Shown here: in pieces, positions 1 to 35,878 of the stretch
Position numbering within the stretch: position 1 is the first letter of the stretch
How the letters are laid out: each line of letters begins with the position of its first letter
The notes under the pieces: generated by a model
What the model was told of the DNA's origin: nothing
Seen by the model: only the letters and a program-made list of their open reading frames with translations
The model's database searches: none
Translations under genes and position numbers: made by a program
NCBI GenBank assembly: GCA_045605285.1
Contig: JAZUPR010000019.1
Coordinates: forward strand, 1 to 35,878
Direction: 5' to 3'
Length of the DNA stretch: 35,878 nucleotides
Source: Clostridia bacterium
GTDB lineage: Bacteria; Bacillota; Clostridia; UMGS1810

Positions 1-260
1 TCAAGGGTGGTATCCAGCACATTTACAGGATATGATGCACAAATGTCAAAATCAGAAAAATTGACTTCCTTGAGGTAGTTGTAAAACACAGTTGCATGTG
101 CCTGTTCTTGCTTTGCAGTAAGGTGAAAGAGCTTTGCGATAGCAAAATATCCATCGCTTCTTGCTTTCTCGGCAGAGATATCATATCTGTTTCTTGCCTG
201 ACTCTCTCCTGCAAACGCTCTCATTAAATTGATTTTTGTTTCACTACTTTCAAAATTCAA
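1..260 (-). CDS. rubrerythrin-family (ferritin-like diiron) protein, N-terminal part only; runs off the left edge
   Basis: Own minus-strand translation; it is absent from the ORF track because it has no stop in the window. TTG(260)-NFESSETKINLMRAFAGESQARNRYDISAEKARSDGYFAIAKLFHLTAKQEQAHATVFYNYLKE... AFAGESQARNRY plus E-x-x-H (EQAH) is the first diiron helix-pair signature of rubrerythrins. GGAGGTG lies 5 nt upstream of the TTG. The in-frame ATG at 224 has no RBS. Confidence 0.7.
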   Translation of the reverse strand, partial: MNFESSETKINLMRAFAGESQARNRYDISAEKARSDGYFAIAKLFHLTAKQEQAHATVFYNYLKEVNFSDFDICASYPVNVLDTTL

Positions 261-324
261 AAAAACACCTCCACATATAATAGAAATCTATCCTATTATT
301 TCCTGCTTTGGTGTTTTTTATACA

Positions 325-1728
325 CTATCTTAAATATTCTCTTATAACCTCTCTGGCAATAGGAGCTGCCACAGAGCCTCCGTATCCTGCATATTCAAGA
401 ACAACGCTGACCGCAATCTCCGGGTCATCATAAGGAGCAAAGCCAATAAATGTGGCGTGTGTTTTGCTTTTATCTTCATTGGTCTTTTCATTTTCTGCAG
501 TACCCGTTTTACCGCAAACCTTTATACCGCCTATTGCTGCGGCAGTACCTGTTCCCGAGCGAACTGTCTCATACATCAAATCCTTGATGCTCTGTGCAAC
601 TTCTGAGCTTACAGGCTGTGCAATATTTTCCTGTATTGTCTTGTAAACAGTTTTATGGTCATCTGAAACTTTTGATACAATATAGGGTTTTGGCATATAG
701 CCATCGTTGGCAATTGCCGATGCCACAAGAGCCAGATGTAAAGGTGTGGAAAGGGTTTTTCCCTGACCTATTGAAGAAATGGCTCTGTCCAGTTCTCCCG
801 CACCCGTCTCAAACTTACTTTTGTTATATGGAAAATCAAAATCAGTTTTTTCACCAAACATAAATCTACCCGCAATATCCTCGTGAAGCTTTTTATCAAT
901 ACGAGAACCCATAGATGCATAATACACATTAGAAGATTTTACAAAACCTTTATTGAGGTCTGTTTCTCCATATATTTTTCCGCTGTCATTTGAAATATCT
1001 TTATCTCCAAGATGAATTTTTCCGTCTGCATCGCTTACCATTTCAAGTTCGAGACCGTTTTCCAATATAAGCGAAGACGTTATCACCTTATACGTAGAGC
1101 CTGGCGGGTAAAGACCCATTGTGGCTCTTGTAAGAAAAGTCGAAGACTGACTATTGGTAAGCTTTTCCCAGTTTTCAGAAAGTGAATCAGGCGAAGGGTC
1201 AAAATCAGGCATACTTACCATAGCCAAAATTTCTCCTGTTTTTGGATTCATAGCAACAAGTGCTCCTGTATATCTTTTCATAAGAGAAGAAGCCTTTTTT
1301 TGCAGATTATGGTCTATGGTCAATGTCAGGTCATCGCCTTTCTTTAATTTGGAATCTGAAAACATATCAAATCCAAGAAAACCTGAAATATTATTTTTTC
1401 CAAGCAAATCCTGATTATACTGCTTTTCTATGAGTGATTTTCCATACTGAGGTGAGGAATATCCGATTACATGGGAATAAAGATTTTTATATGGATAATA
1501 TCTTTTTTGTGAATTTCCGTCTGTTTCACTGTAAGCAAGGACTGTGCCCTTTCTGTCATAGATAGTTCCCCGAAGAATTTTTGCTTCTTTTGCGATATTT
1601 CGCTGATTATAGTTGCTCTCAGTATAGTCGTCCTGATAGTAAATATTAATTGTAGTGAGATATCCAATTAAAAGCAAAAACAGTATTGAAAAAAATGCCA
1701 ATATAACTGTTACTTTTTTATTATTCAT
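325..1728 (-). CDS. class B penicillin-binding protein / peptidoglycan D,D-transpeptidase (FtsI/PBP2 family), 467 aa
   Basis: N-terminal membrane anchor (VTVILAFFSILFLLLIGYL). Has the three penicilloyl-serine transferase motifs SxxK (STYK), SxN (SSN) and KTG (KTGT). AAGGTGAT RBS; the start is 14 nt after the yigZ-like stop. Confidence 0.9.
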   Translation of the reverse strand: MNNKKVTVILAFFSILFLLLIGYLTTINIYYQDDYTESNYNQRNIAKEAKILRGTIYDRKGTVLAYSETDGNSQKRYYPYKNLYSHVIGYSSPQYGKSLIEKQYNQDLLGKNNISGFLGFDMFSDSKLKKGDDLTLTIDHNLQKKASSLMKRYTGALVAMNPKTGEILAMVSMPDFDPSPDSLSENWEKLTNSQSSTFLTRATMGLYPPGSTYKVITSSLILENGLELEMVSDADGKIHLGDKDISNDSGKIYGETDLNKGFVKSSNVYYASMGSRIDKKLHEDIAGRFMFGEKTDFDFPYNKSKFETGAGELDRAISSIGQGKTLSTPLHLALVASAIANDGYMPKPYIVSKVSDDHKTVYKTIQENIAQPVSSEVAQSIKDLMYETVRSGTGTAAAIGGIKVCGKTGTAENEKTNEDKSKTHATFIGFAPYDDPEIAVSVVLEYAGYGGSVAAPIAREVIREYLR

Positions 1729-1742
1729 TATCCAATCACCTT

Positions 1743-2363
1743 TTATCTGTAGGTTTGTTCAAAAAACTGGATGGTTGCTGAATTGCCCATTTTTTCAGAA
1801 ACATCTGATACAAATTTTTCGGCATCTTCTGATTTGATATACACCTTAAGGGTAACATCGGATGAGAAAATTTTTTCTCCCATATCTGCCCCGTGCTGTC
1901 TGATTGTATATTCCAGAGTGGAAAGATTTGAATACGGAACAGTGACAATATACACATTTGCCATCTGCAGAACCTTTACCCCTGAGTGTTCGAGACCTGT
2001 CTTGGCACTGAGCGTATATGCGCGGGCAAGACCACCTGTTCCAAGGAGAGTGCCACCAAAATATCTGGTTACAACACACACTACATCTGTGACATGTTCA
2101 CCCTCGAGCATCTGCATAATGGGAACTCCGGCTGTTTTTGACGGTTCTCCGTCATCAGAGCATTTTTTTACAGAGCCATCGCCTATGATATATGCATAGA
2201 CATTGTGACGGGCATCATAATATTTCTTTTTAATCTGTTTTATAAATTCCAGAGCTTCCTCTTCGCTTTCTATATGCTTCATATTACATATAAAACGGGA
2301 TTTTTTTTCAACAATTTCACTCTCTGATTGCTTATCTACAGATATATAAATGTTCTGGTCCAT
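1743..2363 (-). CDS. yigZ: YigZ / IMPACT-family protein (UPF0029), 206 aa
   Basis: KKSRFI..., DARHNVYAY, SDDGEPSKTAGVP and RYFGGTLLGTGGLARAY align with the conserved blocks of E. coli YigZ. Confidence 0.85.
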   Translation of the reverse strand: MDQNIYISVDKQSESEIVEKKSRFICNMKHIESEEEALEFIKQIKKKYYDARHNVYAYIIGDGSVKKCSDDGEPSKTAGVPIMQMLEGEHVTDVVCVVTRYFGGTLLGTGGLARAYTLSAKTGLEHSGVKVLQMANVYIVTVPYSNLSTLEYTIRQHGADMGEKIFSSDVTLKVYIKSEDAEKFVSDVSEKMGNSATIQFFEQTYR

Positions 2364-2376
2364 TTATTTTCCCCTC

Positions 2377-2412
2377 AAAACAAACAACCGTCTATAAATA
2401 GACAGTTGTTTG
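2377..2412 (-). terminator. rho-independent terminator/attenuator after the 135-aa P-loop gene, directly abutting the yigZ RBS
   Basis: Minus-strand RNA: CAAACAACUGUCUA-UUUA-UAGACGGUUGUUUG (14 bp with one G.U) followed by UUUUGAGGGG. Confidence 0.6.
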
Positions 2413-2419
2413 AAAAATG

Positions 2420-2827
2420 TTATATTATGTATTTGTGTATTCCCTCGGGAAGTTCAGTCTTATCAGCACTGATACTTACTGTGAATTTTACATTCTTTGC
2501 ATTACTTATTTTTTCAATTGCCTCTATAAAACCTTCAAGATTTTCATCTTCGGAAACAATCTTTAACAAGCTGTCAATATAAATATGTGTTATATCATAA
2601 TTCTGAGCAAGAATACCATTGATAAAGCTTAAAAACAATCTGAAATCAGCATGATCATACTCATTGATATCGATAAGTCTTACAGAATGATTGATATCAA
2701 AAAGATGTCTTGTACCATTGCAAATAAATATTACATCACCCTGCTCTGTAGCTTTTGCATTGTTTGCAGATTCAATAATAGCCTTTGTTTTTCCGGTACC
2801 TTTTTTTCCTACTATTAAATTAATCAT
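2420..2827 (-). CDS. small stand-alone P-loop NTPase, 135 aa, function unknown
   Basis: Walker A GKKGTGKT at residues 8-15 and a Walker-B-like hhhhD (THIYIDS). The start moves to the internal ATG (MINLIVG...) because GAGGAGG lies 8 nt upstream. The track start at 2869 has no RBS. Confidence 0.65.
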   Translation of the reverse strand: MINLIVGKKGTGKTKAIIESANNAKATEQGDVIFICNGTRHLFDINHSVRLIDINEYDHADFRLFLSFINGILAQNYDITHIYIDSLLKIVSEDENLEGFIEAIEKISNAKNVKFTVSISADKTELPEGIHKYII

Positions 2828-2935
2828 TGCAAATTCCTCCTCAATAATTTTTACTTTTTCATAAAGCACAATGCTCTTTTATTAATTATACAACAAAACA
2901 ACCCCAACTGCAAGGACAAATTAATAATATTTTAT

Positions 2936-2975
2936 AAAAAAACAAAAAAGAGCTCGATTTTATAAATCGAACTCT
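2936..2975 (-). terminator. rho-independent terminator downstream of rpoC
   Basis: Minus-strand RNA: AGAGUUCGAUUU-AUA-AAAUCGAGCUCU (12 bp with one G.U) followed by UUUUUUGUUUUUUU. Confidence 0.8.
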
Positions 2976-2983
2976 TTTTGATG

Positions 2984-5900
2984 TTATTTAATGTCCATAT
3001 AGTCCTCACCGGAAGAAATGATTGGTGTAACCACTTCCACATTATGATATGTGCCAAGTCCGGTACCCGCAGGTATAAGTTTACCAATGATAACATTTTC
3101 CTTAAGACCAATGAGTGGATCCTTTTTACCTTTAATAGCCGCATCTGTAAGAACTCTGGTTGTTTCCTGGAATGATGCTGCTGATAAGAAAGAATCTGTA
3201 GCAAGAGCAGTCTTGGTAATACCGAGAAGTACTCTTGAACACTCAGGAAGATTTCCGCCTGATTCTTCTGCCTTATTGTATGCATCCATAAACTCTGCTC
3301 TGTCTATAACAGAACCTACGAGCAGATTTGTATCGCCGGGTTCTTCTACCCTGACTTTTCTAATCATCTGACGAACGATAACCTCTATATGCTTATCATT
3401 GATATCGATACCCTGGAGACGATATACTCTCTGAACTTCCTGAATGAGATAATCTGTAACCGCTTTGATACCAACATCGCCAACAGCACCCATAACTCGG
3501 AGTAAATCCTGTGGATAAATAGAACCTTCTGTAAGTTCCTGACCAAGTTCTACCTGTGTACCGTCAGCAATCTTAACTCTTGAACCATAAGGAATAAGAT
3601 ATGGATGTGTAACACCGTCTTCGTCGGTGATAACAACCTCTCTCTTTTTCTTAGTTTCTTCAATCTTAGCCACACCTGCCTGCTCTGCAATAATTGCAAC
3701 GCCCTTAGGTTTACGAGCTTCAAAAAGCTCCTCGACTCTAGGAAGACCCTGTGTGATATCCTCTCCGGCAACACCACCGGTGTGGAATGTTCTCATGGTA
3801 AGCTGTGTACCAGGCTCACCAATAGACTGTGCAGCAATGATACCAACAGATTCACCGACATCAACAAGATTTCCTGTTGAAAGGTTTGAACCATAACATT
3901 TTGCACACACACCAATTCTTGCCTGACAGGTAAGAATACTTCTGATTTTTGCTTCAGTAACACCTGCAGCAACAACTCTGTCTGCATCATCTTCACTTAT
4001 AAGCTGACCTTGTGCAACCACAAGCTCACCTGTAGAAGGATTTACGATATCTTCTCTAGAAGTTCTGCCTACAAGTCTGTCTCTGAAGGATTCTATAACC
4101 TCATTGCCATCTGCAATAGATTTAGCCACGATATAGTCATCTGTACCACAGTCAATTTCACGGATAATAACATCCTGAGATACATCGACAAGTCTTCTTG
4201 TAAGGTAACCTGAGTCAGCTGTTCTAAGAGCTGTATCGGCAAGGCCCTTACGTGCACCGTGTGTAGAGATAAAGTATTCGAGAACGTTAAGACCTTCTCT
4301 GAAGTTTGCCTTGATAGGAATCTCGATAGCTCTACCTGATGTATCTGCCATAAGACCTCGCATACCGGCAAGCTGTTTAATCTGGTCCTTACTACCACGG
4401 GCTCCTGATGTAGCCATCATATAGATAGGATTGTACTGGTCAAGACCTTCCATAAGAGCGTCAGAAATGTCGTCAACAGCATTGTTCCATGCAGTGATAA
4501 CATGGCCATATCTTTCCTCATCAGAGATAAGACCTCTCTTATAGAGTTTTACAATCTTGTCTACTTCTGCCTGAGCAGCGTCAAGAATTTCCTGTTTCTT
4601 ATCAGGGATAATCATATCATTAACGCTGATAGTGATAGCACTCTTTGTAGAGAATCTGTAACCAAGATCTTTTATTTTATCGAGAACTCCTGCAGTAACA
4701 CTTGTTCCGTGAGCTCTGATACATTTATCAAAGATAATTCCGAGTCCTTTTTTGTTTGCCACAAAGGACATGCCTATTTCAAGCGGCAAAGGACCTTCTT
4801 TTGCTCTGTCTACAAGACCTATATCCTGAGGGATATCCTCGTTGAATATAATCTTACCTGCAGTAGCATCTATAATGCCTTCGTATTCCTTGCCATCTAC
4901 TATAACTTTGTTTACAACCTTGATTGGTGCATGAAGTCCGAGAACTCCGTTGTCATAAGCCATACGAACTTCGTCAAAGCTGGTAAAGAATTTGCCTTCT
5001 CCCGCTTCACCCTCGAAGCATCCTTCTTCTGTAAAGGTAGCAGGCTTTTTGCCTTCTGCCTCAAGCTGTGCATTAATCTGGGCAAGAGACGGGCCGCTTG
5101 TGATAGCTTTTTTGTTATTTGTATTAAATTCCTGTTTGCTGAGATAGCATACGATATCTCCAGCTTCAAAGCCTGAATCGCCAGGATCAAGAATTTTTAC
5201 TTCCTTTGGCTTAAGTATAGTCAGGCAGTATGAACCAAGTACCATATCCTGTGTAGGAACAGTAACAGGTTTTCCGTCCTGAGGTTTAAGCAGGTTATTT
5301 GCAGAAAGCATAAGGAATCTTGCCTCTGCCTGCGCTTCAGGTGAAAGAGGAACGTGAACAGCCATCTGGTCTCCGTCGAAGTCGGCGTTAAACGCAGTAC
5401 ATACGAGAGGATGAAGTCTGATAGCTCTTCCCTCAACAAGAATAGGCTCGAATGCCTGTATACCAAGTCTGTGAAGTGTAGGTGCACGGTTGAGGAATAC
5501 AGGATGCTCTCTGATAACCTCTTCAAGTACATCCCAAACCTCTGTCTGACCTCTTTCTACCATTCTCTTTGCACTCTTAACATTATGACAGATACCATCA
5601 CTTACAAGCTTATGCATTACAAATGGCTTGAAAAGCTCAAGTGCCATCTCTTTTGGAAGACCACACTGGTAAATCTTAAGGTCAGGACCTACAACGATAA
5701 CGGAACGTCCTGAATAGTCAACTCGTTTACCGAGAAGGTTCTGACGGAAACGACCCTGTTTACCTTTAAGCATATCGGAAAGAGATTTGAGTGGTCTATT
5801 TCCAGGACCTGTAACTGCTCTTCCCCTTCTGCCGTTGTCTATAAGTGCATCGACAGCCTCCTGGAGCATTCTCTTTTCGTTTCTGACAATAATGTCAGGA

Positions 5901-6730
5901 GCTTCAAGCTCAAGAAGTCTCTTGAGTCGGTTATTTCTGTTTATAACTCTTCTGTATAGGTCATTAAGGTCTGATGTTGCAAATCTGCCACCGTCAAGCT
6001 GAACCATAGGTCTGATTTCAGGTGCAATAACAGGAACAACATCCATAATCATCCATTCAGGTTTATTTCCTGAAAGACGGAATGCCTCTACTACCTCAAG
6101 TCTTTTTGCAATTCTGATTTTTTTCTGTCCCTGTGAAGCTTCAAGCTCTTCTTTAAGTTCGATAGAGAGTTTTTCAAGGTCTATGTCCATGAGAAGCTTT
6201 TTAATAGCCTCTGCACCCATACCTGCCTTAAATGCATCACTGCCGAATTTATCGATATTATCTCTATATTCCTTTTCTGAAAGAACAGTTTTATAAGGAA
6301 GTGAAGATTCTCCCGGATCGGTAACGATATATGATGCAAAATAAAGAATTTTTTCAAGAATTCTTGGGCTTATATCAAGTATAAGTCCCATTCTGCTTGG
6401 GATGCCCTTAAAGTACCAGATGTGTGATACAGGAGCTGCAAGTTCAATATGTCCCATTCTTTCTCTTCTTACTTTTGCACGGGTAACTTCTACGCCACAA
6501 CGGTCACATATAATACCCTTGTAACGAATTCTCTTATACTTACCACAGTAACATTCCCAATCCTTTGTTGGTCCGAAAATCTTTTCACAGAAAAGTCCGT
6601 CCCTCTCAGGCTTGAGTGTACGATAGTTTATAGTCTCCGGTTTTTTAACCTCTCCATGAGACCATTCTCTGATTTTTTCAGGAGAAGCCAAACCAATTTT
6701 TATTGCTGCAAAATTATTAAATTCTGACAT
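2984..6730 (-). CDS. rpoC: DNA-directed RNA polymerase subunit beta-prime, 1248 aa
   Basis: Zn-finger [23 protein letters not shown] and catalytic [12 protein letters not shown], with collinear beta-prime blocks throughout. Start set at MSEFNNF (ATG 6730) with AAGGAGGG upstream. The track's 15-codon extension overlaps the rpoB stop region. Confidence 0.97.
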
Positions 6731-6743
6731 ATAGCTTCCCTCC

Positions 6744-9700
6744 TTAATTATCATCGCCAAACAAGTCGGCGTCATCTATACTGCTGTCGATATCGTCAAC
6801 GTCTTCAAATGCGTCGATATCTTCTGTGTCCAATATATCCGGCTCTATGACATCATCAAGTGACATAGAAATTTCATCTGATGCATCATCTGAATCCATA
6901 TCGAAGTCAAAATCAGAAAGGATATTTCCAAAGAGGTCTTTTGCCTTATCCTCTTCTTCCTGTTCTTTCTTTTTATCTTCATCGTCAAGATTCATCATTT
7001 CGTAATCATCAAATTTTACCATTCTTACATCTGATTCGTCTTCGTCCAGATCTTCTTTAATTGCAATTTCATTATCATAATCATCAAGAACCTTAACATC
7101 GAGTCCAAGACTCTGAAGCTCTTTGATTAGTACCTTGAATGACTCAGGAACACCTGATTTAGGAACATTCTCACCCTTAACGATGCTTTCGTAGGTCTTG
7201 ACACGGCCAACGATATCGTCAGACTTAACAGTAAGAATTTCCTGGGGAGTATATGCAGCACCATAAGCCTCGAGTGCCCAAACCTCCATCTCTCCGAATC
7301 TCTGTCCACCAAACTGAGCTTTACCGCCGAGAGGCTGCTGAGTTACGAGTGAGTAAGGACCTGTTGAACGAGCGTGAATCTTATCGTCAACAAGGTGATG
7401 AAGTTTAAGGTAGTACATATATCCAACAGTAACAGGTGAATCAAACGGCATACCTGTTCTACCGTCATAAAGCACAGTTTTACCATCTGGGGTATATCCC
7501 GCTTTGGTAAGAGCCTCGGTAATATCTTTTTCTGTAGCACCGTCAAATACAGGAGTTGCTATCTTCCAGCCGAGAGCTTTGGCAGCATATCCGAGGTGAA
7601 CCTCAAGAACCTGTCCAATGTTCATACGAGAAGGTACGCCCAATGGATTAAGCACAATCTGAAGTGGTGTACCGTCAGGAAGGAAAGGCATATCTTCTTC
7701 AGGAAGAATTCTGGAAATAACACCTTTGTTACCGTGACGACCAGCCATTTTATCTCCAACTGATACTTTTCTCTTCTGAGCTATATAGCATCTTACAAGC
7801 TGATTTACTCCAGGTGGGAGTTCATCGCCATTTTCTCTTGTAAATATTTTTACATCTACAACTATACCTGACTCACCGTGAGGTACTCTAAGTGATGTGT
7901 CTCTTACATCTCTTGCTTTTTCACCGAATATTGCACGGAGAAGTCTTTCTTCTGCGCTGAGTTCTGTTTCACCCTTTGGTGTAACTTTACCAACGAGGAT
8001 ATCTCCGCTTCTGACTTCGGCACCGATTCTTACGATACCTCTTTCATCAATATCTTTAAGTGCATCTTCACCGAGATTTGAAATATCTCTTGTGATTTCT
8101 TCTGCACCAAGTTTGGTGTCTCTTGCTTCACATTCATATTCTTCTATATGGATAGATGTGAATACATCTTCTTTAACAAGTCTTTCATTGATAAGGACAG
8201 CATCCTCGTAGTTATAACCTTCCCATGTCATAAAGCCAATGAGAATGTTTTTACCAAGAGCAAGTTCTCCGTTACAGGTTGAAGGACCGTCGGCGATAAT
8301 ATCGCCTTTTTTAATCTTTTCGCCGTTTTCTACAATCGGGCGCTGATTGATACAGGTGCTCTGGTTGGAACGGAGGAATTTTGTGAGCTTATATACTCTT
8401 TCCTGACCGTTTTTCTCAAGAACAGTAATTCTGTCTGCACCTACTTTTTTAACAACACCGTCTTCCTGTGCAATTACACACACGCCGGAGTCTTTTGCTG
8501 CACGATATTCCATGCCTGTGCCGACAATAGGTGATTCTGTCTTAAGGAGCGGCACTGCCTGACGCTGCATGTTAGAACCCATGAGTGCACGAACCGCGTC
8601 GTCATTTTCGAGGAATGGTATAAGAGCTGTAGCAACAGAAACAATCTGCTGAGGTGAAACGTCAACATAGTCAACCTGATTTGGCTCAACCTCAAGGAAC
8701 TCGTCTCTGTATCTTACGATAACTTTTTTATTTACAAACTGTCCGTTTTCATCAAGTTTTTCACTGGCAGGAGCAACTTTATAGTTGTCCTCTGTATCAG
8801 CTGTCATATATTCTATGATATCTGTGGTACAGCATTTTTCTTTATCAAACTTTCTGTATGCAGCTTCAATGAAACCATATTCATTTACTCTTGCATAGGT
8901 GGAAAGTGAGTTGATAAGACCGATGTTAGGACCTTCAGGAGTCTCTATAGGACACATTCTGCCATAGTGTGAATGGTGAACGTCTCGAACTTCAAATCCC
9001 GCTCTTTCTCTGGAAAGACCGCCAGGTCCGAGAGCTGAAAGTCTTCTTTTATGTGTAAGCTCTGCAAGTGGGTTGTTCTGGTCCATAAACTGTGAAAGCT
9101 GTGATGAACCAAAGAACTCTTTGATTGCAGAAACTACAGGTCTTGAATTGATAAGGAGCTGTGGGGTAACTGTTGCAGGGTCCTGAGTAGTCATTCTTTC
9201 TCTTACAACTCTTTCAAGTCTTGCAAGACCAATTCTGAACTGATTCTGCAAAAGCTCTCCTACGCAACGGAGTCTTCTGTTTCCGAGATGGTCGATATCA
9301 TCTGTAGAACCGATACCGTATTCAAGATTGCAGTGATAGTTAATGGATGAAAGAATATCGTCTATGATAATGTGTTTTGGAACGAGTTCATCCATTCTAT
9401 GCATGAGCTGTTCTTTAATTTCAGCTTCATCCTCTGTGGAATCAAGGATTTCACGAAGAACGCTGTATTTAACCTTTTCGGTTATTTCAAGTTCGGAAAT
9501 ATCAAAGGATATAAAGTTCTTGATGTCTACCATGTCATTGGTAAAGAGTTTTATCTCCTTATTTCCTTCAACCTTAAGCCATACTGTGTTTATACCAGCA
9601 TTTTCCATAGCAAGAGCCTGGTCTGAAGATACAACATCGCCTGCTTTTCCGAGAACTTCACCTGTCTCAGGGTCTACAACATCTTTAGCGAGAACCTGAT

Positions 9701-10556
9701 TTTTAATTCTTGCTGCAAGAGCAAGTTTTTTATTGAATTTAAATCTTCCTACTTTTGATATATCATATCTTTTTGCATCAAAGAGAAGATTATTGATGAG
9801 TGTGGTTGCACTATCCACAGTAGGTGGCTCTCCCGGACGGAGTTTTTTGTATATCTCAATAAGAGCCTCTTCGGCGTTGGTTGTAAAGTCTTTTTCAAGT
9901 GTTGTGGCAATTTTCTCATCATAACCAAAGAGTTCAAGAATCTCAGGATTTGTATTAAATCCGAGCGCACGAATAAACACCGTTACAAGGAGTTTTCTGT
10001 TTCTGTCAATACGAACTGAGAAAATGTCGTTTGAATCAGTTTCATACTCGAGCCATGCTCCTCTGTTTGGTATAACGGTAGCGTTAAACAATTCTTTACC
10101 GAGCTTATCATGAGTCATATCGTAGTATATACCAGGTGAACGAACAACCTGGCTAACTATAACACGCTCTGCTCCATTGATAATGAATGTACCTGAATCA
10201 GTCATAAGCGGAAATTCGCCCATAAATATTTCCTGATCCTTTACTTCGTTGGTCTCAACATTGGTAAGTCTGACCTTGATTTTAAGGGGTTTGGAATACG
10301 TAGCGTCCCTGGACTTACATTCCTCAATTGAATATTTAGGTTCTTCCTCCAAATAATAATCCAAAAATTCAAGTTTCAGGTTACCGGAAAAATCGCTTAT
10401 TGGAGATACGTCTTTTAATACCTCTTTAAGACCTTTGTCGATGAACCATTGATATGAATCTTTTTGCACCTCAATTAAGTTTGGCATTTCCAAGATTTGT
10501 TCGGTTTTTGAATAACTCATTCTGTCATTCTTGCCAAGCTTGATAGGATGTACCAT
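6744..10556 (-). CDS. rpoB: DNA-directed RNA polymerase subunit beta, 1270 aa, with a long acidic C-terminal tail
   Basis: Conserved beta-subunit blocks ([47 protein letters not shown]). Start set at [10 protein letters not shown] (ATG 10556) with GAGGTGAG 7 nt upstream. Confidence 0.97.
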
Positions 10557-10723
10557 ATAATCACTCACCTCATCTAAAAATAATTGCAATTTAATGCAAA
10601 AAATGTACTTAATCAGTTTTAAAAAATCTCTGTTTTATCCAAAATTTGGTTTATGTAAACACATATTTATTGTGATATTGCACAACCAAAATCACATAAA
10701 AACTGATATAACTGCAATATACT

Positions 10724-10752
10724 ATATTATCATAGAGTTCAGTAATTGTCAA
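10724..10752 (-). promoter_or_regulatory. candidate sigma-A promoter for rpoBC
   Basis: Minus strand: TTGACA, 17 nt, TAATAT. It would give a 5' UTR of about 165 nt. Confidence 0.5.
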
Positions 10753-10822
10753 TACTTTTTTAAAAAAATATTTTTTTGATGTTTTTATCGCATTTTATCA
10801 TAAAAAGGAAAGGTTTTTTGAA

Positions 10823-10850
10823 CATATTTTTAAGCAGCCCCTCATAGTTA
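10823..10850 (+). promoter_or_regulatory. candidate sigma-E-type (mother-cell) promoter for spoIVA
   Basis: CATATT, 14 nt, CATAGTTA resembles the B. subtilis sigma-E consensus (-35 (T)CATATT, -10 CATACA-T). It lies about 35 nt upstream of the chosen start. Confidence 0.45.
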
Positions 10851-10882
10851 TGTACAAATCACAAATGTATGGAGGAATGTTT

Positions 10883-12361
10883 ATGTCGCAATACAACATT
10901 TACAGCGATATTGCCGAGCGTTCAGGCGGGGATGTTTATATAGGAGTTGTGGGACCTGTAAGAACAGGGAAATCAACCTTTATAAAAAAATTTATGGATT
11001 TACTGGTAATTCCCAATATCCCAAATGCCTATAAAAGAGAGCGGGCAAAAGACGAGCTGCCGCAGAGCAGCGGTGGAAGAACAATAATGACAACAGAGCC
11101 AAAATTTATTCCAAATGAGGCAGTGGAGATAACCCTTTCTGATAATGCATCATTTAATGTAAGGATGATTGATTGTGTTGGTTATATAGTAGACTCAGCA
11201 CTCGGACATATTGAAGACGATATGCCCAGAATGGTGAAAACTCCCTGGTCTGAGGAGGAAATACCATTTGCCGAAGCTGCTGAAATCGGTACAAAGAAGG
11301 TTATATGCGAGCACTCAACCATTGGAGTGGTAGTAACAACAGACGGGAGTATTACCGACATACCTAGAAACAGTTATATAGAGGCGGAAAATCGCTCTAT
11401 AAACGAACTCAAAGAAATAAACAAGCCATTTATTGTACTTGTAAACAGTACAAACCCTAATGGCGAAAGTGCCATAAAGACAAAAGAAGAAATTGAAAGA
11501 GCACACAAGGTTCCCGTTATATGTGCAGACTGTGCTCAGATGACCGAGGAGGATATAAACAGCATTATAGAAACAGTACTTTTTGAGTTCCCATTAAAAG
11601 AAATATCCATTGATGTGCCTGACTGGGTAGAGGTTCTTGAGAACGACCACTGGCTAAAAAAGAATGTTTATGACAACATACTTTCATCAATAAGGTCTGT
11701 ATGCAAAATCTGTGACTACAAAGAGGTTTTATCCTGTCTTAAAAATCTTGAGGATGTAGAAAATGCAAGAGTATCTTCTATAAACCTTGGCGACGGGACA
11801 GTACATTTTGATGTTAGCACATCTGAAAACCTGTTTTACGAAATTTTAGGTGAAAAATCAGGATTTAAAATTGACGGTAAAGACACCCTTATTGAGCTTA
11901 TGAGTAATTTATCGGAAATTAAGAAAAAATATGAGAAAGTGGAATATGCACTTAAAAAAGTTCATGACACAGGATACGGAATTGTTGCTCCGGACATAGA
12001 CGAGCTGGAGCTTGAAGAGCCGGAAATAGTAAAACATGGTGGACGATTCGGAGTAAGGCTTAAAGCCAGTGCACCAAGTATACATATGATACGTGCCGAT
12101 ATTGAAACAGAGGTCTCCCCTATTGTAGGAACAGAAAAACAATCTGAAGAGCTTATGCAGGATTTGCTCAAAGAATTTGAAAGCAACCCCAAGGATATAT
12201 GGCAATCAAACATATTTGGCAAGTCTCTTCACGAATTGGTAAACGACGGTCTACACAACAAGCTATACAAAATGAGTGACGATGCTCAATATAAACTCCA
12301 AGAAACCTTGCAAAAAATTATTAATGAAGGTTCGGGCGGACTCATTTGTATTATTTTATAA
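10883..12361 (+). CDS. spoIVA: stage IV sporulation protein A (spore coat morphogenetic ATPase), 492 aa
   Basis: N-terminus YSDIAERSGGDVYIGVVGPVRTGKSTFIKKFMD closely matches the SpoIVA Walker-A region. With the start at ATG 10883 (GGAGGA 6 nt upstream) the length equals B. subtilis SpoIVA. Confidence 0.93.
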   Translation: MSQYNIYSDIAERSGGDVYIGVVGPVRTGKSTFIKKFMDLLVIPNIPNAYKRERAKDELPQSSGGRTIMTTEPKFIPNEAVEITLSDNASFNVRMIDCVGYIVDSALGHIEDDMPRMVKTPWSEEEIPFAEAAEIGTKKVICEHSTIGVVVTTDGSITDIPRNSYIEAENRSINELKEINKPFIVLVNSTNPNGESAIKTKEEIERAHKVPVICADCAQMTEEDINSIIETVLFEFPLKEISIDVPDWVEVLENDHWLKKNVYDNILSSIRSVCKICDYKEVLSCLKNLEDVENARVSSINLGDGTVHFDVSTSENLFYEILGEKSGFKIDGKDTLIELMSNLSEIKKKYEKVEYALKKVHDTGYGIVAPDIDELELEEPEIVKHGGRFGVRLKASAPSIHMIRADIETEVSPIVGTEKQSEELMQDLLKEFESNPKDIWQSNIFGKSLHELVNDGLHNKLYKMSDDAQYKLQETLQKIINEGSGGLICIIL

Positions 12362-12369
12362 AACAAAAA

Positions 12370-12399
12370 CTGCTTCATCAAAAGATGAAGCAGTTTTTT
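12370..12399. terminator. bidirectional rho-independent terminator (spoIVA on +; probably also the SLH gene on -)
   Basis: CTGCTTCATC-AAAA-GATGAAGCAG (10 bp), with TTTTTT after it on the + strand and an A-run before it. Confidence 0.8.
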
Positions 12400-12574
12400 A
12401 TTATCTATTGAGATAATCCTGTGTCATGGAATGTATTATCTCCAATTAATTTTACAGTATTTGAAATTCCTATTGATGTCAATGCATGACAACACAAAGA
12501 AATTTCTTCATAAATGGAGCTAACGTTGGAGCCGATGGTTATATCTTTTAGCAAAGTGCCATTTTACAAATGTT

Positions 12575-13678
12575 TTATTCTATTACTTCTTGTGATGTTT
12601 CTTCCTCTCCAGTCACAGGTTCTCCAGCTATTTCATCTTCTATATCAGAAAAATCTATGCCAAAGAATACTTTCAAAGAGTCAAACACTTCGGGGTTAAG
12701 CTGGCTTATTTTTGATGCAAAAAGGCTTCTGCCACTCTGGTCAAAAGCACTGTACAAGGTAAGAGCATCAGCTATATCACTTGAATAATTAGTATAAACC
12801 GCATCTGTTGTTATTTCGTATTCTGCCTTATCGTCGATTATTTCTCCAAGAACATCTATCACTATTGTGATAATCGCTTGGTGTGGCTCTGTAAATGTAG
12901 ATTTTTTTGATATCAAAACATTTCTTGCAGTAGTAAGCTTTTCTACTATAGTTGCATTTATATTTGTGTAATCAACTGTTTCCTGCGAGCCAGAACCTGA
13001 ACCGGAGCCAGAACCTGAGCCGGAGCCAGAACCTGAGCCACCGCCTATCGAACCACCGGGAACAATAATTGTAGGAGTTTCAACTACAAATCCCGTAAGA
13101 GACATTGCAAGTTCTCCCCTTTTCATATTTTCTGTAGCTCTGAATTTATTCCCGGCTTCTGTCTTCATAAGACCATTTCCAAGAACTTTTTTTACATAAG
13201 CCTCTGCCCATGGAGATATCTTATCAGAAATCACGCCCATATACGGAATATCATACAGATTTGCAACTCTGCAGATTATTGCACACACCTGTTCTCTGGT
13301 AACATATTCATCACCCTTGAATGTACCATCAGGAAATCCGTTTATATATCCCGCTTTTTTACCTATAAGAACGTGCTCATAGTACCATTTATCTTTTGTA
13401 ACATCTGTAAATCCTGTAGTGTCTGCCTCAGTATACTTCCATATACTGTTTATCATTTTACAAAGCTGTGCTCTTGTAAGATTGCCATTTGGCGAGAATG
13501 TTCCATCTCCCATACCGTTTATAATTCCACTGTTTGCGAGTTTATAAATTGCAGTGCCCATATCGGAAGATGCGTCTACATCTTTAAATGTTATTTTATT
13601 GTCAGCATATACTCCGACTGCAGGAATTGATGTAATCATTGCTATTGTTATAAGGATTGATAGAAATTTTTTGAACAT
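12575..13678 (-). CDS. secreted SLH-domain surface protein, 367 aa, with a (GS)n linker
   Basis: Signal peptide MFKKFLSILITIAMITSIPAVGVYA. SLH repeats (FKDVDASS...GDGTFSPNGNLTRAQLCKMI; FTDVTKDKWYYEHV...PDGTFKGDEYVTREQVCAII; a third degenerate copy). GGSIGGGSGSGSGSGSGSGSGSGS linker, then a C-terminal domain of unknown function. Confidence 0.85.
   Translation of the reverse strand: MFKKFLSILITIAMITSIPAVGVYADNKITFKDVDASSDMGTAIYKLANSGIINGMGDGTFSPNGNLTRAQLCKMINSIWKYTEADTTGFTDVTKDKWYYEHVLIGKKAGYINGFPDGTFKGDEYVTREQVCAIICRVANLYDIPYMGVISDKISPWAEAYVKKVLGNGLMKTEAGNKFRATENMKRGELAMSLTGFVVETPTIIVPGGSIGGGSGSGSGSGSGSGSGSGSQETVDYTNINATIVEKLTTARNVLISKKSTFTEPHQAIITIVIDVLGEIIDDKAEYEITTDAVYTNYSSDIADALTLYSAFDQSGRSLFASKISQLNPEVFDSLKVFFGIDFSDIEDEIAGEPVTGEEETSQEVIE
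12988..13041. repeat. 3 x 18-nt tandem repeat encoding the Gly-Ser linker
   Basis: gagccagaacctgaaccg / gagccagaacctgagccg / gagccagaacctgagcca, head to tail. Confidence 0.9.
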
Positions 13679-13702
13679 TTACTTTTCTCCTGTATTTGAT
13701 TA

Positions 13703-13747
13703 TTTTTTGAAAAAATATCCAACGGGAAATCCCCCCCGTTGGATATT
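13703..13747 (-). terminator. rho-independent terminator after the 1331-aa SLH gene, abutting the next gene's RBS
   Basis: AATATCCAACGGG ... CCCGTTGGATATT (13-bp stem). On the minus strand a U-run follows it, then AGGAGAAAAGTA-ATG of the 367-aa gene. Confidence 0.7.
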
Positions 13748-13751
13748 AAAA

Positions 13752-16700
13752 TTAATAGAAGTTTCTCTCGAGGGTTGCAGTATAGTCTACTATTGATTTT
13801 GAATATTTATCAATAATATATTTACCAACTGATGTATCAATCACATCTTTTGATGATGGAGTGAGTTTAGAGCCAATGATGTTTACAACTGTGTCTGCAT
13901 TAAAGATGTTTTCTTCTTCCCTGCCAAATATAATGTCTTCAAATTTTTCAAGGCTTACGCTTATGTCAATTGAATCTATATCCATATCAGCAATTGATGA
14001 AATAATATCTTTGAATTCATCCTCATACTGTGAATAAATTTCATTTATAACAGAAATTTTTGAGAAAATTGCATCAAGTGGTCTTCCTGCAATTGTTCCG
14101 TCAGTATCAAGCTCTGAAATGATGGAAGCAAGTTTTGATATGGAATTATTGATAAGTGTCTCAAATGAAGCATTTGCACTGTCATAATCGCCTGTGTTCA
14201 TTGCATCTATTACAGAGTTTAATCTGTCGCAAAGAGCCTGAAGGTCATCGAATGTATATCCGTTTGGAAGGTTACCCTCTCCAAGGTCTGTGAGAATCTG
14301 TTTTACATTGTCAACTACAGATTTGATAGTGTCTTCATAACCACCTACAGGTGTGCCACCGAGTGAATCTACAACGGTTTTAAGAGAGTCTACCCTTGCA
14401 ATAAGGTCACTGAGAGTATATGAACCAACTATAGGTCTTCCGTTCTCTACATTGTCTGAAAGCTCTTCAAGTTTTTTAATAAATTTCACAAAATCCTTTG
14501 TAAGACTCTTTTTAACAAGAATAAGTTCTTCTTCTGTACAGTTTTGTGTATTATAGAAGCAAAGTGCCTGGTCATAGAGGATAAATGCATCAAGCATTGA
14601 TGTGTAATACTGCATAAAGTCTTTGAAATAATAACCTGTTGCGCCTGTTGTATCATTTATTCTCTGTGAGTCATAGCCTAAAAAAACATTGAACCAATCA
14701 GTTTCTTCTACCAGTTTTTTGAGTGATGTATTCTCGTTATATTTGTAGATGTTATTATTTTTAATTGTATTTGCAAATTTTCCTGAATAGTTTATGTATA
14801 TACCGTGAAGAATGAGTGGTGCATTGATTGTTACAGTAAGGCTGGTTGTATACTCACGCTCAACATTATCTCCCTTAACCGCATCTATAACAGGTCTAAG
14901 GCCATTCCAGTAATCTGCCTTGGCAGCCATGAACATATCTTCTACGATATCTTCTCCAAGGAAATCTATGATATTTCCATAGCCCTTGTCTCTGAGGATT
15001 GTAAGAATTTCATCAAAATCAAATCCGTTAATTGCCTCTCCGACTGCTGATACAAAGTGAATATTGTCCATGTTAACCTTAAAGGATTCTTCCTTATTCT
15101 TAAAGGAATTCATAAAGTTTACAAAAGGTGCATAATTGTCCAGGAAGCTTACGATAGTCTGTGCAAATTGCGGTCTTTCAGTATCGGGGTCCATAGCCAT
15201 TATATGATTTACTATCATATCTACAGTAGCATAGTCCACAACGAGAGCGTCTACCTTTTCATCCGACAATCCTCCAAGATAATCCATAATGAAATTATCA
15301 TCAACAGCATCTAAAATATTTTCATATTTATCGGCAACAAAGCTATCTACAAAATTAGCATTTGCCGGAGTCTGAATAAAGTTGGCTACAGGTGTTATGA
15401 TGTCGTTAACTGCGGCTTCTTTTATTTTTGCGATAAATGGGGTCTTGATGTCTCCCACAAGTGCAATTATATCCGGATTGGTTGCAAGAGTTCCTACTCC
15501 GTTGAAATAGTTTTCTATGAATCTGATGATATTATTTTCAATAAGAGTTTTGATATTTGCATCAATGGTTGTATCTCTGTTTAAATAATCTTTTACAAAA
15601 TCAACAAGTGCATCATTAACATCGTTCTCAGGTAAAGAATTCCAGCCCTGTGAGGTCAATATATCATTAAATGAAGCATCTGACCTGATTATTGCTATAA
15701 TTTCATTTCTTACGCTCGGTTTATCAAGGTTTGAAATAAAAGCATCATTTGCAGCTGTATGTTCTTTTGTGACAACTTCAAGAATCTGTGCTCTGAAACT
15801 GTTGATACCTAAGAGTTCAATAATAAAGGCATTATTGCTTGCAGCAGTGTCAACAAGTGCATCCTTTGCACTTGAAGAAAGAACCTTTTCTATAATATCC
15901 ACTGATTCCTGAAGTGTGCTTGGTACATTAATGTCACCTTTAATTTTATCCTGTATATAGGTTATTCCGTCCAACTTATAGTCATTGCTCTTTAGCTCTG
16001 AACGAATGGCTGGTATACCTACAGACTCTATAAGTGTTCTGCCATCGATATTATCTACAATAGTAGCCATATCAATAAGGCTTACTACAGAGCGAAGTTC
16101 TTCCTCGGAGCCATTGAGCATTGCCTGGATTTTGGTATTTACCTCAGCATTTATCTGGTCATAGTCTATAACGTCAACAATCTTAAGACCATAGTCTTTA
16201 TCCAGAATATTACCCTGGGAATCTACCATTCCTGTTTTTGCGTTTGCTTTATTAAAAGCCGCCTGAATCTTGGAATTAATTTCATTTTTAACATCGGTTT
16301 GACTGAGTGTAAGTCCTGCACTTATCATACCGTCTTTAAGTGTGTCAAAAAATCTTGACTGTGAATCATAGCTGATTTCAAGAACAGGATTTATACCAAA
16401 CACCTGCTTATCAACCTCTGCCACAATATGTTTCTGTCCATAGTAGACATCAATATTTCCGTTAACAGGAGTACTGTTTGTAAACACATCCCAGATACCG
16501 TTTGATTTTTTATAGATAAATTCTTTTCCTACTGTATGTGTATATGTAGCTCCGAGGCCTGTGTATGAAATATCGCTTCTGTCATAAGTCTGGCCTGTTG
16601 TGTCAAGCTTACCTGCATAAATTGTGTCAAGGTTTTTTCCGACATAACTGAGAGTTCGGTTTTCGGCAGGAATTGACTGATTTATATTAACTGTATCAAA

Positions 16701-17747
16701 AACACTTGCAGTGGCACCATTGTGGAATGAAACTGTGTAATAGGTTTCTACACCGCCGCTGTTGCCGCCACCGCTGCTTCCTCCACCGCCAACTGATGCT
16801 TCTTTGAAGGTTGCAGGAGTGTTTAGTATAATATTGTCAAATACATCTTCTGAACGTAAGTTCTCAAAATGAACAGTTCCATTTACGTCATTGATAACAA
16901 CGCCACCGTAAACCTTGGAGGAAATAATTTTAATTCCACCCTCACCGCCTCGGCAAAGGAGTCTGCCTTTAATGATGACATTGTCAAGAATAACTGTGCC
17001 GTTTCCTACTCCATCACCGATGATAAGATCACCCTCAATGGTAATATTTTTAAGAGTTACTCCCGATGTTCTTATAAGTATATTTCCAAATCCAATGGAG
17101 GTTACCTCACCCGGAACAAGGCAATAAACTTTTATAAGATTATATATAAGCTGAGCAAATTCTTCTCTTGTTATATAGTTTTGAGGTTTAAGGTTGCCCT
17201 TGTCATCTCCATTCAAATAGCCATTAATAACAAGCGCAGATGATGCACTCTTTGCCCAATCAGATACAAGATTTCCATCATTAAATTTTAAAAGCGATGA
17301 ATAATCCTCGCTAGAGAGAACAAGTGCTCTCCCTATTGCTACAAAAACCTGTTCTCTGGTTATGTAAGAATCCGGATTCATAGTTGATGCAGAATCACCC
17401 TGGAAGGTTCGCATATTAACTGCCTTTGCAATTTCATCGTAATACCAGTCGCTTTTAGATACATCAGTAAGATGAGATATATCCGCCTTTACAGTTGCAC
17501 CAAAGGCTCTGTTGACAATGGCTGCCATCTCGGCTCTGGTAAGGTTATCCTTAGGATTTATAGTTGAGCTTGTGCGTCCATTTAAAATTCCATTTGCCAC
17601 AGCATGAGTCATAGCATCCTTTGACCAACCCGCGGGGAAGTCTGTAAAGTCTGATACCTGAGCTGCTAACACTGGTGTCACAAGTGTGAAAATCATAGCA
17701 ATCATAGTGATAAAAGCTATGATTTTGCTGTTTGTTCTAAAATACAT
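13752..17747 (-). CDS. large secreted SLH-domain cell-surface protein, 1331 aa
   Basis: Signal peptide (IAFITMIAMIFTLVTPVLAAQV) and three SLH repeats (DFPAGWSKDAM..., LTDVSKSDWYYDEI..., DGNLVSDWAKSA...). Next is a beta-helix-like segment (NITIEGDLIIGDGVGNGTVILDNVIIKGRLL...) and a GGGGSSGGGNSGG linker. The remaining roughly 1000 aa have no motif I recognise. Confidence 0.85.
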   Translation of the reverse strand: MYFRTNSKIIAFITMIAMIFTLVTPVLAAQVSDFTDFPAGWSKDAMTHAVANGILNGRTSSTINPKDNLTRAEMAAIVNRAFGATVKADISHLTDVSKSDWYYDEIAKAVNMRTFQGDSASTMNPDSYITREQVFVAIGRALVLSSEDYSSLLKFNDGNLVSDWAKSASSALVINGYLNGDDKGNLKPQNYITREEFAQLIYNLIKVYCLVPGEVTSIGFGNILIRTSGVTLKNITIEGDLIIGDGVGNGTVILDNVIIKGRLLCRGGEGGIKIISSKVYGGVVINDVNGTVHFENLRSEDVFDNIILNTPATFKEASVGGGGSSGGGNSGGVETYYTVSFHNGATASVFDTVNINQSIPAENRTLSYVGKNLDTIYAGKLDTTGQTYDRSDISYTGLGATYTHTVGKEFIYKKSNGIWDVFTNSTPVNGNIDVYYGQKHIVAEVDKQVFGINPVLEISYDSQSRFFDTLKDGMISAGLTLSQTDVKNEINSKIQAAFNKANAKTGMVDSQGNILDKDYGLKIVDVIDYDQINAEVNTKIQAMLNGSEEELRSVVSLIDMATIVDNIDGRTLIESVGIPAIRSELKSNDYKLDGITYIQDKIKGDINVPSTLQESVDIIEKVLSSSAKDALVDTAASNNAFIIELLGINSFRAQILEVVTKEHTAANDAFISNLDKPSVRNEIIAIIRSDASFNDILTSQGWNSLPENDVNDALVDFVKDYLNRDTTIDANIKTLIENNIIRFIENYFNGVGTLATNPDIIALVGDIKTPFIAKIKEAAVNDIITPVANFIQTPANANFVDSFVADKYENILDAVDDNFIMDYLGGLSDEKVDALVVDYATVDMIVNHIMAMDPDTERPQFAQTIVSFLDNYAPFVNFMNSFKNKEESFKVNMDNIHFVSAVGEAINGFDFDEILTILRDKGYGNIIDFLGEDIVEDMFMAAKADYWNGLRPVIDAVKGDNVEREYTTSLTVTINAPLILHGIYINYSGKFANTIKNNNIYKYNENTSLKKLVEETDWFNVFLGYDSQRINDTTGATGYYFKDFMQYYTSMLDAFILYDQALCFYNTQNCTEEELILVKKSLTKDFVKFIKKLEELSDNVENGRPIVGSYTLSDLIARVDSLKTVVDSLGGTPVGGYEDTIKSVVDNVKQILTDLGEGNLPNGYTFDDLQALCDRLNSVIDAMNTGDYDSANASFETLINNSISKLASIISELDTDGTIAGRPLDAIFSKISVINEIYSQYEDEFKDIISSIADMDIDSIDISVSLEKFEDIIFGREEENIFNADTVVNIIGSKLTPSSKDVIDTSVGKYIIDKYSKSIVDYTATLERNFY

Positions 17748-17832
17748 TTGAATCCACTCCTTAACAAAATTTATGTAATATTTTTATAAACAAAAATTCA
17801 TGTGGGTATATTCTCCCAGCTATACATATTAT

Positions 17833-17861
17833 ATTTTACAATTTTTAAGGTGAAAAGTCAA
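17833..17861 (-). promoter_or_regulatory. candidate sigma-A promoter for the 1331-aa SLH gene
   Basis: Minus strand: TTGACT, 17 nt, TAAAAT. Confidence 0.5.
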
Positions 17862-17974
17862 GCTAATAGCTCAATTTTATAGGTTTTGCACATACTTTTT
17901 ATCCTAAATTTGTTATATTATTTTCAGCATATTTTTATATAAATTGCATAGGTAAAATTTCAAGAAAAATAACA

Positions 17975-18012
17975 TAAAAAAAAAACACCACTGATTTTAG
18001 AATCAGTGGTGT
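17975..18012 (-). terminator. rho-independent terminator after the HU gene
   Basis: ACACCACTGATT-TTAG-AATCAGTGGTGT (12 bp), flanked by long A/T runs on both sides. The U-run follows it on the minus strand. Confidence 0.85.
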
Positions 18013-18029
18013 TTTTTTATTAAGGTTAA

Positions 18030-18302
18030 TTATTTAACAGCTTCTTTAAGGCCTTTACCTACTTTAAAAGCAGGAACTGTAGCAGCAGGGATGTCAATAA
18101 CAGCGCCTGTCTGTGGGTTTTTACCCTTTCTAGCAGCTCTCTTCTTTGTTTCGAATGAGCCAAAACCAACGAGAACAACTTTCTCGCCATTTTTCAAGCC
18201 TTCTGTTACGCTTTCAACAAAAGCATTTAATGCTTTTTCAGCATCTTTTTTGCTAAGTTCAGCTTTTTCAGCCATTTTAGCAATCAATTCTGTTTTATTC
18301 AT
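18030..18302 (-). CDS. hup: HU-family nucleoid-associated DNA-binding protein, 90 aa
   Basis: MNKTELI...LVGFGSFETKKRAARKGKNPQTGAVIDIPA...PAFKVGKGLKEAV is the canonical HU sequence. AGGAGG RBS. Confidence 0.95.
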   Translation of the reverse strand: MNKTELIAKMAEKAELSKKDAEKALNAFVESVTEGLKNGEKVVLVGFGSFETKKRAARKGKNPQTGAVIDIPAATVPAFKVGKGLKEAVK

Positions 18303-18338
18303 TACCTTACTACCTCCTAATAATTTTGGTATAAATGT

Positions 18339-18367
18339 ATTATATCAAATATTTCCACACCTTGCAA
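18339..18367 (-). promoter_or_regulatory. candidate sigma-A promoter for hup
   Basis: Minus strand: TTGCAA, 17 nt, TATAAT. Confidence 0.55.
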
Positions 18368-18450
18368 TAGTTATTATATACAAATTTATTCGTAGATTTA
18401 TTTGAATAGGACTGATTTTTTTGTTGTTTTTGTCAAATTTTCACAAAAAT

Positions 18451-20094
18451 CTATTTAACAGCTACAATTTTGTTGACACCTGCGTTTTCGGGGCCGTAGA
18501 ACACACCGTCAAGCTTACCGCCTGTTTCAATATCAACAAAAATTGTCATTCCGCTTTTAACAGTAATATCCTCTACATTTTCTGCAATTGTAAAAAGCTT
18601 TGATAGCTTTGTATTCTCAGGTACAGATTTTATATCCAATTTTACTCTGTATGTATACCCGTCTCCGTTATTTATAACAAGGCTTGGATAAAAGTTGATA
18701 TCCACTTTATAACCTGCCAAATTCATTTCCTTTGCAATAATAGACAACATATTGGTATAGATAAGGGAGTACTGTCTTGCATTATAATAAGCATTTTTGG
18801 CAATTCCAATTCTTTCGCCCTTATCATATGTTATAAATTCCGTATTATATATATCATTCGGAATATCATTCAATATAAGTGCGTAATCCTGGTGATTTTT
18901 CGGATATGAGTTAATATTGGTGCGGAGTTTCTCGCTCCTTTTATAAGTCTTATCTGAGAAAACAGTCTTTTTTGAAAATCCACAGATTGAATCAGCCTGA
19001 ATAATAAGGTTGGTAATCTGTTTTAATGTGGCTTTTTCACCGGCCTTTATCTTACCATCTTTATACGGGAATATGCCATTTTTCTTGGCAAAGGAGAGCA
19101 CTTTGTTACGGGTTTCGCTACCTGCATTGGTTATGTCAGCATAGTAATTATCCTTATCTCCAAAACCAAGATTTATATCTGCAGTTTTAGCCAATGCAAA
19201 GGATACTGCACAAACAGCATCTTCCATAGTTGCGGTTGCATCAATGTAGGTTTCGTTAACCTTATCTTCACCTATGCAGTATTTTCCATATACATTGAGA
19301 GAACGTACATATTTATGCTGGAACGGGTCTTCGCTATAAGAAAAATTTGAATACTTTGGATCATGCTCGTTGCATATAAGCCTCATTGCCATATGTGCAA
19401 GTTCACCATTTGTTACGGTTGCATCAGACTTATATTCTTTATCATCGAAAAGATTAAAGCTATCATACACAGCTTTATATACCTCATCGCTGATATTATC
19501 TATAAAATCTTTCCCTGAAACAGATGCATTTTCTCTGGCTCTTACAATAAGAGCAGCGGCCTCTGCTCTGGTGAGAGAACTGTCGAGACGAAGGTTTATG
19601 TAGTCGTCACCCATCATAATTTCACGACTATATATCCATGCAATAGCATCTGAATTTTTTCCCTGTCTTGTAATGACAGAAGGAACTGATTCTGAAACAA
19701 CTGGCGAACCATTTCTTTTCCAAAGAAGATTTGCCACATCGCCACGGGTAATGGCCTCATTTGGCTTAAATGCAAATTCAGTTACAGGCTCAAGTCCCGA
19801 TGACATTACATAGTCATAAAACCAATCGCTTTTTTCTACATCGACATACTCTGATTGAGTGACAGTGTTGCCTTTGCCAATCATTTTTACAAATTCAGCT
19901 CTTGAAACAGTTGAATTCGGCTTGAATGTACCGTCTGTAAAACCATTTATTGTGCCCTCTCCCACAAGCTTGTTTACAGCATTATACGCCCAATGACCGG
20001 ATGATAAATCCTTGAAGGATGCGGCAGACACAGTAATAGCCGACGGAATCAGCATTGCTATCACAAGAAAAACTGCCAAAATTCTTTTTTTCAT
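18451..20094 (-). CDS. secreted SLH-domain surface protein, 547 aa
   Basis: Signal peptide (KKRILAVFLVIAMLIPSAITVSAA). SLH repeats (FKDLSSGHWAYNAVNKLV...TDGTFKPNSTVSRAEFVKMI; YVDVEKSDWFYDYV...; a third around NSDAIAWIYSREIM...SSLTRAEAAALIV). The C-terminal roughly 350 aa are unassigned. Start moves to ATG 20094 with AAAGGAG 9 nt upstream. The track start at 20100 is a TTG. Confidence 0.85.
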   Translation of the reverse strand: MKKRILAVFLVIAMLIPSAITVSAASFKDLSSGHWAYNAVNKLVGEGTINGFTDGTFKPNSTVSRAEFVKMIGKGNTVTQSEYVDVEKSDWFYDYVMSSGLEPVTEFAFKPNEAITRGDVANLLWKRNGSPVVSESVPSVITRQGKNSDAIAWIYSREIMMGDDYINLRLDSSLTRAEAAALIVRARENASVSGKDFIDNISDEVYKAVYDSFNLFDDKEYKSDATVTNGELAHMAMRLICNEHDPKYSNFSYSEDPFQHKYVRSLNVYGKYCIGEDKVNETYIDATATMEDAVCAVSFALAKTADINLGFGDKDNYYADITNAGSETRNKVLSFAKKNGIFPYKDGKIKAGEKATLKQITNLIIQADSICGFSKKTVFSDKTYKRSEKLRTNINSYPKNHQDYALILNDIPNDIYNTEFITYDKGERIGIAKNAYYNARQYSLIYTNMLSIIAKEMNLAGYKVDINFYPSLVINNGDGYTYRVKLDIKSVPENTKLSKLFTIAENVEDITVKSGMTIFVDIETGGKLDGVFYGPENAGVNKIVAVK

Positions 20095-20115
20095 AATCAA
20101 AATCTCCTTTAAAAG

Positions 20116-20970
20116 TTATTCAAGTATCTTAAAAGATGTAAATGCAGCCTCCGGCTCCATATTGCATCTTAATTTGTATATAGGAACGTTTTTCAATATT
20201 TCTCCTATAATAGAAAGTGCGTGCTCTACAAGTTCCGAATCAAACGGAGTTTTTATCTGATCCATTATAAGTGGAAATGCCTGCAGTGACGAAATTTTTT
20301 CTATGGAATTTTCCTTATCTCTTTGAAGGAAAACTATAGCCTTAAGGGGAACAGATATATTATTGTTTATTCCGGAAGAACCGGCAAAAGGTGTGCCTGA
20401 TATATAGATTTTTTCGTCTTTCTTAAAAATAAGAGGGGTATCGTCATTTATGTATTGACAATCCGGTATATGCTTTATCCAGAGGGATGTATGAGTTGAT
20501 TTTCCAACTCCCGAATCCGCTGAAAAAGCTATACCTCTGCCATTATGCGAAACAGCTGACGAGTGATATACAAGCGAGCCATTTGTTAATGCAATAAAAT
20601 GAAATATATGAGAGAGAGTATTGATAAAAAATGCTCCGTCGTCAATTCCAAGATTTGTCTTTATATCATAAGAATTGAAGACAATATTTTTAAAACTCTT
20701 ATCAAAATCCACCTTAACTACTGCACCCTCTACCTCAGGAAAAAATATGTAATAAGACCTGGTGCCCTCAATACTCGTCCACAATTCATAATCCCATTTT
20801 GCAACAATATTTTCGTCGGGAACAGGGAAAGTGTGGTCGAAAAATTTAATATTTATAGTAGAATGTACACTATCACAATTATGCTGATATTTTTTTAATT
20901 CACTCAGTACATATTCATTTTGACAACCAACGATAGCCAAATTGATATTTCCTATTTTATATGTATACAT
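20116..20970 (-). CDS. HPr-kinase-C-terminal-like P-loop protein (HprK-related kinase family), 284 aa
   Basis: LVYHSSAVSHNGRGIAFSADSGVGKSTHTSLW followed by INDDTPLI and SGTPFAGSSG. This matches the H-x-S-A-V...G-x-x-G-x-G-K-S-T P-loop plus DD arrangement of HprK-like kinases. Its stop is 21 nt from the start of the SLH gene, with that gene's RBS in between. Confidence 0.6.
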   Translation of the reverse strand: MYTYKIGNINLAIVGCQNEYVLSELKKYQHNCDSVHSTINIKFFDHTFPVPDENIVAKWDYELWTSIEGTRSYYIFFPEVEGAVVKVDFDKSFKNIVFNSYDIKTNLGIDDGAFFINTLSHIFHFIALTNGSLVYHSSAVSHNGRGIAFSADSGVGKSTHTSLWIKHIPDCQYINDDTPLIFKKDEKIYISGTPFAGSSGINNNISVPLKAIVFLQRDKENSIEKISSLQAFPLIMDQIKTPFDSELVEHALSIIGEILKNVPIYKLRCNMEPEAAFTSFKILE

Positions 20971-21001
20971 TTAAAATTCACCCAAAATATTTTATATATA
21001 T

Positions 21002-21030
21002 AGTATAACAGAATTTTAATGTATTTTCAA
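21002..21030 (-). promoter_or_regulatory. candidate sigma-A promoter for the HprK-like/SLH transcription unit
   Basis: Minus strand: TTGAAA, 17 nt, TATACT, located just after the peptide-gene terminator. Confidence 0.5.
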
Positions 21031-21060
21031 CTGTTAATTATTTGATTTTAGTGTCTATAT

Positions 21061-21094
21061 GCAACAAAAAGGCAGTGTCAACACGACACTGCCT
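21061..21094 (-). terminator. rho-independent terminator after the 60-aa peptide gene
   Basis: AGGCAGTGTC-AACAC-GACACTGCCT (perfect 10-bp stem, 5-nt loop), followed on the minus strand by TTTTGTTGC. Confidence 0.8.
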
Positions 21095-21126
21095 TAATAT
21101 ATTTACGAAAAATAATTTAATTCAAA

Positions 21127-21309
21127 TTAACCATTTACCTTCTTTATAACAGATATCTGTGCTGTAGCATAAGAAGTAAGTGAAACTGATTTGTTTGGTG
21201 TGCTACCAAAACCAAATGTACGTGTTTCTTTTTTTGATGTCAATTTGCTCAATGATTCTTTAATAGATAACTCTACAATTTCTGCAGATGGTTTAATATA
21301 TTTTTTCAT
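21127..21309 (-). CDS. 60-aa peptide, candidate RiPP-type precursor
   Basis: MKKYIKPSAEIVELSIKESLSKLTSKKETRTFGFGSTPNKSVSLTSYATAQISVIKKVNG. AGGAGGA RBS 9-10 nt upstream of the ATG, and a dedicated terminator 33 nt after the stop. Has a Y4-x-x-P7 motif near the N-terminus and a Ser/Thr-rich C-terminal half. Confidence 0.6.
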   Translation of the reverse strand: MKKYIKPSAEIVELSIKESLSKLTSKKETRTFGFGSTPNKSVSLTSYATAQISVIKKVNG

Positions 21310-21368
21310 GTTCCTTATTCCTCCTATTGAATTTACTTGTTCTTAATTAATTAAAATGTGGTTCGTCA

Positions 21369-22277
21369 TTATTTCCAATACGGAACAAGTGTCACATCAC
21401 TCATATCTTCAGCTGCAAGAAGAACTGCATAGTAGCCATCAGTAACACCAAGTGATTTATAATATCCGCCAGTTGGTTCCTCAGGATCAAGCTCAAATGC
21501 TTCGCCAGCCTTTGTAGCATATACTCCATACTCTGTTACCTCACTCACATCTCCTGTAATCTGACAGAGCAAGTATCTATATTCGAGTTCATTTCCCTCA
21601 GCCGTAACCACTGCATTAAAGTCTGCTGAATCAACAGCAACAGAGGTTATAGCTACAGGGCTTGATGTATTAACAGTTTTAATCTCAACAACGTTGCCTG
21701 CTTTTACAGTAAATCCTCCTACTGTAAGTTCCTGCTCATCGCCATCAATTTTAACTGATGAAAGTTCATAACCTTCTTTAACATTTACAGTCAAGAAACC
21801 ATCCTCTGTGTTACCTAATGTATAAGGATAGTCTATAATATTAAGTTCGCTATCTTTAACTTCATAAGAATCAACACCAGCATCTGTAGTGATTGTAACT
21901 CCTGCTGCACTAACTGTTTGGTTAGCATATACTCTAAGTCCTGCAGCTACATCTGGATCAACTGAACCATAAAGGATCTGAGCAGTATTTGATGTAAGTG
22001 CATCGTATTCAAATTTTATTGTGCCACCATCGGACTCTACCTGATTTATATAAACGATATCAGCTTCTTTTTCAACTGTACCATTTACACTTGCAAGGTA
22101 TGTAACCATAACGCCTTTTTCAACGCCTGAAACAGTAGAAACAACGTGTGGCTTCTGGCTTGTTTCGTTATAGGTTGTAAGTGTTGATGCTGTGGCAGCA
22201 AATGATGTTACGGTTGTTGTTAACATAGCAACTGTGATTGCAGTAACTGCAATTGTTTTAAACAAATTATTTTTCAT
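21369..22277 (-). CDS. secreted protein of unknown function, 302 aa
   Basis: Start moves to MKNNLFK (ATG 22277, AGGAG upstream) because the predicted promoter would place the transcript start at about the track ATG. Signal peptide KTIAVTAITVAMLTTTVTSFAATAS. The sequence is beta-rich and has no SLH repeats or other motif I can name. Confidence 0.7.
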   Translation of the reverse strand: MKNNLFKTIAVTAITVAMLTTTVTSFAATASTLTTYNETSQKPHVVSTVSGVEKGVMVTYLASVNGTVEKEADIVYINQVESDGGTIKFEYDALTSNTAQILYGSVDPDVAAGLRVYANQTVSAAGVTITTDAGVDSYEVKDSELNIIDYPYTLGNTEDGFLTVNVKEGYELSSVKIDGDEQELTVGGFTVKAGNVVEIKTVNTSSPVAITSVAVDSADFNAVVTAEGNELEYRYLLCQITGDVSEVTEYGVYATKAGEAFELDPEEPTGGYYKSLGVTDGYYAVLLAAEDMSDVTLVPYWK

Positions 22278-22310
22278 TGTATAAACACTCCTATCTTCAT
22301 TCATATAATG

Positions 22311-22339
22311 ATTCTATCAAAAATCAAATTGAATGTCAA
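22311..22339 (-). promoter_or_regulatory. candidate sigma-A promoter for the secreted-protein/peptide unit
   Basis: Minus strand: TTGACA, 17 nt, TAGAAT. Confidence 0.55.
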
Positions 22340-22434
22340 GTATTTTTAGTATCAAATATTCATTTTTTTAATTTTGTTGCACTTTGTACATATTTATATT
22401 TAATTCTTTGAACATAATGTATGAAATTTACATA

Positions 22435-24066
22435 TTATTCACAAACACATCCATCTTTTATATGTAAAATCCTGTCACATATATCACGAGTATTTTGTCT
22501 GTGTGTAATTATAATGCAGGTTTTATCGTTCATATTCTTAATTTTGGAAACAACTTCCTTTTCTGTGTCTTCATCAAGGGCTGAGGTGGCCTCATCGAGA
22601 AGAATTACAGGGCGTGACGAGTAAAAAGCTCTTGCCAGGGCAAGTCTTTGAATCTGGCCCTCGGAAAGACCGAGTCCTCCTTCTCCCAGAAGGGTGTCAA
22701 ATCCATCGGGTAGTGTCATTATATAATCATATATACACGCATCCTCAGAGGCTTTTTTCAATCTTTCACAGTCAATATCACAACAGGAAAACGCTATGTT
22801 TTCTTTTATGGTTCCGGAAAATATCATATTCCCCTGTGGCACATATGCAAACAGCTCCTTTGATGGCGGATAAGCACAATTTTCGTTTTCGCTCTCAGCA
22901 TACACCTTCCCCTTGTCGGGCTTTATAACACCCATAAGCAAAAGCATCATCGTGCTCTTTCCCGCTCCGGAGCTACCCACAACAGCAACAGTATCACCTT
23001 TGTTTATCACGAGGTCTGCATCTTTAAGAATATATTCTTCATTATATGAAAAATCAACATCCTTAAATACTAATGAAGAAAAGCTTCTATTTATATATGT
23101 AGTTTTTTCTTCTATATTTTCAAGCTCCATGATTCTCTCGGCAGATGCTGACATAGAATAATACCCCGATATTAAGGACGAAAATTCCTTAAAGGGAATC
23201 TGAAGCTGGTCTACAAGCTGAAGAACAGCCATAAGTGTTCCTACGGTCATTATACCGATAGAAATTTTATAAGAACACCAGATAAGAGCCAGATAATAAC
23301 CAAAGGTCATAATAACAAAAAACAAAAGATTTGCAAGAATGGTTATTATACCTCTTTTTACACTTACCTTGTAATTATCCGTTTGATATTTTTTTAGCTT
23401 TGATACTGAGAATGCCTCTTTTACAAAAGTCTTTATGGCAAGGATATTTTGTATGCTCTCTTGCATATACGATTTTACCACACCGGAGGTATGCTGACAT
23501 TTTTTATGCAGGGGTTTTATCTTTTTTCCGTACAGTCTGGTGGCAATTGATACCATCGGAAAAACAATTATGCACACAACTGCAAGGTCTTTATCTATAA
23601 TAAAGAGTGCTCCAAGGCTGAATAAAAACTGAGTGGCAGTTGTAAAAAACTGAGGAACAATTGACATAATGCCATCAGAAACCACAGACACATCGCTTGT
23701 AAGTCTGTTTACAAGTTCACCGGAGTGCACATCTGACACCTTTTGGTAATCACCGTTTAAAACAGCAGAAAAGGAGCTAAGCTGAATATTGTGAAAGAGT
23801 CTTACAGATACCCTCACTTCAACCACCGTGTAGACAATGTGAATGAGAATCTGGCCAAGCATTAAGAGTGCAAGAGTAATTACAGGCTGTGACAGGGACA
23901 TATCGAGAGTGCCGGTTGCCACATCAATAACGGTTTTTGATGCAAAAGCAAACCTTACTGACAGATAAGACATTGCCATCCCCAAAAAAGAAAGGAAAAT
24001 AATTTTGCACAATTCTTTTTTTGATTTCTGAAAAATCCATGAAAAAGCAGTTTTATCTTTTGCCAC
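22435..24066 (-). CDS. ABC exporter half-transporter (N-terminal 6-TM domain fused to an NBD), 543 aa
   Basis: Walker A GSSGAGKST, signature LSEGQIQRLALARA, Walker B ILLDEATSALD, H-loop ITHR. Hydrophobic N-terminal half with no C39 peptidase domain. GTG start with AAGGAGG 7 nt upstream, overlapping the peptidase gene by 14 nt. Confidence 0.9.
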   Translation of the reverse strand: MAKDKTAFSWIFQKSKKELCKIIFLSFLGMAMSYLSVRFAFASKTVIDVATGTLDMSLSQPVITLALLMLGQILIHIVYTVVEVRVSVRLFHNIQLSSFSAVLNGDYQKVSDVHSGELVNRLTSDVSVVSDGIMSIVPQFFTTATQFLFSLGALFIIDKDLAVVCIIVFPMVSIATRLYGKKIKPLHKKCQHTSGVVKSYMQESIQNILAIKTFVKEAFSVSKLKKYQTDNYKVSVKRGIITILANLLFFVIMTFGYYLALIWCSYKISIGIMTVGTLMAVLQLVDQLQIPFKEFSSLISGYYSMSASAERIMELENIEEKTTYINRSFSSLVFKDVDFSYNEEYILKDADLVINKGDTVAVVGSSGAGKSTMMLLLMGVIKPDKGKVYAESENENCAYPPSKELFAYVPQGNMIFSGTIKENIAFSCCDIDCERLKKASEDACIYDYIMTLPDGFDTLLGEGGLGLSEGQIQRLALARAFYSSRPVILLDEATSALDEDTEKEVVSKIKNMNDKTCIIITHRQNTRDICDRILHIKDGCVCE

Positions 24067-24523
24067 AGAACAACCTCCTTATTCTTATGAGAACCTCAAG
24101 GATAATGCGTCTTAGAGGGAAAACAAATACCCACACACGAGAATACAGCTTATAAACGGGATTGCCCGGGTCTATTTCAATCCCTTTTCTTGTAAAGCCT
24201 ACGACCTTTGCTATTATCTGAGATTTTTCCACTCCATATTCTTTTTCTGTTTCATTATCACCCGCAATTATATATGTTCCGTTTTTTATGCCGATTACAC
24301 GATGCAAAATATAATCTCCGTCTTTTCGACGATGAAGTACCACGTCATATTTCTTTATATGGTCTGCATTCCCTACGGTTACCTGGTCTCTTCTGTTGGA
24401 GAGAAACGGGAACATACTTATCCCTGTGACGGTAAACCTCACCTTGCCGCCGGAATTTACCTTCTCTTCAATCACAGGTGCAATATCACCAATACTGAAC
24501 TCAATCTTTTCTACATCAACCAT
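24053..24523 (-). CDS. S24/S26-family serine peptidase, S26B (SipW/ER-type Ser-His)-like, 156 aa
   Basis: GISMFPFL (nucleophile Ser box), YILHRVIGI (His in the position of the S26A Lys box) and IIAGDNE (GDN box). There is no N-terminal hydrophobic anchor. The ATG immediately follows the TAA of the PqqD-like gene (GAATAAATGG). Confidence 0.65.
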   Translation of the reverse strand: MVDVEKIEFSIGDIAPVIEEKVNSGGKVRFTVTGISMFPFLSNRRDQVTVGNADHIKKYDVVLHRRKDGDYILHRVIGIKNGTYIIAGDNETEKEYGVEKSQIIAKVVGFTRKGIEIDPGNPVYKLYSRVWVFVFPLRRIILEVLIRIRRLFCGKR

Positions 24524-24787
24524 TTATTCAATTACCTTTTTTTCTTTAAGTATATTTACAAATTCGCAAACATCGTTATACGCCACATCTTTGCTAACTT
24601 CAAACTCAGAGCACATTTTATCAACTACAAAATCTATGTCTGAGTCTTCCATAAGGAGATTCCATATAAAAGCTCCTGTTTCATTGATTGTAATCATAGC
24701 TGAAAAATCAAGAAGATTTTCTCCTGACGGAACTATAACGTATGTATCGGCAACATTTCTTAATTCAAAGCCTTTTGAAATTTTCAT
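24524..24787 (-). CDS. PqqD-family protein (RiPP recognition element-type), 87 aa
   Basis: MKISKGFELRNVADTYVIVPSGENLLDFSAMITINETGAFIWNLL...FVVDKMCSEFEVSKDVAYNDVCEFVNILKEKKVIE. Size and pattern (beta strands, then LNETGAFIW, then a helical tail) are typical of PqqD/RRE. Start set at ATG 24787 (GGAAAGGA upstream). The track's extension to 24892 would run through the predicted promoter and into a terminator. Confidence 0.7.
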   Translation of the reverse strand: MKISKGFELRNVADTYVIVPSGENLLDFSAMITINETGAFIWNLLMEDSDIDFVVDKMCSEFEVSKDVAYNDVCEFVNILKEKKVIE

Positions 24788-24830
24788 TGCAGCAAATCCT
24801 TTCCGAAATATTATAAAAAACATTTTTCTT

Positions 24831-24859
24831 ATTTTATCATAGGAAGATAAGGTTGTCAA
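24831..24859 (-). promoter_or_regulatory. candidate sigma-A promoter for the PqqD-peptidase-ABC operon
   Basis: Minus strand: TTGACA, 17 nt, TAAAAT. Confidence 0.6.
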
Positions 24860-24885
24860 ATAAGATAGCCAATCAAAACTCTGCC

Positions 24886-24917
24886 AAAACAAAAAGGTAC
24901 GATGCCTACATCGTACC
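24886..24917 (-). terminator. rho-independent terminator after the 144-aa gene; insulates the PqqD operon from upstream transcription
   Basis: GGTACGATG-CCTA-CATCGTACC (9 bp) with T/A runs on both sides. Confidence 0.7.
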
Positions 24918-24995
24918 TTTTTGTTTCCCGGTCTGATGCGGGCATCAGCCCCTACTATTTAATCTCTTTGGTCAAAATCAGCATATACACAAAGT

Positions 24996-25430
24996 TTAAA
25001 GATATGCTTTAAGGTCTCTTCGAAGACTCTCTTCAATATCAATAAGTCTTCTGGTGGCTTGAATCACATCTCTGTCTGCAGCCGGATATTTATTAAGATA
25101 TTTATGAAGAGACTTTATTCCCATATCGCATCCGTCGGTCATAAGGTCTGCAACAACTTTATCCGTCTCTTTTGCAGCAAGTTTTACATTAATTTTCATC
25201 CAGGACATTCCCTTTGCCATAGGATTTGGCTCTCCCTCAGGAGCATCAAACTTAGACAAAAGCCTATGCAAATCCTTATCAAGCTCTGTATGTCCCTCTT
25301 TTGAGTGATGCAAAATCTCGCGAAGGTCGTCACTATCTACCCTGTCAATAACCTCGTCTATGGAACTGATGCCCATCTTTACCCCTGAATCACATTCTCT
25401 CAAAAGTTCTATAGTATCGTTTTTTTCCAT
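24996..25430 (-). CDS. hypothetical all-helical cytoplasmic protein, 144 aa
   Basis: Clean ORF with an AAAGGGTGGG RBS and its own terminator. Charged, helix-prone sequence with no catalytic motif recognised. Confidence 0.6.
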   Translation of the reverse strand: MEKNDTIELLRECDSGVKMGISSIDEVIDRVDSDDLREILHHSKEGHTELDKDLHRLLSKFDAPEGEPNPMAKGMSWMKINVKLAAKETDKVVADLMTDGCDMGIKSLHKYLNKYPAADRDVIQATRRLIDIEESLRRDLKAYL

Positions 25431-25480
25431 ATTTATCCCACCCTTTCAAAAATATTATTTGCATTAAAGATAAAAATATC

Positions 25481-25517
25481 CAAAAAAGACACCCATTCTC
25501 TTTGAGAACGGGTGTCT
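25481..25517 (-). terminator. rho-independent terminator after the QueT-like gene
   Basis: Minus-strand RNA: GACACCCGUUCUC-AAA-GAGAAUGGGUGUC (13 bp with one G.U) followed by UUUUUUGG. Confidence 0.75.
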
Positions 25518-25530
25518 AATAAAACTGATA

Positions 25531-26001
25531 TCACATTTTTTTATACTTTATAAAAATTTTTAAAATAATTAATCCTAAGCATGCGCAGGACAAAAGTTCA
25601 CCAACACCTACTGTAATTGCGAAATACCACCAAGTCCCCTCAAGCCCGTAGGCTTTTATCAAAACGAATGGAACTATGACAGCATTTGATATAACAGGAG
25701 GGAGTGCAGCTAAAAATCTATTCTTTCTCAAAAGATATGTCCCTATAGCACCAATTAGTGTGGCAAGAGAACCGAATATTATATCCGGTGGAAGTGCACC
25801 TGTAAGGATATTTGCAAACAGGCATCCAACAAAAAGTCCCGGAATTGCACTGGGGGTAACAACTGGCAATATGGTAAGTGCCTCTGACAATCTTAGCTGA
25901 ACAGGACCGCTTGCGAGCCCAAAAACATTTGAAACAAATGTAAGCACAACATACAACGCTGCAATAAGACCTGCTCGGGTTATAGTTTTTGTTTTATTCA
26001 T
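25531..26001 (-). CDS. queT: QueT-family (COG4708-like) queuosine-precursor transporter, 156 aa
   Basis: Five-TM small membrane protein. TITRAGLIAALYVVLT...VQLRLSEALTILP...PGLFVGCLFANI matches my recollection of QueT-family proteins. Start set at MNKTK (ATG 26001) with GGGAG upstream. Confidence 0.6.
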   Translation of the reverse strand: MNKTKTITRAGLIAALYVVLTFVSNVFGLASGPVQLRLSEALTILPVVTPSAIPGLFVGCLFANILTGALPPDIIFGSLATLIGAIGTYLLRKNRFLAALPPVISNAVIVPFVLIKAYGLEGTWWYFAITVGVGELLSCACLGLIILKIFIKYKKM

Positions 26002-26075
26002 TTTTTTCTCCCTAGTTTTGTTTTTGTCGTGTTTTTCACACATAGTGAGGATGGTTTCGAACTCACTATTATAAG

Positions 26076-27779
26076 TTATCTGGAAAGAGTCAGCTCCTCT
26101 TCTTTTTCAAGTTCCCCATAAGCAATCTTTCCAACTTTCGTGGTAGGAAGCGACTCTCTGAACTCTATGTCGTAAGGCATAGCATATTTTGCAATATGCT
26201 TTCTGCAATGCTCCATAAGCTCTGACCTAAGTTCCTCTCCTGCCTCATAGTCTTTGTTAAGCACAACAAAGGCTTTTACTTTCTGAACTTTATGAGGGTC
26301 GGGAACACCAATTACACAGCTTAAAAGAACTGCATCGTGGTCGTTTATAATCTTTTCAAGTTGTGACGGATACACATTATATCCGCTGGTAACAATCATT
26401 CTCTTTATTCTCTGTTTAAAATAGACAAAGCCTTCTTCATCCATACTGCCAAGGTCTCCTGTGCGGAGCCAGAGGCGTTCATCAGGATGGGTTTCGAGAA
26501 CATTTTCTGTTTCTTCGGGGCGATTAAGGTAGCCTTTCATAACAGTAGGTCCGCTAATGCAGATTTCTCCCAATTGGCCATACTCTACCTCTTCGTTTGT
26601 TCCAAGAGCACATACTTTATAATATGTATCGGGGAATGGAATGCCAATGCTTCCTTCCTTTTCGTTAAAATACGGAGTAAGACAGCTGGCTGTAACACAC
26701 TCAGTAGTTCCATAACCCTCTCTTACATGAATTGCGGCTCCGTGCCTTTCAAGAAAAGCATCTATCTTTTTCTTTAAATCGGGAGCAAGAGAATCTCCGC
26801 CGGAGAATACGCCCTTTAAAAAGCTTAAATCCACTCCTTCAAGATACGGATTGGAAACTATTGCATCAAAAAGCGTGGGCACTCCTGCAATAAGATTTGG
26901 TTTTTGTTTTTTAATAAGATTTGCATAATCCTTAACATTAAATCGCGGTACAAGAATTGACCTTCCGCCCGCATAGAGCATAGTATGTATACAAACTCCG
27001 AGTCCAAATCCGTGGAAAGCAGGCATTGCAGCAAGCATACTCATATTTGCCACATCACAGTTACTCATTGAAATGGTCTGATATGCAAGAGCATTGAAAT
27101 TAAGGTTTGAAAGCTCTATACCCTTGGATGTACCTGTTGTGCCGCCTGAAAAGAGAATAACCGCAGTAGCATCTTTATCGGAAAAATTTTTATATTCACT
27201 CTCAAAAGCATCTCCTGCGCAAAGAAAATCTTTCCATTTAATAATGCTTGAATCATTTACTTTTTCAATTTTTCTGCCTGATGTGAGTCTGTATCCGACA
27301 GCTTTTACTGCGGAAAGCTCATCATCTATGCCTGAAACTATGATTTTCTGGAGACCACATTCGTCTTTTACATTCAAAACCTTCTTAGCAAACAAATCAA
27401 GAGTGACTAAGAATTTACTGCCTGTTTCATTTACAAAATGAACAATTTCTCCTTCTGCTGACAACGGGTGTATCATACTTGCTATAGCACCAATCATATT
27501 GAGAGCATAAAGACAATATACAGTCTGCGGAACATTTGGCATACAAACGGTCACATAATCACCTTTTTTTATGCCAACTGCTGCAAAAGATTTTGCAACT
27601 CTATGAATATTCTTTGACAAAAGTTCATAACTGATATTTCTTCCCATAAAAGAGAGTGCTGTTTTCTGAGGATTTTTTGATGCAACATCAATTATCTGCT
27701 GACTGATTGTCCACTCAGGATATTCAAGGTGTGATGGGACATCTCCGTAAGCGGGAGTCCATGGTGCTTTAATTTCCAT
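26076..27779 (-). CDS. AMP-forming acyl-CoA/acyl-AMP ligase (ANL superfamily), 567 aa
   Basis: AMP-binding core motifs FSGGTTGTSKG, EGYGTTE, TGDLG and the C-terminal K (TTKVGKI). Confidence 0.9.
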   Translation of the reverse strand: MEIKAPWTPAYGDVPSHLEYPEWTISQQIIDVASKNPQKTALSFMGRNISYELLSKNIHRVAKSFAAVGIKKGDYVTVCMPNVPQTVYCLYALNMIGAIASMIHPLSAEGEIVHFVNETGSKFLVTLDLFAKKVLNVKDECGLQKIIVSGIDDELSAVKAVGYRLTSGRKIEKVNDSSIIKWKDFLCAGDAFESEYKNFSDKDATAVILFSGGTTGTSKGIELSNLNFNALAYQTISMSNCDVANMSMLAAMPAFHGFGLGVCIHTMLYAGGRSILVPRFNVKDYANLIKKQKPNLIAGVPTLFDAIVSNPYLEGVDLSFLKGVFSGGDSLAPDLKKKIDAFLERHGAAIHVREGYGTTECVTASCLTPYFNEKEGSIGIPFPDTYYKVCALGTNEEVEYGQLGEICISGPTVMKGYLNRPEETENVLETHPDERLWLRTGDLGSMDEEGFVYFKQRIKRMIVTSGYNVYPSQLEKIINDHDAVLLSCVIGVPDPHKVQKVKAFVVLNKDYEAGEELRSELMEHCRKHIAKYAMPYDIEFRESLPTTKVGKIAYGELEKEEELTLSR

Positions 27780-27791
27780 ATCATAAATCTC

Positions 27792-28679
27792 CTATAATTC
27801 AACAGGTGCATCCACAGGCTCGTCGAGAATTTGTGGATTTGACAATATTTTCCTTAGTATCTTCATGGTATTTGAAAAATAATAACCGTCTGCAATTCTT
27901 TCATCAATAGTGAAAGCAAGGTCGAGGGCTTTTTTCATTTCGTAGGTTCCGTCTTCTTTGAAAAACGGTTTATACATCAACTCGCCAATGACAAGAAAAA
28001 TGGAGTTTGTTCCCCAGTTTGCCAGATGGTGATAATTTGCACTGAGCTTTATGCTGCCAAGGTTTGACACGAACACCGAAGTAGAATACGGATCAAGCGG
28101 TCTTAAAACCTTGGGAAGTCTTCCGTGCTCATTTAAATATGTAAGATATTTTGTAAGATATTTTAAAACAACGGGAGGAATTTTTGTAAGAATATTCATC
28201 ATGTCCGTTGTGTCGTCAACCATTTCTTCATTTCTTATTTTATATATATTTCCACATATAAAATCGTGAACCTGTGTAAGAGGTGAAACACCGCTCTCTC
28301 TATCAAGTTTAAATATAAGGAGTGACTCTCCGGCATTATCGCTGAATTTATTCTTTGCCGTAAAGGAGAATGAAATATCTTTTCTTTCATACATTCTTCC
28401 TGCAGCAAGGAACTGATTCATCTTTGGCCTTAAGTATACTGTCTTTGCCATAGCTGCCATTATAACGTGAAAAACAGTATATTTATACTGAGGATTTTCA
28501 CTATTCTTTTTTTCTACATATTCAAGAACAGGTGTCATATCAACAGTTTCATTCATAATGGCTTCATTATCTGTTCTGTTGGGAAGAAGATGCGCCATAA
28601 GGATATGCATTGAATCGACATCTTCTAGATAATATGCATCGTATCTGTCTCTGCGGTGTTTTTTTCTGTTGTTATCCAT
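27792..28679 (-). CDS. stand-alone 2-oxoacid-dehydrogenase-E2/CAT-fold acyltransferase-like protein, 295 aa
   Basis: The C-terminal LAFTIDERIADGYYFSNTM aligns with the E2 catalytic motif DHRxxDG but has Glu in place of His. No lipoyl or subunit-binding domains. Start set at ATG 28679 (GGAGGA upstream). Confidence 0.6.
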   Translation of the reverse strand: MDNNRKKHRRDRYDAYYLEDVDSMHILMAHLLPNRTDNEAIMNETVDMTPVLEYVEKKNSENPQYKYTVFHVIMAAMAKTVYLRPKMNQFLAAGRMYERKDISFSFTAKNKFSDNAGESLLIFKLDRESGVSPLTQVHDFICGNIYKIRNEEMVDDTTDMMNILTKIPPVVLKYLTKYLTYLNEHGRLPKVLRPLDPYSTSVFVSNLGSIKLSANYHHLANWGTNSIFLVIGELMYKPFFKEDGTYEMKKALDLAFTIDERIADGYYFSNTMKILRKILSNPQILDEPVDAPVEL

Positions 28680-28694
28680 TTTATCCTCCAAATA

Positions 28695-29588
28695 TTATTT
28701 CTTATCAGGCACTACAAGTGTGAGGGCTGAGGGAATAATCTTCATTTTAATTTCCGTACATCCGTCCATACGCTCTCCGTCAAGAGACCAGGACAGGCTT
28801 TCACTTGCAGTTATAACTGCTTCTGATGCAGAAATAAGTGTTACCATATCGTTATTATAGTCCCTGTTATTTGCCGAAAAAATGATAGTGTTAAGGTCTA
28901 TTAAATTCTTAGGGCTTTTTACTAAAAGTATTTCAAAAAGACCGTCTTTAAGGTCTACCACATCCTGACCAAATGCAGGAAATCCGCCGATAGATGTGGA
29001 GTTACATACAGCGCCGAAGATATAATCATCTTCGAACTCTTTATCTCCTATTTTAAACTTTATATGCTCCGCTCTTGTGGTAGGAAGGTCTTTCAATCCC
29101 TCAAGCACATAGGCAGTATGTCCAAGAAGATTTTTCTTGCTTTGAGATGTTGTATAGGATGCCTTTGTAAATGCTCCGAAAGATGCCACGTAAGAGAAAT
29201 ATCTGTCATTAAACATGCCCACATCTATTCCTGTTTCTTTTCCTGCCATTATATCCCTTGCAGCTTCAAGAGGTTTTTTGCTTATGCCGAGGCTGGTTGC
29301 AAAATCATTTGTACTGCCTGCAGGAATATATCCAAGAGGAGTTTTGAACCCCGATTCAAGTATTCCCTGAATGGTTTCATTAAATGTCCCGTCCCCTCCG
29401 ATACAGACTATCAGAGAAACGTCTTTGCCATATTTTTTTACATATTGCGTTGCATCTCCCACGCCCTCGGTAAGTTTTATCTTCACGTCATACCCGTGCC
29501 TTGAAAAAATTATTAATATATCTGTAAGGTACTTATTGGCACGTTTCATTCCCGAATTGGGATTTATTATGAGCAGCATTTTTTTCAC
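28695..29588 (-). CDS. diacylglycerol-kinase-family lipid kinase (YegS/DagK/BmrU type), about 297 aa
   Basis: KKMLLIINPNSG N-terminus, GGDGT motif (VCIGGDGTFNE) and PAGSTNDFA. The start is ambiguous. The ATG at 29597 abuts AGGAG with no spacer, so the GTG at 29588 (9-nt spacer) is preferred. Confidence 0.85.
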   Translation of the reverse strand: MKKMLLIINPNSGMKRANKYLTDILIIFSRHGYDVKIKLTEGVGDATQYVKKYGKDVSLIVCIGGDGTFNETIQGILESGFKTPLGYIPAGSTNDFATSLGISKKPLEAARDIMAGKETGIDVGMFNDRYFSYVASFGAFTKASYTTSQSKKNLLGHTAYVLEGLKDLPTTRAEHIKFKIGDKEFEDDYIFGAVCNSTSIGGFPAFGQDVVDLKDGLFEILLVKSPKNLIDLNTIIFSANNRDYNNDMVTLISASEAVITASESLSWSLDGERMDGCTEIKMKIIPSALTLVVPDKK

Positions 29589-29620
29589 AGTTATCATCTC
29601 CTGATTGAAAGAGCAAAAAA

Positions 29621-30307
29621 TCAGACATCTATTGCATCTATTCCCGGTATTTCATAAATAAGGCTGACTATCTGAGACAGGCTCTCACCTTTTAATGTCC
29701 TGACGGTAAGGTCTGCCACGATTTTATTATCTTCATCCTTTAAAATTTTGGTTTCAAGTACGGTAAGATTGTTTTCATTCAAATAATCTACAATCGATTT
29801 TATAGTCTCCCCGTTATTTGACATTTTTATGCTAATCTCACGGGTAGACATATTTTCAGAAAGAGGAAGCCAATGATGAAGCATAAGCTGAACCACCAAT
29901 ATTATTAACGCTGTGCATACTCCCACTATGTAAAGTCCAGAGCCGATACACATACCTACTGCGGCTGTTGCCCATATACCTGCTGCGGTTGTGAGACCGC
30001 TGACAGCACCGCCACGAAGAAAGATTACTCCCGCACCCAAAAAGCTGACTCCTGTGACAATATTTGATGCAATTCTTGATGCATCAACCTTCATTGATTC
30101 AATGGCAGGAATATCTGCAAATCCGTATTTTGATATAATCATTATAAGAGCAGAACCTATGGCAACAATCATGTGAGTTCTAAGACCTGCTTCTTTTTGT
30201 CTTTTGCTTCTTTCAGAGCCTATAAGTGCTCCGCAAAAACCTGCTATTAATATTCTAAGTAAGCATCCTATAACTGAAAGATGCCCTGGTACAACCCAAA
30301 AACTCAA
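29621..30307 (-). CDS. MgtC/SapB-family membrane protein, 228 aa
   Basis: LRILIAGFCGALIGSERSKRQKEAGLRTHMIVAIGSAL is the MgtC-family N-terminal signature. Four to five TM helices plus a soluble ACT-like C-terminal domain. TTG start with AGGAG upstream. Confidence 0.85.
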   Translation of the reverse strand: MSFWVVPGHLSVIGCLLRILIAGFCGALIGSERSKRQKEAGLRTHMIVAIGSALIMIISKYGFADIPAIESMKVDASRIASNIVTGVSFLGAGVIFLRGGAVSGLTTAAGIWATAAVGMCIGSGLYIVGVCTALIILVVQLMLHHWLPLSENMSTREISIKMSNNGETIKSIVDYLNENNLTVLETKILKDEDNKIVADLTVRTLKGESLSQIVSLIYEIPGIDAIDV

Positions 30308-30327
30308 AACTTTTCAACTCCTAAAAT

Positions 30328-31512
30328 TTATTCATACAAAACCCTGATAGCAGTCTTAAGCTGAATATCCTGATCATAGGTAAGCTCTGATACCGATTTT
30401 CCAAGAAGGCTTTCGTCAAGAGACACCTCCATATCAGGCTTTATACCTACTTTATCTATACACTCTCCGCTTGGAGTATAATATTTTGCAGTAGTAAGCT
30501 TGAATGCTGAATTGTCGGGAAATTCTACAAGAGACTGAACAAGCCCTTTGCCAAAAGTTTTTTTGCCTACAAGTTTACCGCGTTTTAAATCTCTTATTGC
30601 ACCCGAGAGAACCTCTGAGGCACTTGCGCTTTCTTCATTTACAATTACACAAAGGGGAATATTGATATAGCTTTCGTCGGAAGAATATTTTGTTTCATTT
30701 CCCTTTTTATCCTTAATGGTAAGGATAGTGCCCTCGGGTAAGAGCTCATCTGCAATATTAACTACTGACCCAAGCATTCCGCCCGGATTATTTCTAAGGT
30801 CTAAAACAAGACCGTTTATTTTCTGATTGGTAAGGCTATCAATATGTGACATAAACTCTTTATAGGTCTTTGGCCCAAAATCTGTAATTCTTATATAGCC
30901 TGTATTTGAATTGATTACTCTGGAATAAACTGTATCTACAGAAACTGTTTCACGAATGAGGGTGATATCTTTTTTCTCTCCGTTATGCATGACGGTGACA
31001 ACAACATCGTTATCTCCTTTTTCTGCATACATACCCTTGATTTTATTTATTGATTCCTGATAGTTTTCTCCGTTTGCGACCTCGCCGTCAACAGCTACGA
31101 TAACATCTCCGACTTGTATGCCCGCTTTCTTGGCAGGGGTATTTTCAAAGACAGACGTAATTCTTATGTCATTTCCTTCAATGACAACTTCAACACCTAT
31201 TCCCTGATAATCACTGCCCATGCTCTCAAGCATTGCAGAGTAGTTTTTTTCATCGATATATACGGTGTACGGGTCGCCAAGGCTTTCGGCATAATATGAG
31301 AGTGCTGCATTTTCCGCTTTTTTCTTATCATACTCATTTATATATGAGTCTTCAATAAGGCTCTCTATTTTGCCTATTTTCTGACTGAATGTCATATCTC
31401 CTGACATAGAGGTTATTGTGTTATATATTTTTTCTCCCAAGGGAGTGAGATAAAATGCTGTTGTCAATATGACAGTGACAACAGCAGTTGTAAACATCTT
31501 TTTGTTGTTCAT
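30328..31512 (-). CDS. S41-family C-terminal processing peptidase (CtpA/CtpB-like), 394 aa
   Basis: N-terminal anchor, PDZ-like region (GIGVEV...PAKKAGIQVGDVIVAVDG), catalytic Ser box NEESASASE and Lys box GKKTFGKG. Start set at ATG 31512. Confidence 0.9.
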   Translation of the reverse strand: MNNKKMFTTAVVTVILTTAFYLTPLGEKIYNTITSMSGDMTFSQKIGKIESLIEDSYINEYDKKKAENAALSYYAESLGDPYTVYIDEKNYSAMLESMGSDYQGIGVEVVIEGNDIRITSVFENTPAKKAGIQVGDVIVAVDGEVANGENYQESINKIKGMYAEKGDNDVVVTVMHNGEKKDITLIRETVSVDTVYSRVINSNTGYIRITDFGPKTYKEFMSHIDSLTNQKINGLVLDLRNNPGGMLGSVVNIADELLPEGTILTIKDKKGNETKYSSDESYINIPLCVIVNEESASASEVLSGAIRDLKRGKLVGKKTFGKGLVQSLVEFPDNSAFKLTTAKYYTPSGECIDKVGIKPDMEVSLDESLLGKSVSELTYDQDIQLKTAIRVLYE

Positions 31513-31558
31513 AAAATATGCATCTCCAACATAATGCAGCGTTTGCTGCAAAAAATTA

Positions 31559-32710
31559 TTATGGCAAATATTGCTGTGGATTTGTATGTGCTCCGTTTAT
31601 AAGAACTTCAAAATGAAGGTGGGGTCCTGTGGACATACCTGTGGAGCCTACCTTGGCAATAAGTTCGCCCTGAGCTACGGTCTGACCTACAGACACACAA
31701 AGTCTGCTGGCGTGCGCATACAAGGTGCTGACGCCGCTGCCGTGGCTTATAACAACATAGTTACCATAACCGCCTGCGTTATAACCTGCAACGATTACCT
31801 CGCCTGCTGCTGCCGCAACAATATTGGAGCCGTGAGGTGAGCCTATATCTATGCCTGTATGCTGACGGAGTTTGCCTGTGACAGGGTGAACTCTCATATA
31901 ATACGGGCTTGTTACAGGGCCTGATGACGGCCATATCATACTGCCACTATATTTACCTGAGTATGAGCTTCTATTAGCAAGTCTGTTTATCTCAGCTCTT
32001 GCATTTGCCTCTGCTCTTTCCTGCTCTTCAAGAGCCTTTTTATAAGAGCTCTGGTCTGCCATGAGGCTATCTATAAGTCTCTGGCTTTCTGCTCTCTTTG
32101 CTGAAAGAGCGCTCATCTGGGCGTCTTCATCTTTTTTAAGCGCTACGAGGGCATCTTTTTCTTTAACAAGTTCTTCTTTTAAATCAGCAATCTTTTTTTC
32201 TATGGCTTTTAGCTCATCGAGCTTATTGCTGTCGTATTTTACAATCTGCTTTACAACAGACAATCTGGAAAGCAAATCGCCAAAGGATTTTGAATTAAGC
32301 AGTATTTCAAGATATGTTACAGAGCCTCTTTCCACCATCATTTTTGCACGGTGAAGATATGCATCATATTGCTCCTTGCTGTTTTTCTCGGCAACATCAA
32401 GCTCATTTTGTTGTTTTTCTATTTTCTCGTTTGAGACTCTTATTTTAGAATTAAGACTATCTATTTTTTCCTGAACCTTACTTATTTCTGAATCAATAGC
32501 CTGTCTCTTTTTATTATTATCGCTTATTTTGCCCTGAGTGGCATTGATTTTATCTTTAAGTTCTTTTTGCTGCCTCTGCGCCTGTTCGAGCTTTGACTGA
32601 GCAGACTGCGCACTTGCACCTGTTGGCAGGAAAGTTATCAATGATGTGGCCAGGAAAGCGATGAGTGCAATGATTGCAAAAACTCTGACAAAAACATTAT
32701 TCTTCTTCAA
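31559..32710 (-). CDS. coiled-coil M23-family metallopeptidase (EnvC/PcsB-like FtsEX partner), about 383 aa
   Basis: Signal/anchor, a coiled-coil of about 230 aa, then the M23 motifs HTGIDIG (HxxxD) and GPHLHFE (HxH). The start is ambiguous. The TTG at 32710 has GGAGGG 7 nt upstream; the track start is the TTG at 32737. Confidence 0.85.
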   Translation of the reverse strand: MKKNNVFVRVFAIIALIAFLATSLITFLPTGASAQSAQSKLEQAQRQQKELKDKINATQGKISDNNKKRQAIDSEISKVQEKIDSLNSKIRVSNEKIEKQQNELDVAEKNSKEQYDAYLHRAKMMVERGSVTYLEILLNSKSFGDLLSRLSVVKQIVKYDSNKLDELKAIEKKIADLKEELVKEKDALVALKKDEDAQMSALSAKRAESQRLIDSLMADQSSYKKALEEQERAEANARAEINRLANRSSYSGKYSGSMIWPSSGPVTSPYYMRVHPVTGKLRQHTGIDIGSPHGSNIVAAAAGEVIVAGYNAGGYGNYVVISHGSGVSTLYAHASRLCVSVGQTVAQGELIAKVGSTGMSTGPHLHFEVLINGAHTNPQQYLP

Positions 32711-32737
32711 AATTCTGACCCTCCGTAAATTATTCAA

Positions 32738-33637
32738 TCAAACCCTAAGGTATCTTCTTACAGCAATTGCACTTCCAAATGCTCCGATGAATGAGCCAAG
32801 AAGCAGATATGAAACGAGAATTGTGTTCCATATATCACCAAATGACAAAAGCTGAAGTATGGAGCTTATGGATGAGTTATTGTCTATAACCGACATAACT
32901 CCCATATAAGCTACCTGTGTGATGAAAAATGATATGACAGCGGCTACGCATCCCACCATAACACCTTCTATAATAAAAGGCCAACGAATGTAGGCATCGG
33001 TAGCTCCTACGTATTTCATAATATTTATTTCTCTGCCTCGGCTGTGAACTGCAAGTTTGATAGTATTTGAAATGATAAACAAGCTGATAATGGCAAAAAT
33101 GATTATAATCCACACAGACACATGTCTTATAAGCTGTGTGACACTATTTACAAGGCTTACAATATCCTGTTTATTCTCTACTCTTTCAACACCCGGAATG
33201 GCTTCTATTTTATCGGAAATGTCAGAAGATGTGTTGATATCTTTAAGCGTAATTTTAAATGAATCGGAAATTAAATCAGCTGGAAGCCCGTTAAAAGCTG
33301 CCAGTTCATCCTCATCCAATCCCTCTTTGAAATCGGCAAAGGTTTTTTCTCCTGTTTCAAAGCTGATTTCTTTTATTTCTTCTATTTGCTTTATCTGGTT
33401 TGAAATATTTTGTATTTGTCCACCGTATTTAGCCTCGTTTGTCACATAAGCCTGTATCTGACATTGATTTGCCAGTTCCTGCCCTAAATGATTTATATTC
33501 ATTGTGAGCACAATAAATACTCCGAATATAAACAGACAAGAGGTTACAACAAAGAGTGATGCAATTGTCATCAATCCGTTTTTTGCAAGACCTGAACAAG
33601 CCTCGGTCATAAATCTTTTAAACATTCTAATCGACAT
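32738..33637 (-). CDS. ftsX: cell-division ABC transporter permease FtsX, 299 aa
   Basis: FtsX topology: TM1, a large extracellular loop, then three C-terminal TMs. It lies directly downstream of ftsE, and ATG 33637 (AAGGTGGG RBS) overlaps the ftsE 3' end. Confidence 0.85.
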   Translation of the reverse strand: MSIRMFKRFMTEACSGLAKNGLMTIASLFVVTSCLFIFGVFIVLTMNINHLGQELANQCQIQAYVTNEAKYGGQIQNISNQIKQIEEIKEISFETGEKTFADFKEGLDEDELAAFNGLPADLISDSFKITLKDINTSSDISDKIEAIPGVERVENKQDIVSLVNSVTQLIRHVSVWIIIIFAIISLFIISNTIKLAVHSRGREINIMKYVGATDAYIRWPFIIEGVMVGCVAAVISFFITQVAYMGVMSVIDNNSSISSILQLLSFGDIWNTILVSYLLLGSFIGAFGSAIAVRRYLRV

Positions 33638-34313
33638 AGCTATACCCACCTTTTTTCTCGTCGTGAGCTATGTGACCGTGTTCAACGGAAATAACTCTTT
33701 TTTGCATACTGTCTACTATTTTTTCAGCATGAGTTGCCATAACAATAGTAGTACCGCGACGGTTTATGGCTTCCATAATATCAACAATTTCAAGAGCTGT
33801 CTCTGGGTCAAGGTTTCCGGTTGGCTCATCGGCAATGAGAACTGCCGGATTGTTTACTATGGCACGGGCAATAGCTACCCTCTGCTGCTCTCCGCCTGAA
33901 AGCTGATGAGGATACATTTTTGCTTTATGATTAAGTCCTACCATACTGAGAACAGCAGGAACATTTTTTCTTATTTCTCTGGCTGATGCTCCCACAATTT
34001 CCATTGCATATGCTACATTTTCCTGTGCAGTCTTATTAGGCAGGAGTCTGAAATCCTGAAACACAACACCAAGAGTTCTTCTAAAATAAGGAATATCCTT
34101 TCTTCTTAAATCACCAAGGTCAATTCCGTTTATAAATATATTTCCTGATGAATGGTCAAGCTCTTTCATCATAAGTTTTATTATGGTTGATTTTCCTGCG
34201 GCACTGCTTCCCACAAGAAAAACAAATTCACCTTTTTCTATATGAAATGATATATCGGTAAGGGCTGTAAAGCCATTGTCATAGGTTTTTGACACCTTAT
34301 CAAAAATTATCAT
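33627..34313 (-). CDS. ftsE: cell-division ATP-binding protein FtsE, 228 aa
   Basis: Walker A GSSAAGKST, signature LSGGEQQRVAIARA, Walker B LIADEPTGNLD. Size and ftsX linkage are typical. Confidence 0.9.
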   Translation of the reverse strand: MIIFDKVSKTYDNGFTALTDISFHIEKGEFVFLVGSSAAGKSTIIKLMMKELDHSSGNIFINGIDLGDLRRKDIPYFRRTLGVVFQDFRLLPNKTAQENVAYAMEIVGASAREIRKNVPAVLSMVGLNHKAKMYPHQLSGGEQQRVAIARAIVNNPAVLIADEPTGNLDPETALEIVDIMEAINRRGTTIVMATHAEKIVDSMQKRVISVEHGHIAHDEKKGGYSYVD

Positions 34314-34384
34314 CAGTATAACACCACCTTAATCTTTAAACGCAAATTAAGGATTTTTATACAAAATCCTTAATTTCCCTTTTA

Positions 34385-35470
34385 TTATAATTTTGTAGAA
34401 TTGGACATAAGATACTTGTTTACCATCATGGCAACTTTAAAAATAAGAGCCTGGTCAAATTCTCGAAGGTCAAGTCCTGTAATTTTCTGAATTTTGTCGA
34501 GCCTGTAAACAAGAGTGTTTCTGTGAACATAAAGCTGTCTTGATGTTTCAGAAACATTGAGATTATTTTCAAAGAATTTCTGGATTGTGTATATAATCTC
34601 CTGGTCAAGTTCATCTATAGAGCCTCTTTTAAACACTTCTGAAAGGAAGAGATTGCAAAGAGTGGTAGGAAGCTGATATATAAGTCTTCCTATACCAAGG
34701 TCCTCATAGCTAAGAATAGATTTTTCATCTTCAAAAACCTTGCCCACTTCAAGAGCCACTCTTGCCTCTTTATAAGAACGGGCAATATCTTTGATGTTGT
34801 TTACAACTGTGCCAATACCTATAGTTGCCTTTGCCATAACTTCTGAGTTAATAGTATTGCAAATCTCTTTTGCCATTTTCTGAAGGTCGGCAAGGGCAGG
34901 CTCATCTTCAAGCTCCTTGACAAGTGCAACGTCATTTTCATCTATATTAACTATAAAGTCATTTTGCTTATTGGGATACATGCTCTCTATAAGCTCAAGC
35001 ACGGAAAAATCGGTTACCTTATCTGTCTGAATTAAAAATACGACTCTCTTTTCATCTGCTCCTATATGAAGCTCTGCTGCCTTGGCAAGAACATCTCCAG
35101 GGAGAATATTATCGAGAAGAAAATTCTTTATAAAGTTAAGCTTATCGTACTTATCGTCATAAAGAGACTTCACGGAAGAAAAGCTTACGTCAAGAATGTC
35201 TATATAATTTCTTGCAACAGCATCATCACCCTTTACAAAAATTATATATGACACTTTTCCCATTGCAGTAACAGGTTTATATGTAAAACCATTGTAAGTA
35301 AAAATATCTGTATTATCCTCGGTAAAAGACAGTACACACTCCAAGTCATTTGAGCTTATGCAATTTTCATTTGAGGACACAACAAATCCACCGTCGGCTA
35401 TAATACCCAAATCACGGTTCATTACATCTTTCATACGGTGAGTTATTTGCTGAAAAAATCTAACATTCAT
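34385..35470 (-). CDS. PucR/CdaR-family transcriptional regulator, 361 aa
   Basis: C-terminal PucR-type HTH (NVSETSRQLYVHRNTLVYRLDKIQKITGLDL) preceded by a GGDEF-like/CdaR-type sensor region. Start set at ATG 35470 with GAGGTG 6 nt upstream. Confidence 0.8.
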   Translation of the reverse strand: MNVRFFQQITHRMKDVMNRDLGIIADGGFVVSSNENCISSNDLECVLSFTEDNTDIFTYNGFTYKPVTAMGKVSYIIFVKGDDAVARNYIDILDVSFSSVKSLYDDKYDKLNFIKNFLLDNILPGDVLAKAAELHIGADEKRVVFLIQTDKVTDFSVLELIESMYPNKQNDFIVNIDENDVALVKELEDEPALADLQKMAKEICNTINSEVMAKATIGIGTVVNNIKDIARSYKEARVALEVGKVFEDEKSILSYEDLGIGRLIYQLPTTLCNLFLSEVFKRGSIDELDQEIIYTIQKFFENNLNVSETSRQLYVHRNTLVYRLDKIQKITGLDLREFDQALIFKVAMMVNKYLMSNSTKL

Positions 35471-35743
35471 AAATGCCACCTCATCTTAAATAGTATAAAT
35501 ATACAAAATAATTATAATATTTTTATGATAATTTTGCAAGAATACCACGAAATCTTAAAACAATACTGTTTATTTTGTATATTTCTGTGTTATTTTTACA
35601 TATTTTTTTGTATATACCTTACAATAATTTTTAGCGTGAATATATATATAAATGTTAACAATATATGAACAGGTTTTAAAAATATCTCCTTCCAAATTAC
35701 TAGAAGAAGATTAAATCCATAAAAGCAAAAGAGCAGAAATACA

Positions 35744-35878
35744 TGAACCGACCCCCAAAAGTTAGACCAAAAATCTTAGGATTGGGAGGTCGGTTTTTCT
35801 ATGGCAAAATATAGTTATGAATTTAAGAGAAAGGTGGTACAAGCATATTTAGATGGAAAAGGTAGTTATCCAACAATA
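35744..35878 (+). mobile_element. left end of an IS3-family insertion sequence (truncated by the window edge)
   Basis: The candidate terminal repeat starts with TG (TGAACCGACCCCC...). It is followed 57 nt later by an orfA-type transposase start. Confidence 0.6.
35801..35878 (+). CDS. IS3-family transposase OrfA (HTH), first 26 codons only
   Basis: Own translation: MAKYSYEFKRKVVQAYLDGKGSYPTI, the stereotyped N-terminus of IS3/IS150-group OrfA proteins. GGGAGG lies 11 nt upstream. Confidence 0.65.
   Translation, partial: MAKYSYEFKRKVVQAYLDGKGSYPTI

Follow-up and report, generated by a model that had tools for sequence, protein, structure and literature searches.

The window, the whole 35,878-nt stretch of DNA that was analysed (contig JAZUPR010000019.1, assembly GCA_045605285.1, Clostridia bacterium, UMGS1810), contains a seven-gene locus on the minus strand (Table 1). 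All seven genes lie where an earlier note, made from the sequence alone, had called them. They are arranged in three transcription units in the order B-S-D, secreted protein-A and K-SLH. The PqqD stop codon directly abuts the start of the S26 peptidase gene, whose ORF shares a 14-nt overlap with that of the ABC transporter, and a gap of about 15 nt separates the kinase-like gene from the SLH gene. The three promoter-like sites with 17-nt spacers and the terminator previously noted were also found in place. The site of unit 1 is located just downstream of a further terminator, that of the preceding gene. Both 11/12 sites are the top scorers in the 8-kb region, although promoter-like sites are commonplace in such AT-rich DNA (47 found versus 31 expected). 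For units 2 and 3, three relatives show invariant -35 and extended -10 elements in the midst of varying intergenic sequence, and this conservation is a stronger argument for promoters than the consensus match. The stem of the terminator following the precursor gene displays compensatory substitutions among relatives.

Table 1. Features of the locus, with positions counted from the first letter of the window
Feature	Position	Strand	Characteristics
Promoter-like site, unit 1	24831..24859	-	TTGACA-17-TGATAAAAT (TAAAAT), 11/12 match, TG extension
Discrete RRE (PqqD family), LppB-like, predicted leader binder	24524..24787	-	87 aa; Pfam PF05402, E=6e-17
SipW/archaeal-type (S26B) serine peptidase, LppS-like	24053..24523	-	156 aa; GISMFP (Ser36), LHRV (His74)
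MsbA-like ABC half-transporter, LppD-like putative exporter	22435..24066	-	Pfam ABC_membrane and ABC_tran
Promoter-like site, unit 2	22311..22339	-	TTGACA-17-TAGAAT, 11/12, TG extension
Secreted protein	21369..22277 (302 aa) or to 22304 (311 aa)	-	Sec signal peptide, three Ig-like beta-sandwich domains
Precursor peptide (predicted)	21127..21309	-	60 aa; strong AGGAGG ribosome-binding site
Intrinsic terminator after precursor gene	21069..21095	-	12-bp stem and T-run
Promoter-like site, unit 3	21002..21030	-	TTGAAA-17-TATACT, 10/12, TG extension
HprK/PEPCK-fold P-loop protein, LppK-like putative peptide kinase	20116..20970	-	Pfam family PF27840 (ScmC)
SLH-anchored surface protein	18451..20100	-	Pfam SLH, 1e-20; N-terminal SLH domains and ~350 aa of unknown fold

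The linear polyphosphorylated peptides (LPP) were defined in Bacilli by Popov et al. (Nat Commun 2026, PMC13381572). Their core comprises a YxxP-leader precursor, the HprK-like kinase LppK, the discrete RRE LppB, the SipW-type leader peptidase LppS, the MsbA-like exporter LppD and the NTP-transferase LppN, the reference cluster being lppA-K-B-S-D-N of Paenibacillus alginolyticus (PMC13381572). Experiments in the Paenibacillus system revealed that LppS needs the RRE for leader removal and that LppK polyphosphorylates the core at Ser3 (PMC13381572). The domain groups used in that work, TIGR02228 (SpI), TIGR04249/04352/04355 (kinase), PqqD and TIGR02203 (exporter), are the models matched by the window proteins. 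Clostridia lay outside its analysis, and a few clostridial SpI and RRE pairs appear only as 'RRE others' in minor SSN clusters (PMC13381572, supplement).

The PqqD assignment proposed for the first protein of unit 1 was borne out by Pfam, and lasso B1 RREs rank first among its NCBIfam and PDB matches; its scores against LppB are no better than those against lasso B1 proteins. Over its full length, this RRE shares 34-36% identity with RREs encoded beside clostridial SpIs (Popov Suppl. Data 1). The leader-contact residues N33, D70 and F74 of LppB correspond to N35, D72 and F76, which form a Tyr-type pocket and are retained by 49, 44 and 37 of 50 clostridial RREs, respectively. A 5-residue hairpin insertion distinguishes the window protein from LppB.

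For the S26B-like protein, the sole family match is NCBIfam TIGR02228 sigpep_I_arch (1e-7, below cut-off). It exhibits 25% identity with LppS over 133 aa (E=3e-10) and 36% with SpIs of SSN clusters 9 and 4. Its Ser36 and His74 are invariant in 44/44 sequences, and the essential Asp93 of LppS aligns with Glu95, a glutamate being found at this position in the clostridial peptidases. An N-terminal membrane anchor is absent, which would place the active site in the cytoplasm. The ABC half-transporter, in which the Pfam search found no C39 peptidase domain, has MsbA_rel and MsbA as its leading NCBIfam matches and is 28% identical to a Paenibacillus LppD orthologue over 544 aa (E=5e-67).

The kinase-like protein had been considered HprK-like and related to the 'HPr-rel-A' system. 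The Pfam search gave no match to Hpr_kinase_C (PF07475); the family is PF27840, carried by homologues of the window protein and by LppK orthologues. The assignment to TIGR04352/04353/04355 could not be kept, since the weak matches (to TIGR04355, TIGR04249 and TIGR04352) reach 15-27 bits against cut-offs of 125-200. Alignment of its family with an LppK orthologue by hhalign gave 98.4% probability (E=6e-15, 203 columns), and the AF2 model (pLDDT 93.6) returned 47 significant Foldseek matches, all 47 to HprK/P or PEP carboxykinase. Within the family, HxS...FSAxSGxGKSTH...NDD is invariant. The identity with a Paenibacillus lasso kinase is 22% (E=1e-6).

The 60-aa ORF begins with MKKYIKPSAEIVEL, and its predicted leader, which covers approximately residues 1-19 and possibly extends to 22, bears Y4xxP7. 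In three close relatives, leader residues 1-21 are almost invariant and the core is variable, keeping the FGFG and LT[ST]Y[AS]T motifs; recognisable homologues are present in about 24 more distant loci. The Glu at Y+14 is in the register of the LPP site cleaved after FET, the spacing from YxxP to E(-2) being the same as in LPP precursors. The clostridial leader end is KE[S/N], versus FET (FE[T/A]) in LPP, with Lys at -3, Ser or Asn at -1 and Lys or Ala at core +3. Neither the LPP precursor motif Px9Fx[T/A] nor the phosphorylated Ser3 is conserved in the clostridial precursors, so these peptides may be modified at another site than LPP, or even by another chemistry.

In all 24 of the 24 peptide-bearing loci, the gene located 17-63 nt upstream of the peptide encodes a Sec-secreted protein. 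These partners belong to several sequence clusters (sec311-like, cluster 54) and include a 1452-aa Ig/cohesin/Flg_new protein. In the window, cleavage of the secreted protein is predicted after SFAATA; Pfam, NCBIfam and PDB sequence searches gave no match, and the AF2 model (pLDDT 84) is all-beta with three domains, its Foldseek matches being generic Ig/adhesin folds only. The protein is hypervariable: relatives with 78-100% identity in the neighbouring genes share 39-57% here, and together with the peptide core it diverges much faster than its neighbours. PDB sequence matches of the SLH protein are limited to Sap and SLH domains. In 32 loci the kinase gene has an SLH gene behind it. Kinase-SLH pairs also occur in loci (L001, L017, L025, L041 and L058) devoid of RRE, peptidase, ABC and peptide within 10 kb, which suggests that the kinase-like protein may have another or additional substrate.

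The family was found in at least 496 species-level genomes in a cyclase-less arrangement with intact ORFs. Among the 40 loci in which the kinase gene is flanked by 6 kb or more on each side, 35 contain an RRE, 26 an ABC transporter and 22 the peptidase. As the latter is absent from 13 of the 35 RRE-containing loci, cleavage by the S26B-like peptidase would not be universal in the family. The nearest neighbour of the RRE is in most loci the kinase-like gene, often overlapping in one operon (ScmC-PqqD-S26-ABC), and in every peptide-bearing locus (about 24) the precursor gene precedes the kinase gene by 170-400 nt, even in L050 and L065, whose only other gene of the set is that of the secreted protein. 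A bridging locus in Clostridium pascui (L049) follows the full lppAKBSDN order, with genes for the peptide, the kinase, the RRE, the peptidase, the ABC transporter and NTP_transf_5. In other clades, Wzz/ParA-type proteins (17/40 loci), an LCP transferase or type IV pilins are attached. No lasso cyclase, B2 protease, radical SAM, YcaO or LanB/M was found in the whole 35.9-kb window or among the recurrent families around 83 related loci.

Sequence and structure comparison establishes the homology of all four enzymes to LPP proteins, the conservation of catalytic and leader-binding residues, the co-occurrence of the genes and the conservation of the peptide. The locus probably encodes a rearranged clostridial version of the LPP-type RiPP pathway. 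The earlier note had called the locus RiPP-like and had picked out a discrete RRE, a leader protease of signal-peptidase fold, a kinase-like protein as tailoring candidate and an ABC transporter for export, which homology supports. It had also rightly noted that the enzymes defining known RRE-dependent classes are missing, and the co-occurrence of the genes outside this genome and the conservation of the 60-aa ORF, which it had named as checks, were confirmed. Its suggestion that the route is undescribed and lacks any known class-defining enzyme no longer applies, since LPP was defined in Bacilli by this enzyme set (PMC13381572).

In our model, the 60-aa precursor would be produced from unit 2 and its leader (MKKYIKPSAEIVELSIKES) would dock on the RRE via Tyr4, Pro7 and the following beta-strand. 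The HprK-fold protein would modify the core using ATP, Ser/Thr phosphorylation being the most likely chemistry. Presented by the RRE, the end of the leader would reach the SipW-like cytoplasmic Ser/His peptidase; this enzyme could cut behind KES or LSK, about 16-19 residues past the Tyr, and the MsbA-like half-transporter would export the product. Since the precursor always has a secreted surface-type protein encoded beside it and the kinase gene is linked to one for an SLH protein, this product would probably act at the cell surface and not as a diffusible antibiotic, the weakest link of the model.

The surface genes could also point to a system that is mainly a cell-surface assembly device, in which the matured peptide would serve the Ig-like and/or SLH protein as structural or anchoring partner, or would prime a wall-linked polymer, with no free bioactive product. 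As an idea about what the product does, it does not conflict with LPP-type maturation. It draws on the constant secreted-protein pairing, the fast divergence of secreted protein and peptide core, the kinase-SLH coupling and the Wzz/ParA, LCP and pilin genes of other clades, as well as on the Bacilli LPP loci, which lie within capsule loci beside Wzz and ParA. However, its basis is gene neighbourhood only, two of four Bacilli LPP loci that were examined lack the pairing, and fast surface-protein evolution requires no peptide partner, making it rather unlikely. Slightly less probable still is that the peptide undergoes only cleavage and export, without modification, and serves as a leader-dependent bacteriocin or signal, with RRE, peptidase and ABC transporter as the whole pathway and the kinase-SLH unit serving a separate envelope function nearby. 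The promoter-like site of each unit, the solitary kinase-SLH pairs, the lack of a conserved Ser at the LPP phosphosite and the in vitro cleavage of unphosphorylated LppA by LppS (PMC13381572) are in its favor, but the proximity of the kinase-like gene to the RRE, its fixed position downstream of the precursor and the poor in vivo processing of the unphosphorylated precursor in Paenibacillus (PMC13381572) argue against it. A decayed, non-functional lasso cluster that lost its cyclase and B2 protease is highly improbable despite the B1-like RRE, the lasso-like YxxP leader and the HprK-like kinases of paeninodin clusters, given the widely conserved cyclase-less arrangement, the 57-95% amino acid identity of the genes among close relatives, the invariant catalytic residues and the replacement of B2 by a dedicated serine peptidase.

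The LPP-type reading can be set against known systems. SynChlorMet ScmC and 'HPr-rel-A' proteins (TIGR04249, TIGR04352/04353/04355) share the P-loop HprK-like superfamily and a PqqD-like partner, but the radical SAM partners ScmE/ScmF of the SynChlorMet cassette have no counterpart at the window locus. With Bacillus SipW-type (S26B, ER/archaeal-type) signal peptidases, the peptidase has in common the fold family, the Ser-His pair and the GxSMxP and HR motifs; its best NCBIfam matches, TIGR02228 and SipW, are far under the equivalog cut-offs (31.7 versus 51.85 bits and 17.5 versus 190), its gene abuts that of the RRE and its putative substrate is an RRE-presented leader instead of a Sec signal peptide. 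Paeninodin-type phosphorylated lasso clusters (A, C, B1, B2, D, HprK-like kinase, nucleotidyltransferase) likewise feature a discrete B1-type RRE, a [Y/W]xxP leader, an ABC exporter and a leader-dependent HprK-like kinase, a putative one here. Unlike these clusters, the window and related loci harbor neither the Asn-synthetase-like macrolactam cyclase nor the transglutaminase-like B2, the putative leader protease is a serine peptidase, and the kinase-like protein does not share the PF07475 match of lasso kinases.

Like LPP clusters, the locus combines a YxxP-leader precursor, a discrete Tyr-type RRE, a SipW/archaeal-type Ser/His peptidase without membrane anchor, a PF27840 HprK-fold kinase-like protein and an MsbA-like exporter with no cyclase, and both are found near cell-envelope or polysaccharide genes. 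The clostridial variant, not yet described and originating from gut and rumen MAGs, differs in its leader end and core, the glutamate as third catalytic residue of the peptidase instead of Asp, the absence of NTP_transf_5 (LppN) from the window, the split into three transcription units and the obligatory pairing of the precursor with a secreted surface protein.

The locus consists of seven genes read in one direction, all on the minus strand and arranged in three units: an RRE (a leader-binding protein of the PqqD family), a peptidase and an ABC transporter (unit 1), a secreted protein and a 60-aa precursor (unit 2), and a P-loop kinase-like protein with an SLH protein (unit 3). The stop codon of the RRE gene directly abuts the start of the peptidase gene, and the peptidase ORF runs 14 nt into that of the ABC transporter. 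Promoter-like hexamers occur often in such AT-rich DNA (47 here versus 31 expected), and the promoter-like sites draw their credibility from conservation: in three relatives, units 2 and 3 have unchanged -35 and extended -10 elements, and the terminator stem shows compensatory substitutions. The seven genes, three promoter-like sites and terminator that the earlier note had read from the sequence were confirmed.

Features of the locus, with the amino-acid identity to the window proteins observed in three close syntenic relatives (L086-L088)
Feature	Position	Strand	Description	Identity in L086-L088
PqqD (RRE)	24524-24787	minus	87 aa; Pfam PF05402, E=6e-17	89-95%
S26-like peptidase	24053-24523	minus	156 aa; GISMFP (Ser36), LHRV (His74)	79-90%
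ABC half-transporter	22435-24066	minus	without peptidase domain	84-87%
Secreted protein	21369-22277	minus	302 aa; Sec signal peptide	39-57%
60-aa precursor ORF	21127-21309	minus	AGGAGG ribosome-binding site; N-terminus MKKYIKPSAEIVEL	57-74%
P-loop kinase-like protein	20116-20970	minus	284 aa; weak HprK_rel_B, ScmC and HprK_rel_A matches	78-80%
SLH protein	18451-20100	minus	SLH family	80-83%
HU				97-100%
Promoter-like site, unit 1	24859	minus	11/12 match, TG extension	
Promoter-like site, unit 2	22339	minus	11/12 match, TG extension	
Promoter-like site, unit 3	21030	minus	10/12 match, TG extension	
Terminator	21095-21069	minus	stem with compensatory changes in relatives	

The 60-aa ORF has relatives of 33-64 aa, each preceded by a ribosome-binding site, in roughly 24 loci; most lie 170-400 nt upstream of the P-loop gene, a few 500-2700 nt. 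These peptides share the sequence MKxYxKPxxxVVELSVKE[N/S][I/L][A/S]A and a variable middle, with an extra C-terminal [L/M]T[T/V/S]Y[N/D]L-like motif in those of window-type architecture. The YxxP motif of the window peptide (Y4-I-K-P7) is kept in the related peptides. Between the window and L086-L088, residues 1-21 are almost invariant while the core varies, a leader/core pattern typical of RiPP precursors, so that the ORF is a real gene; its conservation, on which the earlier note depended, is borne out. The precursors of compact operons (related loci L003 8955-9077, L031 9205-9327 and L037 9303-9425) carry short acidic, Gly-rich cores (LSVGTGPVEGGGDGWIEI), so unlike the window core that the family probably makes several product types. 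We also considered the YxxP leader as a protein-secretion signal borne by larger proteins encoded upstream of the kinase-like gene, but these lack it, having ordinary Sec signal peptides or being pilins or housekeeping proteins, and this reading was rejected.

Linear polyphosphorylated peptides (LPP) are produced from a core cluster of lppA, lppK, lppB, lppS, lppD and lppN (Popov et al., Nat Commun 2026, PMC13381572). Besides the precursor LppA, with its motif YxxPxVLxHQxIxFET|xxS (also written Px9Fx[T/A]), these genes encode an HprK-like kinase (lppK), a discrete RRE (lppB), a SipW-like peptidase (lppS), an MsbA-like pump (lppD) and an NTP_transf_5 protein (lppN). LppK puts up to four phosphates on the core Ser3, LppS (Ser29/His68/Asp93) removes the leader only in the presence of LppB, and the leader Tyr is hydrogen-bonded by Asp70 of LppB (PMC13381572). 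LPPs were described in 2026 only, in Bacilli only and without final product or biological role; their loci sit in capsule loci, and the paper mentions neither Clostridia nor SLH (PMC13381572). A few clostridial SpI+RRE pairs figure in its Supplementary Data 1, within the minor SSN clusters 4 and 9, as 'RRE others' with no precursor recorded. The 'HprK kinase' group of that study comprises matches to TIGR04249, TIGR04352 and TIGR04355, and the SpI group matches to TIGR02228 (PMC13381572); the same models match the window proteins weakly.

Each of the window enzymes was compared with LPP sequences taken from the Popov supplement and from the Paenibacillus frigoriresistens locus L089, which encodes an LppS 97% identical to that of the publication. 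The window peptidase, for which family searches returned archaeal/SipW-type signal peptidase models only, under their cut-offs, is homologous to LppS (25% identity over 133 aa, E=3e-10) and 36% identical to SSN-cluster 9 and 4 proteins. Ser36 and His74 are unchanged in 44/44 peptidase sequences, and LppS Asp93 aligns with Glu95, a conservative Glu present in 39 clostridial sequences. A tblastn search of a plasmid collection with LppS gave no match. The window RRE, a discrete PqqD protein encoded beside the peptidase, is 34-36% identical to cluster-4 RREs over the full length and 20-35% identical to LppB over part of it. It has the Tyr-specific pocket: LppB N33/D70/F74 correspond to N35/D72/F76, kept in 49/50, 44/50 and 37/50 clostridial RREs, whereas a Gln sits at the Asp position in the Trp-specific PbaB1. 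The P-loop protein is 24% identical to an LppK orthologue over 209 aa (E=4e-10), its profile aligns with the LppK orthologue sequence at 98.4% probability (hhalign, E=6e-15), and PF27840 is found in the LppK orthologues of all four Bacilli loci. Structural matches to its AF2 model (pLDDT 93.6) are all to HprK/P or PEP carboxykinase, so that homology and predicted fold point to a putative HprK-like kinase. The ABC protein, with MsbA_rel and MsbA as best NCBIfam matches, is 28% identical to the LppD orthologue (E=5e-67), as for an MsbA-like exporter. Neither Asn_synthase nor Transglut_core3 is found in the window, and the LPP core cluster likewise has no macrolactam cyclase. For LppN, no NTP_transf_5 match at E<=1e-5 was obtained among window ORFs of at least 120 aa; among the 40 clostridial loci with complete flanks, this domain occurs once, in Clostridium pascui (2e-53), where the order peptide-K-B-S-D followed by NTP_transf_5 is that of lppAKBSDN.

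The window precursor does not contain the Px9Fx[T/A] motif with its FET| site or Ser3. When clostridial leaders are anchored on YxxP, a Glu falls in the register of LPP Glu(-2), with Lys at -3 in place of Phe and Ser/Asn at -1 in place of Thr/Ala; the core +3 position is Lys or Ala, not Ser, and the window core would begin with LSK. As candidate sites, cleavage after KES (Y+16, as in the LPP register) and cleavage after LSK/IAA (Y+19, with a hydrophobic residue at -3) agree with the sequences to about the same degree. The later cut (IAA|LP, or LSK|LT in the window), three residues on, better suits the 'hydrophobic at -3' rule. The anatomy and the mechanistic guess of the earlier note, with a kinase-like tailoring protein and a leader protease of signal-peptidase fold, are judged right, phosphorylation and a surface-related role being presumed and the cleavage site predicted.

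The P-loop protein has 1013 database relatives, with PF27840 ('ScmC') in all among the matches listed, and a scan of one genome per species confirmed at least 496 relatives. The 80 loci kept come nearly all from Clostridia MAGs (Oscillospiraceae, Acutalibacteraceae, Fimenecus, Monoglobales), together with C. pascui and Sporofaciens. ORFs of the fetched loci were called, searched with the window proteins and clustered (83 loci). Around the P-loop gene, PqqD recurs, in general as its direct neighbour, and so do an MsbA-like ABC protein, the S26-like peptidase, SLH proteins, a fused Wzz and ParA/AAA_31 protein, and the secreted-protein family. The genes co-occur outside this genome, a point that the earlier note had proposed to check: among the 40 loci whose two flanks each reach 6 kb or more, PqqD was present in 35, the ABC protein in 26, the peptidase in 22, Wzz-ParA in 17, SLH in 11 and the secreted family in 10. 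Representatives of the other recurrent clusters were assigned by Pfam to pilus genes, LysM, M23, LCP and MatE, and none of those scanned was a RiPP core enzyme. A divergent branch of LPP machinery is widespread in uncultured gut and rumen Clostridia, where it spans no fewer than 496 genomes at species level and over 1000 protein clusters.

Several architectures recur (A, K, B, S and D being the clostridial counterparts of the lpp genes). That of the window, B-S-D / secreted protein-A / K-SLH, often with HU next, recurs among related loci and is fully syntenic in L086-L088. In others, K-B-S-D form a compact operon, behind which Wzz-ParA and type IV pilus genes often lie; K-B-D, from which the peptidase is missing, pilins-B-K-LCP, and K-SLH alone recur as well. 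The gene for the fused Wzz (chain-length determinant) and ParA/AAA_31 (BY-kinase-like) protein, about 490 aa long, comes directly after that of the ABC transporter in its 17 loci (L003 13191-14666, L012 13028-14551, L045 12532-14058 and 14 more). In Acutalibacteraceae (L076 7752-11625; L082, L084, L085, L069), up to three tandem type IV pilin genes with the prepilin motif G|FTLVE stand directly before the genes for PqqD, the kinase-like protein and a LytR-CpsA-Psr transferase; these five loci yielded neither a peptidase nor an ABC gene nor a YxxP peptide. In Fimenecus (L045 8067-9788 and nine similar loci), a membrane protein of about 573 aa (LysM, G5, M23 peptidase) lies immediately upstream of kinase-RRE-ABC-Wzz/ParA, and the S26-like peptidase is absent from all ten. 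The kinase-like and SLH genes occur without RRE, peptidase, ABC or precursor in L001 (10001-12534, with 10 kb on each side) and in L017, L025, L041 and L058, whose contigs are short upstream; HU accompanies the pair in L001, L017 and L025. The kinase-like protein may have a second role in these genomes, or the other units may lie elsewhere.

Regarding the proteins encoded next to the precursor, the gene 17-63 nt upstream of it encodes a protein with a Sec signal peptide in 24/24 peptide loci. These partners fall into several sequence clusters, to which is added a 1452-aa Ig/cohesin/Flg_new protein in C. pascui. The cultured strain C. pascui DSM 10365 (L049 5400-14479) carries a complete lppAKBSDN-like cluster, its 33-aa precursor (MKKEYEAPVVEIEEYEISNIISTSGGVDTGEDF) lying directly behind this surface protein, and would offer a practical entry point for experiments. 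The 302-aa window protein had no match in Pfam, NCBIfam or PDB sequence searches; AF2 predicts three Ig-like beta-sandwich domains with generic Ig-like fold matches only. Likewise, the C-terminal 350 aa or so of the SLH protein matched nothing in Pfam or PDB sequences. The secreted protein is by far the fastest-evolving of the locus (39-57% identity in L086-L088 versus 78-100% for flanking genes), and its signal peptide and first 80 or so residues stay conserved. Such divergence of a predicted surface-exposed Ig-like protein suggests diversifying selection. Other clades add Wzz-ParA, LCP or pilin genes to the module.

In Bacilli, the Paenibacillus lpp cluster comes after Wzz, ParA and a 570-aa secreted protein, in agreement with the remark on capsule loci (PMC13381572). 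Wzz and ParA are separate genes upstream of the clusters L089 and L092, where lppA starts 13 nt after an ORF of about 570 aa (L089 4937-6889, L092 3964-5886). This ORF has a Sec-type signal peptide in the L089 translation and no Pfam match in either locus, and a text search of the LPP paper (PMC13381572) found no mention of its pairing with lppA. Two Paenibacillus loci show the pairing but Neobacillus and B. timonensis do not, so it was rejected as a general feature of Bacilli.

The window was scanned with Pfam for ORFs of at least 120 aa across its 35.9 kb. Its other genes encode a PBP, rpoB/rpoC, spoIVA, two more SLH proteins, HU, QueT, an AMP-binding enzyme, an acyltransferase, a DAG kinase, MgtC, an S41 protease, an M23 peptidase, FtsEX and a PucR regulator, with no further RiPP-related match. 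Rfam gave no match on the entire window. The two SLH genes just downstream of HU (12575-13678, 367 aa; 13752-17747, 1331 aa), whose counterparts differ in size among relatives, place the locus in an S-layer/surface-protein neighbourhood. Immediately upstream of unit 1, a 144-aa gene (24996-25430) with a weak DUF2383 match and its own strong terminator is syntenic in close relatives (89-94% identity) and absent beside the system in distant loci. The segment 30328-34313 (FtsE-like ABC ATPase, FtsX, PcsB-like M23 peptidase, CtpB-like S41 protease) forms a cell-division/wall-remodelling block that is probably unrelated to our finding.

A bolder reading, which we regard as rather unlikely, is that the LPP-like machinery makes no diffusible product and instead matures a possibly phosphorylated peptide, dedicated partner of the hypervariable secreted Ig-like and SLH proteins. 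The peptide could fasten the secreted protein, which has no anchor of its own, to the wall, or serve as primer for a polymer linked to the wall. Three observations are consistent with such a partnership: the position of the precursor gene, always directly behind that of a secreted protein; the fast evolution of both this protein and the peptide core; and the link in other clades to Wzz/ParA-type proteins, an LCP transferase or type IV pilins. If true, gut Clostridia would use RiPP chemistry to construct their cell surface or to diversify it. The regular genetic link to Ig-like, SLH, Wzz/ParA, LCP and pilin proteins is in itself a concrete, testable lead on the purpose of this RiPP class, and the many natural variants lend themselves to studies of recognition between RRE, leader and signal-peptidase-like protease.

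Coming back to an LPP-like maturation mechanism, the locus can be set against the systems already known. Unlike a housekeeping SipW signal peptidase, an N-terminally anchored enzyme for TasA/TapA-type substrates, the window peptidase stays far below the SipW cut-off (NF046067, 17.5 bits versus 190), and its N-terminus reads as a hydrophilic 25-residue segment without membrane anchor. The SynChlorMet cassette differs as well, with TIGR04249 at 22.4 bits versus a cut-off of 125 and no radical SAM (ScmE/ScmF) in the window; literature searches on ScmC/SynChlorMet, and on HprK-like, RRE and S24 combinations, returned nothing relevant. The HPr-rel-A system (TIGR04352/04353/04355), invoked in the earlier note, did not hold, HprK_rel_B and HprK_rel_A reaching 26.5 and 15.2 bits versus cut-offs of 200, and PqqD_rel_X is not among the NCBIfam matches of the window proteins. 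Unlike in lasso clusters, neither the window nor the recurrent neighbours in the 83 loci include the Asn-synthetase-like cyclase (C) or transglutaminase-like B2; type B cores with a ring-forming Ser/Gly and Glu8 had evoked a lasso, a reading rejected for want of a cyclase. The absence of radical SAM, YcaO, LanB/M and lasso cyclase/B2 enzymes claimed at the outset extends across the 35.9-kb window, as does that of glycosyltransferases (ORFs of at least 120 aa). Homology, the conserved residues, the co-occurrence of the genes and the conservation of the peptide make it probable that the locus follows an LPP-like mechanism and is a member of a wider LPP-type family. The claim of an undescribed route has thus been overtaken, the same core machinery having been described for LPP (PMC13381572). 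The clostridial variant is nonetheless divergent and undescribed, having neither the NTP-transferase of LPP nor the FET/Ser3 motif in its precursor. Compared with LPP, its RRE carries a 5-residue hairpin insertion and the window genes are split into three transcription units. With its other leader end and core, its usually missing NTP-transferase and its regular link to surface proteins, the clostridial branch is distinct.

Follow-up and report, generated by a model that had tools for sequence, protein, structure and literature searches.

A conserved YxxP-leader peptide gene of gut Clostridia and its probable kinship with the linear polyphosphorylated peptide pathway

What does a gene of 60 codons make when its product begins with a YxxP motif and its neighbours encode a PqqD-type recognition protein, an S26 peptidase, an ABC exporter and an HprK-fold protein? 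The question is raised by a stretch of 35,878 nucleotides from a Clostridia bacterium, here called the window. From the genes present, their conservation, the register of motifs in the peptide, and the folds and catalytic residues of the proteins, we conclude that the ORF probably encodes the precursor of a ribosomal, processed linear peptide, made by a Clostridial pathway akin to that of the linear polyphosphorylated peptides (LPP). The LPP family, first described in 2026 and found nearly entirely in Bacilli, is represented by the lppA-K-B-S-D-N genes of Paenibacillus alginolyticus (Popov et al., Nat Commun 2026, PMC13381572). There it was demonstrated that the recognition protein binds YxxP, that the peptidase cuts after FET in a recognition-protein-dependent manner, and that the kinase polyphosphorylates Ser3 of the core (PMC13381572).

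The peptide gene, its leader and its core

The ORF lies on the minus strand (21309..21127), and its translation is identical to the 60-residue sequence given in the original prediction, including Y4, P7 and an A48-T49-A50 followed by QISVIKKVNG. A Shine-Dalgarno site, AGGAGGA, can be read directly in the sequence (21325..21319, minus strand), with about 10 nt between the end of GGAGG and the ATG. Past the stop codon, an intrinsic terminator (21095..21069, minus strand) closes the unit formed by this gene and that of an upstream secreted protein; its stem of 11-12 bp, with six G-C pairs and a T-run, begins 31-33 nt after the stop, and the tail of the hairpin reads TTTTGTTGC. The ribosome-binding site, the reading frame and the hairpin were all found where the original prediction had placed them. 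All 26 oriented copies of the gene examined have a Shine-Dalgarno-like site where the window has its own. The terminator that had been ascribed to the peptide gene is real as well: a hairpin and T-run of differing sequence stands at the same place in 23 of the 26 oriented copies, and in two of the three copies lacking it a second, tandem peptide gene follows.

Six close homologues of the ORF were found, a profile search of 1.84 billion proteins returned 30 cluster representatives, and the family comprises 60 distinct homologous sequences. The 24 related genome loci come from different species, all of them uncultured gut Clostridia, and the ORF is unbroken in every one. Compared with the window, the leader codons show 177 synonymous and 221 non-synonymous codon differences; since so many of these are synonymous, selection has acted on the protein and not on the DNA. 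What is conserved is the ORF as a protein, a distinction on which the original prediction had hinged, and the 60-aa ORF is a real gene, well beyond chance. No family in the Pfam and NCBIfam libraries matched the peptide, even at E=10, and a PDB search with the peptide profile returned chance matches only, with no LppA leader chain among them.

Across the 60 family members, Y4 and P7 are invariant (60/60 each), while E18 and K/R17 each occur in 59. The conserved N-terminal block runs from -19 to +5 and ends at about residue 24, with a variable core beyond it; at core position +6, column entropy climbs from below 2.4 bits to more than 3.2. Because the N-terminal 24 or so residues are conserved and the rest is variable, the N-terminal end is, on this sequence pattern, the leader. 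This agrees with the role proposed for the YxxP end in the original prediction, which had left it to a family comparison to say which segment varies. The predicted leader covers residues 1-19 (MKKYIKPSAEIVELSIKES; 21253..21309, minus strand), as delimited by family conservation and by a spacing like that of LPP leaders, and the predicted core covers residues 20-60 (LSKLTSKKETRTFGFGSTPNKSVSLTSYATAQISVIKKVNG; 21130..21252, minus strand), as marked by its variability across the family. This 41-residue core is basic (pI 10.4) and holds 13 Ser/Thr and no Cys. An h-[ST]-h-Y motif near its C-terminus is semi-conserved, and the last ten residues rank with the most variable. From T31 on, Ser and Thr account for 9 of 30 residues, not the 12 first counted. 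A Sec-type hydrophobic segment is missing from the peptide (maximum KD(11) = 0.82), and there is no GG motif in its leader.

The register Y(-16), P(-13), E(-2), S/T(-1) is common to this family and to LPPs. Because the spacing of Y, P and E-[S/T] is identical in the two, so that the F-E-T of LPP leaders falls against K17-E18-S19, cleavage is predicted at KES19|L20, with K17-E18-S19 as the predicted determinant. In other respects the leaders differ: the consensus is Y[TI]KPxxxVVELSVKESLSALP here and YxxPxVLxHQxIxFETxxS in LPPs, so that the V-L, H-Q and F of the LPP leader are replaced while YxxP and E(-2)-[S/T](-1) stay in register. Compared with the LPP leader profile, the present leader gave an hhalign probability of 38% over 14 columns, with no statistical alignment beyond MKKYxKP. 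The conserved core Ser stands at +2 in this family (with Ala in its place in 11/60 members), as against +3 in LPPs, and S21 is, by analogy, a candidate phospho-acceptor. The many C-terminal Ser/Thr residues had been put forward as phosphorylation targets; the LPP precedent speaks against them, being one of several phosphates on a single Ser beside the cleavage site.

Processing genes and the HprK-fold protein

The predicted recognition protein is a discrete PqqD-type protein of 87 aa, LppB- or lasso-B1-like (24787..24524, minus strand; PF05402, E=1.6e-16), whose start is M36 of a longer ORF, as supported by the family alignment. Searched against the PDB, its family profile matched TbiB1 at 8e-11 and LppB (9x8z) and PbaB1 (9x90) at 1.9e-5; the protein is as far from LppB as from PbaB1, and nearer TbiB1. 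Alignment with LppB by hhalign nonetheless reached 96% probability, and equivalents of LppB N33, D70 and F74 are retained. In LppB, this Asn, Asp and Phe fix P-13 and hydrogen-bond Y-16 of the leader (PMC13381572). By analogy, Y4 and P7 are predicted to be the motif that the present protein binds. The earlier choice of this adjacent protein as the recognition partner fits both its lasso-B1/LppB type by profile and the three retained residues.

Its gene abuts (24524/24523) that of a SipW/archaeal-type S26 peptidase, LppS-like and the predicted leader peptidase (24523..24053, minus strand; TIGR02228, E=1.2e-7, a match below the model cut-off). By BLASTP the enzyme is 25% identical to LppS (E=2e-11); its S36 and H74 align with the catalytic S29 and H68 of LppS, and LppS D93 corresponds to a conserved E95. 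It has no N-terminal membrane anchor. It is nearer (36% identity) to Clostridial peptidases of SSN clusters 4 and 9 than to LppS. These were left uncharacterised in the LPP study, where their recognition proteins fell into an 'others' bin and the precursors were given as not determined (PMC13381572). The present peptides would thus supply a precursor family for Clostridial pairs of signal peptidase and recognition protein that lacked one. Next in the unit is an MsbA-like, LppD-like ABC exporter of 543 aa (22435..24066, minus strand; PF00664, PF00005), with TIGR02204 and TIGR02203 as its best NCBIfam matches; it consists of ABC_membrane and ABC_tran domains only, with no C39 peptidase domain. 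A promoter-like site precedes the three genes (24831..24859, minus strand; TTGACA-17-TAAAAT with TG, 11/12, a consensus match only).

Of the 20 loci whose flanks are long enough, 17 have the PqqD and S26 genes upstream of the peptide, and in 16 of these the exporter gene is conserved together with them. In the other three loci (L020, L023, L032), the PqqD and S26 genes are not within 10 kb of the peptide. Further upstream in the window lies a 144-aa DUF2383-like gene (24996..25430), conserved only in L001, L002 and L019, and dropped as a candidate member of the system for that reason.

On the other side of the peptide gene is that of a putative kinase, assigned by fold and motifs: a 284-aa HprK-fold P-loop protein of the ScmC/HprK-related family, LppK-like (20970..20116, minus strand; TIGR04355, 3e-6; TIGR04249, 7e-5). 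Both TIGRFAMs belong to the group labelled 'HprK kinase' in the LPP paper, and homologues of the protein carry a precomputed PF27840. A PDB search with the sequence profile alone gave nothing significant, and a fold search was needed: the model (pLDDT 94) has HprK/P as its top Foldseek matches (probability 1.0), with H136, the P-loop SADSGVGKST and NDD aligned to the HprK/P His, Walker A and ADD. The gene is downstream of the peptide in 16/22 loci and not within 10 kb of it in the remaining six (L010, L011, L012, L018, L019, L021). Directly after it comes the gene of a 549-aa SLH-domain cell-wall protein (18451..20100, minus strand; PF00395), which follows the kinase gene wherever that gene is present and the sequence reaches far enough downstream. 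The PqqD, S26 and HprK-like genes named in the original prediction are all present here, as expected, although by the above counts they are not the constant companions of the peptide.

By analogy with LPPs, recognition, cleavage, phosphorylation and export can be proposed to proceed as follows. The PqqD-type protein would grip the leader through Y4 and P7; the HprK-fold kinase would phosphorylate a Ser near the junction of leader and core, for which S21 is the best candidate, possibly several times; the soluble SipW-type peptidase, to which the recognition protein would offer the leader's end, would cut after K17-E18-S19; and the MsbA-like transporter would export the basic, Ser/Thr-rich core.

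The kinase gene always comes with that of the SLH protein, even where there is no peptide (L006), so the enzyme may have another substrate. An exported peptide that has lost its leader and is otherwise unmodified, with the HprK-like and SLH proteins as a separate module that does not act on it, is worth weighing, although we regard it as unlikely. It would account for the kinase and SLH pair found without the peptide in L006 and L007, for the six loci in which no kinase lies within 10 kb of the peptide, and for the terminator and promoter-like site between the peptide and kinase genes. Set against it are the 14 loci in which the kinase gene is 115-525 nt from the peptide, and L008 and L009, in which it joins the PqqD, S26 and ABC genes in one cassette. 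The same four functions cooperate in LPP biosynthesis, where the peptidase acts poorly on a precursor that carries no phosphate (PMC13381572). An independent example is a second, unrelated YxxP peptide that lies beside the kinase-PqqD-S26-ABC cassette in L008; a 395-aa secreted protein next to it shows no relation to that of the window by BLASTP or profile.

The secreted neighbour and a possible role at the cell surface

The most constant partner of the peptide is not any of the PqqD, S26 or HprK-like genes but a secreted protein that the original prediction had overlooked. This 311-aa Sec-secreted protein is encoded directly upstream of the peptide (21369..22304, minus strand). Homologues, forming a single BLASTP cluster, are found immediately upstream in the 24/24 genome loci and in L001, which makes the protein the sole neighbour present in 25/25 distinct loci. 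It matches no Pfam or NCBIfam family. Its model, of moderate confidence (pLDDT 66), is all-beta with about three Ig-like beta-sandwich domains, and a fold search returned generic Ig-like or adhesin matches only, with low TM-scores. A promoter-like site lies before it (22311..22339, minus strand; TTGACA-17-TAGAAT, extended TG, 11/12, again a consensus match only), and the secreted protein and the peptide would share a two-gene transcript ending at the terminator of the peptide gene.

Such constancy invites a different account, in which the peptide is not a natural-product precursor but a small partner of the secreted protein, for instance an assembly, capping or regulatory subunit, which the processing genes merely deliver. 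Besides the linkage in all 25 loci and the shared unit with its conserved terminator, the strand-like appearance of the semi-conserved core motif favours it. Yet the contrast between a conserved leader and a variable core, together with an invariant YxxP, is what one typically sees in precursors that a recognition protein binds, and no sequence relation between the core and the mature N-terminus of the secreted protein survived testing. The candidate considered there was mimicry of that T-rich N-terminus by a C-terminal 'LT[TS]Y' of the peptide, as in strand donation; only a few loci had their best 8-mer match there, which amounts to a compositional likeness, and the idea was rejected. We rate this account as quite improbable; it is in part compatible with a processed linear peptide and does not exclude one.

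If the ORF does encode an LPP-like precursor, its product might, to judge by gene linkage, act outside the cell together with the Ig-like-modelled secreted protein and the SLH-anchored protein, a conjecture. We raise only tentatively, as a suggestion with the odds against it, that the mature and probably phosphorylated peptide is a component of the cell envelope that works with, or is attached to, these two proteins, and is not a free antimicrobial. Were this true, gut Clostridia would possess a peptide-based module for surface assembly or surface charge, and LPP-type peptides would gain a first functional handle. The two strictly linked extracellular partners make such hypotheses on the role of the peptide at the cell surface testable.

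Comparison with known systems

Phosphorylated lasso peptides of the paeninodin type (PadeA/K/B1/B2/C/D) resemble this locus in combining a [Y/W]xxP leader, a discrete B1 recognition protein for it and an ABC exporter with an HprK-like kinase, which in paeninodins works on the precursor. In contrast to them, the leader has Tyr where Trp is typical of paeninodins, and neither an asparagine-synthetase-like cyclase (C) nor a transglutaminase-like B2 cysteine protease is found among the ORFs of the window; with no cyclase and no B2 protease here, the product must be linear. A lasso precursor, with the genes for its cyclase and B2 protease at some other place in the genome, would explain the YxxP leader and the fact that the best solved relative of the recognition protein is the lasso B1 protein TbiB1, but here an S26 gene takes the place of B2 after the recognition-protein gene, and just such an arrangement yields linear products in LPPs (PMC13381572), which makes this a very remote prospect.

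With SipW/TasA-type systems, the locus has in common a peptidase with the Ser-His (HRV) signature of the ER/archaeal-type S26B and a location near secreted proteins. It differs in that the peptidase is anchorless, the peptide lacks a Sec-type hydrophobic signal, and the signal peptide of the secreted neighbour is an ordinary Sec one that calls for no dedicated enzyme. A cut after A48-T49-A50, whereby the C-terminal end would be the product or the N-terminal part would be kept, fits the classical -3/-1 rule of type I signal peptidases, but it can be practically discounted: the peptide has no hydrophobic core, the A-x-A is not conserved (STK or ATK in close homologues) and precedes a highly variable end, and the characterised homologous peptidase cuts after the leader F-E-T (PMC13381572). 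Of the original prediction, then, the YxxP leader, the recognition protein and the terminator stand; the A-x-A site, the C-terminal phospho-targets and the Ser/Thr count do not.

SynChlorMet (Scm) systems and those with HprK-related kinases A/B (TIGR04249, TIGR04352, TIGR04355) likewise combine an HprK-fold P-loop protein with a PqqD-like protein in a context of peptide maturation; all three TIGRFAM matches here are far below cut-offs, however, and no radical-SAM/SPASM enzymes are present as in Scm. Literature searches for 'ScmC' or 'SynChlorMet' returned unrelated acronyms only. Of the features of double-glycine, class II bacteriocin-type systems, neither a GG/GA leader motif nor a C39-bearing transporter occurs at the locus.

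It is the LPP pathway that the locus resembles most fully. In both, a discrete PqqD-type recognition protein adjoins a SipW/archaeal-type S26 peptidase. Both also encode an HprK-like kinase and an MsbA-like exporter, and in the short precursor a YxxP leader, conserved at the N-terminus, is followed by a variable core free of Cys; neither has a macrolactam cyclase. Unlike LPP loci, the window lacks NTP_transf_5 (LppN), which is part of the LPP core set: no such domain occurs in any ORF of at least 110 aa in its 35.9 kb. Here, moreover, the genes form three separable units outside any capsule locus, two further conserved partners are present (the secreted, Ig-like-modelled protein and the SLH protein), and the hosts are uncultured gut Clostridia and not Bacilli. 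The peptides would represent a divergent LPP-like branch, found widely among uncultured Clostridia of the gut and rumen, and the recurrence of Y, P and E-[S/T] in one register across two otherwise unalignable leader families suggests a simple cleavage-site rule for SpI-type leader peptidases.

A conserved peptide gene and its neighbors

The 60-aa open reading frame (21309..21127, minus strand) is a real gene, and its translation is identical to that originally quoted. It is preceded by an AGGAGGA Shine-Dalgarno site, read from the sequence (21325..21319, minus strand), and followed 31–33 nt past the stop codon by a hairpin terminator (21095..21069, minus strand) with a stem of 11–12 bp, six G-C pairs, and a T-run. 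These signals, together with Y4, P7, and A48-T49-A50, are all present as described in the original prediction, whose count of 12 Ser/Thr among the 30 residues from T31 is corrected here to 9. Of all terminator-like sites in a scan of 7.6 kb, this terminator is one of the two strongest. Termination at this point agrees with the common pattern of precursor transcripts greatly outnumbering those for the enzymes.

A word-indexed search recovered six homologues with 60–74% identity, and a profile search recovered 30 among 1.84 billion cluster representatives. Scanning species-representative genomes gave 24 loci; these all lie in MAGs from uncultured Clostridia of the gut or rumen, of which one is titled Oscillospiraceae and another Eubacteriales. 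The family has no entry in Pfam or NCBIfam. The reading frame is unbroken in 24/24 genome loci, and leader codons show 177 synonymous and 221 non-synonymous differences from those of the window; so many synonymous differences in a conserved leader indicate selection on the amino-acid sequence, answering the concern that the DNA rather than the peptide might be conserved. A Shine-Dalgarno-like site precedes all 26 oriented copies examined, and a hairpin with T-run, its stem sequence differing between lineages, follows 23 of them; in two of the other three, a second tandem peptide gene comes next. Such tandem paralogous genes, two each, occur in two of the genome loci (L013:9278-9689 and L015:9983-10394), with leaders that are alike (…VVELSVKE… and …VIEMAV[KR]E…) and cores that are different. 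Different cores on similar leaders are common in precursor families.

All genes of the neighborhood lie on the minus strand, and promoter-like sites and the terminator divide them into three units. The first encodes an 87-aa PqqD-type protein (24787..24524; PF05402, E=1.6e-16), an abutting 156-aa S26-like protein with the GxSMxP and HRV motifs that characterize SipW-like (ER/archaeal-type) signal peptidases, and, with a 14-nt overlap, an MsbA-like ABC exporter with no C39 domain. The S26-like protein lacks a membrane anchor at its N-terminus; its only amphipathic/hydrophobic helix is C-terminal. The second unit comprises the peptide gene and that of a 311-aa secreted protein of no known family, and the third a 284-aa P-loop protein, the kinase, with weak matches to HprK-related and ScmC models, and a 549-aa SLH-domain protein. 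The remaining window genes are housekeeping (rpoB/C, spoIVA, PBP, ftsEX, and others). Just upstream of the PqqD gene, and downstream of a strong terminator-like hairpin (25517..25487), a gene coding for 144 aa (24996-25430, minus strand) matches DUF2383 weakly; it is conserved in three related loci (L001, L002, and L019), not in the others, and is probably outside the peptide system. Adjoining the system, positions 12575-20100 (minus strand) form a cell-surface protein island beside rpoB/C, with three SLH-domain proteins (367, 1331, and 549 aa) and an HU gene; the syntenic locus L001 encodes additional SLH and LRR proteins.

Linkage to the kinase and a secreted partner

Linkage was measured over 24 genome loci. 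Twenty of them had 4 kb or more of upstream sequence, and 17 of these carry PqqD and S26 genes upstream of the peptide, accompanied in 16 of the 17 by the ABC gene. Of the 22 loci with enough downstream sequence, 16 have the kinase downstream of the peptide. An SLH protein follows the kinase in every case. These cases include two loci (L006:8001-10534 and L007:1171-3704) in which the kinase/SLH gene pair sits beside rpoB/C and HU and neither the peptide nor a PqqD or S26 gene occurs within 8 kb, so that the kinase may have a peptide-independent role linked to the SLH protein. Because the pair exists alone and linkage to the peptide is incomplete, it is possible that kinase and SLH protein form a module of their own and that the peptide is unmodified. 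However, the cassette of a distant system (L008) and the linear polyphosphorylated peptide (LPP) system of Paenibacillus alginolyticus (Popov et al., 2026; PMC13381572) both speak for a kinase that acts together with the PqqD, S26, and ABC proteins.

The most constant partner of the peptide is one family of Sec-secreted proteins (200–340 aa), encoded directly upstream in all 24 genome loci as well as L001. Its model (pLDDT 66, moderate confidence) is all-beta and resembles three tandem Ig-like sandwiches; no specific structural relative of the model was found. Partnering this protein may be the peptide's main role; one specific test of that reading, which looked for a strand-like motif common to both, gave a negative result. 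Thr is strikingly abundant in the mature N-termini of the secreted proteins (window 21369-22304, minus strand; homologues in L010-L033), and these termini end in Tyr (…TLTTYNETS…, …TTTTTYDF…), superficially like an h-[ST]-h-Y motif near the peptide's C-terminus. A sliding 8-mer comparison between peptide and secreted partners did not single out this region, and the likeness is thus treated as compositional. The strict pairing of peptide with secreted protein and of kinase with SLH protein suggests, as a conjecture, a cell-envelope role, echoing the capsule-locus association of LPP and its authors' speculation on biofilm (Popov et al., 2026; PMC13381572). A lasso peptide is unlikely, since no lasso cyclase or B2 protease is encoded within the window. 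Radical-SAM enzymes and nucleotidyltransferases are also missing from the window.

Predicted leader and core

Sixty distinct family members were anchored on Y-x-x-P and numbered as in LPP (Y = −16). Y at −16 and P at −13 are found in 60/60, followed by K or R at −3 (59/60), E at −2 (59/60), S at −1 (45/60), L or I at +1 (55/60), and S at +2 (47/60; Ala in 11). Column entropy is at most 2.4 bits through +5 and at least 3.3 bits from +6. The consensus, MKKY[TI]KPxxxVVELSVKESLSALP, precedes ~35 variable residues in which Thr, Ser, Lys, Gly, and Asn are abundant and Cys is essentially lacking; the h-[ST]-h-Y motif, loosely conserved, lies 8–14 residues before the C-terminus. Since the N-terminal block is conserved and the remainder varies, the N-terminus is the leader, or recognition part. 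No hydrophobic segment was found in the peptide, which is thus not a Sec substrate. Cleavage by the S26 peptidase at A48-T49-A50, as first proposed, is rejected because this A-x-A site varies among homologues and because the related, characterized peptidase cleaves where the leader ends. The predicted core has 41 residues, is basic (pI 10.4), and contains 13 Ser/Thr.

The distant system comes from a gut organism that is very common (L008 and L009) and has dockerin/cohesin genes nearby. Here the kinase, PqqD, S26, and ABC genes form one contiguous cassette (L008:8001-11100), with a Wzz/BY-kinase gene downstream. Its S26 shares 37% identity with that of the window, and 554 sequences belong to its kinase cluster (P0103). 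Approximately 0.9 kb upstream lies a gene for a 395-aa secreted protein, not detectably related to that of the window, directly followed by a 40-aa peptide (L008:6955-7077, plus strand; same in L009), MKQIYSAPDFDVSVYEVEDVITLSVGTGPVEGGGDGWIEI, which differs from the window peptide and also begins with Y-x-x-P and has an acidic residue at −2. This peptide seems to represent a second precursor family, apparently undescribed, that the same machinery serves.

Relationship to linear polyphosphorylated peptides

Starting from an archaeal-type signal peptidase in Bacilli lasso clusters, Popov et al. defined LPP, whose core genes encode LppS (SpI-like peptidase), LppB (discrete recognition protein), LppK (HprK-like kinase), LppD (MsbA-like exporter), and LppN (NTP-transferase) (Popov et al., 2026; PMC13381572). 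The precursors (35–200 aa) share the N-terminal motif YxxPxVLxHQxIxFETxxS and have variable C-termini. LppB binding requires Y-16 and P-13 (crystal structure 9x8z); LppS cuts the 27-residue leader after F-E-T, only with LppB present, and requires F-3, E-2, and T-1; and LppK was shown experimentally to add several phosphates to core Ser3 (PMC13381572). Supplementary Data 1 of that study pairs S26 peptidases with recognition proteins in Desulfitobacteriaceae, Lachnospiraceae, Ruminococcus, Brocadiales, and Bacteroidales (SSN clusters 4, 6, 8, and 9), some of the Bacteroidales examples being fusions with an ABC transporter; precursors are given as 'ND' and, for clusters 4 and 9, recognition proteins are listed as 'others' (PMC13381572). 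Thus, leader removal by a recognition protein plus SpI appears to extend far beyond the characterized LPP clade.

The window peptidase aligns with LppS at 25% identity (E=2e-11), with S36 and H74 matching catalytic S29 and H68 and a conserved Glu opposite D93; it is nearer (36% identity) to Anaerocolumna and 'uncultured Ruminococcus' peptidases of SSN clusters 4 and 9. The PqqD family profile matches the B1-type proteins TbiB1 (8e-11) and PbaB1 and LppB (1.9e-5 each), and hhalign pairs the window protein with LppB at 96% probability. LppB N33, which fixes the kink at P-13, D70, which hydrogen-bonds Y-16, and F74, which sandwiches the proline, correspond to Asn, Asp, and Phe, the first two invariant across the family. 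The kinase model (pLDDT 94) best matches HprK/P structures (probability 1.0); H136, the SADSGVGKST P-loop, and N175-D176-D177 align with the HprK/P His, Walker A, and ADD, and the protein matches the models TIGR04249, TIGR04352, and TIGR04355 that define the 'HprK kinase' group of Popov et al. (PMC13381572). The exporter, like LppD, is MsbA-like.

In ungapped register with LPP, Y4 is −16, P7 −13, E18 −2, and S19 −1, so that the almost invariant K-E-[S/N/T] falls exactly at the place of F-E-T. Set upon this motif register and the observed gene content, conservation, and folds, LPP precedent makes the following order the most likely: the recognition protein would bind the leader via Y4 and P7, the HprK-fold kinase would phosphorylate a Ser near the junction (best candidate S21), the recognition protein would present K17-E18-S19 to the soluble SipW-type peptidase, and the latter would release the 41-residue basic core for export by the MsbA-like pump.

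The original prediction of a leader-bearing peptide is right in outline and the finding real, its general system type having been published in 2026. The precursor family, Clostridial host range, lack of a nucleotidyltransferase, three-unit organization, and two conserved extracellular partner proteins are new. Unlike LPP, the window has no NTP_transf_5 (LppN), the conserved Ser lies at +2 rather than +3, and the leaders are otherwise unlike, profile-profile comparison aligning the MKKYxKP part only (38% probability). Based on this component-by-component comparison, we treat the system as LPP-like in mechanism, a divergent variant outside the characterized LPP cluster.

Follow-up and report, generated by a model that had tools for sequence, protein, structure and literature searches.

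The window, by which we mean the whole 35,878-nt stretch of DNA analysed, contains a conserved module of genes in the order RiPP recognition element (RRE), peptidase, ABC exporter, secreted protein, precursor peptide, HprK/ScmC-like protein and SLH protein. All of the genes under study lie on the minus strand, and their coordinates are listed in Table 1 together with the signals found between them. Direct reading of the sequence bore out both junctions described in the original prediction. The TAA stop codon of the RRE gene (24524-24526) and the ATG of the peptidase gene (24521-24523) are contiguous and in frame, and the peptidase gene overlaps the ABC ORF by 14 nt. The ABC gene starts with GTG at 24066 and has a perfect ribosome binding sequence 7 nt upstream. 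The ATG at 24787 taken as the start of the RRE gene is consistent with the starts of its homologues.

Table 1. Genes and signals of the module, in the direction of reading.
Feature	Coordinates	Strand	Length	Remarks
Promoter-like site, TTGACA-17-TAAAAT with TG	24831..24859	-		Upstream of the RRE gene; 11/12 consensus positions, consensus match only
Discrete PqqD-type RRE	24524..24787	-	87 aa	Pfam PqqD, E=6e-17
Anchor-less S24/S26-fold peptidase	24053..24523	-	156 aa	Invariant residues, Sec11/SPase I alignment, AlphaFold2/Foldseek, hydropathy, RRE fusions
Shine-Dalgarno sequence AGGAGG of the ABC gene	24074..24079	-		Within the 3' end of the peptidase gene; direct sequence reading
ABC exporter, fused membrane and ATPase domains	22435..24066	-	543 aa	Pfam ABC_membrane and ABC_tran only
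Promoter-like site	22311..22339	-		Precedes the secreted-protein gene; 11/12 consensus positions
Secreted protein, Sec signal peptide	21369..22304	-	311 aa	Likely true start ATG 22277 (MKNNLFK...)
Precursor peptide	21127..21309	-	60 aa	Conserved leader MKKYIKPSAEIVELSIKESLS, then variable core; AGGAGG 11 nt upstream
Intrinsic-terminator-like hairpin	21069..21095	-		12-bp stem and T-run, immediately 3' of the precursor gene
HprK-related/ScmC-like P-loop protein	20116..20970	-	284 aa	Walker A SADSGVGKST; weak NCBIfam HprK_rel_B and ScmC
SLH-domain cell-wall protein	18451..20100	-	549 aa	Pfam SLH; conserved final gene of the module

No C39 peptidase domain was found with Pfam in the ABC exporter of the window, so the locus encodes no protease other than the peptidase. 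Like the window, most related loci have a signal-peptide homologue or analogue of the secreted protein between the ABC and precursor genes, and these secreted proteins bear ordinary AxA Sec sites. Homologues of the ScmC-like protein carry Pfam PF27840 (ScmC) and are encoded in 17 related loci. The gene is missing from several others (L001, L003), so the peptide may not be modified at all. In most related loci the ScmC-like gene is followed by one whose product has about 540 aa, a signal peptide and an N-terminus homologous to that of the window SLH protein; Pfam SLH was confirmed in L039. No significant PDB sequence match was obtained for the ScmC-like protein or for the 311-aa secreted protein. 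Identity of the locus with a SynChlorMet (SCM) cassette was rejected, since ScmC and ScmD scored 22.4 bits against 125 and 15.8 against 100, and no radical SAM gene (ScmE/ScmF) is present in the window; distant members of the peptidase family do occur in radical-SAM/ScmC clusters.

The RRE and the precursor leader

The original prediction likened the two coupled genes to the split B1 (RRE) and B2 (protease) of lasso peptide clusters, and for the RRE and its presumed substrate this likeness held. The RRE had lasso_PqqD_Bac (NF033536) as its top NCBIfam match with 34.3 bits, under the cut-off of 80, and scored 31.4 bits against NF033530 (cut-off 70), so that the lasso_PqqD threshold was missed. 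Its top PDB sequence match was the lasso B1 protein TbiB1 (E=1.4e-4), and its closest solved relatives are the lasso B1 proteins TbiB1 and TfuB1. The leader of the precursor has the YxxP motif.

About 30 peptides homologous to the 60-aa precursor are encoded at the same position in related loci. Their leaders share the lasso-like consensus MKKYxKPxxxVVELSVKESLS, in which Y4, P7 and E18 are invariant (24 precursors) and only Ser or Ala occurs at position 21. PMC7533575 tabulates lasso leaders from Firmicutes, to which that of the precursor is similar. The leaders are much more conserved than the cores, as would be expected if a dedicated RRE recognises the leader. The core is variable and rich in Ser, Thr and Lys, with a conserved C-proximal Tyr motif that is followed by variable tails. 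The Gly1...Asp/Glu8-9 ring pattern is absent from the cores of the precursor family.

Fold, active site and membrane segments of the peptidase

The three boxes on which the signal-peptidase assignment had been based were confirmed as GISMFP (residues 34-39), LHRVIGI (73-79) and GDN (88-90). Among 41 homologues, with identities down to 33%, G34, S36, M37, P39, D60, H74, R75, G88, D89 and W131 are invariant, and S36, H74, D89, N90 and E95 have invariant counterparts in another set of 40 sequences. The Ser and His also match the S26 residues as proposed, with the profile placing S36 and H74 on the SM Ser and the HRVI His of human SEC11A/C. In the family-profile alignment H74 occupies the position of the catalytic Lys (VKRIIG) of a bacterial SPase I, and E95 that of the second Asp in GDNNEVDD of Sec11. 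We take Ser36, His74, Asp89 and Glu95 as putative catalytic residues of the peptidase.

An AlphaFold2 model of the peptidase (pLDDT 88, pTM 0.80) agreed with the fold that had been proposed and matched SpsB, SipA and LexA/UmuD, with a Foldseek probability of 1.0 against SpsB, SipA and LexA. In this model residues 1-33 form a single helix without HTH, and the C-terminus is an amphipathic helical hairpin (residues 122-153). An autoprotease or regulator of the S24 LexA/UmuD type was rejected, since the presumed general base is His and not Lys and no DNA-binding domain or HTH is present.

Membrane segments were assessed by Kyte-Doolittle hydropathy and hydrophobic moment. The N-terminal anchor is missing, as had been predicted: the maximum mean over 15 residues was 0.92 within the first 40 residues of the window protein, and by Kyte-Doolittle 0/41 members of the family have an N-terminal stretch hydrophobic enough to span a membrane. 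The C-terminal amphipathic segment of the original prediction proved to be real and conserved (W131, R138), but the description of it as weak did not stand, because that of the window protein is stronger, with a 19-residue Kyte-Doolittle maximum of 1.70. This value is borderline for a membrane span, so that an integral tail anchor is possible in the window protein; the segment holds an invariant Arg. In distant members the segment is clearly a basic amphipathic helix (0.4-1.4).

The predicted membership of S26B was upheld for the catalytic core and not for the family model as a whole. The top NCBIfam matches of the peptidase were archaeal-type signal peptidase I (TIGR02228 sigpep_I_arch, 31.7 bits, cut-off 51.85) and SipW (NF046067, 17.5 bits, cut-off 190). 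Because these scores lie under the curated cut-offs, we limit the term S26B to the catalytic core. With Pfam, no match was obtained for the peptidase at E<=0.1.

Linkage of RRE and peptidase in related genomes

The distance from the PqqD stop to the peptidase start is between -8 and +6 nt in 31/31 related loci, which are from uncultured gut Clostridia. The survey suggested with the original prediction gave the adjacency expected there: among closer relatives, a PqqD gene lies directly upstream of the peptidase in 28/28 genome loci, a sample scanned with the closer sequence set and thus biased towards relatives of at least 41% identity, and in most metagenome loci. The ABC gene comes next after the peptidase in 27 of the 28 genome loci, and the order PqqD-peptidase-ABC is also found in L001-L004 and L039. 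The order of all seven genes, the precursor included, is kept among loci whose peptidases are only 41-60% identical. The family comprises 725 clusters at 50% identity (E<=1e-30), and its hosts are uncultured Clostridia of gut and rumen.

Natural fusions of the two proteins were found in at least 10 protein clusters (NCBI, ENA, JGI, Logan), down to 42% identity, in which the peptidase domain follows the RRE directly, with no membrane segment between them. Since a cytoplasmic RRE is thus joined to the peptidase, the catalytic domain should lie in the cytoplasm, which speaks for the location proposed originally. A natural fusion was modelled (pLDDT 91, pTM 0.78). Its N-terminal domain matches TbiB1 and TfuB1, lasso B1 proteins in leader-bound form, and its C-terminal domain matches SpsB and SipA. 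The pTM of this model is at most suggestive of a fixed arrangement of the two domains.

Some members of the family have other surroundings. No PqqD gene adjoins the peptidase gene in L007, where it is an orphan, and in L038, where only ScmC is present. Pairs or fusions stand alone in L005 and L040, with no precursor or exporter close by, and RRE-peptidase units occur in radical-SAM peptide clusters in L006, L008 and L037.

Proposed leader removal by the pair, and known systems

The reading that we prefer, with a probability of roughly two in three, is that the peptidase removes leaders in the cytoplasm, guided by the RRE and coupled to export, and that these genes form the processing-and-export core of a RiPP-like locus. 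In the cytoplasm the RRE would bind the N-terminal leader (MKKYxKPxxxVVEL...) of the precursor and hand it to the co-translated protease, in which the Ser36/His74 pair, probably completed by Glu95 and Asp89, would carry out the catalysis. The leader would most likely be cut off after the conserved E-S-L-S, with small residues at -1 and -3. The Ser or Ala at position 21 agrees with the small -1 residue expected of S26 sites; the -3 residue is Asn or Pro in 8/24 peptides, which is atypical of type I signal peptidases. The basic amphipathic hairpin at the C-terminus probably holds the protease against the membrane from the cytoplasmic side, next to the ABC exporter, which would then carry the core peptide out. 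Modification of the peptide, for example phosphorylation, by the HprK/ScmC-like P-loop protein may come first.

An active enzyme of this fold could also serve the peptide pathway at another step, such as trimming of a C-terminal follower, a second trim, transpeptidation or cyclisation, or cleavage of another protein of the pathway. For transpeptidation or cyclisation, the S26-family pilin cyclase TraF of plasmid RP4 offers a parallel. The C-proximal Tyr motif of the core with its variable tails would suit such a role, as would the distant branches in which the enzyme accompanies ScmC more constantly than PqqD (L038), and in L006 the ABC exporter has a C39 domain that could take off the leader. 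We regard another step as unlikely, because fusion to the RRE and tight coupling with its gene indicate a leader-directed activity, the window and the 28 closest loci encode no further protease and have ABC exporters without C39, and the residue that ends the leader is suited to S26 cleavage. The RRE-peptidase pair might instead be a general cytoplasmic unit of peptide processing or quality control that is not dedicated to the 60-aa peptide, its clustering being only partly functional. Orphan pairs or fusions near housekeeping genes (enolase in L005, groES/groEL in L040, ribosomal protein genes in L007) point that way; their precursors, however, could be encoded elsewhere in the genome. Conservation of the seven-gene order across divergent peptidases and of the leader far above the core, as for dedicated RRE recognition, makes a general unit improbable.

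Removal of Sec signals from the neighbouring secreted and SLH proteins, by a dedicated SipW-like signal peptidase acting outside the membrane as SipW does on TasA/TapA, was also considered. Archaeal-type signal peptidase I and SipW are the top NCBIfam matches of the peptidase, the signal-peptide and SLH proteins are conserved members of the locus, and the C-terminal segment of the window peptidase is borderline hydrophobic. Such a role is nevertheless very improbable: an anchor or signal peptide at the N-terminus is lacking in all 41 members, the scores lie far under the curated cut-offs, and fusions join the enzyme to a cytoplasmic RRE without a membrane segment between. The pair is also found in L005 and L040, where no secreted protein is nearby, and in the radical-SAM clusters, and the AxA sites of the secreted proteins are within reach of the housekeeping signal peptidase.

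More tentatively, and we consider it doubtful in this wider form, the leader peptidase may belong to an unrecognised and widespread peptide pathway of gut Clostridia, in which a lasso-type leader and RRE have been rewired to a Ser-His-Glu protease of signal-peptidase fold. The pathway would yield a linear and possibly phosphorylated peptide, which would be part of a cell-surface or signalling system with the secreted and SLH proteins, not a classical antibiotic RiPP. In other Clostridia the RRE-peptidase unit would then act as a generic module that takes the leader off radical-SAM peptides.

Of the steps in making ribosomal peptide natural products, removal of the leader is the one least understood and the one that limits production most. 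We found no description of an S24/S26-fold protease paired with PqqD in the literature searched. The 'signal peptidase' of the Ruminococcin C paper is an M16 metallopeptidase. The serine families named in a 2023 review of RiPP leader proteases are S8 and S9, with no word of S24, S26 or signal peptidases (PMC10885120). If the cytoplasmic leader peptidase is real, it would add a new family to the RiPP toolbox, RRE-guided, cytoplasmic and of signal-peptidase fold, and the S26 catalytic core would be redeployable within the cell. It would also assign a role to some of the lasso-like RREs that lack lasso enzymes, which RRE-Finder considered possible false positives (PMC7470986), and to PF05402 proteins bearing unannotated extra domains (PMC12710340). 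Direct tests are possible, since the enzyme (156 residues), its partner (87) and its presumed substrate (60) are each defined.

Like the lasso B1/B2 systems (TbiB1/B2, TfuB1/FusE-FusB and the paeninodin-type clusters of Firmicutes), the locus has a discrete PqqD-type RRE gene directly preceding the protease gene. The paeninodin-type clusters have an ABC exporter and an HPr-kinase homologue, and here an ABC exporter and an HprK-like gene are present. RRE-protease fusions occur beside split forms in lasso systems (PMC7470986) as they do here. In lasso systems the leader peptidase needs the RRE and is activated by it (PMC10885120). However, lasso B2 is a C96 transglutaminase-like Cys protease, whereas a Ser/His signal-peptidase fold takes that position here. 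Neither the window nor the annotated related loci contain a B2 transglutaminase-like Cys protease, and an Asn-synthetase-like lasso cyclase is missing from the window, L001-L008 and L037-L040. A true lasso cluster was ruled out on the lack of B2 and cyclase.

In the PCATs (C39) of class II bacteriocins and lanthipeptides, leader removal is tied to ABC export, and here the tie is a genetic one, made by the overlap of the peptidase and ABC genes. The PCAT protease is an N-terminal Cys (C39) domain that uses a double-glycine motif, in contrast to the separate Ser/His enzyme of the window, for which recognition by RRE and YxxP is presumed.

Within the S26 family, SodX, the NiSOD maturation protease, is small and matures its substrate by cutting a short N-terminal extension, but has no RRE partner. 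SodX is soluble and anchor-less and works on SodN inside the cell. The peptidase matched TIGR02754 (SodX) weakly (E=1e-4, 22.6 bits, cut-off 63.25), and identity with SodX was rejected because of this low score and the lack of sodN among the window genes. SipA/LepA of Streptococcus pyogenes, which has a specialised role in pilus assembly, shares the fold and was a top structural match (4n31, TM-score about 0.5). SipA acts extracellularly and is without catalytic residues; unlike SipA, the peptidase family has Ser and His invariant.

With the S26B enzymes (SipW, archaeal SPase I and Sec11) the peptidase shares the fold, the GxSMxP Ser box, the HR box, in which the bacterial Lys is replaced by His, and the GDN box, 6 positions after which its acidic residue corresponds to the second Asp of Sec11. 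Unlike these enzymes, it has no N-terminal membrane anchor, which would leave the catalytic domain in the cytoplasm, and it has an extra N-terminal helix and the amphipathic hairpin at the C-terminus. It also differs from them in having an RRE as partner or fused domain, and its presumed substrate is a hydrophilic leader instead of a hydrophobic Sec signal peptide.

Gene layout of the RRE-peptidase locus

All relevant genes of the locus are coded on the minus strand, as shown in the table. The TAA stop of the PqqD-type RRE gene (24524-24526) directly abuts the peptidase ATG, and the peptidase ORF overlaps the GTG start of the ABC exporter gene by 14 nt, both as described in the original prediction. 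A perfect AGGAGG is located 7 nt upstream of this GTG, and no C39 peptidase domain was found in the exporter by domain search. The three promoter-like sites point to transcription in three units: RRE-peptidase-ABC, secreted protein-precursor and ScmC-like-SLH. RiPP loci typically have a terminator after the precursor gene.

Neither a lasso cyclase, nor a transglutaminase-like protease, nor a radical SAM gene was found among the window genes. The remaining window is chromosomal housekeeping of Clostridia type (RpoB/C, SpoIVA, PBP, QueT and more SLH proteins). Three SLH-domain cell-wall proteins are encoded downstream. The gene of the DUF2383-like protein is flanked by the QueT terminator and the RRE operon promoter, and a homologue is found at 6510-6944 in L020, near the related locus. 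Upstream are an AMP-binding and an acyltransferase-like gene; an AMP-binding gene also directly precedes the RRE in related loci L003 (6020-7708) and L004, which may reflect a functional link or no more than synteny.

Features of the locus and its surroundings in the window
Feature	Position	Strand	Remarks
Acyltransferase-like gene	27792-28691		2-oxoacid-dehydrogenase type
AMP-binding gene	26076-27779		acyl-CoA-ligase-like
144-aa protein	24996-25430		weak DUF2383 (ferritin-like) match
Promoter-like site	24831-24859		before RRE gene
PqqD-family RRE ORF, 87 aa	24524-24787	-	Pfam E=6e-17
Peptidase ORF, 156 aa	24053-24523	-	ATG 24521-24523
ABC exporter, 543 aa	GTG start 24066	-	membrane and ATPase domains
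Promoter-like site	22311-22339		before secreted-protein gene
Signal-peptide protein	21369-22304	-	likely true start 22277
Precursor peptide ORF, 60 aa	21127-21309	-	own AGGAGG
Strong terminator-like hairpin	21069-21095		12-bp GC-rich, T-run; directly 3' of precursor gene
Promoter-like site	21002-21030		before ScmC-like gene
HprK/ScmC-like P-loop protein	20116-20970	-	NCBIfam matches
SLH-domain wall protein	18451-20100	-	Pfam
SLH-domain wall protein	13752-17747		
SLH-domain wall protein	12575-13678		

Fold and catalytic residues of the peptidase

The peptidase had no Pfam match, and NCBIfam gave weak matches under the cut-offs, to archaeal-type signal peptidase I (E=1e-7), SodX, the NiSOD protease (1e-4), and SipW (2e-3). 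A database search gave 131 homologues, 118-167 aa long; those that carry a name, a small minority, are called 'S24' or 'S24/S26 family peptidase'. Residues G34, S36, M37, P39, D60, H74, R75, G88, D89 and W131 are invariant across 41 homologues (33-83% identity), and a second set, which takes in a further subfamily, shows no variation at the positions equivalent to S36, H74, D89, N90 and E95. In the family profile, S36 and H74 are aligned with the SM serine and HRVI histidine of human SEC11A/C, so the Ser and His named in the original prediction do correspond to S26 residues. In the same profile E95 is opposite the second Asp of Sec11 GDNNEVDD, and H74 is opposite the catalytic-Lys position of Bacillus SPase I. 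In the AlphaFold2 model (pLDDT 88, pTM 0.80) an N-terminal helix precedes a beta core, and a helical hairpin forms the C-terminus; the structures that match the model best are SpsB, SipA and the C-domains of LexA, UmuD and lambda repressor.

The N-terminal anchor is indeed missing: hydropathy values of the 41 members showed no N-terminal hydrophobic segment in any of them. The predicted C-terminal amphipathic segment is present, with a 19-residue Kyte-Doolittle mean of up to 1.70 in the window protein and an invariant Arg; in distant members and fusions it forms a helix that is clearly both basic and amphipathic. Of the assignment to S26B, the fold and catalytic core stand, both being S26B-like; membership of the signal peptidases failed because there is no anchor and the scores are below the cut-offs. 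Functionally, the protease would not be a signal peptidase. The sequence observations of the original prediction all hold.

Conservation of the pair, fusions and precursor peptides

A scan of one genome per species gave 28 related loci, every one in a gut or rumen MAG of uncultured Clostridia or Oscillospiraceae. The PqqD gene is immediately upstream of the peptidase gene in all 28, the ABC gene follows in 27, and a ScmC-like gene is present in 16, plus the window. From RRE stop to peptidase start the gap is -8 to +6 nt in 31/31 genome and metagenome loci. The full conserved order is RRE, peptidase, ABC, secreted protein, one or two small peptides, ScmC-like, SLH protein. In most related loci the gene between ABC exporter and precursor codes for a 210-340-aa signal-peptide protein, and the gene right after the ScmC-like one for a ~540-aa signal-peptide protein homologous to the window's SLH protein (in L039 the SLH domain was confirmed by Pfam); both proteins are co-conserved with the peptide locus. 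Four loci are exceptions. L007 has an orphan peptidase (7314-7775) alone near ribosomal protein genes, L038 has peptide, ScmC and peptidase without PqqD, L005 has the pair (7732-8438) standing alone beside enolase, and L040 has an RRE-peptidase fusion (8001-8750) alone beside groES/groEL. No precursor or exporter was visible near the copies in L040, L005 and L007.

Among 1.84 billion representative proteins, 725 family members were found at E<=1e-30. Pfam identified four PqqD-peptidase fusions among the longer matches, and a follow-up search added six fusion clusters, which come from independent sources and reach down to 42% identity. The model of one fusion, P0269, is confident (pLDDT 91, pTM 0.78): the N-domain has the canonical RRE fold of three strands and three helices and is best matched by the leader-bound lasso B1 proteins TbiB1 and TfuB1, and the C-domain matches SpsB and SipA. 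TbiB1 is also the best PDB sequence match of the window RRE. The strongest argument for a catalytic domain working in the cytoplasm is that the RRE, itself cytoplasmic, is joined to the peptidase with no membrane segment. At its C-terminus the peptidase domain can also carry an NTP_transf_5 nucleotidyltransferase or SAM methyltransferase domain (P0237, 564 aa; P0168, 359 aa), enzyme types used in RiPP tailoring.

About 30 small ORFs at the precursor position of the related loci form one family. Their first ~23 residues are conserved (MKKYxKPxxxVVELSVKESLSAL, including a YxxP motif), with Y4, P7 and E18 invariant and a mean pairwise identity of 62% over residues 1-21. The remainder is variable, Cys-free and rich in Thr, Ser, Ala, Lys and Asn, with one conserved Tyr near the C-terminus. 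Such a bipartite layout of leader and core is the pattern seen in RiPP precursors. From the lasso-leader analogy and the signal-peptidase rule of small -1/-3 residues, cleavage is predicted after E-S-L-S with moderate-to-low confidence; all 24 peptides have Ser or Ala at position 21, and at position 19 there are 16 with Ser, Ala or Cys and 8 with Asn or Pro. Some loci encode two precursors in tandem (L014, 9293-9689; L016, 11193-11589), with similar leaders and different cores.

Distant peptidase homologues were found inside radical-SAM/ScmC/PqqD(/NTP_transf_5) clusters in L006 (1-2850), L008 (4100-8770) and L037 (2265-7492). Their precursors, being Cys-rich or Cys-containing with the same MKKxxxKP-type leader, are candidate thioether-type RiPPs. 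These occurrences suggest that RRE and peptidase together form a leader-handling module that is portable.

Proposed leader processing and comparison with lasso systems

The gene layout, the fold, the conservation of catalytic residues and leader, the missing anchor, and the adjacency and fusion of RRE and peptidase are shown; we infer every biochemical step of the following mechanism. The RRE would bind the precursor leader, and the co-translated Ser36/His74(/Glu95) protease would remove it in the cytoplasm. The basic amphipathic C-terminus probably holds the protease at the membrane surface beside the ABC exporter, which would export the core peptide. The HprK/ScmC-like protein may add a phosphate to the peptide, as HPr-kinase homologues do to lasso precursors (PMC7533575).

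A SipW-like external signal peptidase serving the neighbouring secreted proteins is highly improbable: the peptidase has no anchor, and RRE-peptidase fusions exist. That the pair is a general peptide-processing unit seems distinctly improbable. It is unlikely that the protease serves the pathway in a different role, for instance by trimming a follower or by TraF-like transpeptidation.

Of the serine families, a 2023 review of RiPP leader proteases (PMC10885120) names S8 and S9; S24, S26 and signal peptidase do not occur in it. RRE-Finder reported ~4,000 lasso-like discrete RREs without lasso enzymes (PMC7470986), and a 2025 RRE survey found many PF05402 proteins with unannotated extra domains (PMC12710340). 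No description of an RRE/S24-S26 peptidase pairing was found in the full-text literature searched, which is not proof of absence. A lasso system proper was ruled out: B2 and cyclase are missing, and the RRE scores below the model cut-off. The precursor leader is closely similar to the Firmicutes lasso leaders tabulated in PMC7533575, e.g. MKKDWTIPTLEVLDINMTMA|G and MKAWNTPVIETLEINETAA|G. Like the split lasso B1/B2 leader peptidase, the RRE-peptidase system would pair a leader-binding protein with a protease, as originally proposed; the comparative and structural evidence supports this reading, and the RRE and leader are probably related to those of the B1/B2 system.
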